A stretch of 64,000 nt of DNA. It comes from Trichodelitschia bisporula (taxonomy: Eukaryota). Position numbers and translations under genes: made by a program. Each line of letters starts with the position of its first letter. Position 1 is the first letter of the stretch. Of the stretch, positions 1-64,000 are shown piece after piece. The notes under the pieces were generated by a model. That model was not told the origin of the DNA, made no database searches, and saw only the letters and a program-made list of their open reading frames with translations. Location of the stretch: the NCBI GenBank assembly GCA_010356995.1, contig ML996688.1, forward strand, positions 372,001-436,000, read 5' to 3'.

Positions 1-3000
1 CCGGGTGTTTCAATTCGTGTCAAAGGTGGGGGGCCTGCGCATTGTTTGGGTAGGTTACAAGTGAGAGGACTAACGATCGATCTCAGTGATAGAGGAACAC
101 AGCATTAACGTCAAGGCCTAGAGCTTTCACTTCAGCAAGCCTACGAGCTCTCTCCCGGGATTCAACGCCAGAAGCGTGTTCAACAACGCGGGCTCAACCT
201 GTGCAGCAGTGGCGGGTATGGAGTGAGGAGGCAAAGGCACCAGTACTACGTGCTGCAGAAGCCGTGTTCTCATAATAGTTTGATAGTGAGAGTGTAAGCG
301 AGCTGAGAAGTTGCTCTGGTGGACAGGAAAAAGGTTATTGGAAGCGGAGGTGGCAGCGCAGACGCTCCAGGTACGGGATGTCAGCGACGCACAAGGGAGG
401 GGTAAGGAGCTAAGGTGACGTTTCGTGCCTTCTCCCCAAACCCACTCCGAGAGGGAAGAGGAGCCTTGGAAGGTGTGACGACAGCCCCATGATGACTTCC
501 AAGACGCAATCACCCGTCATCGTCAACTTCATCTCTATCGCCAATTCTTCATCCGCAACCCGAACGCACTTCAATGCTCGCCTCTTTTCGCGCCTACCGT
601 CATCAATTGGTCAAAGCATCAAGTACGGACCCCCACCTGATGGAAGCAAAGTCCCAGCTTCTGCGACCTTGAGCCCGTTCTCCCGACGGACGGGGTCGGC
701 AAAAGTAATCCAATTCCCAGACCCCACGCAGACGAGTTCCTGGGCTTTAGGGCTATCATCGGGGGTCACCTTTAGCTGGCCGCAATAACCCAATGCAATG
801 GAGGTGCTCTCCCTCAGGGGTGGTTGTCGGGTCTGAGTGGACTGTGAGAGAGCCCGTGGCGTTGCCGTCTCAAACCGGGGAACCATTCCGCTGACATGGG
901 ACGGGTCGACAGCCTGACGGTGGCGTGCATTCTGAGCTCGCGCTCGTGCCGGGGAACGGGGAAGAGGATGCGAAAGAGGCACGGCCTGCGACGCGGACCC
1001 GCGCGCGCCTTGGTACTGCAACACGAGCGAGCTGATAGCGCCGCAACCTAGCGGTAGTGGTTCGGGACAACCTCCTAGTTGTGGTGTTGCGTGAATGCAC
1101 TCATTATCCGCCAGCATGCAGTAAAATTGCCCGGAAGAGGCGTAGCATTCGTCTTTCATCAATCGCTCACCGGACTCGAGGATCAAGACCAACTGGCTGT
1201 ACGGTAGCGAGAACGCGCGGGCCTAGAGCGGCTTCGTCTATACCGTACACTGCTGAACATCCCATTCTCCGCAACCACTGGCGCAAGGCGGTTCTAATTG
1301 CAGACGCCTTGTATACGGAGAATACGCCCGTTGCAACGCCAACTCTTTTCCCCGGCAATCCAACTCCCGGCTAATTCCATTGCGCTGGTACACGGGCGCG
1401 TTTGATGGTCGTTCCCTGTTCCCCATGACGACTAGCGAGATGAGCAGCAACAGGCCCTGGCAACAATCGGAGATTTTATGCCGTAAGTCAATGTTCAAAT
1501 GGTCCGCGCAGTGACAGTCAGCAGGGGGCATCACGGGCTCACTCGGTAGCGCAAAAGCCGAAGGCCATTGCGGTTTGTAAAGAAAGCTTCAACAAGTGTG
1601 CTGGACTACCCGGGACTCAACTGATGCTACGCTTCCCTGGTTTCTACTTCCATGCTGTACGGTTTCACAACCGGCCGTTGGCTGGGGTTGGTGGCATCGC
1701 TCTCGATGCCCGGGTGGACCATGCGAGCTTGTGTCCTTCCCCGCCTGCAACTGGTTGCAGCCCTTTCAACCTTGGCATAGCCGTCCGGGGCCTTCCACTC
1801 GGTCGGGACGCCATCAACAGCCAGCCGTGGATTGGGGTCGCCTCGCCCCAGTGGCTTGGTGTAGGTCAACAGGGTGTATCCTAGCGTAAAGCCCGTCTGG
1901 GGGCGTCCACGCCTAAGCTGGGGTCTTTACGGATTAGATTGGTCACCTTGCTCTTGTCAACGACGCCCATTGGATGTATTGGCCAGGTATGTGAAGCCTA
2001 ATGCAACGCTAATTGCAGGCTACGAACCAAGCTGGGGGATATTTACGAAGACTGTGATAGGCCCGGCTACTGAAAGGTAATTACTTCTTTCCATTATTCA
2101 CAACTGGCGCCCGATAGCCGTGCCGTCGGAGCAGCTCCCATCACGATATTCCGAATGGTTCCTGGGTGCCCTGGTGACTTTCCGACGATCATCCACGCTA
2201 CGGGTTAAATCTGCGAAGCTTATGATTCCGACTGGGTGGAATTGTAACGGATTTCACGGCACGCTGGAAAGGGTATCCCAACTTGCCTTCTGGCAGTATG
2301 CAACCTCCTCATAGATGTTGCATTCACTGGCAGCCGGAGTGGATACCGCGCGACAATTGAACTGAGAACATAGTTCACGGACTCGACCATTCCATGAACA
2401 CTCAACCGGAACGATCAGCGGTGCTTTCAAGGGCTGTGCAACAGATACTCCGTACTTTGGTCGCTGAATCGTAACCCGGAGGTCATCCGGTATGCGCACA
2501 AGGCTGCCACCGCCGCCTCTGCCACCAGACCCGAGAATCCGTTCAATAGGCCCTGGGCAAAGAAGAAAGAGCAGATCCTGCATTGCTGCAGCCTCATCGC
2601 CAATCCACCGCGGTTCGGGCTAGTGAGACTGATATGGCTTTGCCATCGTGACCCTTCGGGCACGGTTAACATCTCGCAGCCGCAATAACGTTGCCGCAAT
2701 TGTGCCGCAAGAGCGATGACGTTAACAGCGACATTCATATTTTCGTATCAGCCGGGGTCCATGAGCTGGAGTTGAGCACATATCCTGGCGCAAATCCACG
2801 CCAATATCATCCCGCGAGCAGCCCCGGTGTTTCAAGTGTTCCAGAATCACGGCCGGACGGGAAAGGGACGAAATAATGTCACCTTCCTCAGGCAAGTGAA
2901 AAGCTCGCTTGGCGGCTTGAAGCTGAAGACGTCCACATCAAGCCGGCAAGTAACGACTGGGCCACATGTCCTTACACAGAAAATAGGGCGAGACAAGCAG

Positions 3001-6000
3001 CAAAGTTAGGTTGACGATCCGGTTGACCCGCAACCTTAGTCTCAGCCTCCCGCCTCCGGGAGTGACTTCCAGGAGACTGCCAAGGCCGGGAGCGTTCCTG
3101 GTGCTGATCATTGCCGGGCTTGTGACGTAGCCTAATAGTCTCTGAAGGGGAAAATTAACACCTTTTAGACGAGGCCTCTTACTGACCACGGCGGCGGACC
3201 TCAAAGTGTGCGGCGTATCAGGTAATTTTGCGCTAAATGAAGGTCAACAGTTGAGGTTCGCAGCCGTTCGTCCCGTGAGCAGGTCAGAACACCAACGCTC
3301 AGACCCCATCGGCGCGGGGCGGGGCGCGGGGGTTGAGCAGCGGAATGGTAGACAAGGCTAGCCAAAGGTGGTCCGACGGTGGTTGACGTACTTTGCCTTA
3401 GGTAAAGGTGATGCCACTCAATCGAGTGAAGGGAGAAAGCGGTCGGGAGTTGGCGTGGGATGTCACTGTCGTTCGGGTCCGCTCCGACCGAAAACTTTGC
3501 CTCCGTGGCCATTGGGCGAGGCGGACGAGTTTGTTTGACTAGCCGTCCACTCTCCATCGCCACTGCTCACGGCCAAGAGTCTGCGGCGCGGAAGCATCCG
3601 CTGTGGTTGGACGACCACGGCACGGTAGACGTGCGGTTCGAGCTTCGCTGCATCACGGCCCGGCCTGGGGTTATCCGTCTGGGGTTAGCATTAAGCTGAA
3701 GGGTCTTGCCTGCGACCTCGCAATTGAAGCGATTCACAACCCCCTCCTTCACGCCTTCAGCTCGTCCAGATCAGTCACAAGTCACATCGCCGCGAATGTG
3801 ACCTGCCGCTCCAGGCACCTGAGGTTGTGGTGATGGGATTCTGGGGGACGTTTGAAGGCCCCCGATCCGATTTCCGCCCTGGATAGCGTCCTGAAAAGAG
3901 GGGTAGCTCGAAAATAGGGCGGTGTTTTGGAAGACGCAAGGGGAGGGGATAACTACAGTACGCGGTGTGAGAAGCGATCACGACGTCTGGAGGGGTCAAG
4001 ACCAGTAAGATGTCATACAGCGGCAGGCATTCTGTGCTCTCGAGATCGTCGTTAAAGTGACGTGCTTGGGTGCTGGGAGCCCTAGCTGGATGAGGGTGAT
4101 TCACGGCTGGGATGCAAAGGCGACGAGGTTTGCTCGTCGCACACGGTGATCGGAGCAGGGTCATCATCCTGAAGCCAAGGTGACGAGACTCCAAGAGATC
4201 ACTGGCTACCATGTGAGGCGGTGCTTCAGCGACTCACAAATCGCTACGGTCGGGTGGAGTTGCGAAGGAAGCTTTGAAGGAACAATGCTTTCGAGCTTAT
4301 CATAGCCGACCTGGTCACCTTTTGTGGTGTTCATTGGCTCCAGCGTCTGCCAAACGAGAGCACATTTATCATATGCGAGCAAAGCATTTGCAAGTCAAAG
4401 AAGCAGGTCCCGTCACGATTTTCATCGCCTTCCCGCTGGCGAAGCGCGGGGTCGGTCGCGATGATCCCGAACGAGGCGACCATACGTCCTGTCGGAGGGC
4501 TGGCAATGGAGATGCGGGGAAAGTTGCCCCAAATGTCTCGAGACGGATACCGGCGACGGTGACGGGAACCTGCCACTCCGGACAAGCGCACAAAGCTGCT
4601 CGGGACCATCTGTAAGTTACTTGTCCCACTTCCTCTCCAAATACTCGTAACTCTACGCCGACAACATCTGTTTTCCATGGTACAACGAACTCGCTTATCA
4701 CCAGCAACGACGCATAGCCTTTGCCGTGATAGACAAAAGAGGTCAAAGAGATCGAATCTCGACCAAAAGCACCTTGTGCTGCATGCGCAATCCAGGAGTG
4801 CTTGTGGTCTCCAAGAGCCAAGTGCAACGAAAGGGCATCGGGAAGTGGGACTTGCAGGTCTGACAGTTCCGCAGTCGCCATCGTGGTCTTTTGGCAGCTA
4901 AATGCTCTTCTTTTTTGTCTTGATGCTTTTAGGTCAAGATCCCAAAGTGGGTTAGAATGGCGTTAACCGCGAAAAGAAGACAGGCAGGCCACCAAGCAGC
5001 AATAGCTCGCCGGGCCGTCGAAGCCAGCGCCTCCGCCAACGACAGGCTCACAGGCCCGACACCCACAGACCACTCATGTACCGTAAAGAGCGCCACTGTC
5101 CGCCATAGCGGCGTACGTCCTTTGCGGACCCCGGGGATTGGGAGGACAGGTCTTCCTGCTGTCTGCTCGGGCACTCGGGGGAGATCCCCTACCCTCCATC
5201 TCACCTCTCTCTCCAACCCCCCCCTTCCCTTCCTGGATTGAAGGGCCTGGCCAATGTATGGGAAGTAGAGTCTCATCCCTCCCGGCCACCGATGCAGCAA
5301 CCCCAAGGGACGACGCCACTTTGATAACTGTCAACTGAGCGAATGGGATTCCTAGTTGCATCTTCGTACTGAAGCGGGTCCCCACAGCGAATGTGAGGGA
5401 AAGCCAGCGGCGTCCACGCTCCGTAACCCCAATCCCAAGTGGCCCTCGAGCATGCCCCACCCCCATCTTTTGCATCCCCATTGCTTCTCTTTCCTTTCTC
5501 ACTTCTATTGTCTACCCCTCCATCATGCTGCAAAGCAAATAAAATCAACGGGAGAACTGCAACATTTCTCAAAGAAAAGCTCAGTAATTGCCGGCTGTTG
5601 TGTGCTGCGCAGTCTGCGTGCTGTTGGTGCTGAGCCCCCCCCCCCCACCATCACCATCCCACTCTCCAAAGCAAGCCTTGCGCCGTCTCCCCCCCCCTCA
5701 GCACTTGGAGCTTGCTCGCCTGCATGGTCTCTCCCGCTGCTTCTGGACCCCTGCTCCTACTCCCGCCCTCGTTGCCATGCCGGGGAGGAGCGGGGGCCTT
5801 GGAGCCGGGGCTGGCCACCGTGCAGCTCGCGAGATCTCCGTGCGCACTCCAGCGGAGTACCCCAGGGTTTGGGCTTCCGTTAGCTGCCTCCCACGTCCCA
5901 CTCTGCGTGGACAGGCCTTGGTATCGCGGGTGGGATGTTTGGGAGCTGCCATCAATCCCCATGTGTAACATACCCTCTTACTCCTCCCTATCGCTCTCCT

Positions 6001-6337
6001 CCTTCGCTGCTGCCGAGAAAGCGCCTCTTATACATATCCCCTCCCCACGCCGAAACCCACCTGCCGACACCCACCTCCAGACTATCATCACCTTACCAGT
6101 CTCTTCACCTCCACCCCAATCCCTCTTCGCTGTGTAATATACCTCACCGTCGAGCCTCACTTCCATCCTCCCCCCGCCAAGGACCCCCGCTCCCCACGAA
6201 CCCGATCAGTGATATCCATTCGTTGAAGAGATATTCACGCACCCATTCCCCGCCTCACACTCCCCCGCCGATCTTCGCCCCCACTCGCAACTCGACATCC
6301 ATTTATTCCTCTCGGCTCCGTCAACCGAGCATTTGAC

Positions 6338-7954
6338 ATGGCGGCCATGGTAGCACATTCATCTTTGGGCAGTCCCTGGCAGCAACAACAGCAACAACAG
6401 CAACAGCAGCAACGAAGACCATCCTTAATAATGCACATGCCCGGCCATAGCATGCCCGCAGGAATGCTCCCCACGACCACCACGGCAGGCCCCGCTCTCC
6501 CCGTTACGTCAAGGCCATACCAGCCGAGTCCAATTGAAATGATGTCCATGTTCCCGCCGACGAGCATGCCGAACCCCATGCCTTACCAGCACGGGTATGC
6601 CATCGACATGACCGCCTTCCAGCAGATGCCGGTGCAGCAGCCGTTCAGCATGGGATACCAGCAGTCGATGCCGTACCAGCACGGTCATGGCCATCCCCAC
6701 GGCCACCAGCATCCGCATGTCCACCAACCCCACCCCGCAACCTACGCCCCTACGACGAGCGATATGACGGCCACCGCCCACTCCATGGTCCGCGAGCAGC
6801 CCCGGCCGGCAAACCTGCAGACCCTCACCCGGAGCCCTTCGGTCAAGACGGAGATTCCTTCCCCGGTTTCGGACTTCACTCCCGTTCAGCCAGTCCGCCC
6901 TGAGGGCCCTGTGGCGAAGGGCGACACGGAGACCCCCGGTGGCATCATCTTCTCGACGGATGTGGACTGCCTGATGAAGGCCATTCAGTCTAAGACATCA
7001 ACGAAGCAGCTTCCGCTGCCCGAGGCACAGCCGGTGCAACCCCCCTCTCCAGTAGCCGTGGCCGTGGCCGTTCCCGTGGTCGAGCCCCCCACACGAATCA
7101 CCAAGTCTCGGAAACGGTACCAGTGCAGCATGGCCAACTGCAACAAGAGCTTCTCCCAGAAGACGCACCTGGAGATCCACACCCGAGCCCACACCGGCGT
7201 TAAGCCTTTCGTGAGTCGCACGTATGAAGAATTTGGACGAAGAGGCTAATCCCTCATAGCTCTGCAAAGAACCATCTTGCGGTCAGCGGTTTTCCCAATT
7301 AGGCAATCTTAAGGTTGGTCCCTCCTAAAGCGGAAACTTGGCCCGTGGCTAATGATCTAGACCCACGAACGCCGACATACGGGAGAGCGCCCCTACCAGT
7401 GCGACATATGCAGCAAGACATTTGCACAGCGCGGCAATGTACGGGCCCACAAGATCGTGCACCAGCAAATCAAGCCCTTCACCTGCAAACTCGACGACTG
7501 CGGCAAGCAGTTCACGCAACTGGGCAACCTCAAGAGCCACCAGAACAAGTTCCACGCCAACACGCTGCGCTACCTGACGCAGAAGTTCTCGCAGATTTGC
7601 GAGGGCGACTCCGTCACCGCCCAGGACAAGGAGCTCTGGGAGTACTTTGCCGATCTGTACAAGAACTCCAACAAGGGCATCAAGGGCCGCGGCAAGGACC
7701 GTCGCATTTCGGCTGTACCGATCAGCGCGAAGTCGAGCTTTGGCTCCGGGGGCTCCGAGACTTCGTCCACGACGTCGAACATGGGCCGCGTGGGCATTCA
7801 CAACGGCCCCGACAGCGACCGGTCGAGCCGGTCGTCGAGCTTCTCGTCCGAAGAAGGCGAGCACCACCGGGCGCCGGAGCAAGTGGTGTACCATCAGCAC
7901 TTCGAGGACCACGCAACTGCGGGCTATCACAATATGGTATTCCCGGAGCGTTGA
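6338..7954 (+). CDS. AZF1: C2H2 zinc-finger transcription factor, AZF1-like (exons 6338-7210, 7260-7313, 7361-7954)
   Basis: Splicing GT-AG introns 7211-7259 and 7314-7360 (both with CTAAT branch sites) joins four C2H2 fingers ([107 protein letters not shown]). The AZF1-family motifs STDVDCLMKAIQ and ELWEYFADLYKNSNKGIKGRGK are present. Confidence 0.93.
6380..6412 (+). repeat. CAG/CAA trinucleotide tract encoding Q11 in the AZF1-like N-terminus
   Basis: cagcaacaacagcaacaacagcaacagcagcaa read directly. Confidence 0.9.
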
Positions 7955-10900
7955 GTGGGCTGCCGCGGAGTTCGGCCCCACACATCGTGCATGCTGCCCA
8001 CCCCCAGCGCCGGACCCCGGACGCACAGCAGCGCGATGAAACACGGAACGATTGAGCCTTGCGTCCCGCTCTGGTCTATTCTTGCTTTTGGATCCCACTG
8101 CTGTCATTCCAGATGCGACTATCGCCCACATTTTATCCTGCGCAGCATCACCTCCTCTCCAGCATTACACTACAAAGTCCCTTGGACCAAGCGGAACCCG
8201 TGCCACTGCCGGGTCAAAAAGTTTTGCTTTCTTGCACAGTTATTTTTTATGTTGTTTAGTGAGCTTTGGCTTTTGGTTGGCCTATCTGTATCTTGCATTT
8301 CTTATCGCGCAGCACTTGTCTACCTCTGCCTGTTCTAGCGGGCGAACGGGGACGAACATATAACGTGGCATACCATTAACGTGTACATGCGATTTATGAC
8401 AAGGCTGGGATCTGGAGCAGGTTGTGGGTATTTGAAGGGGTGGGGTACGAGAAGGGGCGGTGTAGGGCCCCCCCCCTAGCTTGGAGGAGTTCTATATCCT
8501 GAGAATTGGAGTTGTCGAATTTCTTGCATATCATCAGGGGTCGGAGAAGAGCGGGGGTGGGGGGTTGTAGAGCGCGGTGTATCGCTGGGATCTGGGAAAG
8601 GATATCGCGGTGGGGGAGGGGTCAGAGGGACGGAGCGTGCCGAACAGACTGCTTTCTCGATGGATCTCCAGCTGTTTGTCCTTCCTCTATTCCGTTTTTC
8701 ATTTCCTTCTCACGGCTCGGACGTTTTTGGCCCGATGCACCTCTCTTGTTTATGGGATTAGCGGGTAACTGGCTGGGCGGGTTTTCGGGCTGCCCTGGGT
8801 TTGGTCTCGGGGCTGCGGTCTGCTTGCCATAGTGAGCAGGCGGACGCAGCTTCGAGAACCAGCGGCATTGCCAACATCTTTCAAATCTGGGAATCGGAGA
8901 ACATGGGATACGGGAAACAGGCGGGCGGGACTTGGGCAAGGACAGGGCGGCGGGTTCGGGGGTGCTTTGAATCATTTTATCGTCGACATTGTTCAGGCTC
9001 GGAGAGCAGATATTTCAGCAGTTTCGCGACATCCTCACGGGCGGTGTTTTCAACACGTTGAACGTTTTTGGGTATATCATTTTGGGGAACTCGGATCTCG
9101 AGATCATCACCCCCCCTCTTTCTACTACATTGTTTGAGCGTCATTGGGAAATACGTGGAGAAGAGCGTCGGGCCATCGCGGTTCCCGCGGGTGGTTCCGT
9201 AGTCGTTCGGTCTCGTCAGGGTTACTCCGTTTGGCATCTTCCCCTTCTCTCACATACTTAGCAAAGGAGCGTCTGCCTCGCCGCAGGCGCTCATAGAAAC
9301 TACCTCCCCCCCCTTCACAGGGGTATCAATGAATGTACATCCATACCTACCTCCTTACCTCCCTCCATCTTGACTCCGTCTCCCCTTCAAAACCCCTCCG
9401 TCACGCCCTAACGCAGAGCCTCCCCCCTCCCTCGCCTTAACCAATGGTCCCCCGCCAAAAAATCGCGTCACCTCAGCCCTGCGAAGCTGCGCATCCACGC
9501 GGGGCGAAAAAAACGCATAGCCAGCAGCGCAGCGCATGGTGCAGCGTCTGCGCAGCAGAGCGCAGTAGAACTAGACGGCGTAACAGCGTAGCAGCAGCAA
9601 TACGCAAGCAGGGAACCACCACCCCGCCGTGCGCTGCGCGAACCATAACTCCCTCACCTACCGCAGACAGGCCTTGCGGCTTCGCCAGATGCGCGCCCCC
9701 GCGCTGTTCTGCGCTGTCCTTACCCACGCCGTTGGCTCGTGGCGGGGGCGGGGGGTCTGGGGGGGGAACCAGGTGTACGAGGGGGGGTTTCCGGGTTAGC
9801 CGGCTAGTCTCTGACCTCTGGCCTCAAGAGCGGTACGTACCCGACCGCAGAGATTTTCACTGAACGGGTGCGGGACTTGGCGCGTGGGAATGTGGCGGTG
9901 GTTGGAGAGCGGTGGTTGCATACCGTTTGCATTGGAGCGGCGCCCGCGAGCTGCACTGGCCTAACAACGTACCGTACAGAAAGGCCCCCTTGGCCCCCGG
10001 CCCCGGCCCGACGCACGCTGCGGCACTTGCTACACCGAGAATGACGGCACCCCGCGCGTGGCGCGCGGATGCTGTTATGTAACCTCAACGACGGCGGTGC
10101 GGCGGTGCGGCGGGGCTGATAGCCTTGTTGGCCCCACGTTTCGTGGGCCCCGGCTCCGTCATTCGGCCTGCCGGGGGGGAAGCGAGGGGGGAGGGAGGGA
10201 GGTTTCTAGTTCTTTGATGGAAGGGCGGAGGAGGAGGGGGGTGAGGTGATAGGAGGATGGGGAGGGGTGGTAGTGAGGAGGGATGGCCAGCGGACGCTGG
10301 TTCTCCAGTACTTCGTACGCCTTCTTGGCGTCGCTGCGCTCCTCCGTCTGGGGGTGGTGGGGGGTGGGGTGCAATGACGGGGGTGGAATGGTGGAGGAAT
10401 ATGATGGCAATGCGGTGACGTTGCGCCTACGGGCCGGTCGGCATCCGCCGGAGGATGCATCTGGGGGCCCACGATTGGTCCTCAAAGGGAGCGTCTCGTG
10501 CGACTCTCTGTCCTCGACTAGCTATCATTGGCCAAGCACATGCAGCGCGAGCCTGTGGGAGGGTCGGATTTTTCTCATATTTTTGCACGCGCGGGATCGG
10601 GCGCGGTTTTCTTTTTGGGTGATCGAGGGTTTGAGGGTGTGGAGGGGGCCGGATGGGGAAGGTGGTGGCTGGGGGTTTGGGTTTTGCGAGGTTTAGAGAA
10701 TTGATGCAAGGAGGGGGGCAAGGCTGATCGTCAGTTTGCGGTGGGTTGGGGTCGCGATACGCGATGCCGGGTCCCCTCCCGACGCCGGGATATCGGCGTC
10801 GCAACACGGGCACGGGACATGCGTTGTGATCGTTGCGCGCGTGGGGAGGCCAGCGCCGCGGATTGGAACCAGTGCCGTAACCGCCATACCCCAGACCTCT

Positions 10901-13836
10901 TTCCCATCCAGCCCTCTGCCACTGTACGACCTCAATGACGCCTCCCGACCAAGATAACACACCGCAACCCCAGAAAAGATGAATCGCGAACAACTCGCCA
11001 ACCCCGGCCCTGCTACGATCCGCAATCCTGATCCTGATCATCCGCAAGGTCGCTTGCGTCGCATACCCCCAACCCACCATCGCTTAACCCGGCCGCTCGC
11101 CGGCGGCGGCACTGATGGCATCCGCGCCGCGCCTTGCGTGACCTGTGCGACCGGGCACGCATACGCGGCGCAGCGCAGCTTGCGCGGTCGCACACGATCT
11201 CGCGGAAGCCGGCGCCCGTAGCGATCGCTTCGTGCAACTCAAAGGGGGAGGCGGAGAGGGGCGTGGTGTGCATCTGCGAACGCTCCCCGCATCGCAGGTC
11301 CAGGCGCAAAAGGTCCGATGGCCAAAAGCAATTACCACATCGAATCCCCAGATTGAAAACTCTAAACGGACCGCAGGGCTAGGATCCCCGTTATCCGAGC
11401 ATGCAAGGTTCGCAGGCTCGCAACAGCCGAGCTGGCTAGGGACGAGATCTTAAACGGCTTATCGCGCGTCGTGCTGCGATAGTCGGTACGTACCTGCGCC
11501 GCGGGGCTGACCGCGATTTTATCTCGTGGGGATAAGCGCGGGGGCCCAAGACGCTGAGGCGGGACTGCGGGAGGGAGGGAGGGACGGGACGGACGGGGCC
11601 GGGGACTCGGTGAAGCAGCGGCGCACGTGGGCCCTACTCTCCGACATTTCCGCAGAAACTCTTCGCAACCTCACGGCGGAAAAATTGGCAAACCTCCGGA
11701 TAAAAACTGTTCGAACCGAACGCCCAACCGCGCGATGACAGCATCTGATGTTCAAGGTTAATGCGGTTGTCGCCCGTCCGCCTTACCCACGTTTGCGACC
11801 CAGCATTCCAGCGTGGGGATCCCGGCATCGACTCGCGGTTCGGAGGGGTGTAGCCGGCCCGGCCGCGTGGTTCTGGTGCTGGGCTAAAGCTTGGTTGTAA
11901 AAAGCAATATCGTGCGCGCGTGGCGGGGCGCGGGGTGTGGCTGGAGAATTTGCGTGGGGCACGACACGGCTACGTAACCAGAAGCCGGGGTCGGGGTCGG
12001 GTGGGAGGGGACGGACAACGGCGAGTGTGAAGGTCGAAAGAGATTGATAACGGCGAGGAGGGGTAGGGCGATGGAGGGAGCGTTGAGGGATGCGGCATAC
12101 CGGACTGTGTGGGTGTTAGTGGAGGCGCTGTTGGTGAGAATCCAGTAGGACGCTTCCGCATATCTTATCGCGAAGCGCGCCCGCCGCCGCGCCAATCGTC
12201 CCGCGAGCCTTTGTCCCGCTCTCCTACTGCTTTCGGTCGGGTGCGCGCGCGGATGTGGTTGGCGGGGTGGTGAATGGTGGTTGGAGGAGCAAGATGGCTC
12301 GAGGTGGGGTAAAAAGGTACGTACCTAGACAACTCATCGCGGAAGACGTTCCGGGCGGGAGCCAGACCGCGCGGGACGGGAGAAGCAAGAAAAGCGTTCG
12401 CCTCATATGTGGCACATGGTGAACTGTAGGGTTTGGACTTTGTTCTTCCATATTTGCAGCGGGCCGTTGGTCTCTCCCATCCGCTTACCGACGGAGTTCT
12501 GCGGCCATACATCCTCTTCCATCACGGCTGCATTTGCCAGGCCGGGATTTCACCCTCCAGACCACGTCGCCAGCATGAATGCATGGTGCGGGTAAGCGCT
12601 TGTGAGGCCTGCTTTGGGCGTGGCGTGCGTTGGGTGGATGTTCTGGATGCATCCCGGCGAGATTGAGTTGGGAAAGGAGGGGCTGAAATCTGAGATGGCC
12701 GTGAACAGTGAGCCACAGTGGCGGTGCAAGATGATAATTTCGGTTTCGGATGATGTTGACATCTCGAGTTTTGTCCTGCTGTTGCGCATTTTCTTCGGTT
12801 CACAGCGTACGCAACGTACTTCTTCTCGTTTAACTAGCACTTAGCTCTTTCCGATCCCCCACTGCAAACACGGCCCAGCACTCCCCCTTTCACTGGTCGG
12901 CAAGTCCTAGGGCGAAAGACTTCGCTCTCGGCTGCATATTGCTGAATCACCACGGCGAGGCTAGAACGACCTCCGCGAGCCTTACCAAGCTGCGGGTGCG
13001 CAACATTACGGAGTGCACCGACCTCCATGTCTCAACGATGACATGCCCCACCACTCTCCGTCTCCACTCAGATCAACCACACTGCAGCATCTGCACCAAC
13101 TACCCAATCAACCCCTCTACCCGCTCGCCCACGCCTCTACGGAGCTCCACTCCCCCGGCTCCGCGGGATGCACCTCCCACTGCACTCTGCACATGTAGGT
13201 GCGAGTTGCGTAGCGCGCTGCACGCTCGCATGGCCGCATCGAGTCAAATCTAATGCCCAGAATCGCCTGGTCGGCCGCTGGGCCAGTGTGGAGCGGAGCA
13301 GGGCCGCGTGCGGGGGGTACATGCGGTGCTGGCACGGCGGGCGGATGTGAGAGGAGGGGATGGACTGTGTGTTTTACTGAATCTGCGATGGTGCATCCTG
13401 CGTGGTGCCCCTCACTTCGCAATGGCGTAATGGCGGGGTTGGGGGTTGGGGGAGAGCGGGAGGGGTTGAACGGTAGGTGTTGAGTAAGGTTGAAGTCGTG
13501 GTGGACGAGGCTGGCTGTTGCAATGATTGATGCTTTGACTCGAGTATAGTGGGGACGTACGGTAGACTACTGCCCGCGGCTTCACGTTCCGTAGCCGAAG
13601 CGCAGTCTGACCGCATCCATGAGAAAGTGACAGCTCAGACCGCTTCGATGCTCACCGCATCCGGAAACCCCATCTGCAAGTCACGTGTTCGCTAGTGGGG
13701 GATGCCGAGAGTGAGCGGTGACTGCCGCCCGCTGTGATGCTAACATAACCTGCAAAGAAGCTTGCTTGCCGTCACGCCGACGGGCATTCTGGGAGTGCAG
13801 AGCACATCTCGGGGCTCATAGGCCCGCACGACAGGC

Positions 13837-14323
13837 ATCGTACGAGATCTGATGCAGAGGTGATTCACGCGTGCATGCATCGATGGCATTTGCGACGACC
13901 TGCAGCGGGGAAGGAGGAAGTGGACGAGGATTTCACATCGTACATATACGACATGTATCCCCATGTTGAAGCTGCTGAAGCTACTGCTGCCTCTGACGGA
14001 GGTGGAGTTTTGCATGCGAGCCCAATATCGTGCTGTGCGGCGAGCTTGTTCTCTCCAGCGCGGGGTTGTTCTGTGGAGCTGTTGACGTATTTGCTACTTG
14101 TCGTTCCCGAACGCCGGGAATCCTTTGCTGCGCTTTTACGCCCTGGGCAGCTACATGAACTGGGGGCTGCGTGCCCATTGTCAGAGAATTCCCGCAAATT
14201 CCCGCGTCGTCGCCGGAGGCTCGCGGTGGGATGCTGTTCGGAAACTGGCAAGCCGTTGTTGAGAGCTTGTCGTTTCATCCTTTGGGCTACCTCGATATCC
14301 CCTTTTGTTGGCTGTCACGTGAT
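13837..14323. promoter_or_regulatory. Candidate sterol-regulatory elements upstream of ERG3
   Basis: ATCGTACGAG at 13837-13846 (SREBP/SrbA-like), TATACGA at 13945-13951 (TCGTATA Upc2-type SRE on the minus strand) and a GTCACGTGAT E-box at 14314-14323. These short motifs can occur by chance. Confidence 0.35.
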
Positions 14324-14855
14324 AATAACCCCTATTCATCTTGAGGCGATGCATTTGTTTACAATCAGCAGAAGCTCAAGCTGGACGCGTTGATGTGGGC
14401 ATTCTGACTCCTTGCCGCCACGGTACGGTAGTTACTCAATGCCGAAAAGATCATTCCATAGTTTGTCATTACCGTTTGTGCTTCCGAAATGTCAGCTGAT
14501 AGCGTAAATGGGGAGACTTCAACGGCGCCGGAGACGTCGCATCCGGCACGCGATCTAGGCCCTCCTATTGGTGGGCCGGCCATGAAATTTCCCAACTGCG
14601 AGGGTCTCCGCTTCCGCTTCGTAAGACCCTTAAACCCGCGTGCGAAAGGAGTCGGTGATAGTCCATAACCTCCTCTTCATCGCAATTGACGCGTCCTCTC
14701 TTTCTTCATCCCTCTGTGTCATTGCCATTGCCCTCGTCCTCAATCCACAAACTTTCGTCGCAGCTTCCTTCCCGCCGCTTCCGAGCCTTGATCTCCCTCG
14801 CCCCTGATACCGACTTCGCCCCTCCGTTCCCGCGCGCAAGCGGCCTTCAGCAGCG

Positions 14856-15990
14856 ATGGATATCGTTCTCGAGGTCTTCGATACCTTCGTATTCGATTAT
14901 GCGTACGCATCACTCGTCCCTGCGGCGCCGAATTGGAGCGGTCCCGGCAATGCGACGGCTGTGAACAACGGCTGGACCTTCAAGCCTGCCAGCGAGTTCA
15001 TATCGTTCGCCCCATCGAGCGCTGCGTATGCAAGTGCTTGGGCACGCGACAGCATCATACGGCAGTCAATAAGCCTGTACCTAATAACATGGTGCGTCCA
15101 ACCGGGGGACGATACTGATGCCGTAACTAACTCTCAAGGCTGTTCGGACTGGTCATATACTTCGCCTGCGCAGGCCTGTCCTACTACTTCATCTTCGACA
15201 AAGCAAACCTGCAGCACCCCAAATTCCTCAAGAACCAGGTCGGGATGGAAATCAAGCAAGCCAATATCGCCATGCCCATAATGGCTCTGGTTACGGCACC
15301 AATCTTCGTCCTCGAAGTCCGCGGTTACGGCTACATGTACGACACCACGGCGGATGGGCCGGGGCGGTGGTATGACTACGCGCAATTCCCCATCTTCCTC
15401 GCCTTCACAGATGCGTTGATCTATTGGATCCACCGCGGCCTGCACCATCCTGCGCTCTACAAGCACCTGCACAAGCCTCACCACAAGTGGATCGTGCCCA
15501 CACCCTTCGCGTCGCATGCCTTCCATCCGCTCGACGGCTATGCTCAGAGCCTGCCCTACCACATTTTCCCCTTTGTTCTGCCCCTGCAGAAGTACGCCTA
15601 CGTCATCCTCTTTGTCTTCATCAACGTGTGGTCCGTGCTCATCCACGACGGCGAGTACGCAACCAACTCACCAGTCATAAATGGCGCGGCGTGCCACACG
15701 ATGCATCACCTGTGAGTGGCCCTATTCCAGCTCGATTCCCTACTTTTTCCTTTGTTAATGTGACCAGTTACTTCAACTACAACTACGGCCAGTTCTTCAC
15801 CTTCTGGGATCGCCTTGGCGGCAGCTACCGCGCGCCGAACCCGGAGCTCTTCAACCACGAGACCAAGCTCAGCAAGGATGAGTGGACGCGTCAGTCGAAG
15901 GAGATGGAGAAAATAGTTGTCGAGGTTGAGGGCGAGGATGCTCGCTGCTATGAACCCGAGGGTGCCGTTGAGAGCAAGAAGGTGCAATAG
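14856..15990 (+). CDS. ERG3: C-5 sterol desaturase (exons 14856-15091, 15139-15711, 15768-15990)
   Basis: MDIVLEVFDTFVFD N-terminus; histidine boxes YWIHRGLHH, HKPHHKW, SHAFHPLDG and CHTMHHL-YFNYNYGQF; introns 15092-15138 and 15712-15767 restore the frame. Confidence 0.96.
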
Positions 15991-16863
15991 GGAGTGATAA
16001 TCTAATCAGCGACCGTTGCGGGGGTGAGGAGCCGAAAGCGCTAACTGCATGTGTATTTTTGTAATTGATACGAGAATGGTCATTTTTGGGTGGTTCTTCG
16101 AGCATTAGGGGCTCCGCGAGGAGATAGGGCGGTGTTTGGTAATGGACTTTGTGTGGCATTTTGCATCTGGTAGAGGTGACGCGACGACATGGAGTGGAGT
16201 TGGAGCAGCATTATCAAGCAGTGGATTGATGGAGCGTTGTGTCCCTGATTCGTAAGTGACGCTCTACTCTGTTGTTGATCATCAAGCTAAGAGAAGCAGC
16301 ATAGCTACAAGCAATTGAAATACATTGCAACCGAATGCCAAAGCCTTCCCAAGGTTCCCTTTCTTGCATGACTGGTTTCATGTCGTCTTCGAAGCTCACA
16401 GCGGTGATAGTCACGTGGTATCGATATCACGCTTTTCTTGCTCTCAAAGTACTGGAGCACAGTGAGGAAGAAAAGCTTGTCTATTCTTGCTAGCTGTGGC
16501 TGGGCGCAGAGTATATCACTCTGTTGCTGCCTGAAAGCCCTAAGCAGCAAACCAAACCTGCTCGGAGGCTCACAGACGCTCAAAGAGGGTCATAGAGCAT
16601 CAAACAGCTCGCTGAAGTCCTCTAAAGCCCTCTAAAGCCCTCCGACAGCAACAAAGACTGCAGCTTGCCCAAACAAACCAGGCAAAATCACATGCCAAGC
16701 AGGGATTTGCATCAACACAAAGCACGGACCTACACCTGCCATCTCAACCTCCATCGAGCATCACCAGCCTTATCGATCACTCACAATCATACAGTAGCAC
16801 ACTACCAGCACTGGATTAACTATGCTCCGGTCATAAGCACCTTCACACCAACACCACGGGGTC

Positions 16864-17281
16864 CGTGCCCACAGATCCATCGACCAGGCTTCCAGGTGCT
16901 TCCCAAAATCCATTTTCTGACATCCACACCACACCACTCATCCACCGCTCTATATACCCTCCTCGGGGGAACAGCCTTCCTATACCCCACATCCCCTTCA
17001 ACCACACCACCAACTCCCAAAGCACGACTCGCTCCAGAATGGCTCGCAAGAAGCGTTCCAAGGGCGGCAAGAAGAAGAACAGTGGCAATGCTGGGGCCTG
17101 TGATCATGCCTAGCGTACCTGCCTCTGATGGTCATGCAAAATCACTGCCCTTACCACCGCCTGGAAAAATGATGCTCCGTTCACCAGCACATTCACGAGT
17201 TCTTTGAGGGCACGTGCCCACAGGTTCATCAACTAGGTTTCCAGGGGCTTCCTGAAATCCATTTCCTGACATCGACACCAC
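16864..17281 (+). repeat. Diverged direct repeat of about 69 bp (16864-16932 and 17213-17281)
   Basis: cgtgcccacagatccatcgaccaggcttccaggtgcttcccaaaatccattttctgacatccacaccac vs cgtgcccacaggttcatcaactaggtttccaggggcttcctgaaatccatttcctgacatcgacaccac; differences are mostly transitions. Confidence 0.85.
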
Positions 17282-20200
17282 TGCATCCACCATCTTCCAC
17301 ACCACTCATACCACCCCACATCATTCAATATTATACACGCCAAAGCGAAGAGGTATCTATCTATATACCAACATCCGCAATTTGCGGAGACTTATAGACA
17401 TTGGCTTCGGAGCCATTCTACCCTACTCGCAAGCGGTCTCACGATGCGATGGCAGTTGGAGAAAGAGGCTAAGCGCCTAGGAGGCGAAGCGTCACTGTCC
17501 TATATACGCAGGTCGCAATCACCTGACGGAAGAGGATATTGAGGCATTCAGTCAGCTGCGCCTACGGGCACTTCATCCGCACAATCGTGGGTACTACGCC
17601 AATGTGGAGTGAGCAAGTCTCTCCGCATATCCTCACAAGAGAGTACGTTCTCATCCATTGATCAATATCACCGGTAACTAACTGAAGCGAAGAGAACCGT
17701 CGTGCGGCCCCTGCGGCGGATTATATATCAAGATGACGAGGATGACTTCGAACCCGTGGCCGCCGGTCCTCGCAATGGAACAGTTTGCACGCTTTGGCTC
17801 TGGTGCCCGCGACCCCCCTCGCCCTCGCGCTACGTCTCCGCCTCCGCGCCATGGACCTTCTGCCTTTATACGCCGAAGCCACCAAGAAGAATGGACGCAC
17901 ATATACAGTCAGCGCTGCGCAACCCCCAGCCCGTGTCTCGTTCGAGTGCTTTCTTCGCACCAAAACGCCAGAGTCTTCTCCGGCAGGCTGTTCTGAACAC
18001 AGGAGGAGCCTGAGCTGGAGAACGACATCATCCTACATTTGTCCATGAAAATCCCGGCAGCCATGCTTCTGCCAACGCGGTCGGTTTTACCGAAGTATAT
18101 GGTCCTGAAGGCTGGCAATGTCATCCTTCAGGGGACAGTCATGGGTGAATTCGCGGTCTACGCCCCGGGCCTGAGTCACTTATAGCTAACATCGTCTCCA
18201 AATGCCAAAGCGCTTGGACAGATTATAGAGAAGTTTACCTCGAGTGTTACCACGGTACGACCTGCTCCGGCAGCTCCGACTTCTGCTCCGGCTCCGGCAC
18301 CGCTCATCTCCGATCCCAACGCACTCCTGAATCTCGAGCGCAAACCTGGAAAAACTTTCCTCTAAGTCTATCGAGAACACCCTGAAGAAGTTCATTTCGG
18401 TGGTCGATGCCAAGAAACTTGCGACGGAGACCTCGACATCTGTTCCCGCGCCTTCGACTTCGACTTCTGTCTCTGCACCTCCGGTGTCTGCTCCTGCGCC
18501 TCTGTATTCATGAGTATGGGTAAGCCTTCTCAAGTCCCTACCCCCCTGCTGCTCATGGTTTGGCAAGGCCGATGCCACTCCATCCCCTCCTTGCTATTGA
18601 AGCTAACAACAGTTTAGTTATATAGCTTACGACCTCATTACAGCAGCAAAGAAGCTGCAGCATCTGCTTCTAGGCCACAAGGCTGCGACGCCTACCCAGG
18701 GCTTTTCACACCTACTCTCCTCCGTCCTTTTCGCATCGCAACATCGCTGTATACTCAGAGGTCGGCCACGTAGCCGTGCCTGAAGGTTATCAAAAATCAT
18801 CAAAAGTTATACTCGGTGCGGGTGGGACGAACGCTATAGTAGGTTTGCCTTACAACGCTCCAGCGTCAAAATTTTGTACTCTACTTCAATGGAGCTGTGC
18901 TCTCTCTTTTCGTCACCTGCGCGGCTTGACGTGACTCCACTTGTACATCTCCATGTGCGCCCGACACATCATCGCAGAACCATGGCTAACGGCGATAACT
19001 CAGTATTGAAAGGCAGTCAAGCCAGTGATCCGCGGCCGTCGTACTCTCAGGGTTCCGGTGACAATCTCAAATGGGCTGGGCGCAATCAGCAGCAGCTGTC
19101 GAACAACATCACCACCCTACCGAGGACTGCCGACACCCGAGATCATCAATACCCGGCGGCTAAAGGGCGTATGAACTTCCGCACCGCACAATTACTTCCC
19201 AGCCTTCTTGCCCTGCCCACGGCCCACCACTGCCGATGTGCCGTTCCTCCGTGAGATGGCGGGGCGGGGCGCGCAGTCATCAAGCAGCGGATGCAGCTGC
19301 AAAACTCGGATCTCCCCTGCCAGCGCTCTCAGCAATTCCACCTCAGATCTCGGCCAGCGTAGCTTCCCCCCCGCCCTCACGTCAGACGTACCTCGTACCT
19401 CGCCTATATACGCCATCACTGGTTGTATACTCACCAAGCTCCGCAACCAACGGGTCGCCGAGGAGTGACGGAAAGTTTGATCCAAAGACGATGGCCAAAA
19501 GGCTACTGGAGCCGCGCAGGCTCTTGGAGGCGTTCGAATGGGGGGGTGAATGGCATCTTCGATGGCGTTCTCCACCCGTTCGTACCTCACAAACACCATT
19601 CCTCAATTCTTCACCAATAATCCCCTCACGGCAACACACCTGCTCGAAGCCGCCGCCATGTCTGCTCCCGAGAGTAACTGCTCCGCCTCTCTCTCCTTGG
19701 CTGCGAAGCCCACTGGCAGTATCGGTGGCAATATACCCCAACCATCAACACATATCGTTGCCGCATGGTTCAGTGGAAAAACAATGCGACCTCTACGGAC
19801 GCCACTATATACTTCGTCAAGGAGGTGCAGACGAAGATCAGACTAGTTGATGTCTCCGACATTCCAACGGCTCCGGCTCAACGGCTCCGGCTCTCTTGTT
19901 CAAGATCCAAAATGAGATGCTTCAGTGTGCAGAACCGACACCGAAGATGACACAAACATTATATACATGGTCCACGGTCCTCCTGGGCCTGTCTTCGGTC
20001 CACCTCCGGTCATTGTGAATGGTCCTATGTATGGTCCTCTTGTTGGTCCTGTGGGGCCTCTGGGTCCGTTTGGCATGCCGTTCCCGCATGAGGGTGATCA
20101 TGTCTGATGCGCTGCTCATCCTGACGGGCGTCATAGTAAGTACTCCCTGAGCACCCTAGACACACGGGACCCTGGAAATCTTCAGACAAGCCAGGAAGCG

Positions 20201-23200
20201 CACGTAGCTAATACTCTCCAGTGCGGGGTCGGACTTCCCTGAAATTTTCTGCGGCATCAAGCGGAGTTTGGATGATATATAAGGCGGCCTCGAGCTTCGA
20301 GCCTCCGAGTCCGTTCAATACGAGCGACGGCTTACCCCTATAATCACCCTCAGGACGGCACCGTTCCTATATACCGCCTGGTTCCAGCAAGCGGTTGCTG
20401 TCTCCCACCAACCTGCAACGCGCATCCTGCTGAGGAGGCCAACGACGCAAGCCTTGCCACTGGCGATTATTCGACCGACGACGCGCTCCCATCAATCGAA
20501 ATCAAGCAAGAAGAGGAGTCGCTCCCGCCATTCCAGTCACCCACGTACCCGGAGTACTCGTCGTCGCCGGAGATCAAACAGGAGCCACCGTCGCTGCCTC
20601 AATTCGTCTCGCCCACCTACCCGGATTATCCCTCCGAGAAGGACACTCCGAATTGGGACACCATGAGCCTTGTCGGCCCTCGATGCCGGCGTCCCCCCAA
20701 TCTGCGACACCTATGCAGAGTTCTATACGAATCCGACTCCGAGAATATATCGACTCCCTGCTCGAATAGAACATGACCGGCGGTGAAATGATGAAATATC
20801 AAGTGGCCGCCGTTGAGCTTGACTACCCACTAATATACCCGACCGCACTTGTTACAGCCCCCAAAACCACGGCATTCTGATTCCTTGATTCCAAAGCCAT
20901 CATCATGTCCCTGTTTTTGAGCCAGTGGCGGTGCCCCGAAGCGCCCTGCACATGGCCCTCAACCTCCTCTGGGGCGCAAGCTCGCGCGTATATTAACGCC
21001 CATCGAGAAGGCTGTATACATCCGCCATTCAAAGATGCACCTAGTCTCTTTGCAATCGGCCTTCATCGTCTGGGATATAATATACGTCTAAAATGGCTGA
21101 AAGCGCCATCGAAGCTGAGGAAGCGGCCGTCGCAGCTCGTAAAGGGTGGACGACCGCGGCGAGAATGCGGAGATTGACAAACAAGCTCTGGTAGGTCACC
21201 CCAACGGAAGCCGGCGTATGAGATGTGCTGACAGCCGCTAGGATTGGATGCTCGAAGTTGTTTTTGAGCTCGGTGGCCTTCATGTCTACGTCGGCGATGA
21301 CGTTATATAAGACAAGGGTACACGGTCGCCCTCGAAGCTCTGGCTCACGGAACCCTTCTTGATGCTCGTGGACATCGGCTTCTCGGAGACAGGGTACCAG
21401 CCACTTCAATGCACTCCGCATCTCCAGCACAGCCTGACAGGATCCTCGTATACGCTTCGGACTTCCATTCGACGGGCTGATATATTCTCCCCCGTATCTC
21501 AGCAACCAACCCGGAAAGTGTGCAAACCATTTCGACATCACCGCTTATCTCGCCTTACGCATTTCATGGCTTGGAAGACTTCCGGCAATCCACAACGCGC
21601 CATCACTACCATTTGGAATCCCAAAGCCATCACCATCACAATGGTGACTTCATATAGATCGGAGTGGCAAGGCTACGAATGTTTCTTTACCCGCGTCGCC
21701 ATCCTGGACTTCCTGGAGACCATTAAGTAGGACCAATATACCTTCGGGGGACAACAAAGCCTCAATCATGAATGCGGACCGGAAGAGAAAGCACGCTGAA
21801 CAGGAGAATGACCAGCTTCGCCATGGCAAGAAAGCAAAGATGGGTATATTGTCCGTGGTGACTTTGCGGTTACAAGGGCGGCGATGCGGGACATATATCT
21901 GCTCGACATCTTGTTCCGGAAGCATGCTCGCGAAGGCGCCAACTTCACGTACAAGACTCTCGTCTTGGACATCAGCCAGAACGTGGTACAGCTTCCCCAT
22001 CATGGGCTGTCCCGCCAGAAATACCGACACCGATGATCAAGCGTCGCCCGCTGTGGATTGGCAGCTTCTCCCGGATTATTCGTTCGTCATCTCCCCGAAG
22101 CAGACCAGTCCTGCGCCAGAGGCGATTAAGCCCGCTCCAGAGCCGACCAAGCCTGCCGGGAAGCCGACCAAGCGCTCCTTGACTAAGGAATGTGAGGCTG
22201 TTGCTCGGAAGCCCACTAAGCGCTCCGAGAATAAGGACGTTAAGACTCCTGCTCCGAAGACAACCAAGCTCCTTAGGGACGATAAAGCTTCGACTCCCTT
22301 TCTGCGGCCGCCCAAGCCCGGCAGAGACCTGAGACGGGAGATGCGGAGCGCGCTTATCTTAAGCATTTGTAGAGTTGGGGGCAGCCTGATGCTTTCATTG
22401 GCGTTGGGGATTTGAAGACGAAACCTGTATACATTCGCCAGTCTACGTGTATATGTATGCCGCATCGCGGCCTATATCCTCACCAACTATTCCGGCAACT
22501 CAACATTTACCTTCCAACATCACCGCCCGCACCAACATCACTAAATATCCATCTCTGCTCCCATCAGCAAATTCATCGATCCTTCTCTTTAGATTTACTA
22601 CGGCTCGCATATAGTGTGCGCCAAATTATATAGCAGCCCAATCGATGCGCGATCGCGCAACTCGCAGTGAATGGGGGTTTGTGGCTGAACTTCTTCTCGA
22701 CGCTGCCAGCCTTTCCGCACCTGCAAATCGTAAGTTGCTGGGAAGGCTGATATGCCTCGACTTTTACTAACCTTGTCTAGATACGCACGTCGCGCGAGTT
22801 TGCTTTGACAAGCAGGCTCTGCTCCGTCAAAATGCCTACCGGCTCAGAGGATTCCTCCTTGTCCCGATCGGAAAATGTCATCGTTGCGAGCGATATATAT
22901 GGCGATATAGCAGCCTCATTACCCGAGGCGCGCAGAGGGCCGAAAACCTCGTTGAATTTGAGCCGGACAGCGAGGCTGGAAATCAAACCTCTCCAACCTG
23001 CCGGCGCGGCGCCTGCTGCCTCTGCCGCTGCGCCTCTAGGTATAATCTCCCCTCACATATCTCGCCTTCCTCGTCTATTATGGCGACGCCCATTCCTTTG
23101 GGAAACATCCGACTCGGTGGAGTAATGGGGCCCCCCGATGTCCCCTATATACAACTGTATATATAGTCTTGAGTTTCTTGCGGTGTTGAGCTCCATATCG

Positions 23201-25814
23201 CTCGCTGCTAGTCTTCGCATCGACTAAAGCCTCTTTCTATCTCTTAATCTTCACGGTTCGATGTGACTCATGCTTCCGTATATTGATACATCCGCCCGGC
23301 GTGATATCGCAAGGCCATCGTCGGCAACGGCGGCTTATTTTCGAAAGTGGCATCCCGCTGCCTAAAGTACTCTCTTGGTCCAACGGCCCCAGGCTGGGGC
23401 TGCCCTGTCACTTCCTCCACGAGGATGGAGGAGCATAAGTGCCGTGCATGCACTGTTGAGGCAACTCGCAAGAAAATCAAGGAAGCCAAAAATCTCGCCG
23501 AAAAGTAGGTCTGCCTGCGCGCTTAGTGGCGTGTGTACAGTATTGGGAGCCTTCGGAACTTGCTAACGGCAGCAGGACTTCGACAACCGCTACTGAGGCC
23601 CGGGGTATATAGCGCGCGCCAGATTATCTGGTGCCGACCCGGCTGCTGCGAACGTATATACACCACACATCAACATCACTCCGCGCCTCGTCAATCAAGC
23701 GATGGGCGCGAAGGCGCATATATACGCTGTCGCCAAACTGCTTCCACCTCTTCTAGCGGTGACAACATGCAAGGCACACATTGAGCAATTCTATCCATGG
23801 GCTACTACTTTTAGGCCGGACATGAAAACGGAAGGTCCAGAAGGGCCCATATCATATTCTCGACGCACTCAAGGCTCACATTGCGGAGCTTGAACGCATG
23901 AAAGACATGTCTCCTGCCTCAATCACCACGCCCTCCTGTCACCCTCAATCAGGCTGCCGATGTCAATCACAATGCCTGCCAGCAACGCGTCAAGAAGCTT
24001 GAGGGCTTCCTCAACGAAGCCAATGCCCGCATTGAAGAGCTGGAGAAGGAGGCCGCCACTGCAGACAATCGCATCCGTTTCACGAGGGAGATGATCGCCG
24101 CGAAGAACTGCGCTCAGATTGCTGAGAAGCAGGTCAGTGATGCTCACGATACTACTCAACGCACCGTCTTGCCCACTGACGACTAGGCTCACCTCAGGGC
24201 ATGATATTCATTACTGGGCGCCCTCTCCGCCATTATATAAGATCACTCGATCTGGGGGCAGCAGATGACGAAGGAGATTGGAGATCATTCCATTTCATTC
24301 CGCACCAGCCTATGCTGGGTCGGGGTGGTATAAGCACACCCCATCTCTCCCTGCTGAGCGGGACCAGCAGCGGCTGGCTGTGATCCGGCAGGCATTTGCT
24401 ACGTCGATCACGGATTCCGAGGACGAGGTGAAGCCAGCTAAAGCCACGACTTCCGAGGTCAGTGTTACCATCCCCCAGTCTACTCTTCACCAATCTAACG
24501 CTCACCAGGCGACCGGTCACCAAGGCGCCTTCTCCACCATTATATAGGAGCACCCTTCGGGCGAGTGCTAGCCCGCAACAGTCACGTCCGCCACCCCACG
24601 GTGTATATACCAGCGCACCCGGCGCCATATATCTCGCGGCCGGGGCAACCGGCCGTTGTACCTATATCTTCGCAGGTCCTACGAAGGCTGCCATTGATGC
24701 TGAAGAGTCAACACAACGTGCTGGAGCAGTCAAGACCAAGGGTATATACAAGGCCACTAGTATAACACATCTGTCATATCACTGCACATGCGGTTTCGAC
24801 GTCCCGCCCTAATCTTCGCGTCCTTTCTTACTGGGCACCATGCCTCACTTTCTCACTTTCTCACAGACGGAGACGGAGACTCGTCTCCTCCGGCGAGTCA
24901 GGACAATGGTCCTGGCACGCTCTGTATCCCCATCCCGCCCAGCCGTGCGCGCCCCGGCGGTGACACTCATATACCCATCGACATTCGGATATGACTTCTC
25001 CCAGTGTACTCGCGCCTATCGCAGCGAGCATCCGACGCTGGAGACAGGAGATGCTTCGGCATGCGCTCAGCGGCGCCGACCACAAAGCCTCCATCCTAAA
25101 TGCGGACCGGACGAGAAAGGCAGCTGCTGCTGAGGAACCCGTTTCTGCCCGGTTCTCCCAATACCCTCGGCTCGCCGCAATTCCAGAGCTTCGGCTTCGG
25201 CAACGGATATGCGCAGCAGAATCAGCGCGCTGGTCCTGGCGAGTATACTGCTCGGGCTATATACAGCTTTGCGGCGCGCTGACACGGATCTTTTGTTATG
25301 CTTCAAGAAAGCGGTCCTGTCTAAAAAATAAATTGCCCGGCCATGTGTATATGGGCTTGTAAGTCACCCTAGCAAACGACGACGTAGGAGACACGCTGAC
25401 AGTCGCTAGGGCTGGAAGCTCATCATCAACTTCCGTCCCCAAGGCGTCGAGTTCACCTGGACCGAGTAGGAGCGACAATTGGTCCTGCGGTGCTATGCGG
25501 CTTTATATATAAAAGGCCGCCCCCGGTGGGGTCAAAGTCCAGGCCCTTTCCCGCGAAGCGAACCGCGGGGCCGCCGGCCGGTATATGCAAGTCCTCTGCT
25601 GCAAGCATGCGCTCCAAGCTCGGGGCCATGCACGGCGACGGTGCCTCTTGAGAGATATAAAAAAATGGATGACGCGGCGGAGTTTGAGAACCTGAAGAAG
25701 AAAGAGGCGATGGCTAAGAAGACGGAGACTAAGGCGGACAGCGACGATGAAGAGAACTATGAAGACGAGGACTGCGATACTCTTGCACCCTCGTACTGTG
25801 GAGCAAACACCTGA
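17039..25814 (+). pseudogene. Island of decayed lineage-specific gene fragments (several pseudogenes/orphans)
   Basis: Many + strand intron-like segments (e.g. 21191-21241, 25359-25409, about 22729-22780, about 24458-24509). Protein-like stretches (MARKKRSKGGKKK, NADRKRKHAEQENDQLRHGKKAK, acidic DSDDEENYEDED) are broken by stops and frameshifts (TAG 21728-21730 followed by a frameshift). TATA/TATAT runs are frequent in otherwise GC-rich sequence. No recognisable family. Confidence 0.55.
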
Positions 25815-28800
25815 CTGCATACGCCCTCAATCCCCACTCGGACGGGGCGGAGGAATATATAGGGCTTTGTCAGAAGAATTTCCCATTCTCCTCACCACCA
25901 ACAGTAAGTCCTTCCCCTCTCCATACCTCTCCACCCCCTTCACCACTTCACATCCCAACGGCAAACTTCCTCATTACCACTCTACACCCCAGAACAGCCA
26001 GTTGCCACCCTAACATCGCCAGAAATGTCCGGTTCTGAAGACCAGGCTCGCCACTGGGTATAAAGGGTCGGAGGGTGGATGGGGTCTGAAGGATATGATT
26101 GTGTATATATGGAGTGCATGAAGCACACGGAGGATGGGTTTGGCATCCCACGACCTAGAGTTTACTGAAAGTGAGGGAAAATATGAGCAAGGCCAGTGCT
26201 GCCGTTTCAGGGTTCAGCCTACGGTGTATGATAGTGAACATCTGTGAGGCAACAATCTATCACATCAATCTTGCATCACAGCATCGTGACTTAGCATATT
26301 TTCCCACGTCGTGATTTCCACTCACACAGTCCCGTTCCCATCCCTAACAAACCATCACATTAAAGGATCACTGACGCAGAGTATCACCACCGACCCAGCA
26401 TCCGCCGCACAGCCCACAGGCCCAACACCCCTACGACCCAGCCCAACTCAACTCACCAATACCAACCGTCTCCAAACGGCAATCCGGCACGGCCCCGTTT
26501 CCACCAAGCCGCGTTTACGCCTCGTGACCCTCGGGCGCCGTCCTCGAAGCATTCGAAGGCCACGTTCCGCTTCCAACGACGGCCGTTTGCCTTCGATTTC
26601 CAGTTTCCTCTAGCAGTTTCCCATTCCAGTTTCCCCCATTTACAGTTTCACAGAAGCGCAGAGTTTAGTCTGGGACCCACATAGCGGCTAGTTCTAGCAG
26701 TTTCGCAAGCCAACCCTTCTCACAGTCGTGAAGCGCAAAACAAGGAGATGCGCTTAATAGTGAAGCGCAAAAGAAGCGCAGCGAACCAACAAGACACATT
26801 AGCATAACCATTCACGGATCGCGGGCCCGTCTAACAGGCCCGCACTAGCCGCTCCCCGGACCAGTCTCGCGTGGGCAGCGCCTTCCTGAAGGAGGGCAGG
26901 GGACGGAAGGCGGAGGGCCCGGGCGCAAGGCGAGGCTGTAGGGCTGTCCCGGTCTGGGGATGCGGCGCACGGAGCCGTGGAATATTCTGCGCTTTCTTGC
27001 ACGCCATGTGCCAGATCGGCCTGGCGTATGCAGGGCACGCATGGACTCCCGCATAGGGGCGTTGGGGAGAGAGGACCGGAAGGAGGTTGATCGGGCGCCA
27101 CTATCGATATCGCGCGGGTGCTGGGGGGGTGAAACGGTTGTCAAACGGGGTTTTTGGGGGTTGACAGGTGTATCGATAAGAGACGCGGGGCTAGTGATGG
27201 GGGATATTTTGGCGGGGAAGGCGTTTGGATGGGAGATGAAGTGCTGGTGGGGTGTTTGTAGGGGCTGGTGGGTGTTGCGGGTTGGGTGGTATGGTGGGTG
27301 GGATGAGTGTGATGGATGTGAGGGAAGAGGATTTTACCGAGGAGGATTGGCGATAAATAGGTTTCTGGGCGTGAGGAAGAGGCTGAGGAGAAAGAACAAG
27401 CTTACATATAGAGCCAGAGACTCCCTTCTCTGCTCATCATTATACGTGAACGATGACTCTTCGTACGACTCCCACTCTTCAATCCCGCAAGGCACGCGAT
27501 ATACACAGCAAAGAAAACCACCAGACGTTAACACTTTCATGATACTTGGCACGTCCAAGCTGTCGGAAAATCTGCACAGCGCGCTCTAGCGCCCCCCGTC
27601 AAAAAAGGCTCCGACGCCAATCACGCGCCACACTGCGACGCGAGTTGAGACGCGAGAGCCCCGCGTGTCCGCGCAACTCCAAGCGGACCACCCCACCAGT
27701 GCACTCAAGCAGCCTACGCCAAAAACCTACAGTCCTAGGTCCACTCAGCACGTCGGCGCTGCGAGGAACTGCCGCAGAATTAGAGTCCGCGTCTGCATAG
27801 ACCGCGTTTTTGAGTCGAACACTGTTGCAGAGCCGCAGCGGCGGTGGAGTCTTCCGACCTTCGCGCGTCTAGGCGACGTGTGCGATGGGAGATCCCGCGT
27901 TCCCGATGGGGGTGACACTGCAGATCTTTTCGGGGAGACCTGCGGAATGCGTTGCGTATTGGGGGAGGGGGAGCCTGTGGAGTTGGGTGTCTGTGGGGCG
28001 GTTGACGATGCGGGCTGCTAACGACTTCATGCACCGCCTCATCCTACGCTCTATGTCTCTCGATATGAGGCGCTTGGTTGGGAGCTGGTGTTGGGGTTGA
28101 CTCATGCACAGCGGTTACGAGTACGGTACTTTGAGGCTCCGGGTTGTGGCGCTCCAACCCACGATCGCAATCCTCCGAAATGCGCTTCGGAGGGAATAGT
28201 CATTCAGTTACCGTACCCGCGATGGATGGCAATGCAGGCGGCTGCAGGAACGAACTAAAAGAGAAAGATGGTAGAGCTGCGACGTGTGGCAGAAAGAGTC
28301 CAACCAAGCAGCCAACTGGCCCCGTCCTGCCGGCGTTTCAACACCCACCAAGCCCGAGCGGCCGATTGGCCCGAGGCTTTCCTACTATTTTGACACAGCA
28401 GACCGTGTCAGTCGAGACAGCGACAGAGGAAAGTTGAGTTTCGGCGCGAAGATGGAGAAGAGAACGGTGTGTCCAAGTGTTGGCAGAGCGCTGGAGCACC
28501 GGAATGGTCTGTTGTACGAGGGTGCTTTAAAGATGAGAGCTCTTCTCCCTCCTCCTGGGCACTCCACCAAGATTCATTCTCACCGTCCCATGTCAGTTTA
28601 GCTTCCATTTGCCTTCTGGACAAGGCTGAGGCATCCATTCTCAACTACATCCCGCTGGAAACGACAGAGTGACAGGCGCACTCCGTCACGGGACTTCACT
28701 TCGACTTTACTTCAACACTATCTAATCGTTGGACAATCGCATTGTTGTTGCGCCAGTTCATTGTTCTCCCCTCAGTACTCACTCTATTGTCGCATACCTA

Positions 28801-29056
28801 TCACTTACTGTCCCGCCGGTTCACTATAGCGCTCGAGTGAGTCTCACAATTCACCCAACTCAACCCCAATAAAACTACCTCCGCCGCCTTCCAATTCTGT
28901 TTCTCTCGATCGTCCTTCTTCTTCCTTCGCATTCCACCCCCCGCAGTTCTCAGCATTCCACTGACGCGCCGCGCGACCAGTCTCTCTTCCAGTCTCACTC
29001 CAACTCCTCTTCAAAGCTTCTCCTCACAAACCAACAAACCACAAACTTCGTCAAGC

Positions 29057-30214
29057 ATGAAGCTCTCCGCTTTCCTCGCCCTCGCGGCGTCTTTTTCGAG
29101 TGCGCTTGCGCATTCCTGGGTCGAGCAGCTGAACGTCATCGACGACAACGGCACTTTCGTCGGCGCACCAGGCTATCCCCGCGGATACGTCCCCCGCACG
29201 AAGCCCGGTTTCGGCGATGCCTTGATGGTGCACCTCCTCCCCGCAGCATCGCGCTCCAAGATCGACGGCACAGATACCCTCTGCATGCCCTCCCAGCAGC
29301 AACCCGGCACCAACACACCCGACTTCCCCTCCCTCCGCGCCACCGCTGGTTCCTACATCGCACTGAAGTACCTAGAAAACGGTCACGTCTCCATGCCCCA
29401 GAACCCCCCGGGCAAACCAGAAGGCTCAGGCAAAGTGCACATCTACGTCACCACCTCCCCCTCACCAGACACCAAGCTCGTCGACGTCCTCAAATGGACA
29501 TCCACCGGCTCCTTCGCAACCGGCCGTCTCCTGACAACGCAAGACTTCGACGACGGCCGCTGCTACCAGCTCGCGCCCAGCGCGAAGAGCGTCCAGCGCC
29601 AGAAGGACTTCCCCGACCCGATCCCCGGCCAGACCGGCCCGCACGAGCAGTGGTGCGAGACGGACGTGCAGCTCCCCGCTGACACGCCGTCTGGCTCGCT
29701 GGCTATGTACTGGGTGTGGGAGTGGCCGACGATAGGCGCGGGCGCAAAGGACGAGACGTATACCACGTGCATGGATGTCGTCGTCGGCGATGCGAACGCC
29801 GTCAAGGCCGCGACGCCGGGCAAGGAAATCACGCCGCAGGACCCGCAGACCAAGGCCGTGCCGAGCTTCAAGCAGCGCGCTGCGGGCACGGATGCTGCTG
29901 CACCGCCGGCTGCGTCGGGTGCTGCTTCTGGTGCTGCTCCTCCTGCTGCCGCTCCGACAACGATGGTCACGAAGCCTGCGCCTGCTCCCCCTGCTGGCAC
30001 CCCCCCTGCTGCTCCTCCAGCTGCGCCTAATGCTCCTGGTGCGCCGGCCCCACCCGCGGGTGGTGCTGCACGCGCAACGGTCACAGTCACGCAGATGGTC
30101 ACAGTAACAGCCGGGTGCTACGGCGGCGGACGCACGGGCACGCCTCTCGGCCCCGTACCGCGCCCGACGGGTGCGGATGCGGGTCCGAGAAGATATAGCG
30201 AGTTCCGGGCCTAA
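29057..30214 (+). CDS. Secreted protein with mature N-terminal His; LPMO-like fold candidate plus Pro/Ala/Thr-rich tail
   Basis: Intronless 385-aa ORF with strong codon bias. Signal peptide MKLSAFLALAASFSSALA is followed by HSWVEQ; motifs LKYLENGHVS, YWVWEWP and ETYTTCMDV; low-complexity C-terminus. Confidence 0.88.
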   Translation: MKLSAFLALAASFSSALAHSWVEQLNVIDDNGTFVGAPGYPRGYVPRTKPGFGDALMVHLLPAASRSKIDGTDTLCMPSQQQPGTNTPDFPSLRATAGSYIALKYLENGHVSMPQNPPGKPEGSGKVHIYVTTSPSPDTKLVDVLKWTSTGSFATGRLLTTQDFDDGRCYQLAPSAKSVQRQKDFPDPIPGQTGPHEQWCETDVQLPADTPSGSLAMYWVWEWPTIGAGAKDETYTTCMDVVVGDANAVKAATPGKEITPQDPQTKAVPSFKQRAAGTDAAAPPAASGAASGAAPPAAAPTTMVTKPAPAPPAGTPPAAPPAAPNAPGAPAPPAGGAARATVTVTQMVTVTAGCYGGGRTGTPLGPVPRPTGADAGPRRYSEFRA

Positions 30215-31183
30215 ACAGGCAGACAGAGCGATAGAACCACGATAGAGTGCACTGCTTACGAACCTTGCATGATAGAAATGCGTAGCGGGTCTGCGCCGGC
30301 GTTTCGGGCTGGCTTTTCGGGTGGTGCATGGGCATGGGCGGACGGGTGGGAGTTCGGGAATGGATTTTTTTTACACGGATGGTGTTTTTGCGGACACTGC
30401 TAGATGGTGCGTCTCGGATACCCTTGTTCTACATTTTCTGCATTGTATGGCGTTTGTGTCGGCGGCTTTGTCCGCGGTACATACAAAAGGCAACGACAGC
30501 GCTGAAGCATTAGACTGAGCAATGAACAATGAACAATGAAATACAAAAATTGATAAACACACCCCTGAATCTATGACAACGAAGTGAAAGGTGCTATACT
30601 GTTTGAATCTACCACTGTGAAGTGAAAAATGAACTCTCGTGGCGCCCATTTCCCAATCCAACCAAATATATCCCCCCTGCTCTGCCATTCGCTAACCTCC
30701 AAGCGCCCGTATCCCCAGGCCGCCTGTCTAGCGTTCCCCTTCCATGTTCCGTCGCCACCTGTATAGCCGCTTCATGTAAAGTCACGCGATTATTCCGAGC
30801 CAGTCGTACCTGCATCCAATTCTGCAAATCGGAGGATGAAGCCAAAGACAATGGCGGCGCGTCGTCGTCTCATCGCGCCCGTGCGCAGCCTTGCGCTCTC
30901 GGGATCACATGTGGGTTCATGCGGGGACCAATCGGGGGGGGGACCAATCCCCAACTCACGGGTAAACCAAATCTCAATCAACCGCACGTCCACTCCATAG
31001 CCTACCGTAGATCACGGACCAAGCAAGACAGATTAAGAAGTCATCAATTGAACCACAAGAATCCGGGAGTATCTACAAACGCATCGCAAGATCGTAATGA
31101 AAACGCCACCAACCCCCGAGTAGATTCCGCCGACCGAACTCCGTGATGTACACTCTTTGAAAAAAAACCCGCCTGCATGTCGT

Positions 31184-33301
31184 CTAAGCCGACTTTTCAG
31201 TCTCCGTCTTCGCACTCTCCTTCTCTGGCGTCGCAGCCTTTGCAGGAGCAGCCTCAGACTCCGCAGGCTTCGCCTCTGTGGGCGCAACATCCGGTGTCGG
31301 GGCCTGGGCTTCCGCAGCAGCTGGGCTATCGGCCATCTCCACATCTTCATCCTTGACCTTTTCCTTGATGACTTCCTCAATAGCGGGAACCTCCGTCGGC
31401 GGTGCAGGCAGCGTGGCGGCATCCGGAGACTTTTGGGTTGGAGCAGGCGGCGACGCGACGCCCTCGTCAAGAAGCACCTCAGGCTGGGGAGTGACACTCG
31501 GCTGAGCGGTAACGGGGGGTGACGTCTTGCTCGGTTCAGATGCGCTCGTTTCCATAGCATCTGCCTCGATGACAGGAGTCTCCACTGGAGCTGCAGCCTC
31601 CGGCTCTGGCTCCTCGTCAATGTCCATCTCGTCCATGTCCTCATCATTTTCATCATCCGCGGCCGCATGAGCAGGGCTGCTGTGCACCGAGTGCTCGACG
31701 CTCCCGTTAGCGACGCTGGTATTACTGGATGCAGACGCCGTGCCAGCGCGGCTGGAGTCCGGCGTGTGCACGGCGGCGAGCTTCACCGACTCCTCGCGTA
31801 GGCTGGTGACGGTGGTGGTGCCGTTGCGGGCGACGAGGTGGGGCTCGCCGTCTGCGTCGATCTCGACGTCAGGCTGTGCGTGCGGATTCTCGTAGTCCAA
31901 GATGCCGACATTGCGCTGCCGCCACTCGCCGGGCTGTGAGCGGATGCCGTTGGCGCCGTCCATTTCTTCGTCCTCGCTCTCTTCGAATTCATCATCCCGC
32001 TCGATGCGCTTGTCCATCCGGTGCAACGTGTTGCGAACGTCCGGATGCTCGTCGGCGTCCAAGTCGTCTGCTTCGTCTTCCGCGTCGCTGTCCATGCCGT
32101 TGAGCATCGGGTTGCGGGGCACATCGGTCATCTGTGTGGACGGTGCGGCAGTGCGGCGGAGGTTGTCGATGACCTGGTTCTTGATCTTCTCGAGATACTC
32201 CGGGGAGTTGGCGTTATCCATATTTGACGGACGGACGTTCAGTTCGTAGTCCGGACCAAAGTACTCGTAGTAGTCGTTGTACGGAATTGCCGGATTCATT
32301 TCAACGCCCACCAGCTGACCAGTCTCGTACGCCCACGTCCGGGCAACGTTGCGCATCGTGTAACCACCACCCCCAAGAACCAGTGTGGGAAGGCCGAATG
32401 ACTTGACAAACTTGACGCAGTTGGCGTGCCCGTGCATGCTGAGGTTGAAGCAGCCGAGTCGATCGCCGGACAGGCTGTCACCGCCGCACTGGAGAACCAC
32501 CGCTTCTGGCTTGTAGTACTCCATCACCGCCCCAATGACAGGCTCGAACACATTCTTGTAGGTCCGGTCGGTGATGCCGTCACGAAGAGGGAAGTTGACG
32601 GCGTAGTTCTTGCCGGGACCGATGCCGATGTCGCGGAGCTCGCCAGTGCCAGGGAAGTACTCGCCATATTTGTGGAAGGAGCAGGTCATGACGCGATCAG
32701 TGGTGTAAAAGGCCTCCTCAACGCCGTCGCCGTGATGGACATCGATGTCGATGTAGAGAACGCGCTTGTGGAAGCGCAAGAGTTCGATGATACCGAGGAC
32801 GATATCGTTCACGTAGCAAAAGCCACTGGCTTCGCTCTTCTTCGCGTGATGGAGTCCGCCGGCCCAGTTGATCGCAATATCGCATTTTCCGCGGTTGAGC
32901 CTAGCAGCTCCCTCCATGCTGCCACCAGCGCTGATGCCGCAGAACTCAAACAACCCGTCGAATACGGGACAGTCGTCGCCAACATTGTATTTGCTCTGCT
33001 CCTTGGAGAAGTTGTCCATGTTGTCTGGCGTCACCTTTTGAAGGAACTCGACGTATTCGTCCGTGTGAAACTGCGTCATCTCATATTTTGTGGCTGGCTT
33101 CGCGCGGTAAATCTCCATCTTCTTGTAGCACCCGTAATTCATGATGAGGGAGTGCGCAACCCGAATGCGGTGCGGCTTCATTGGGTGCCCGGCGACATAG
33201 GCATAGTTTCCCACGTCGCTGTCGTAGAAGTACGCGACTTTCTTGCTACGAGTAGAGCCATTCGTCGACGTCTCGTCGACAGGCGGTCCCAACTCCGCCA
33301 T
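31184..33301 (-). CDS. RPD3: Class I histone deacetylase Rpd3/RpdA
   Basis: 705-aa ORF with [58 protein letters not shown] and GGGGYT motifs, plus a long acidic C-terminus. Confidence 0.98.
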
Positions 33302-35039
33302 GATTGTTTTGCGGGCGGCGGGGAGACTGGTGAAGGTAAGGGTTTGCGAGTCTGAGCTTCAGGTGCTCTGTTGTAGTGCAGAGGAACCACAAAGTTGCTG
33401 ATGTCGATTTAGGTCAGGCGTTTGGGTACTGGTTGGCGAGGCGGGGAAGAAAGAGAGGTTCAAGATGCTCCACGAGCAGAACTTCGGGGAGCCGCAGAAA
33501 GTTTGATCCGAGAAGGCAGCTTGTTCGTATAAAAGTATTTCCGGGTTCCGAATTCGCCGCCAGCCACGCTTCATTTCGCCACATATATAGTCATATTCAA
33601 CTCCTGTTGAGAGGTACTCGTGGTACTGTAGAAAGCACGTATCACGGATATAGCATGGAAAGAATGGATGAATCGATTGATATACGGCAGAGAGAGAGAG
33701 AGTTCTGAGATCTATCCATGATGTGGACCCTAGGGTCTTGGCATAGCATTACGCCACTATGCTGCCTGCGCCACCTCTGCTGCCTGAGGCATACTACCCT
33801 TATAACCACGTCGTAGATGGCGGTTGACACGGTGTTGTTGTATATTGGGCTCATTGTACTAAACTTCGTCACTGCCAGATGCCTTTGATAGCTACATGTC
33901 AACTTGGAGCTCTCAAAATAAATTTTAGACTGGTGCGACATAATCAAGCAGCTCCACGTGCTCAAGGTGTCCACATTTCAACCTCGACCTGGCTCGATGC
34001 CATCTTGCTCATGCAGGTGGAGGCTGCATGCTGGAAGTACGTAGATGTATTTGCATAGTGTTGAATTTTGTACATTTGCCTGGCATCTTCGTACCCAGTT
34101 GTGAGGTAATAGAGGAAAGTAAGTTGGCATTGCGGGGTCGGTAAAGTCAAGCGATTCCGCAGACACCCCGCATTTTCCTTCCGGCTGAGAAAGCGCCACT
34201 GAAGACAAGCGGTGAGGATCTTCACTGCATTACCTGCGAGTTGCATCATACGAGAAAGAATCAGCAGTGCAGGGACAAGTGCTTGGAGTCCGTCTTTTTA
34301 CGTGCCAGGCACCTGAACTTTGCCCGCGCGAATTGGGCGACACCAAGCTTATGAAGTTGAAGTTCGGAGCAAAGGCGAAAACAAGCATTAAATAGCCCAA
34401 CCCACCTCACCTACCGTTTGCTACGCGATGCGGAAGTTCTGCTTCGTAACGCCGTCAAGCGTTTGAAAGCGTACAGAGAAGATGGCTTCTAGCCCCCCCT
34501 CACCCCCGCATTTGCCGCGTTCATGCAGGAGTATCAGCGCCGGCACGAGCTGGGCAATTTAAGGCGCAGAGAGGTCATCCAATGGCAAGGCAAGCAATAT
34601 GCTGACGGAGACCGATGTATCCCCATATCGAGACCCCCTCGCAGGTTTGCCTCACCATTTCTTTTGTACCGTACGGTAGTACTCAGCTCACGCGAGAAAC
34701 CCGTTGTGAACCCCCCACCGCCCCTTGGCCATTGTGATCGCTTCCGCTTCGGCCCCCTGGATCACTACGTTTACCGTTGACCGGACGACTGTCCGCCGCC
34801 TCCCAAGCCTTGCGTACTGTAACTTGTTGATACTCTCCGGGGCTGAATGGGCTTAGACTAGATGAGACAGCCTGTCCCTCGAACTGCCGAGCCCGGCCTG
34901 CTGGACTAAAAGCGTCCCCACATTAGCACATAAGCACCTCGTTCCCCCTCCTTCCCAGTGAAATATTTTCTCAGTGCTCTTCGTTCCGTCTTCGCTTGTG
35001 TTCAACTCGTTCTGGTCTTCTGTACTCTCAATCGCAACC

Positions 35040-36943
35040 ATGGAGGCTCTTCTCAGGCAGTCTCGCTCCATGTGCCCGTTCCTCAAGCGCACGTCTCCCG
35101 CCACTCTCCGCTCGCTGTCCACCACCACCGCCGCCCATAGCGCTTCACCCGGCGGCGGCAGCATGTCGAACTTGCAGGTCCTTGCGCGTCGCTGCCCAAT
35201 CATGGGCAAGGCTCTTGCCGTGCAGAGTGCGCGCTCCGGCAACGCTGCGCTCGCCGGCGCATTCGGCGGCGCGCGGGCCTACCACGCAAAAGTCGACAGG
35301 GCGCGGTTTCATAGCGCCACGCCGAAGGAGGCTCAAGCGGTTGACGTTCCAGTCGTTCGCAAGGAGTCAGGTGAGTCTGATGTTCCACGTTGCGAGTTTC
35401 GTGCCTGACGTCGCTCTTAGTTCCCTTCTCGAAGCCCTCGGTCGACCCACGAATGGTCGAGGCTGTTGCGGGGACGAAGCCTTCCGTCCCGCAGCCGGCC
35501 AAGTTTGATTACGAAGCCTTCTATAAGGCCGAGCTGGACAAGAAGCACAAGGACAAGTCGTACCGCTACTTCAACAACATCAATCGCCTGGCCAAGGAAT
35601 TTCCCCGGGCGCATCTGGCCTCGAAGGAGGAGCAGGTTACCGTCTGGTGCTCCAATGACTACTTGGGCATGGGCCGTAATCCGCAGGTCCTGAAGGCTAT
35701 GCATGAAACTCTCGACACATATGGAGCGGGCGCTGGTGGCACTCGTAACATTTCTGGCCACAACAAGCATGCCGTGGGATTAGAGCAGACGGTTGCGAAG
35801 CTCCATTCCAAAGAGGCAGCACTCGTGTTCTCCTCCTGCTACGTTGCGAATGACGCAACTCTGGCGACCCTGGGAAGCAAGATGCCGAACTGCGTAATCT
35901 TCTCTGACAGCCTGAACCACGCCTCGATGATTCAGGGTATCCGCCACTCTGGAGCTAAGAAAATGGTCTTCAAGCACAACGACCTCGCAGATCTGGAAGC
36001 CAAGCTTGCCTCAGTTGCGCCTGATGTTCCCAAAATCATTGCGTTCGAGAGCGTGTACAGCATGTGTGGGTCCATTGGCCCCATCGAAGGCATTTGCGAC
36101 CTTGCCGAAAAGTACGGTGCTATCACTTTCCTCGATGAAGTCCATGCTGTCGGTATGTACGGACCGCATGGTGCCGGTGTGGCTGAGCATCTTGATTACG
36201 AAGCCCATCTGGCTGGAAGGCCGAAGGGCACCATCATGGACAGGTGTGACATCATCACGGGCACGTTGGGCAAGGCATATGGCTGCGTTGGCGGCTACAT
36301 TGCTGGTTCTGCTAAACTCGTTGATGCCATCCGCTCCCTCGCGCCTGGCTTTATCTTCACCACCACTCTGCCTCCGTCCGTTATGGCTGGCGCGCAGGCT
36401 GCCATTGAATACCAAATGGAGTACCAGGGCGACCGTCGTCTCCAGCAGCTGCACACTCGCGCCGTCAAGGAGGCGCTGAAAGAAAAGGACATCCCTGTTA
36501 TTCCCAATCCGAGCCACATCATTCCTTGCCTCGTGGGGAGCGCCGAAATCGCCAAGCAGGCCAGCGATATCCTTCTCGAGGACTGGGGCATCTACGTGCA
36601 GGCGATCAATTACCCCACTGTGCCGGTTGGCCAGGAGCGCCTCCGTATCACGCCTACCCCAGGCCACACGCGCGAATACCGCGACCGTCTCGTCGAGGCT
36701 CTGGACACCGTCTGGAACGATCTCGGTATCAAGCGTACGTCGGAGTGGGCTGCCCAGGGTGGCTTCATCGGCGTGGGCGAAGCCGGAAAGGCTGAGGAGA
36801 CACCTCTTTGGACTGACGCGCAGCTCGGTGTCTCGGCTGTGACCGAGCAGATCAAGGCAGGGCAGGGTGCGGCACATATTTTGGAGAGCATTCTCGAACA
36901 GGAGCGGGCCCAGGCCGCCCCAGTCGTGGCGGCGGCAGCTTAG
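35040..36943 (+). CDS. HEM1: 5-aminolevulinate synthase, mitochondrial (exons 35040-35370, 35421-36943)
   Basis: Presequence with CP motifs (MCPFL, RCPIM); [41 protein letters not shown] and the PLP-lysine motif TLGKAYG; intron 35371-35420 (GTGAGT...CTGAC...TTAG). Confidence 0.98.
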
Positions 36944-37565
36944 GGATGATATGGCTGCGATGTTGAATTGAGAGGTTGAGCTCTGCTCCCTCGCAGGTGT
37001 TTCTGGATGAGCGCAAAGGATATGAGAGGAATTGACGACCAAACACGCTCTTTACCATCTAGGCCGAATCAAATCTTAAGATTCTCGGGCTAAAAAGTTG
37101 CATGTGCTTATTGTGATTGAGAGATGAGATGAGCGTTTCTTGTGAAGTAGAAAACAGGTGGTTTGCGCCATGTCATGATGTCTGATATCTTGAGGTCGCC
37201 ACGAGCCGCATGCCAAGCTCCAAGCCCCAAGCCCAAGCCCCCCCATTGTCATTCACGACATGGTCCGTGCAGTTTGTCTGCGGCGACGGGAAATATCCGC
37301 ATTCAAGCCCCAGCATTCATACCTGCAACTACACGCATTTCATCACCGTCTTCGTTTCCACTGTGAATCGCCGTCTTCAACTATCGATTTACAGTTCAAT
37401 TACGACAGACGCGTCTGAATCCATCAAGCGACACTTTTCGCGCGTTTTCCACCCCTTCTTCGCTGCAAACCTCTCAAAACCTCTTGTCCCCACCCTTGGA
37501 TGACCAACAGCTTATCGCAGCTTCAGTGCCATCGTGGGCACAGTGTCTGGAGGAGCTAGGCCATC

Positions 37566-40500
37566 ATGGCGCCTGGCCATAAGCGGAAGAGAGGGGAGGT
37601 GACGGGCTCGCAGGATCATGATGAATCCCCTCATCGATCATCTCCGCATCGACCGCAGAACCTCCCTCTTGCGCGACAGAGTGCGACACCCAACGCAAAC
37701 CGCGGCGGTAGGAGAGCTAGTGGACGCGGCAGCAGCAGAGGATCCACTCCACGCAGTCCCATCTCCTCTAATCCTCCTTCGGCCGCAACTAACTCGGCTC
37801 CTAACTCTGCCATGCTCCCACCTGCATCCAACCAACCACTCGTGCGTGCGGGCAGGCCATCAACGCCTGCTCAGGCAGATACGGCATCTCAGCGTCGCGA
37901 CTCCATATCGAAGGATTCTACGTATCATTTCGAGTACCTTTCGCCGGATAGACTGAAGGCATGGGACGCCGGAGGTCGACGCGAGCTTGTCGACATGGCC
38001 ATCAAGTTGCAACAGGCTGGAGATAACACGCCCCCGTTGGAAATTCTCGAGGAACTCATCAAAGCTACGCTTGGTGGTCAACTGGATGCACGGGAAGCGG
38101 GTTCAACTGTCAACGAGATCCTGGCTTCATCGGTTGACGAGGTGCTCTCAGTTCTCTTCCTCGACTGCCTGTCTGTCCTCACGGAGAACGACGTCAGCAA
38201 CCCAACTGCCATCCGCAACCTCCTCGTCAGCAGCGAAATCTCACCCGAATTGATTCGCGAGGTATTGGAGGCCCCGTTGCTTGCTTCACTCAACCTCGTT
38301 CGCAACACCTTTGAGCGTATGGGCATTCGCAATTCGACCAACGTCCTCTATCGCCAGTCCGCATACAACCTCCTCCGTGAGGAGACGGAAGGTTACGCCA
38401 AACTTATGACCGAGTACTTCACAGTTACCCACAAGTCGTCTCCAACGAACGAAGTAGTCAAGGAGATCACCGAGCGCGTTAAGGCTCTCATTGGTGCTTT
38501 CGACCTGGATGTTGGACGGGTCTTGGACGTCACTCTGGACGCTTTTGCGAGCATGCTTATTCGGCATTTCCGGTTCTTCATCAAGTTCCTTCGTGCCAGC
38601 GCCTGGTGGCCGAAGGAGAAGGTGATCCCTGGTGTTGTTCGCGGAGGGGATGAGCACACGTACCTCCCTTTGTGGGCTTCACCCCAATACTCTGGTTGGA
38701 GCTACTCGGACGGTGAAAAACAGAGTATTCTCGCTCAGAAAGAGATTCGGGATGCATCCTTCTGGGAGCGCGTCAAAGAAATCGGCATGGGCGCTTACTT
38801 TGAGCTTGGTGGCCGCCGCATACTGCAGGACGAGGGCCTGATTGCTGAAGGCGCGCCGGATCGGGAATGGATCTCCGCTACCGGGACGTTTCCGCCTTCC
38901 GGAAATCCGACGGCGGCCCAGCTTCTCGGGTTCAAACTTCGGTTCTACGCCTCTTCTGCTCGCGACGCTACTGATACGCTGCCGGAGAATCTCATCTGGG
39001 TCGCCGCTCTACTCATCAAGATCGGGTTCATTTCTTTACGAGACATCTATCCTCACCTCTATCCGTCCGATGAAGACATGGTGTCGGTCAAAGAGAAGCT
39101 GGAGAAGGAGAAGGCCGACAAGCAGTTGAAGAATCGTCCAGGCGGAGGCATGAATGCCTTGATGATGGCTGGCGCGCTCACGGACGACACTGAAGGTCCG
39201 TCCTCGCGTCTTCGCAATCTGGAGGTGCGACCGACGGCAGCAAAACCGGTCACCACAGCCGAGAAGACTGAACCCAAGGAGGAAGAGAAGGAGGTGCTCC
39301 CTGAGCCTGCCGACCAGAAGATTCAACTCTTGAAGAGCTTACTGCTCATCGGTGCGATCCCGGATGCCCTGTTCATCTTGGGAAAGTTCCCCTGGCTCGT
39401 CGAGTTGCATCCCGAAATCCGTCCCCTCATTCACCGGATTATCCACCACTCGATCAGCAAGGTGTACGAAGGCCATCCCTTGAACTCCCGCGAATCTGTG
39501 CAGGATCCGAAGCCTACTCCCATCAGCCTCCCCAACCTCCCTAAAGGCGAATTGAAGCTTGCCCCAACGCCACCTCGCAAAGTCAAATGGTGGGCTAAGC
39601 TTGACACTATCGACGCCATCGATGGGACGGACTACAGGTTCTACTACGATGATTGGATCGACAACGTTCCAGTCTGCCAGACGGTTGACGACCTGTTTCT
39701 CCTTTCCGACAGCCTGCTGAACTTGACCGGTGTCAAGCTTGGAGAGGACCCTGAGTTGCTCGCTAAATTCTCACGCATCGGCAAGCGAAACCTGGTCGAT
39801 GACCCATCGCCTTCGAACCAAACGCGATGGGCCGCCCTCGCCAAACGCCTCTTGGTCCCTGCTCTCAGCTTCACCAAGTCCAATCCCGGAGTTGTCAACG
39901 AAGTGTACGACCTCTTGAAACTCTTTCCCATCAGCACCAGATACAACATCTATGCGGAGTGGTACACCGGCCAGATATCCCGCCTTCCTGAAATGAAAGA
40001 AGCCTTTGATCAAGCGAGGGCGGAGACCAAGGATGTTCTCAAGCGCATCAGCAAGACGAACACACGAACTATGGCGCGCGCTCTGGCTAAGGTCGCCTAC
40101 GCTTCACCAGGCGTTGTATTCAGTGTCGCTCTTAACCAGATTGAGTCCTACGACAACCTGATCGAAGTCGTTGTCGAGTGCGCCAGGTACTTCACGTACT
40201 TGGGCTACGACGTCTTGACCTGGTCGCTGATGAGTGCCCTTGGCGGATCTGGCCGTAATCGCATGCAAGGCGATGGCATGCTCACAAGCTCCTGGCTGAA
40301 GGCGCTCTCCACATTCGCGGGCAGAGTCTTCCGGCGCTACTCCACCATGAACTCCACGCCTATCCTCCAGTACGTCGCATCACAGCTCCAGCAAGGCATA
40401 TCTACCGACCTTGAAGTCTTAGAGGAAATCATCACTTCCATGGCCGGGATTCGCGCCGACAGCAATTACAGTGAGGAGCAGGTGTTTGCCCTTGCTAGCG

Positions 40501-43500
40501 GCCCGGTGTTGCGTGATCAGACGCTTCGCTCAGTCTTCGATAAGCGCCATGAAGCGAAGGTGCAGTCAAAGCGGCTTATCAAGTCCCTGCTGGATTCTGG
40601 CCTGGCCGGCCTGCTCCTGGTCGCCATTGCTCAGGAGCGTCAGTACTATCCCTTCCGCGAGGCCTCTGAAGACGCACCCGTCAAGGTCATTGGGAACAAC
40701 TTCGACAAGCTGCATCGGGCCTTTATGCAGTATCTCGACATGCTGCGTACCAACCTCCCTGCGAAAGACTTTGATCAGACAGTCCCGACTCTACCTGAGC
40801 TCATTTCGAAATATGCTCTTCAGCCCGCTGTCGCCTACACAATCATGCGGCCGAGCATACAGCATCAGTTGGACGAAGCTGCGAAGGCGGATGCGCTTGC
40901 GCGGAAGCAGCCCAAGGCCCCGAATGGCGATGTCGAGATGTCGGATGCCCCTGCCCAGCCCCCCAAGGATTCCACAAACGGTGTTACTGAGGACGTAGCA
41001 ATGGTTGATGCTGAATCGCCCAAGGAGCCAGATCCTTTCCCCGCCCCCCTCCGAGCGGTCATGGATAGTCTGAAGGATGTCATGCCCGAAGATTCCTTTA
41101 CTCCGGTGGAGTTCTACGTACGCTTCTGGCAACTCAAACTCTCTGACCTGGAAGCCGGACCGTACGAACCGGAGAGCAAGCGTGTCAGTGAGCGCTACGG
41201 CGTAGTTGCTTCTGATCGCAGTGACATGTCCCCTGCTGGAATTCGCAAAAAAGAGGCCGAGAAGAAGCGGCTGAAGCAAATTCAAGACGACTTGAAATCG
41301 GAACTCTCGGCCAATTTCTCGCACATACAGACTTTCAAGAAGAAGATGAACCGCGAGAAGGATCACTGGCTTTCTCATATCCCAAAGAACAAGCAAGGAG
41401 CTCTCGCCTACGCCATCATCCAGGAGTGTCTGCTTCCTCGCGCCTTCCTCTCAGCGGAAGATGCCTACTTCTGCTCCAGGTTCATCTTCTGGGCTCATGG
41501 CATGGGAACGCCCGGATTTCGGACTATGTTCATCTTTGACCGGCTGTTTCGTCAAAACCAGCTCGTTTCCATTCTCTTCCAGTGCACTCCCCGCGAGGTG
41601 GAGAACCTTGCTCGCTTCCTCGATAAAGTGCTCGGAGAGCTTCGCGGATGGCATGCAGAGTGTAAGATGTATGAAGTCAAGGCGTGGGGTCTGCGCAAAG
41701 ACTTCCAGGGCTTCGCCGGTCGACTCGGACCCGATAGTGTCGAAGGGCAGCTCAGCTACGAGGATTTCCGACGTGCCCTCTTCAAATGGCACCAGAACAT
41801 CCATCTCGCCCTGAAAACCAGCTTTGAGAGTGGAGAGTACATGCATATCCGGAACGGCATCATTCTTCTGAAGGGTCTGCACAAGACTTTCCCTGCCGTC
41901 ACCTTCCACGGTAATCAGATCACCTCGCTTGTCACGCAGGTATCCAAGGAGGATACGCGGGATGATCTCAAACTTTCCGCTCTGTCCTTGCTTGCAGACC
42001 TCAAAAAGCAGGAGAAGTCCTGGCTCATACCGCAAGCTTTCCGCATTGTACGTCGTCCTCACATGCCTTCTCAACGCACTGACACTTTCCAGAACGATCA
42101 GCCTTCAGCGCCTTCTCAGGCAAAATCCGTTACCTCTATTGGGGCTACGGGGTCTGGCACACCAAATGCCGCTGCAAAAGCAGGGGCTTCGGCATCCGTG
42201 CTGCCGGCTAAAGCTTCAGCAACGTGAGTTACTCATCAATCAGCAACCGAATCGTCTAACCCGAGTATAGCAACGGCGCTAAACCTGGTGCTACCGGCAA
42301 GGAAGTCGAAGACGGTGAAATCGAGGATGCTAAGAAAGCAGAGGCTCCGAAGATTTCCGTTACCCAAGCAACCGGTTCGCAATCTACCGACTCTCAAGCT
42401 TCGTCTAAACCGCCGCCAGGAACCGCATCGCTAACGGCGACTGCCCCGGAGTTTAAACCATCAAACGAGGTGACGGCACCACAGAAGTCGGCCCAGCAGC
42501 CTTCGACGGCTTCGCAACCTTCGCAATCCGTGAAGCGCAATTCTAGACAAGCATCGCCGAATCCCGAGCCACCGCCGACTACCGGAGGCAACGCACAGCC
42601 CCTCCCCCCTCGAGCCGAACGCACCCTTTCATCGCGTCAGCCGCACGGACTACCGAACCGGCCAGATGGACCTCTCCCCCGCGAGCGCATTTCCCATCGT
42701 TTGGGCGAACCTCCGACCACGCACCCTTATCGGCACGACACTCGGCCCAACGAGCAGTTCGGTAGACTGGAGCGTCCGGACTTGCCGCGCGAGACTAGGA
42801 GCCGACACGACGAATCGCCTGGACATCGTAGCCGGCCTCGGAGTCCTGATCGAGCGGTCACCGAACGCGAGAGGCGTGAGCCGGGATGGGTTGGTCCTGA
42901 GGGGGTGAGGGAGCGTTTGGAACATTCGGATGGCCGCGCGCCTCGTATGCCGCCGCCTAGGGATTTGCTTGCGAGGGACCTTCCTCGGGACTTGCCTCCT
43001 CGGGACTTGCCTCCCCGCGATTTGCCTCCCCGTGAACTGCCTCCTCGGGATATGCCTCCTCGGGAGCTGCCTCCTCGGGAGTTACCGCCTAGAGAGCTGC
43101 CTCGGGATATTCGTACTAACGGTAGGGGTCCAGAGTGGAGCGGTCCACGGGACAGACAGGCTTCAGATGCTCAAGTCGCCTACGACGCGCGCGGCCGCAC
43201 TGGCTCTTCGGCAATGAATGCGGAGCGCGTAGCTCAAATCCAGCAACCGGACCGCCTCGACCGCAACATGAACGCCGGCCGCGGGCCTTACGATCGTGAT
43301 CCTAGAGGTCGGCCTGAGCCATCCTGGCCCGAGCGGGATGGCGATCCTAGAGTTCGGCCTGAGCCATCCTGGCCTGAGCGCGACGGTGGAGGACAGCGGG
43401 GTTCGCGGCCACAATCTCCACGTAGGTTTGATGATCGTGCCCAAATTTCGTTGCCTTCTCGTTTGGAACCGGTGCGCGACGAGCGCGGCGGTGAGAGGCT

Positions 43501-45028
43501 TCTCCCCGAGCGGCCCCTGGCGCCGGAGTACCCGCCTGCCAGTCGCGATCGTCGCGACGACGGTGGGGGGCCGCCGTTGGGGCCGAGGGGCGATCGCCCG
43601 GGGAGGAACGATGGATACGACGCCCACCAACGCTTCCGGGATTTGATTCCCCAGTCCGCGCCTCAGCGCCCGCCGGATCCGAATCATGGTCGTCTTTCGC
43701 AGGATTTTGGTCTCCCGCCGAGGCCGCAGGATCCGAATTATGGTCGACTGAACGCTAATCCGGATATTCCCTCAGGCCCGCGCGCTCGTCCTGCTAATCA
43801 ACGCGGTGGTCGCAGTTTCACCGCCCCCACGCCGCACGGCGGTTCGCGTCTTGCTGAACCGGGTCAATCGGCAACGACGACTTCGGCGCAGGGCAACGAT
43901 CGGAGCACGACGGCGACGTCCTTTGGCGATCGCCGCGATCGTTGGCAGGCTAGTGGCGCCGACCAGCCTCCTACGGCGCCTCAGACATCTGGGCCGGAAC
44001 CACCGCCTACCCTTGATATGACGGCCGTGCACCCGAGCCGCCTGCAGCAAATCAGCCGCGCCCCACCGAACACAATCGAGTCGCCCACCGCCCCCGCCCC
44101 GAGCCAGTCCCACACCTCGGCCCCCGCGCCTTCGGGGCCTAGGAGCTCGCTCCGTGGCGCGCCGCCGTTGGCTACGAATCAACCCCCGTCCGGGCGCACA
44201 CCGCCCACTGGACCCGCGTCCGCGACGGACCGCCGCCCGCCGCCTGATAAGCGCTTCGCGGATATACAGAATGTATTGCAGGAGGGGAGGACGAGCTCGG
44301 GTCGTGGCCGGGGGCGCGCTACGCCGCTGGGGCAGCCGTCGAGTCCGGCGGTGATGCAGCCTGTTGATGTAGGCTCCCGTGAGGAGCCTAGGCCGGATCT
44401 GATGCATGAGCGCTCGGCGAGGTTTGCGGTTGAGACGGCGAGCCCGGCTGATAGTGGGGATAGTAGGGGGAGGAGGAGTGAGAGGAGTAGGCAGAAGGTG
44501 AGGAGTCGGAGTCCGAAGAGGGAGGAGCATGCTGGGAGGGGGAGGGAGGAGCAGCCTGTGAGGCAACGGGAGGAGCCTGTTGTGAGGCAGAAGGAGGAGA
44601 GGGGGGCGAGGGTTGAGGAGGGGAAGCATGAGCGACGGGAAGGGGGTGGGAGTGATCGGGATGGGCGGGAGAGGCGTGGGCGGAGTGGACGGGATGCTGG
44701 ACGGGATGCCGCGAGAGATGCGGCGCGGGATGCTGCGCGGGAGGAACATGGGCGCGCACGTCAGCACCGCGAGGATGTGCGCCCGCCGCCGGCGGAGGAG
44801 CACAGGCGCGCTCAACAGGAGCGCGAGCGCGGGCAGTGGGAAGCTCGTGGGGGCGGACAACCGCTGCCGTCTCCGCAAGGAGAAATGAGGAACGGAGAGG
44901 GACGACGAGGAGGCGAGAGGAGGGATGACCGCGAACGGCGTGATGGACGGGAAAGGAAAAGGGGGAGGGGGAACGAGGGTGATGTGCAGCAGAGCGAGAG
45001 TAAGCGGCCTAGACGGGGACAGGCTTAG
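37566..45028 (+). CDS. THO2: THO complex subunit 2 (exons 37566-42047, 42093-42223, 42271-45028)
   Basis: LYRQSAYNLLREETEGYAKL, LIGAFDLDVGRVLDV, QIESYDNLIEVVVECARYFTYLGYDVL and EYMHIRNGII motifs. Intron 42224-42270 joins the 1553-aa ORF to the 852-aa R/E/D/P-rich ORF in frame (EVEDGEI). The in-frame 45-nt intron 42048-42092 is likely. Confidence 0.95.
42953..43380 (+). repeat. Coding tandem repeats in the THO2 tail: about 15-nt (PPR[DE][LM])n and a 45-nt duplication (DPRxRPEPSWPERDG x2)
   Basis: cctcctcgggac/gag units at 42953-43108; gatcctagag..cggcctgagccatcctggcc at 43298 and 43343. Confidence 0.85.
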
Positions 45029-45386
45029 TAGGCTTGTTTCTTGCTTCTAGGGGCAGAGGGCGATCTTTGAGAGTTTTTCTTTTGTGCTTTTTGATTGTGA
45101 GAAGGGGCATGGCGGGAGCGGTAATCATAGGGCGGCGTTTAAGTGATTTGTCGGGCGTGGTTGCTCGTTGTAGACTTCTGTTCGATTGGAGGGATCTTCT
45201 CTTTCGTTGGGAGGTTCGTGTGTTCTTAATACTCTACTACATTGCAGGGCGGTTGATGGGGTGGGAAAAGATTGCGGATATGAAGTGTATAAATATTGTG
45301 CGAGAGGAGGGGGTGCAAAATTTCTATTACGGCACGCGCGATGAGGATGAGAATGCTTGCGATGCTTGATTTACAAGTGATCTACC

Positions 45387-48011
45387 CTACTCCTCGTCCT
45401 CGGAGTCCCGCAACACAAGCGGCGGAATCTCAAACTCGTCATCCGAATCCGACCCGCTGTCATCCTGCCCCGCAGCCGGAGCCGCTTCCTGCCTCGCAGT
45501 CGCTTCCAGCCTCGCAGCCGTAGCCGCAGCCGCAACCGCATCCAGCCTCGCAACCACAGCCGCTTGCCGCCTGGCATCCTCCGCTTCCTCCCTCATAGCC
45601 GCAGCCTTAGCCGCCTCCCGCCTAGCATCCTCCTCCGCCTCCTGCTCGCGGGCAATATCCGCTTCCATGCTCGCCCACCCGCCGCTATCCAGCCCGGAAG
45701 CCCGAGCCGCTTCCCGCCTCGCATCATGCCGCCTCGCAGTTTCCCGCCTCGCGGCCTTAGTCGCAGCCGCAGTCGCAATCCGCTCCTGCTCCGTGGCCCA
45801 AATCTCAGACGAAAGCTCCGCTTGCCTCTCGGCCCATGCCGCAGAGGCTTCCGGATGCGCTTGCCACTCCGCTTGTCGCCGGGCGGCCGCCGATGCTTCG
45901 GCTGTCGGCGGTGCTGCGCGGGCGTCGTCGTTTGTCGCTGGGGTTTCGGATGTGAGGCGCGGGCGCTTTGCGTGTGGCAAAAGCGGTATTTCTGCCTCGC
46001 GCTTCCCCTCGGCCTCGGCGCTGGGGGAGCGCGGCGCGGACACGGCGTGGGTCGGAACACCCACGCCCTTGATCAAATCACCCCCGTCGTCACGAGCCGG
46101 CCTCGCCGCGAAAATATCCCTCGACAACTCGACTCTGCGTCCCGCGGTCGGTGGCGGAGGGAGCTCGGCTTCTGCCCCATCCAGCATATCATCGTCACTA
46201 TCATCCTCATCCCCGCCCACTTGAGTTCCAAACCGAATAACCGGCATTCGCGGGCGGAGCACGCCTTCCACTTGCACAGCCTCAGGGAATAATCTTGCTA
46301 GGAAGGGGAGCACGCTCGGCTTGCCCGGTGCGGGATTCAGGGCACTGGCCGTGAGGGCGGCGCAGTCCCGCGTCAGCACGGCCACGCGGTCTAGATCTGC
46401 GCGCGCGGTGGCGGAGACGTGGTGCGGGGGGAGTTTGGCGAGGAGGACGGGGAGGAGGGCGCGGGCTGCGTGGTGTAGGCCTGCGTATTGTGCTTTGGGT
46501 GCTGAGGGGGCGCGGGGCCCGGTCATGGCGTCTGGGTTTGCGGTGGCGGGGCCTTTGCCGGTTGATGGAGCGGAGGTGGTGGGGGGGAGCAGGTCGCGGG
46601 CGACGGATTTGAGGATCGGGTCCAAGGACACTACGAGAGGTTTGGGGAGGGAGGGGCCGATGATTGAAAGGAGGGGTGCGAGGAGGGTGTAGATTGCTGT
46701 GCGGAGGGGGGGGGCGGCGGTGGGGAAGAGCCAGGTTGTTGTTTCGAGGAGCGGGATGCAGGTGGACATTGAGCCGCTGTTGAGGCGGGTGAGGAGTGCG
46801 AGCCAGACTTCGAGAGCGGCGATTTGGATGCGCGGGAGGACGGTCCAGAGCTCATCGCGTTCCTGGCGGGAGATTTGGTCGTTGGGGCGGGTGCCGGGGG
46901 TGTTCTTTGAAGGCTTTTGGATGGAGAGGATGCGGGTTAGGAGGTCGGCAATGACGCCGATATCGAGGCTGGTTGGGGTTGAGAGGGTAGTTGAGACGTA
47001 GGCTCTGAGGATGAAGAGTTGTGTTGCTAGTCTGTGGCCGCCGGAAAGTATACCGGTCCAAGGGCGGAGGTGGAAGGGAGCAGCGGGTATGTGTAAGGGC
47101 GCGTCGGAGAAATGATCAGTAATGCGAGTGGAACCGGGGGGTCGGGTTGTAGATTGCCAGTCTTCCACTATCCCCCGGAAGACTTCGCCAGCTGTATCAT
47201 GGGTGCCGGAAACGAGGCCGCAAAAGTCCTCGTGCCATTCAACTGCCGCACGGTCTTTGGGAGCACACTGATGTAGCAAAACGTACAGGCGCTGGGCCAG
47301 ATTGCAAATTTCCTGAGGGATTGTATACAGTTCCTTTACGTCCAAGTGGTATGTGCCCTCGGACATAACAGCAGCCAGGAGTTTACGAAGCTTAGACAGA
47401 GCCGTCCGGAAAATGGTGGGATGCCGAGGAACAAGATGGGTGAAGCTTTCGAGAATGGGTTGCAAGAGGGCCCTCTGCACGCTGGTTTCCTGGATATTTG
47501 CCGTTTGGTAGTGGTGTAGGCAATGGTCCACAAATGGCTTGAGGGAGGGCGTCGTCATCTCTCGAACCAGCGTAGGATAGTCGCGCGTCAGCATGAAGAT
47601 TCTGGTCAGCGTGATTATACACAGCTTCTTCGTCGTCGCGGGATCCGGCTTGTTTAAGATGCCAACCATTCCGCGGACCCAGGCGGCACATTTTGCGTCT
47701 TGGAGTATTTCCCATCCTCCCACCTCAACCGTGCTCTTGATAATGACCACTGCCGCCCAACGCGCCTCAACGGCGCGGTCCTGTAGCAATGTCGAGAGCT
47801 GAGTCTTGAACTTGTGCAACACCACTGGGGCATCTCCGTTTTCCTTTGCGAAAGCATTCTGGCCAGAAGAAAGGAGTTGTCCGCAGGTCACCAGCTGGGA
47901 TGCGATATGGGGTGCGAGTTGCGGGAGCTGTGTCGCCGGTGTAGAGGACAACCGGTAGGCAATTGCTCGCAAGGAAGACACCTCCGAGTCTATGGCGTGC
48001 GGAGGAGCCAT
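45387..48011 (-). CDS. RIX1: Pre-rRNA processing protein Rix1 (PELP1 family)
   Basis: 874-aa intronless ORF with LHKFKTQLSTLLQDR..RWAAVVIIKSTVEVGGWE, CIITLTRIF..YPTLVREMTTPSL, HPTIFR and EGVLRPRMPVI, ending in an acidic DSDDEFEIPPL tail typical of fungal Rix1. Confidence 0.9.
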   Translation of the reverse strand: MAPPHAIDSEVSSLRAIAYRLSSTPATQLPQLAPHIASQLVTCGQLLSSGQNAFAKENGDAPVVLHKFKTQLSTLLQDRAVEARWAAVVIIKSTVEVGGWEILQDAKCAAWVRGMVGILNKPDPATTKKLCIITLTRIFMLTRDYPTLVREMTTPSLKPFVDHCLHHYQTANIQETSVQRALLQPILESFTHLVPRHPTIFRTALSKLRKLLAAVMSEGTYHLDVKELYTIPQEICNLAQRLYVLLHQCAPKDRAAVEWHEDFCGLVSGTHDTAGEVFRGIVEDWQSTTRPPGSTRITDHFSDAPLHIPAAPFHLRPWTGILSGGHRLATQLFILRAYVSTTLSTPTSLDIGVIADLLTRILSIQKPSKNTPGTRPNDQISRQERDELWTVLPRIQIAALEVWLALLTRLNSGSMSTCIPLLETTTWLFPTAAPPLRTAIYTLLAPLLSIIGPSLPKPLVVSLDPILKSVARDLLPPTTSAPSTGKGPATANPDAMTGPRAPSAPKAQYAGLHHAARALLPVLLAKLPPHHVSATARADLDRVAVLTRDCAALTASALNPAPGKPSVLPFLARLFPEAVQVEGVLRPRMPVIRFGTQVGGDEDDSDDDMLDGAEAELPPPPTAGRRVELSRDIFAARPARDDGGDLIKGVGVPTHAVSAPRSPSAEAEGKREAEIPLLPHAKRPRLTSETPATNDDARAAPPTAEASAAARRQAEWQAHPEASAAWAERQAELSSEIWATEQERIATAAATKAARRETARRHDARREAARASGLDSGGWASMEADIAREQEAEEDARREAAKAAAMREEAEDARRQAAVVARLDAVAAAATAARLEATARQEAAPAAGQDDSGSDSDDEFEIPPLVLRDSEDEE

Positions 48012-48376
48012 GGCGATTGCTGTAAAGAAGAGGCTGTCGTGCCTCGTTTGGTTGAAGAAAAGGTCGTGAGGTCGTGATGTTCCCTAGAGCCAGACCCTTC
48101 AGGGTATCGACAAAAAAAATTATGGAGCGGTCCGAGCGTTTCAGACTGGGGTGGCGTGGAGTGCAAGGGCTGTTTGGTGGGGATCAACGGCGCCTTGTCC
48201 TCTCCTCCGTACAACAATTGATAGCTACGAATCCTGTTCGTGCATTCGCCCACAAGCCCATCTTTCCCATCCAACTTCTTCTGCAACACTCTCACTTCTG
48301 TATCCTACAGATAAATGATGCTATTCCGCCCCTCTAAGCTGTAACCAAGGCCTAGCTAACGCGCCAGACCGTCAAA

Positions 48377-51300
48377 ATGAGTGTTAGTTATTCCCCTCAC
48401 CCTCGCTCCTTTCGGCAACGTCATACACGTCGCCCTCCATTGCGCCGCTTCGCCCTGTTTTAGCCATGCTAACAAGTTCCTACAGACACGAGAGACCGAG
48501 AAAGCCCTTCGCTACATCAGCCAGCTAGATGCCGCCCGCTGTAATTCCCAATGGGACCAGGTGCCTGAGCTCGCTCGGAAAGTCGAAAAGCATGCGCCGC
48601 ACCGAAAAAGTACATTCTCCAGCTCAGGTTACTCGTCTAAGAAGGAACTGACATGTTCCCAGCCCTCATTCTCATTGCCAAAACCGAAGCCGCGGTTGCC
48701 AGCTATATCCCACCTCCTCGCCCGCAAACTGCCACGAACGAAACCACCGTGACGGCGCTGTCCAAAGTCATACCGCTTCTGCTCAGCGCAATTGACCAGG
48801 AGATTGAGTACCCCGAAGACCAGTTCCAAGCAACTATATGTCTAGGCTGGATACATTGGGTGCTGACTGAGCGTGGGCTGGCTGTTGCGCGGATGCCGAA
48901 GAGCATCATTGCGTCGCTGAGAGATGTCTCGAGTCGAAGCCATTCCTCGCCGCAGTGGGTGCAGGTATGCGCAATCAAAGGTGCATATATCAAGGGTATG
49001 TGAAGCCATGGTCGGCACTGGCAGAGGCTGTATTAAAGCGCACAGGCTTCTCCCAGGAAAAGACGGCTTCCGCTCTTGACGCGCTCGAAACATACAGCTC
49101 CATGCTACCCTTCCTTCGGTCCGTACCCGACTCTGGAGCAATGAGCCTGGAGTTCCGCACATGGACAGAGCGGCTACTCTCCCGTCTTTCGGCCGTCGCA
49201 ATGAAATCGCAACCGCTCGGCGAATGGGTCGATCTGAACACGATGCTCAGAGTCTTCCACCTGTGGACATCACTATTCCGTCACGTAAATCCCAGCTTGA
49301 AATCGCCAGTCCACGGAACAGCCTCTTCGCATCCTCCGGTAGAATTGGGACCTGAAGTCGAGTACTCAAGATGGGACGTTTGGATGGATTACTACACAAC
49401 TTTGTCTGAAATCCTACATCGCGGTTACACCTATTCGCCTTCTTACACGGAAATGGACCCGCAAATCCTGCGCTCTAGAGAAAATCTAAGTGACGAGGAA
49501 TTTATCATGGTCAGGCTGAAGCAGCGAACTGAAATAAAAAAGGTGGAAGCGAGCATAGAGGCCAAGCTGCTCGATGAGACGCGCTTCCCCAAAGCCAACG
49601 AGAGGAATTTCCGGGTTGAACGCTGGGTGGATGCAGTAATGCAGAACTGGCGCATTATGTGCGGGTCGACTTGGAAAGATGAAGATCTGGGCGAAGGTGG
49701 CACCAATGCCGTAGCTCGGGGGGTTCTTGACGTGCGAATTAGCTCCCATAGTTTGGATATGTCTCAATGCTGACTGCCTCAGATCCTCTACCGCGCAGCC
49801 ACCAAAACGTTCCACTCAACCCAGATCCTCAGATATCTCTTCAACGTCCACGCTTTCATTGCCGAGTTCGATCTCGCGATAAAAGCCTTCGATTCCTACG
49901 CCGAGCTCGTCCAGCAGGGCCACGACTGTGCCGAAAAGAGCGGCGAAATCAACTACAGCATAGATGACGACGACACCATTGTCCACACCGCATCCCAAGC
50001 CATCACCTTTCTCTGCCAGTTCGGATCCCGCAAGGAAGCAGAGAAAGCGCGCGAGATAGCCAAAAAGCTAGACCAGTGGCTCAAGCGGCGGAAAGTCATT
50101 CCACAGCATGATGCCCAATCCAAAGGCAAAGAAGAATTGACCGTCGATGCTGGCCTGACGCCGAACATCAAGTCCGCCGCATATCGCGCCCTGGGCATAA
50201 GTGAAGCGCAATGGGCACGGCTGACTTTTGATGCACCGGCGAGGAATGGCCACCAGGCGAAGGCAGTGGAGCTCTTCCGCGCCGCGCTGCATCCCAGGTT
50301 GGGTTGCCCATTCGATCTGGAGACGCTTTATCCCCTCGGCTTGGTGCTAGCTGAAATGCGGGAAATACCAGCAGCTATCAAGGTGGTCAAGCAAGCCATT
50401 GCCCACCGCGTCTCACATGCAGAGGCCGTCGCGGGCCACTCGGCCGACGGTTCACCCTTTGATCATCACAGTGGTCTGGAGTCTGCTGACTATTACCGCG
50501 AACGGAAACTAATCCGCTTTTGGCATCTTCTCGCGCTGCTTCTGACGGCTAAGTCCGATTTAACGACAGCTGCGAGATCGTGCAACGCCGCTTTTGAGCA
50601 GTTCCAGAGCAACACTGTCCTTTTTGGCGCTGAGAAGGAGTATCGCAGCGAACACTTGAATGAGACGGAGAAGCACAAACGGACATCAAAAGCTCTGGTA
50701 GATCGGATGGATCGCTACGAGAAGGAAAGCATTTTGCAAGTCAAACTTACGCAGGTTGCGCTGGTGGAAGCACTGGAGGGCCCTACCGCCGCCGTCGACG
50801 CAAGCACAGAACTCATCGCCCTGTATTCACGCTTATTCGGAGATCCACGGGCTGACCAGCCCAAGCTAAAGGCACCTGGGACCAGTCTTAAGCCGCCGAA
50901 GAGCGCGGGCGGCACCTTGCGCTCCAGCCTCATCGGACGGGCTCTGAGCAGACGAGGCGATGACAAAATGCGATCAGTGGAGTCCGCCCTGTCAAATCGG
51001 CCTTCGACGAGGGCAACCAACGCCACTGCTGCACCCACCATTCAAATCACAGATGAAAATGGAACTCTTCCCCGAGGACGGCCGAAAACAAGCTCGACGC
51101 TCGTTCCAGCCCGGAGTAGGACGCAAAATGGTGGCCAGGATGTTCGCCGGAGCCCGAGTCACAGGCTGCAGAAGCGTAGCGCGAGTATGAGGCGGCCGTC
51201 TGATGACTCTGCTCGCCCGGTGTCCGTTGCGACCACGAATGAAGGAGATTCCGTGTCTAAGAACGGCAGTGTTCGAACTAGTAATCGCGCCTCTGAGTAC

Positions 51301-52328
51301 TCTTTTGTCCGTCCCACCACCGCCGGTTCCGAGAAGGCACCGGGAAGTCCGGACAGCGGACTCAGGAAAATCCCGCATCATTTCCATCACACACAGCACC
51401 CACCGCCCTTGGGACATCCGCATCAGCCTCCTCATCAGGATACCCGACTGCCGACGCGCAGCTTGACGCCTAAGCCTTGCTTCCCCGTGATTCAGGAAAG
51501 GCGGCAGAGGGTATCGAGTCTTGTCGAGATCTGGCTGTTCATCGCCGGTCTCTACACCAGAGCGGCGCTGTTTGATGATGCTAATGCGGCCATCGGCGAG
51601 GCCGTCGAGCTCGTGAAGGCTCTCGAGCTAGAGATAGCGCAAGATGCCTCGACTGCGAAGGCATTTGCCGAAAAGGGCTGGGGCGGCGGGATAAGTATCG
51701 AGGAATTGTGGGGTGATGTTTGGGCCCAGGTAAGAGTCACCACATTACTTCCCAGACCCGCACTAACAGCTTATAGCGGGGAGAACTGGCTCGCGCGAAT
51801 TCAACCCCCTACGAAGCGCTCTCCAACTACGAAATGGCCCTCTTGCACTTCCAAAACCACCCGGCGGCTACAGTCGGCCTCTCCGAAATCCTCCTCGACA
51901 TTTACTCACAAAAAATCGAAGCCGAGCCCCCGGAAGCAACAACCTTCACCCCCCCCGGCCCCACAACCCTCTGGGTATCCCAGCGGGGCTTCAACACCGA
52001 GCTCTTCGAGGGTGAAAACGAGAAAGAAGCCGAAGCTCAGGGCAAGGCGGAGGCGGAGGCTGAGGCCAAGGCAAAATCCACTGAAGATTCACCTGAAGAG
52101 CTGAATCGACTTGCGGCGCGCGACAGGGCGTATAATATCCTGTCTTCGCTGACGAAGTTGGGGACTGGGTGGGATTATTCCGAGGCGTGGTTTGCGCTGG
52201 CGAGGGCGTATGAGGGGGGGGGGCAGGTGGAGAAGACGAAGGAGGTACTTTGGTGGTGTGTGGAGTTGGAGGATACGAGGCCGTTGAGGGGGTGGGGGGT
52301 GGTTGGGCCGGGGGGGTTTGTGCTTTGA
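48377..52328 (+). CDS. YPP1: TPR scaffold YPP1/TTC7-like (fungal 'filamentation protein Rhf1'); exons 48377-48382, 48486-48609, 48663-48995, 49046-49731, 49783-51729, 51777-52328
   Basis: Five GT-AG introns give a continuous frame: MSTRETEKALRYISQLDAARC...ILYRAATKTFHSTQILRYLF...WHLLALLLTAK...LNRLAARDRAYNILSSLTKLGTGWDYSEAWFALARAYE...WWCVELEDTRPLRGW. Confidence 0.88.
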
Positions 52329-52697
52329 GGGGGGGTGGTTTAGTGAGATACCCGACCCAGTATTGGGGCTGGAGTGTGGTTGACTTTGGGTTGTTCGTTC
52401 GTTTTGTGTTGTGCATTCTCAGGTAATAGGGGTTATATTCAGGCGGATGTCGCTTCTTGGTGCTGGTGATGGATGGGATGGGGTGTTATTGCTGAGCTGA
52501 CAGGTCAAACCCGTCCCTTCCCCATCCGTACCCGATCACCCCTTCGAAGGCCGTACCTTCCATTCCCACGTGGCCCCTCATTAAACCCTCACAGACCCCA
52601 AGATATATTTTTCGCCATGAACACCACACTCCACGGTCTTTACTTGCATTTCCCCCCAGCGGTCCCCACACTCGTTTATATTGCCTTACAATCCACC

Positions 52698-53522
52698 ATG
52701 CCGTCCCGTCTGCGGCCCCCAGTTACACCCCGGCCCGCGCCGTCCACGGCCTCTCAAACACCCGACGGAGCATCTTCCGAGGACTCGACCGGTCACCTCC
52801 TCTGGACCGTAGCCGGCACGCCGCTGACGCCGGATACGCCGTATACGCCTTGTCCGCCGTACACACCGGCCTCGCGCTCCGCACTCGCCGACATCACCAA
52901 CACCGCCAGCGCCAACAACAAAGAGAACACCGTCCCACCCACCTTCCTTCTAACCAGCACCGACAAAACGAACGCCATCCCACAAGCCCTCCCCCTGAGC
53001 AGCACCCCAAACCGCCGCACCCTCAACACCCCCTTCGAACACCAAACCCCCCTCTACAGTCCCAGCGCCATCTTCCTGCAAGTCCCCTGCCTGCAATGCG
53101 TCCTCAAGCGCCTGCCCTGCGACCAGCGGCTCCCCTCCTGTAGCCGGTGCAGGCGCGCGGGCGACGGCGCGGTGTGTCTTGTCCAACGCGTGATTACGCA
53201 TCAGGAGCGGGAGGATTGGGGGGTTGGGTTTGGGTTGGCGCGGTATGTGACGCTGGTGAGGTTGGGGGAGGGGGAGGGGGAGTGGGGGGAGAAGAAGGGC
53301 GTTGAGGAAGTGTTGTTGGAGAGACTGCAGGAGAGGCTGGATCGGGAGAATTGGGTCCTGCCGGTTAATGATGGGAGGATGGGGGCTTTCGTGCCGTTTT
53401 GTGGGGGGAGGGTGGTTGATGAGGTTAGGGGGGAGATGGAGAGTCGGTTGTATGGGCTTTTTGCGCCACGGAAGTCGAGTGGGTTAGTAAGAAATGCTTT
53501 CGTGAGGTTGGATGTTAGCTGA
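52698..53522 (+). CDS. Small protein with an internal Zn(II)2Cys6-type cluster
   Basis: C-x2-C-x6-C-x6-C-x2-C-x8-C (CLQCVLKRLPCDQRLPSCSRCRRAGDGAVC, 53088-53177). Start chosen at CACCATG 52698. The 3' end is uncertain: a possible intron (donor 53479 or 53487, acceptor 53532) would extend the CDS to 53777 or 53937. Confidence 0.7.
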   Translation: MPSRLRPPVTPRPAPSTASQTPDGASSEDSTGHLLWTVAGTPLTPDTPYTPCPPYTPASRSALADITNTASANNKENTVPPTFLLTSTDKTNAIPQALPLSSTPNRRTLNTPFEHQTPLYSPSAIFLQVPCLQCVLKRLPCDQRLPSCSRCRRAGDGAVCLVQRVITHQEREDWGVGFGLARYVTLVRLGEGEGEWGEKKGVEEVLLERLQERLDRENWVLPVNDGRMGAFVPFCGGRVVDEVRGEMESRLYGLFAPRKSSGLVRNAFVRLDVS

Positions 53523-53924
53523 CAGTGCTCAGCTTCTCGTAGGAGAAGCAGTCGTGATGTCGACCTTTACGATAGGTTGGCGTCACGTGGAAGGCTGCCT
53601 CCAAGCTCACCTCCTCCAGATCATGAAACACCATTTAACGAGCGAAGGCCAACAACCCCCGATCCGATTCGGACACCCAACCGAAAGCGATCCACAGACC
53701 AGCGACATGGATCTTTACAGTTCATTAGCATCGCTGCCAGCACCAGATCTAGCAACACCCCAGCCAAAGCAATATAAATCCACCGTCCAGATCCACCCCA
53801 TCACGTGCCCCGTTTCGACTCTGTGTCAGGATAAGGCCGTCTCGCAGCGCTGCCCAGCGATTAATATAGAGCTCAGGCAAATCCCGTCAATGCGCGTGGA
53901 TCTGGACATCGTGTCAAGTAGCCC

Positions 53925-53964
53925 GCCCCAGATGTAGTCTCCCAGCCCCAGATGTAGTCTCCCA
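53925..53964 (+). repeat. Perfect 20-bp tandem duplication upstream of the CE1-like gene
   Basis: gccccagatgtagtctccca x2. Confidence 0.9.
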
Positions 53965-54017
53965 ATCCCACATCCCACCTTCCACCTTCCACAAACTCGG
54001 CTGCCATCAGCCTCACA

Positions 54018-55509
54018 ATGCGTCTCCACCTCCTCACCGCGGCCCTCCTCCCGCTCCTCGCCCTCGCCGACCTAGTGCCCAGCAATGGCTGCAAATCCGC
54101 CGACTCCTTCCCCGCGTCCCCCGGCGGCGAACCACGGGGCGTAGCGCTGGGGAACCGCAAGGCGTGGATCACGCTGCCGAAGAACTACGTCAGGGGCGCG
54201 CCGGCGCCGCTGATCGTGGCGTTGCACGAGAGTAACATGACGGCGCTGGAATTTGCGCGCGTGTCGCTGTTGAGTGATGGGCGGTATAATGAGGATGCTG
54301 TCGTGCTGTATCCCGAGGCCGTGGACGTGAGTACCCCCGAAATGGTAAATGGGGTGTGGTGCTGATGTGATGAAGTTGGTCTGGATTACGGACCCGCAGG
54401 TCAAGCACCCGGCCAAGGATAGGGAGTTTATTGGGAAGTTACTGGACCTGGCGACGTCCTCGCTCTGCATCGACACGGACCGGATCTACGCCGCGGGTCT
54501 CGGGTCCGGGGCTGGGCTGGCGGACACACTTGCCTGCCTACCGGAGTTCGCGTCGCGGATCGCGGCGTTTGCGCTGGTCAATAGTGCGACGTACCACGGG
54601 CCGCTCAATAAAGCGGCTATCAAGGACGAGTTCACGATGCAGTGGACAACGTGCAAGCCAGAGCGCGTGCCAATGCGGCTTCTCGAAATCCACGGTGCGA
54701 ATAACACCGTGTATGATTTCTTCGCCAAGGGGCGGGCGAAGAATCACGGGCGCAAGAGCGTGGTGGAGTGGATCGTAGACTGGGCGGTGCGGAACGAGTG
54801 CGGGGCTGCGCTGGGTAGGCCTGAGAAAATGGAGGACAGCGAGATGAGTCGGACGAAATTGCAGATGGGGACGTTGTTTGAGGGTGCTGTGCACCCTGGG
54901 AGGTTGCAGAAGGCGTATTATCGGTGTTATCAGCGAACGCAGGATGAACTTGCTGATGAGGTGATTAATTCGTTCCGGGTGCTGAAGGCGGAGGATATTG
55001 TGCGGGAGAGTGAGGAGATGGAGGAGAGGGAGGGGAGGAGGGCGGTGGGGGCGGTGGATCCGGAGGAGAGGAAGAAGTCGTGGGAGCGGGGGGAGGTGGC
55101 ACTCGTGCAGTGGTATGTTTATAATCATGGGCATGGGTGGCCGAGGGCGGTGTTGGGGGAGGGCAGAACGAGGCAGCTTGAGCCTGAAGAGGGGGTTCCG
55201 GAGACGGAGGAGCCGGTTTTTGACTCTACGAAGGAGGTGCTCGAGTTTTTCCGCAAGTTTAGGCTTTCGGATGAGCATCGGGTGCCGGGCGCGAATAAGG
55301 AGCCGGATTTTGATGAGGAGCATATTCAGAAGATTGTTGATAGGATTGGGCAGCAGGTTGAGAGTGCGACGAAGGAAGTTAGGGATAGGCAGGAGGCAGA
55401 AAAGGGGGAGAATGTGACGGAGGAAATCGATGCTGGGAGAGAGGAGGGAGAGAAGGGGAGCGAGGACAGGACTGAGGCTGCTTCGAGCTCTGTTAGGGAT
55501 GAGCTTTGA
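54018..55509 (+). CDS. CE1/PHB-depolymerase-like alpha/beta hydrolase homolog with signal peptide and C-terminal RDEL (exons 54018-54326, 54376-55509)
   Basis: Signal peptide; SNGC, LPKNY..PAPLIVALH, VLYPEA, LCIDTDRIYAAG, LAC...RIAAFA, C.P.RVPMRLLEIHG, W..RNEC and HGHGWP motifs of fungal CE1 feruloyl-esterase-like proteins; intron 54327-54375. Confidence 0.85.
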
Positions 55510-56089
55510 GCGTCAGTGTTCGATTAGCACTATCCACCACAGTTTGGGAGTTCAGGCGAATTGAAGGTCATGGAGTGATGCCGTTTCCTTATCATATTTT
55601 GCTCCAAGTTGACTGCGCGTGTTGGAACTAAGAGTCCGTTCAATTCGGTGTATTCGCCATGAGGGCATCCACAGAGAGAGTCCACTATTACACGAGAGGC
55701 TTATATGTCCGCAAGTTGCCTCGCATGACTACACGACGCCCAGTCGTGAAGGCGAGATAGGTCTCTGGAAAGCCCATTAACATCCAAGCCCAACAACCGG
55801 AGGTCCCGAGTAACGTCCACGCTTACCAGATAGGTCATCCGACTAACTTATGGATATCTAGGATCCGCAGGCGACGTGAAGACGGGATGCCTGTATCGGA
55901 GTTACCAAGCTTCTGTGGCTCGGTTTCTGGCGTGATTTGACACGTGGCGGGCGTTTCTGCTCCAGAGGACTAGAGCCGGCATGGGCCCCTAACATCCAGC
56001 GGACGTTACCGGTTCTAGTGGAGATTCGTATATCGCAGCCCAAAGGACGTTTAGGATGCTCGCCCAACGGACAAGGTCCGCGGCGCCCA

Positions 56090-56899
56090 TCACGGTGCTG
56101 ATGCCCCAACGCCAGCAGCATCCGCATCCGCGTCAGCATCCAGCAAATCCGTAACCCTCACCGGGCGCTCCAGAACCCATGCCCCACCCGGCCTCAGCTT
56201 TTTATAGTATTCCTCCTCAAAAACCGCCTTCGTGAACCCAAGCACCGAATACCACTCCCAAACCTCCACATTCCCCTCCCACACATGCGCCGACACCGTC
56301 GTAACGCCATATTCACGGGCCGCATGAGCAATGACACGGTGCAGCAGCGCACTTGCAATCCCATGCCCGCGGAACGGCGATAGCGTAGCTATAGTAGCCA
56401 CATAAAGCGAGGGCGCCGCATCCGCAACGGGCTGCCCAGAGCGCTTGCTCCGCACCTCAGCCGCGGGCGAGACCGCTAGCAGCCGGCAGCGGATGCCGGC
56501 GACGACGCGCGGCTTGGAGGCGGGTGTGTCGGCCCAGAGGGCCACCGCGGAGAGGCTGGCGACCACGGGGTCGGAGAGGATTTCGGCGTAGAACCGTTCT
56601 GAGTAGGGGACGGGGAGGATGACGCTGTTGAGGCGCCGGAAGGAGGTGAGGGTTGAGGGGGCTATGGGGGCGAGGGTGACGTTGGAGGGGAGGGGGCGGC
56701 GTGGTCGGTATGTGGTGGTGGGTTGAGGGGGGGGTTCTTGGGAGGGTGGAGGTGGCGGGGTTTGAGGCGGTGGTTCTGCTGCTGGTGCTTGTGGAGGGGA
56801 GCTGGTTTGCGACGCGCTTGGAGGTGGAGTTTCGGGATTCGAGGGAGGTATTGGCGGGTTGGCCTTTGAAAGCCATGATGTTAGCGAAGTCTGAACCAT
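56090..56899 (-). CDS. GNAT N-acetyltransferase, Naa50/Nat5-like
   Basis: FRRLNSVILPVPYSERFY, LYVATIATLSPFRGHGIASALL (acetyl-CoA motif), AHVWEGN..WY..LGF and YYKKL; Pro-rich N-terminal extension. Confidence 0.88.
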   Translation of the reverse strand: MVQTSLTSWLSKANPPIPPSNPETPPPSASQTSSPPQAPAAEPPPQTPPPPPSQEPPPQPTTTYRPRRPLPSNVTLAPIAPSTLTSFRRLNSVILPVPYSERFYAEILSDPVVASLSAVALWADTPASKPRVVAGIRCRLLAVSPAAEVRSKRSGQPVADAAPSLYVATIATLSPFRGHGIASALLHRVIAHAAREYGVTTVSAHVWEGNVEVWEWYSVLGFTKAVFEEEYYKKLRPGGAWVLERPVRVTDLLDADADADAAGVGASAP

Positions 56900-57132
56900 T
56901 ATGCACTAAAGGAGTGTTCTGCTTGGTGAAGCTGGCGAAGCTGGTGCAGCTTTGAGCATGCGACGCGCACTTGCGCAGCCGACAAACAAGTGAAGTCAAG
57001 CAGCCTGTCGCGACGCGCCCCGGAGATTTTCGGACCGACGCCCAAAACGTCACCAACGACCAGCCAAGCCCGACCTCTACACAACTCGCCCGCACGTCAA
57101 TCCCGCACCATCACCGTCCGCAAGCGCCAGAT

Positions 57133-57774
57133 ATGGGTGCCGACCAGTCGAAACCGCTCGGGGAGCCGACGCAGCATGTCTTTGCTTCGTTCGTGATCCC
57201 ATTCCATGCGCAATGGGCACTTTTGCTAACTCGAGCGCAGAGAGACGCCGACTCGCTTTTCCGGAGAGCTCGTCAACAAGCTGCAGGAGAGCACGCAGGT
57301 CGGTTTTCACGGATATCTGGTTGCTCATGGAGCTGATTTTGATAGTCTGATGGCACGCGCTCCGCAGACCTGGAGCTGAAAATCCAATCGCGCGTCGCCG
57401 CTGAGCTCGAGCGGTTAGCCGACGAGGAGGCCCTCCGCGTCGCGGAAACGATATCAAAAGCCGACTCTGGATCATCAAGCGACACGTCCGTTTCCCTTCT
57501 GGACAAAGTCACGGGCGAAGCAGCGGAGAAGGAGCGTCGCGCGCAGCTGAGCAACGGCTCCGTGACTAAGGAGATCGAAGCGCTGAAGCAGAAACTAGCG
57601 CATCGGAAAAAGTTGGACAAGGTGGATCCCGCAGTTGAGAGCGCGAAGGAGGAGCTTGTGCTCTGCTTGCGCCTGAATGACCGCCGGCCGCTTGACTGCT
57701 GGAAGGAGAAGGAGGCGTTTAAGAAGGCCGTTGCGCGGCTGGAACAGGACTTTGTTGACCGGACCTTACGGTAG
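57133..57774 (+). CDS. MIC19: MICOS subunit Mic19-like (DUF1690) (exons 57133-57188, 57241-57298, 57346-57774)
   Basis: Myristoylation-type MGADQSK start; ETPTRFSGELVNKLQES-SDGTRSADLELKIQSRVAAELERL; C-terminal CX10C CLRLNDRRPLDCWKE; introns 57189-57240 and 57299-57345. Confidence 0.9.
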
Positions 57775-58448
57775 TTTGCGCCAAATTCTCCAGTCTGGAC
57801 ATACAACATAGAGTATTGTACAATATCATGACCGTCATACCCTGGGGTCTGTTCTGTCCGGCTTCGTCTCTTGTATTGCATTCACACCATTAGAGGCTAC
57901 TATACTTGTCTCTCATGCACGACCTTATTGCACCACCTACCCCCTATCTCATATCCCTTTGTATTTACAGTTATGCTAATGGTTTCGAAGGGCTTCGAAG
58001 GGATCGCTCCATTGTCATTCAGGGGGTATAGCAAAATTCTTGGTGGACCTTACTGCCTCTGGACGGTAAGTGGAAGCTGTGATGGAGCAAATTTTCAACT
58101 AATATCTGATAGCAGTGGCTCATGCTTTTGTCCCAACTCATCTCTGCAACACTTCGTATATGCTGAATGAGGTCGGCAAGGTATGACGGCTGCGTACCTT
58201 CCCCAAGGGCTCCCCCGGAGGACTGCATCGTACCTTCCCCCAACAACACACGCGCTTCTCCATATACCATATGTATACTAGCGCCGTCGGCTTCCACTTA
58301 GCGAGTCAAGTCACGGGCTTCCAAGTCGAGGAGTATAAATACCTTCAACTTCTCCTTCTTTTTACAACCTCCGTACATCTCCTACAGCGAACTCTCTCTG
58401 TCTTCTGAATTCCCCTGTCCCGCAGCGAAAAAAAGCACGAGAACAAAA

Positions 58449-59209
58449 ATGGGACCGAAGGGTAAGTCCACTCCCATACATTACCCCTTAATCATTCTCA
58501 CACTTACTCCAAAAGCTGCCAAGTTCGGGGCGGATCTCCCGCCGGACCTCGTCTGGCCTAAGGAGATAGAGCTCGGGCTCGGGCCCTGCCGGGTTGTGAA
58601 CGACATGGATGGTGTTGTCTGTAGCTGTATTCGCGGCTACAGCTCCGTTCGTCTGTCAACCAGCACCTCGACAACCCACCTGAGGCGCCGTTGTGATCAC
58701 TGCCAACACCTGATGGTCTGGCATAGGGAGCGCAGTAAGTCTCTCCCATATATTCATATTTCATCTCATGCCTAACTCTCGCAGCTGCCGACGAGAAGAC
58801 TGCGGAGCCGTTCTATCCTGGCAAACGCTCTCATGATGCCATGGCGGCTGGAGAGACAAGCCCGGATGACCAGGAGGCGAAACGTGTCTGTACTGATGGT
58901 GTCACTGGCAATGCCGAGGATGCTGGTCCTACGACTGATGATAACTGCAATGCCAACCTCACGGTGGATGGTGTTGATCAGGCCAATGCGGGCGCTCCTT
59001 CTGGCACATCTACAGATTCTCTCAACTTCTCTAGTTAGTACCTTCGCTATGCAATAGACGCCTCGCTGACGTGACTGCAGCTTCTGCAGTGTGTGACTCG
59101 CAAACCGATGCCACTCCCATTCCCTCCCGCAAGTACCCCTTTCCCCCTTCATAGATTCTTTTCTAAATTAACCATAGCTTCCCACGACACTTCGGCGACC
59201 GAGGGTTAG
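58449..59209 (+). CDS. Array copy 1 (type A): small Cys/His protein, about 186 aa (exons 58449-58461, 58516-58734, 58785-59033, 59081-59128, 59178-59209)
   Basis: MGPK/A..LGPCRVVNDMDGVVCSCIRG..RCDHCQHLMVWH then EPFYPGKRSHDAMAAGE..EAKR. All four introns are phase 1 and the last is a putative GC-AG. If intron 3 is not spliced, the CDS stops at 59038. Confidence 0.7.
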
Positions 59210-59589
59210 AAGTTGGTGGAAGGGGCTTAGCAAAGCCGATTGCAACAAGCACCAACCCCTAGATAGTTTGTTCTAGCTTTCTCCAGCATGAATACAATCC
59301 TCTGTCTCTGACTCAACCATCTGCGACTGCCTGCGGTATTTAGCAGTGCCCCAAGGCCGTATCATTCCTTTCCCAGAGGTATCCCGCGCCCTTCTCTTCT
59401 ATACACATACTAGCGCCCTCCGCTTCTACTAACCGAGCCAAGACTCGAGCCTCGAAATCGAGGAGAGATATTTCCAACTTCTCCATTTCTCTACAACCAT
59501 ACATCTCGAACAACCACTTCTCCGCTCTCTACGGAAACCCGCCCGCCTAACACGAGAATAAGAGCAGGAAAACTAAAATTGCTGTAGAA

Positions 59590-60076
59590 ATGGCATCGAA
59601 GAGTAAGTCTACTCCCATACCTATCAACCATTCTCACCCCTACCCCAGAAGCGATCGAGCTCCCCACCGATTTCCCGAAGGACCTCGACATTCCCGAGGA
59701 GGTGGGGTTCGATCTGGGAGCCTGTCGGTTTGTGTTCCCCACGGGCGGTACCACTTACACCTGTAGTTGTGGTTACTGCGTCATCCCTCTGAACGATGAT
59801 ACATTGGCCGCCATCCTCGAGCACCACTGCTTGCACTGCGGTCATATGATGGCATGGTATGGCTCGCCCAGTGAGTACTTTCGCTATACAATAGACACTT
59901 TGCTGACTTGACTACAGCCTCCGCGGTACGCCACGAGCATACGCCGGGGGGTGCCACTCACCCCTCTTCTGGCAAGTACCCCTTTCCCCCTTCATAAACG
60001 CTTGGCGAACTTGACTATAGCTGTTCGCGACGCTTCGGTGAACGCTCCGAAAGCTAAAGAGCAGAATGGCCAGTAG
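59590..60076 (+). CDS. Array copy 2 (type B): small Cys/His protein, about 114 aa (exons 59590-59602, 59649-59870, 59918-59971, 60021-60076)
   Basis: MASK..DLGACRFVFPTGGTTYTCSCGYC..HCLHCGHMMAWY, ending in the conserved ..GQ-stop; NAGNAG first acceptor and a putative GC-AG third intron. Confidence 0.7.
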
Positions 60077-60536
60077 TTCTAGGTTACGTATGATGTGAGT
60101 CATCTGCGTTGTACCGTAGATTGGGATGCGCTTTCTCCAACTCTAGCTTCGCGGATGCACATCGGTTAAGTTCTAGTCCTTCAAATGAAAAAAATGGTCT
60201 TTACTCTCCAGATGCTGATATGCCTTGTGCTTTGCCCATGAAATATATATAGGGAGCAAATCTTCAATTAACAACTGGTAACAACGGCTCGAGCTTTTGT
60301 CCCATCTCATCTCTGCAACACTTCGTATATGCAGAATAGGTTCTTGGCAAGGGACGGCCGCTGAAAAACATGCCCTGAAGACTGCCCTAAGGAACTGCAT
60401 CGTTCCTTCCCTAAGAACATCCTCCGCACTTTTACTCTTCCACATATATACTAGTGCCCGCCGCTTCTACTCACCGAGCCAGGCCCCGAGCCTCAAAGTC
60501 GAGAGGTATAAATATCTCCAACTTCTCCTTCTTTTT

Positions 60537-60602
60537 ACAACCTCCGTACATCTCCTACAACCTCCGTATATATCTCCTACAACCTCCGTATATCTTCTAC
60601 AG
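60537..60602 (+). repeat. Triplication of a 20-22 bp unit in the 5' leader of array copy 3
   Basis: acaacctccgta(ca/tata/ta)tct(c/t)ct x3; it is single-copy in copy 1 (about 58364-58387). Confidence 0.85.
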
Positions 60603-60666
60603 CGAACTCTCTGCCTTTGAATTCTCCCACCCTTCAAACGCAATAACAAGAGCACGATCTATAGAA

Positions 60667-61122
60667 ATAGGGCCGAAGGGTAAGTCTACTCCTACACATC
60701 CCCCCTCGGGCATTCTTATGCTTACTCCACAAGCCGTCAAGTTCAAAGACGGATTCTCCCCGTGGACCTTATCTGGCCTGATTAGATAGAGATCGATCGG
60801 GCTCGGGGCCTTCCGGGTTGTTAACCCCATTGATGGTGCTGTCTATACCTATATACGCGGCCACAACACCGCTCCTCCGTCAACCGGCACCTCAGTAAAC
60901 CAACCAACGCGCCCTTATAAGTACTGCCAGCACCTATATAGTCTGGCATATGAAGCGCAGTAAGTCTCTCGCATATCTTCATGTTTCATCTCGAACCTAA
61001 TTGTCATAGCTGCCGATGAGATGGCTGCGGAGCCGTTCTATCCTGGCAAACGCTCTCATGCTGCGATGGCGGCTGGAGAGACAGGCCCGAATGGCCAGGA
61101 ACCGAAGACCGAGGGTCAGTAG
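60667..61122 (+). pseudogene. Array copy 3 (type A), inactivated paralog of copy 1
   Basis: ATG->ATA at 60667, in-frame TAG at 60783-60785, a 4-nt insertion, three TGT->TAT Cys losses and a second frameshift; splice sites still recognisable. Confidence 0.85.
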
Positions 61123-61499
61123 TTGGTAGAACGGGCTTAGCAAAGCCGATTGCACCAAACACCAACCCCTAGATCGTTTGTACTAGCTTTTGCCATCATC
61201 AATTCAACCCTATGTCGCTGACTCAGCCCATCTGTGATTGCCTGAGAACAGTGCCCCAGGGACTGCATCCTTCCTTCCGCAAAGATGTCCTCCGCACTTC
61301 TCCACTTCCATATATATATTAGCTCCGTCTGCTTCTATTCACCGCCCCAGGCCCCGAACCTCGAAGTCGAGGAGTATAAGTATGTCCAACTTCCACATTT
61401 TCTCACAACCATACACCTTCCCACAACTCTCCACCGTCTCCATCCCCCGCTCCCCCATCACAAGCACCAAAGCACCGAAAACACAAAATCACCGCAGAG

Positions 61500-61982
61500 A
61501 TGGAAGCAACTGGTAAGCCCCACTCCCACCCACCCCCTGAAATCATTCTCACCCTAGTACCAGAAGCGCCCAAGCCCAGCACGCCCAACACGCCCGATAC
61601 GCCCAGCACCGTCGGCCCGGCCATGAACCTCGACCCCCCCGACAAGATGGAGATCAGCCTGGGAGCCTGTCGGGTGGTCGTCCTTACGGATGGTGTGGCC
61701 TGCACTTGTACCCGCGGCGTCTGTACCGCCCGTGTGGACACCTCGACGCTGGTGTCTATCCTGGAGGACTTCTGCATCAACCGCCATCACATGATAAAGT
61801 GGCATGCCTCACACAGTGGCGAGTATGGTGAGCATTTGTATATCTTTGTGTTAGCTTTCGTACTTAAGATTTATATGTGACTCCGGTACCTTCTCGGGCG
61901 TACCCCTTTCCCCCTGAATGGACGCTGAGCTGACGTGATCATAGGCTTCAAGGAACAGGAGCAGAAAGACCAGGAGCAGTAG
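61500..61982 (+). CDS. Array copy 4 (type B): small Cys/His protein, about 104 aa (exons 61500-61512, 61564-61827, 61945-61982)
   Basis: MEAT..ISLGACRVVVLTDGVACTCTRGVC..FCINRHHMIKWH. One conserved Cys is Arg, and a TAG lies 3 codons before the ancestral GQ-stop (61989-61991), so it may be decaying. Confidence 0.62.
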
Positions 61983-62654
61983 GGCCAGTAGCCTGGATGG
62001 ATTGACAGGTTAAGGCGCTGGGGCGTTGCTTGACCCGGGTTGCCAGTCCTTGTGAGGTTATGATGTGGTCCTGTGCGTTGCACTACGGGTGCGGATGCGG
62101 ATGCGGTTTACCCATCTCGGCGCCCTGGAATTGCACATCAGCTTGATTCTAGGCCTCAGAATAAACAGTGGTCTTGAATTGCTAGATGCTGATATGCCTT
62201 GTGCTTGTTAGACGATCGTGTAATGTGAAGGTATGGAGGCTTATCAAAGCTGAGTGCACCAAAACCGGACCCTTTGATAGTTTGTTCTAGCTTTCTCCAT
62301 CATCCATACAATCCACTACCTCTTGACTGAACAAGCTTCGATTGCCACAGCCCTTGCCAAAAAACGGCGGCTGCAAAACACTCCCCAAAGACTACCCCCA
62401 GGACTGCAACGTTCCTTTCACCAAAGGACATCCTCTACGCTTCTCCTCTTCTACATACGTACTAGCGTCCTTCGTTTCAACTACGTATTCACGAGCCAAG
62501 TCACGAGCCTCGACGAGTCGAGGAGTATAAGTATATTCGACTTAATATTTTCTAGAACCAAACATCTTCGACAACAACTCATCCACCGTCAACATCCCCC
62601 CACTCCCCCAACAACAAGAACCAAAGCCGGCGAAAACGCAAAATCGCCGCAGAA

Positions 62655-63122
62655 ATGGAGGTGACGGGTAAGTCTCCTACTCCTATATATCCCCCTTAAC
62701 CACTGTAATTCCCTATCTCCAGACGCGTCCAAGCTCAACACTGGCGGCAAGCCCAACGCCAGCGGCCCGGCTAAGGATCTCAACCTCCACGACAAGATGG
62801 AGGTAAGCCTAGGAGCCTGTCGGGTCGTCGTCGTCACGAACGGTGTGGCCTGTGCGTGCACCCGCGGCCTCTGCTTCCCCCGTGTGAACAACAGCACCAG
62901 GGTGTCCATCATGAAGCACGTCTGTATCAACTGCCATCATATGATGGAATGGCATGACTTGTACAGTGGCGAGTATAGTAAGTATCTTTATATCTACATG
63001 TCAGCTTTTCGTATATACAATTCTAGAACTAACAAGTACCCACTTTCCCCCTGAATGGACGCTGAGCTGACTTGACTATAGCCTCCCACGCCTCCATGGA
63101 ACAAGGGCAGCAGGGCCAGTAG
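62655..63122 (+). CDS. Array copy 5 (type B): small Cys/His protein, about 102 aa (exons 62655-62667, 62723-62977, 63082-63122)
   Basis: MEVT..VSLGACRVVVVTNGVACACTRGLC..VCINCHHMMEWH, ending QQGQ-stop; GTAAGT donors at 62668 and 62978. Confidence 0.7.
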
Positions 63123-64000
63123 GTTGGGTGGATTTGACGAATCATGGCGTTGAGGCGCGATTACTTGCGGAGTGTGGCTTCTTAGACAGTGACCGTCATT
63201 TGGATGGCTTGATCTAGGTTGCGGGAATTCTTTGTGTGCTTTTGATGCGTGTGATGGTGTTGAAGGTGTTGCTAGACCTGAGCCGCCGGTGTGCGTGTGC
63301 TTATGAGGAGTCAGTTATGTTGCAACATGGATACGAATGCCGTTTACCCGTCTCCAGCGCCATAGAGACGCACATCGGTTAAGTCTTCAAAATCTCCGAA
63401 TGCTGATATGTCTTGTTTTTGCCCATGAAACACATGTAGTAGCTGCCGGCAGGTACGTGGAGTGATGTATCATTACTGATGTCAACATCAAGCTCGCTTG
63501 ACATGTTAGCCACTCCTTCCTAGCGTTCGTGGCGTCTTCCCTGCCCGTGGGTTAGGTATCCTTCCCAAAGCGAAGGACAACACCTGCCCCACGAACCAGC
63601 ACTCTCAGGCCCTCAAGCACTCGACCGCGGGACCAAAAATATACACAATAAGACCTGAATTTCAGAGTTGCACCTAGCCTTTGGGCCGCACCCTATCGTA
63701 GAGCGCTATATACAAAGCCGCCGCCCTACCAACCGTCAATTGGCAGACCGCGCAAGCTCACACTCAGCACAATCGCACATCTCGAAAACACGCAACACCG
63801 TCTACGCTATCCGCGCAAAAAACTTTTATCATCTTCCATCATCTCATCTCCGCTAATCACACAAAATTTCCTCCCAACAGTTACAATCCCCATCAAACGC
63901 CCCGCACCAATTCTCTCTGCGTCTACTCCAGCGGAATGCCCTCATACTCACCGTACCCCAGCGCAAGATTCATATTCTCTGCCCATCACATTAGCCAGCC

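Follow-up and report, generated by a model that had tools for sequence, protein, structure and literature searches.

On balance, we favour the interpretation that a tandem array of small genes in Trichodelitschia bisporula is a header-only array, in which a Cys/His module of the CR type, a putative zinc fold, an interaction role and turnover are taken together. CR (Crinkler-RHS-type) proteins combine a header with an NTPase and a REase domain (reviewed, after Zhang et al. 2016, in section 11 of PMC5289972). Profile comparisons indicate that the array module is very probably the N-terminal header module of a branch of fungal CR NTPase-nucleases, and its five Cys and two His residues probably fold around two zinc ions in a GCN5/PCAF-like manner. 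An apparent orphan in all sequence searches would then be a domain of a known conflict system, which passed from header to stand-alone protein or the reverse. The analysis was carried out on positions 372,001-436,000 of contig ML996688.1 (GCA_010356995.1), a 64-kb stretch referred to as the window, and coordinates are given within it.

Organization and transcription of the array

Five homologous tandem units, all on the plus strand, occupy positions 58083-63430, each consisting of a common promoter block, a first exon of 13 nt followed directly by GTAAG and a homologous exon 2. The sequence-only reading had described five paralogous spliced genes with such a first exon; the short exon was borne out in every unit, whereas the units proved to be four open genes and one pseudogene, A'. 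Gene A (58449..59209, 186 aa) exceeds the three-exon model, having five exons (58449-58461, 58516-58734, 58785-59033, 59081-59128 and 59178-59209), and is identical to NCBI KAF2404234.1. Gene B (59590..59997) encodes 103 aa in exons 59590-59602, 59652-59870 and 59918-59997, position 59649 being an alternative acceptor for exon 2, and gene B' (61500..61982) encodes 103 aa in exons 61500-61512, 61567-61827 and 61945-61982. The model of gene B'' (62655..63122, 102 aa; exons 62655-62667, 62723-62977 and 63082-63122) is identical to NCBI KAF2404235.1. The proteins thus measure 102-186 aa and carry low-complexity tails, which in A is acidic and lies downstream of the module. In A' (60667..61122), a transcribed and spliced pseudogene of A, ATA replaces ATG at the homologous start, exon 2 contains four indels (+1, +1, +4, +1) and a premature in-frame TAG, and four Cys are changed to Phe/Tyr.

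The blocks preceding the units (58217..58369, about 59349-59515, 60390-60542, 61258-61410 and 62396-62543, plus strand) contain a TATA-like element, belong to the repeat families D2, D6, D18 and D19 with pairwise identities of 0.73-0.78, and presumably act as promoters. The four open copies showed no N-terminal hydrophobic stretch (maximum Kyte-Doolittle 9-mer value of at most 0.33 in the first 25 aa), in agreement, as judged from hydropathy alone, with the earlier statement that these are not classic secreted Cys-rich effectors.

Splicing was read from RNA-derived contigs of one sample. Introns 1-3 (GT-AG) and intron 4 (GC-AG) of gene A were all skipped in contigs from both RNA-type runs, and introns 1 and 2 of A' (60680-60733 and 60960-61009) were also skipped. 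For gene B, one contig of depth 5.5 lacks intron 2 as well as an intron farther upstream (59379-59442) and retains intron 1, which no other contig covers. For B', splicing of intron 2 was seen in a single contig (depth 2.1); intron 1, for which these contigs showed no splicing, was modelled by homology. For B'', the same contigs contained no sense splicing and only an antisense transcript (62598..63923, minus strand) with introns 62986-63043 and 63300-63347, whose CT..AC joints correspond to minus-strand GT-AG. As one contig runs continuously from it into the mRNA of the neighbouring ARG5,6-type gene, this transcript is probably a long 3' UTR of that gene. The predicted spliced structure was therefore recovered for A, A' and the second introns of B and B', but not for the first introns of B and B' or for B'' in sense.

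Housekeeping genes flank the array, namely the ARG5,6-type enzyme and, on the left, a DUF1690 protein gene (57134..57774, plus strand; PF07956, E 1.8e-25; introns skipped in RNA contigs) that we take to be MIC19-like. The array is a single locus, and a degenerate relic of intron 2 and exon 3 of A lies 41 kb upstream (17355..17637, plus strand; blastn, E 2.6e-8, and a separate local alignment). A transposon origin was rejected, as the DNA search returned the array alone.

Conservation and decay of the copies

The module follows the pattern G-x-C..C-x-C-x2-G..C-x2-C-x-H-x4-H, which is complete, with all seven ligands, in A (58581-58724) and B'' (62812-62955), altered in B (59717-59860) and B' (61662-61805), and destroyed in A'. 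B has lost two ligands, Tyr occupying the second Cys column, where a CxC is shifted downstream by two residues, as well as the place of the last His, and B' has lost one, its fifth Cys being replaced by Arg with the other ligands present. The idea that the ligands are kept thus holds for A and B'' but fails for the other copies, the motif is not present in every unit, and the first spacing, given previously as x8/10, is x10 in A, B' and B'' and x12 in B. The ligand columns are nonetheless preferentially conserved, as had been anticipated: in the seven columns 33 of 42 pairwise comparisons are identical, versus 121 of 312 in the others.

A core of 59 codons is free of gaps and stops in the four open copies at dS values of 0.52-1.04, with amino-acid identities of 36-66%; A' had accumulated its four indels by dS 0.16, with a dN/dS of about 2 (69 codons). 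Among the open copies dN/dS ranges from 0.39 to 0.67 and is below 1 in all six pairs, although significantly so in a single one (B'/B'', 0.39, p 0.016 uncorrected). Together with the pseudogene and the upstream relic, these values support the birth-and-death evolution that had been proposed. Duplication of an A-B pair to A'-B' agrees with the upstream spacers (identity 0.74 for A/A' and 0.82 for B/B'), but in exon 2, where A/A' and B'/B'' reach 0.77 and 0.78, B/B' (0.61) is no closer than B/A (0.60). Heavy RIP was rejected (TpA/ApT 0.89; (CA+TG)/(AC+GT) 1.16; CpA/TpG context in 22 of 55 A-to-A' transitions), and mild RIP is possible.

The same data bear on a different explanation, according to which the copies are debris, i.e., truncated CR genes without enzyme body that were amplified by unequal crossing-over and drift without function. 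The death of the transcribed A', the ligand losses in B and B', the five non-significant dN/dS tests and the neighbour's antisense UTR covering B'' are all consistent with debris, as are CR loci found broken or rearranged at C20, C9 and C4. The C20 contig of this genome holds a CR gene copy that has kept its header and had its body replaced, a case that also speaks for the header-only reading. However, four copies retain frame, splice sites and promoter at dS 0.5-1.0 with 59 gap-free codons, their ligand columns show twice the conservation of the others, and A is fully spliced in both RNA-type runs, so that we consider functionless drift fairly unlikely.

Relationship with the headers of CR proteins

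Conventional searches left the array an orphan. A homolog search with the four-copy alignment against 1.84 billion representatives retrieved only the array's own two annotated proteins, and searches among 30 candidates and among 1590 longer ones each matched a single protein, again the array's own. Pfam gave nothing near cut-off for the four pieces of exon 2, for two full proteins or for alignment A3; neither Crinkler PF20147 (the Ubl header) nor PF06466 (PCAF_N) matched any copy, and PF06466 matched nowhere in the genome, where controls were likewise silent. An EGF-like identity was rejected, the PDB sequence matches being weak (E at least 0.026) and covering the first three Cys alone. As a lead only, a first Atlas search with B returned small phage and bacterial proteins at 0.91-0.92 with low recognition.

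A profile built from 16 headers from outside Trichodelitschia ranked A, B'' and B' first to third among 5098 segments (E 3.5e-7, 6.7e-6 and 2.6e-5) and B ninth (E 0.12). Shuffles with fixed ligands equalled these scores 0 times per 1000 for A, B'' and B' and 7 times for B, and HHalign of the array against the foreign-header profile gave 96.8% (E 2.3e-10). In the reverse search, with a profile of the cluster only, the best 11 of 2572 segments from 80 NTPase loci were all headers located upstream of Walker A. The header is carried by the NTPase-nucleases P0010-P0013, P0018 and P0021 and by 14 of 80 metagenome loci; the latter were chosen by motif pattern and represent few independent lineages, because 11 of the 14 go with one NTPase clade. 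Beyond Cys/His, the 20 headers share a Gly three residues after CxC (17/20), a Met two residues after the first His (12/20) and an extra Cys five residues after CxC (10/20). In the sister proteins P0015 and P0017, Crinkler PF20147 scored above cut-off in the slot of the Cys/His header. The lineage-specific family of the sequence-only reading is therefore confined to the array, the domain being a widespread N-terminal header in fungal CR NTPase-nucleases.

The resident CR proteins P0010-P0013 carry the array's module in distantly related form, the relationship expected of a microProtein. A profile of four resident annotated CR headers did not retrieve the array, which is therefore not a recent offshoot of the genome's own CR genes, and the cluster-only profile left the degenerate headers of the resident loci C9 and C4 at background. 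The first of these failures would suit independent small zinc proteins, that is, an old mobile fungal domain with a role unrelated to CR, for example as nuclear adaptor or ubiquitin-pathway partner. The GCN5/PCAF zinc region, on which E3 activity depends (PMC8586995), has this ligand order too, as do plant mini zinc fingers and an unlinked small gene on C3 (C-x-C-x2-F, read from DNA). Yet CR headers are the array's only significant profile matches and share with it the C-x-C-x2-G plus H-x-M signature, and PF06466 is silent; such an unrelated role seems to us quite unlikely. An allorecognition or meiotic-drive locus, with the copies as variable recognition or antidote factors, would fit the tandem layout, the divergent cores and the tie to a conflict family but is highly improbable, as no toxin or NLR-type partner was found at the locus, no open pair has dN/dS above 1 and the flanks are housekeeping genes; the conflict context suggested earlier survives through the CR link.

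Proposed role and comparison with known systems

Nine CR proteins used as queries found no CR enzyme body in the array, whose proteins have no NTPase, REase, kinase or peptidase domain at the C terminus, and the window and the next 20 kb contain no NTPase or nuclease relic; the genes are therefore header-only. Since no enzyme is encoded, the proteins might tentatively be viewed as interaction modules that damp or redirect the CR conflict system, and they may be its enzyme-free decoys or adaptors. Local tandem expansion would have produced a set of genes each encoding the header module alone, whose intracellular products of 100-190 aa would occupy partners or docking sites of CR headers and so damp or redirect the system. 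Turnover by duplication and decay would account for the complete A and B'', the ligand-altered B and B' and the dead A'. A bolder version, in which fungal header-only microProteins serve inside the cell as dedicated decoys or antidotes for their own CR NTPase-nucleases and a hitherto undescribed binuclear zinc domain of the GCN5/PCAF type, the header, connects these conflict proteins with the ubiquitin machinery, is unlikely, the matched-decoy role being weakened by the failure of the resident headers to retrieve the array.

PMC5289972 leaves open the role of CR headers and the means by which free-living fungi withstand the CR nucleases that they encode, and the array provides natural, at least partly expressed, enzyme-free forms of a header for which we found no Pfam model. 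Literature searches, which did not extend to Zhang et al. 2016, found no description of the Cys/His header or the array; that paper or its supplements may already list such a header. As complete, ligand-altered and dead copies adjoin, zinc binding, partners and decoy effect are testable on 60-residue pieces.

The intracellular, probably zinc-binding nature proposed earlier is supported, the ligand order suggesting zinc. The GCN5/PCAF zinc region is a binuclear Zn2Cys5His2 site (PMC8586995), and PCAF_N (PF06466) has seven ligands in the same order, C, C-x-C, C-x2-C-x-H, H (section 4 therein). The array differs in its spacings (x10 and x21, versus x5 and x26), in its last His (x4, versus x3 in that numbering) and in lacking the Trp after CxC, the coiled coil, the MSL3-like region and a Pfam match. 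In the ESM Atlas, the structure neighbours were three unnamed ascomycete clusters (TM 0.57-0.68), PCAF_N was the best feature match (TM 0.51-0.53 between predicted models) and a plant mini zinc finger a weak neighbour (TM 0.48). The AlphaFold models were weak (pLDDT 52 and 59), with best VIA Z scores of 2.8 and 2.9 and a best Foldseek E of 1.3; PCAF_N was not among the matches listed, which speaks neither for nor against it.

According to PMC10415114, plant MIF microProteins of the ZF-HD family inhibit ZHD factors through heterodimers. The array resembles them as a lone small zinc module beside larger proteins carrying such a module, a likeness of logic rather than of established homology, inhibition by heterodimers being a feature documented for MIFs. 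With CR proteins the array shares a homologous header domain and the lack of a signal peptide, but it has no NTPase or nuclease, and its header is of the Cys/His type, unlike the Ubl, helical and Myb-HTH headers that are the only ones listed in PMC5289972.

Structure, transcription and selection of the array

Five homologous units (A, B, A', B' and B'', window 58083-63430), all on the plus strand, make up the array. In every unit a promoter-like block precedes a 13-nt first exon, and the second exon is rich in Cys and His. A DUF1690 gene flanks the array on the left, and on the right lies an ARG5,6-type gene that encodes AA_kinase, NAT and semialdehyde dehydrogenase domains. Genome searches confined the array to this single locus of Trichodelitschia bisporula, a dung fungus assigned by database labels to the Dothideomycetes. 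The models of genes A and B'', encoding 186 and 102 aa respectively, were identical to two NCBI proteins, while B and B' were absent from the protein-search results. The sequence-only reading had described five paralogous genes with conserved Cys/His ligands; the five homologous units were recovered, but the third, A' (60667-61122), is a pseudogene in which ATA stands in place of the start ATG, four indels and a premature stop are present and four Cys are replaced. The seven ligand columns (five Cys and two His) are all intact in A and B'', but B carries Tyr at two of them, with a CxC two residues later, and B' carries Arg at one. A degenerate copy of intron 2 plus exon 3 of A was observed at window 17355-17637, 41 kb upstream of the array; by eye, the same stretch also shows a short sequence duplicated locally, near 16880 and 17235.

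Of four sequencing runs, two are DNA-like and two, from one sample, were guessed to be RNA; the RNA-type contigs are informative on presence and not on absence. Spliced transcription, expected for all five genes, was found in part. In the RNA-type contigs, A had four introns skipped and A' two (the pseudogene is still transcribed, with both homologous introns spliced); for B the skipped introns were intron 2 and one lying upstream, and for B' intron 2, at a depth of 2.1. None of these joints occurred in the DNA-like runs. However, B intron 1 was retained in the sole contig spanning it, which would shift the frame; splicing of B' intron 1 was not seen in the RNA-type contigs of the one sample, and joints over B'' were antisense only, in a contig continuing into the ARG5,6-type mRNA. 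This spliced antisense transcript (window 62598-63978, minus strand, two introns), which covers B'', is probably a 1.3-kb 3' UTR of the ARG5,6-type gene and could silence or interfere with B''. At the left end, one RNA contig (window 57344-58386) links the DUF1690 gene to the A promoter region via intron 58066-58112, explained either by 3' read-through or by A having a long 5' leader. The last A intron (59129-59177) is of GC-AG type; in B, B' and B'' the homologous sequence either stays unspliced or provides the acceptor region of intron 2.

Selection was evaluated on a gap-free 59-codon core of the four open copies (A, B, B' and B''), which showed 36-66% identity, dS of 0.52-1.04 and dN/dS of 0.39-0.67, significant in only one of six pairs (B'/B'', p 0.016, uncorrected). 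The preferential Cys/His conservation proposed earlier appeared as pairwise identity in 33 of 42 comparisons at the ligand columns versus 121 of 312 at the remaining columns. A versus A' returned a dN/dS of about 2 at dS 0.16, with the four indels, and the contrast in frame preservation between the open copies and A' appears to be the strongest sign of purifying selection. A view of the array as decaying debris would accommodate the dead A' and the substituted ligands of B and B' but sits poorly with this contrast, and we regard it as unlikely, although the best surviving of the alternatives. The suggested duplication of an A-B pair as a block fits the spacers, but B exon 2 is as distant from B' as from A, so that conversion or a chimeric crossover is needed besides.

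Homology to Crinkler-RHS-type headers

Neither Pfam nor two homolog searches nor an HMMER run against 1.84 billion representatives returned anything beyond the array's own proteins. ESM Atlas neighbours comprised three ascomycete proteins without a name (635, 145 and 967 aa long, with TM 0.68, 0.60 and 0.57, respectively), PCAF_N, the GCN5/PCAF N-terminal zinc region, at TM 0.51-0.53 and with a feature score of 0.82, which is no more than a lead, and, at TM 0.48, plant mini zinc fingers. The pattern C-x2-C-x-H-x4-H gave 69 matches genome-wide versus 39 for a control, with the upstream Cys in frame in seven: A, B'' and five other loci. Four of these five run on into a P-loop NTPase, and three of the four also into a nuclease-like region, labelled by motif reading and review since Pfam gave nothing for it; the fifth, on contig C20, keeps the header, the N-terminal domain of Crinkler-RHS-type (CR) proteins, with its body replaced. 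This CR gene copy (L092:7068-7837) matches the C21 copy at 89% over the Cys/His header and upstream DNA, with other sequence in place of the NTPase-nuclease body. Elsewhere in the genome, a partial header on C4 (L113:1683-1856) lies opposite in strand to a CR NTPase frame and overlaps its start, as if inverted; a degenerate header on C9 (L110:1727-2553) has two Cys changed to Tyr and is out of frame with the following NTPase; and a small unlinked gene on C3 (L097:5130-5365, minus strand) shows by eye an apparent related, intron-split module with C-x-C-x2-F, whose part after the intron had no useful Pfam match.

A search with two of the five in-frame loci outside the array yielded 14 proteins, six with this Cys/His N-terminus (four resident, one Monascus, one Aspergillus), two whose header slot holds an above-threshold Pfam Crinkler domain and six with neither. 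A metagenome scan retained 80 of 92 related loci, 69 of them with at least 300 nt before Walker A, where 14 bear the full motif G-x-C..C-x-C-x2-G..C-x2-C-x-H-x4-H. Eleven of these 14 headers, a set chosen by motif and with 11 members belonging with one NTPase clade, were ranked first among 2572 segments by an array-only profile (best E 2e-4). Reciprocally, a profile of 16 foreign headers placed A, B'' and B' at ranks 1-3 and B at rank 9 among 5098 segments, which included 67 other CxxCxHxxxxH loci, and its scores were reached by 0, 0, 0 and 7 of 1000 ligand-fixed shuffles, respectively; HHalign returned 96.8% with E 2.3e-10. The exon 2 profile search advised earlier was productive against CR headers but not against the representatives. 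A resident-only header profile did not retrieve the array, and the array-only profile did not raise two degenerate resident headers above background. Neither the window nor the 20 kb that follow it contained an enzyme body.

We conclude that the genes of the array are header-only and in part spliced, encode non-secreted proteins and are homologous to CR headers. The idea of a lineage-specific family holds for the array but not for the domain: in the profile matches, the same Cys/His module heads NTPase proteins of the CR type from several classes of fungi. This header (L093, L094, L095, L096, L114-L193) has no Pfam model and merits its own family entry.

Putative zinc site, proposed mode of action and known systems

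PMC8586995 gives the zinc ligands of GCN5 as Cys107, 113, 115, 142, 145, His147 and 151, Cys145 being the bridging one. The array's ligands follow this order, at spacings that differ from those of GCN5, suggesting a putative binuclear zinc site, and B' lacks the Cys corresponding to the would-be bridging position. AlphaFold models were weak, and structure comparison with them gave no match. An independent role as zinc proteins would suit the GCN5-like ligand order, but it leaves the reciprocal header matches aside and is less probable still than debris. A function as an allorecognition or drive locus, to which the divergence of the copies might point, is very improbable.

Returning to the stand-alone headers, the array proteins have no catalytic part and would therefore act through binding. 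In the simplest form they would bind and occupy the partners or sites that CR headers use, by analogy with plant mini zinc fingers, which do so for ZHD factors (PMC10415114).

Literature searches returned nothing on a Cys/His header or the array, although Zhang et al. 2016 or its supplements may list the header. The accessible text of PMC5289972 names Ubl, helical and Myb-type CR headers and no Cys/His type, and that of PMC12693581 does not mention headers. By profile, the array genes are not members of PCAF_N. As the toxin body is missing, they are not CR proteins either, and compared with these they represent stand-alone versions of a CR header.
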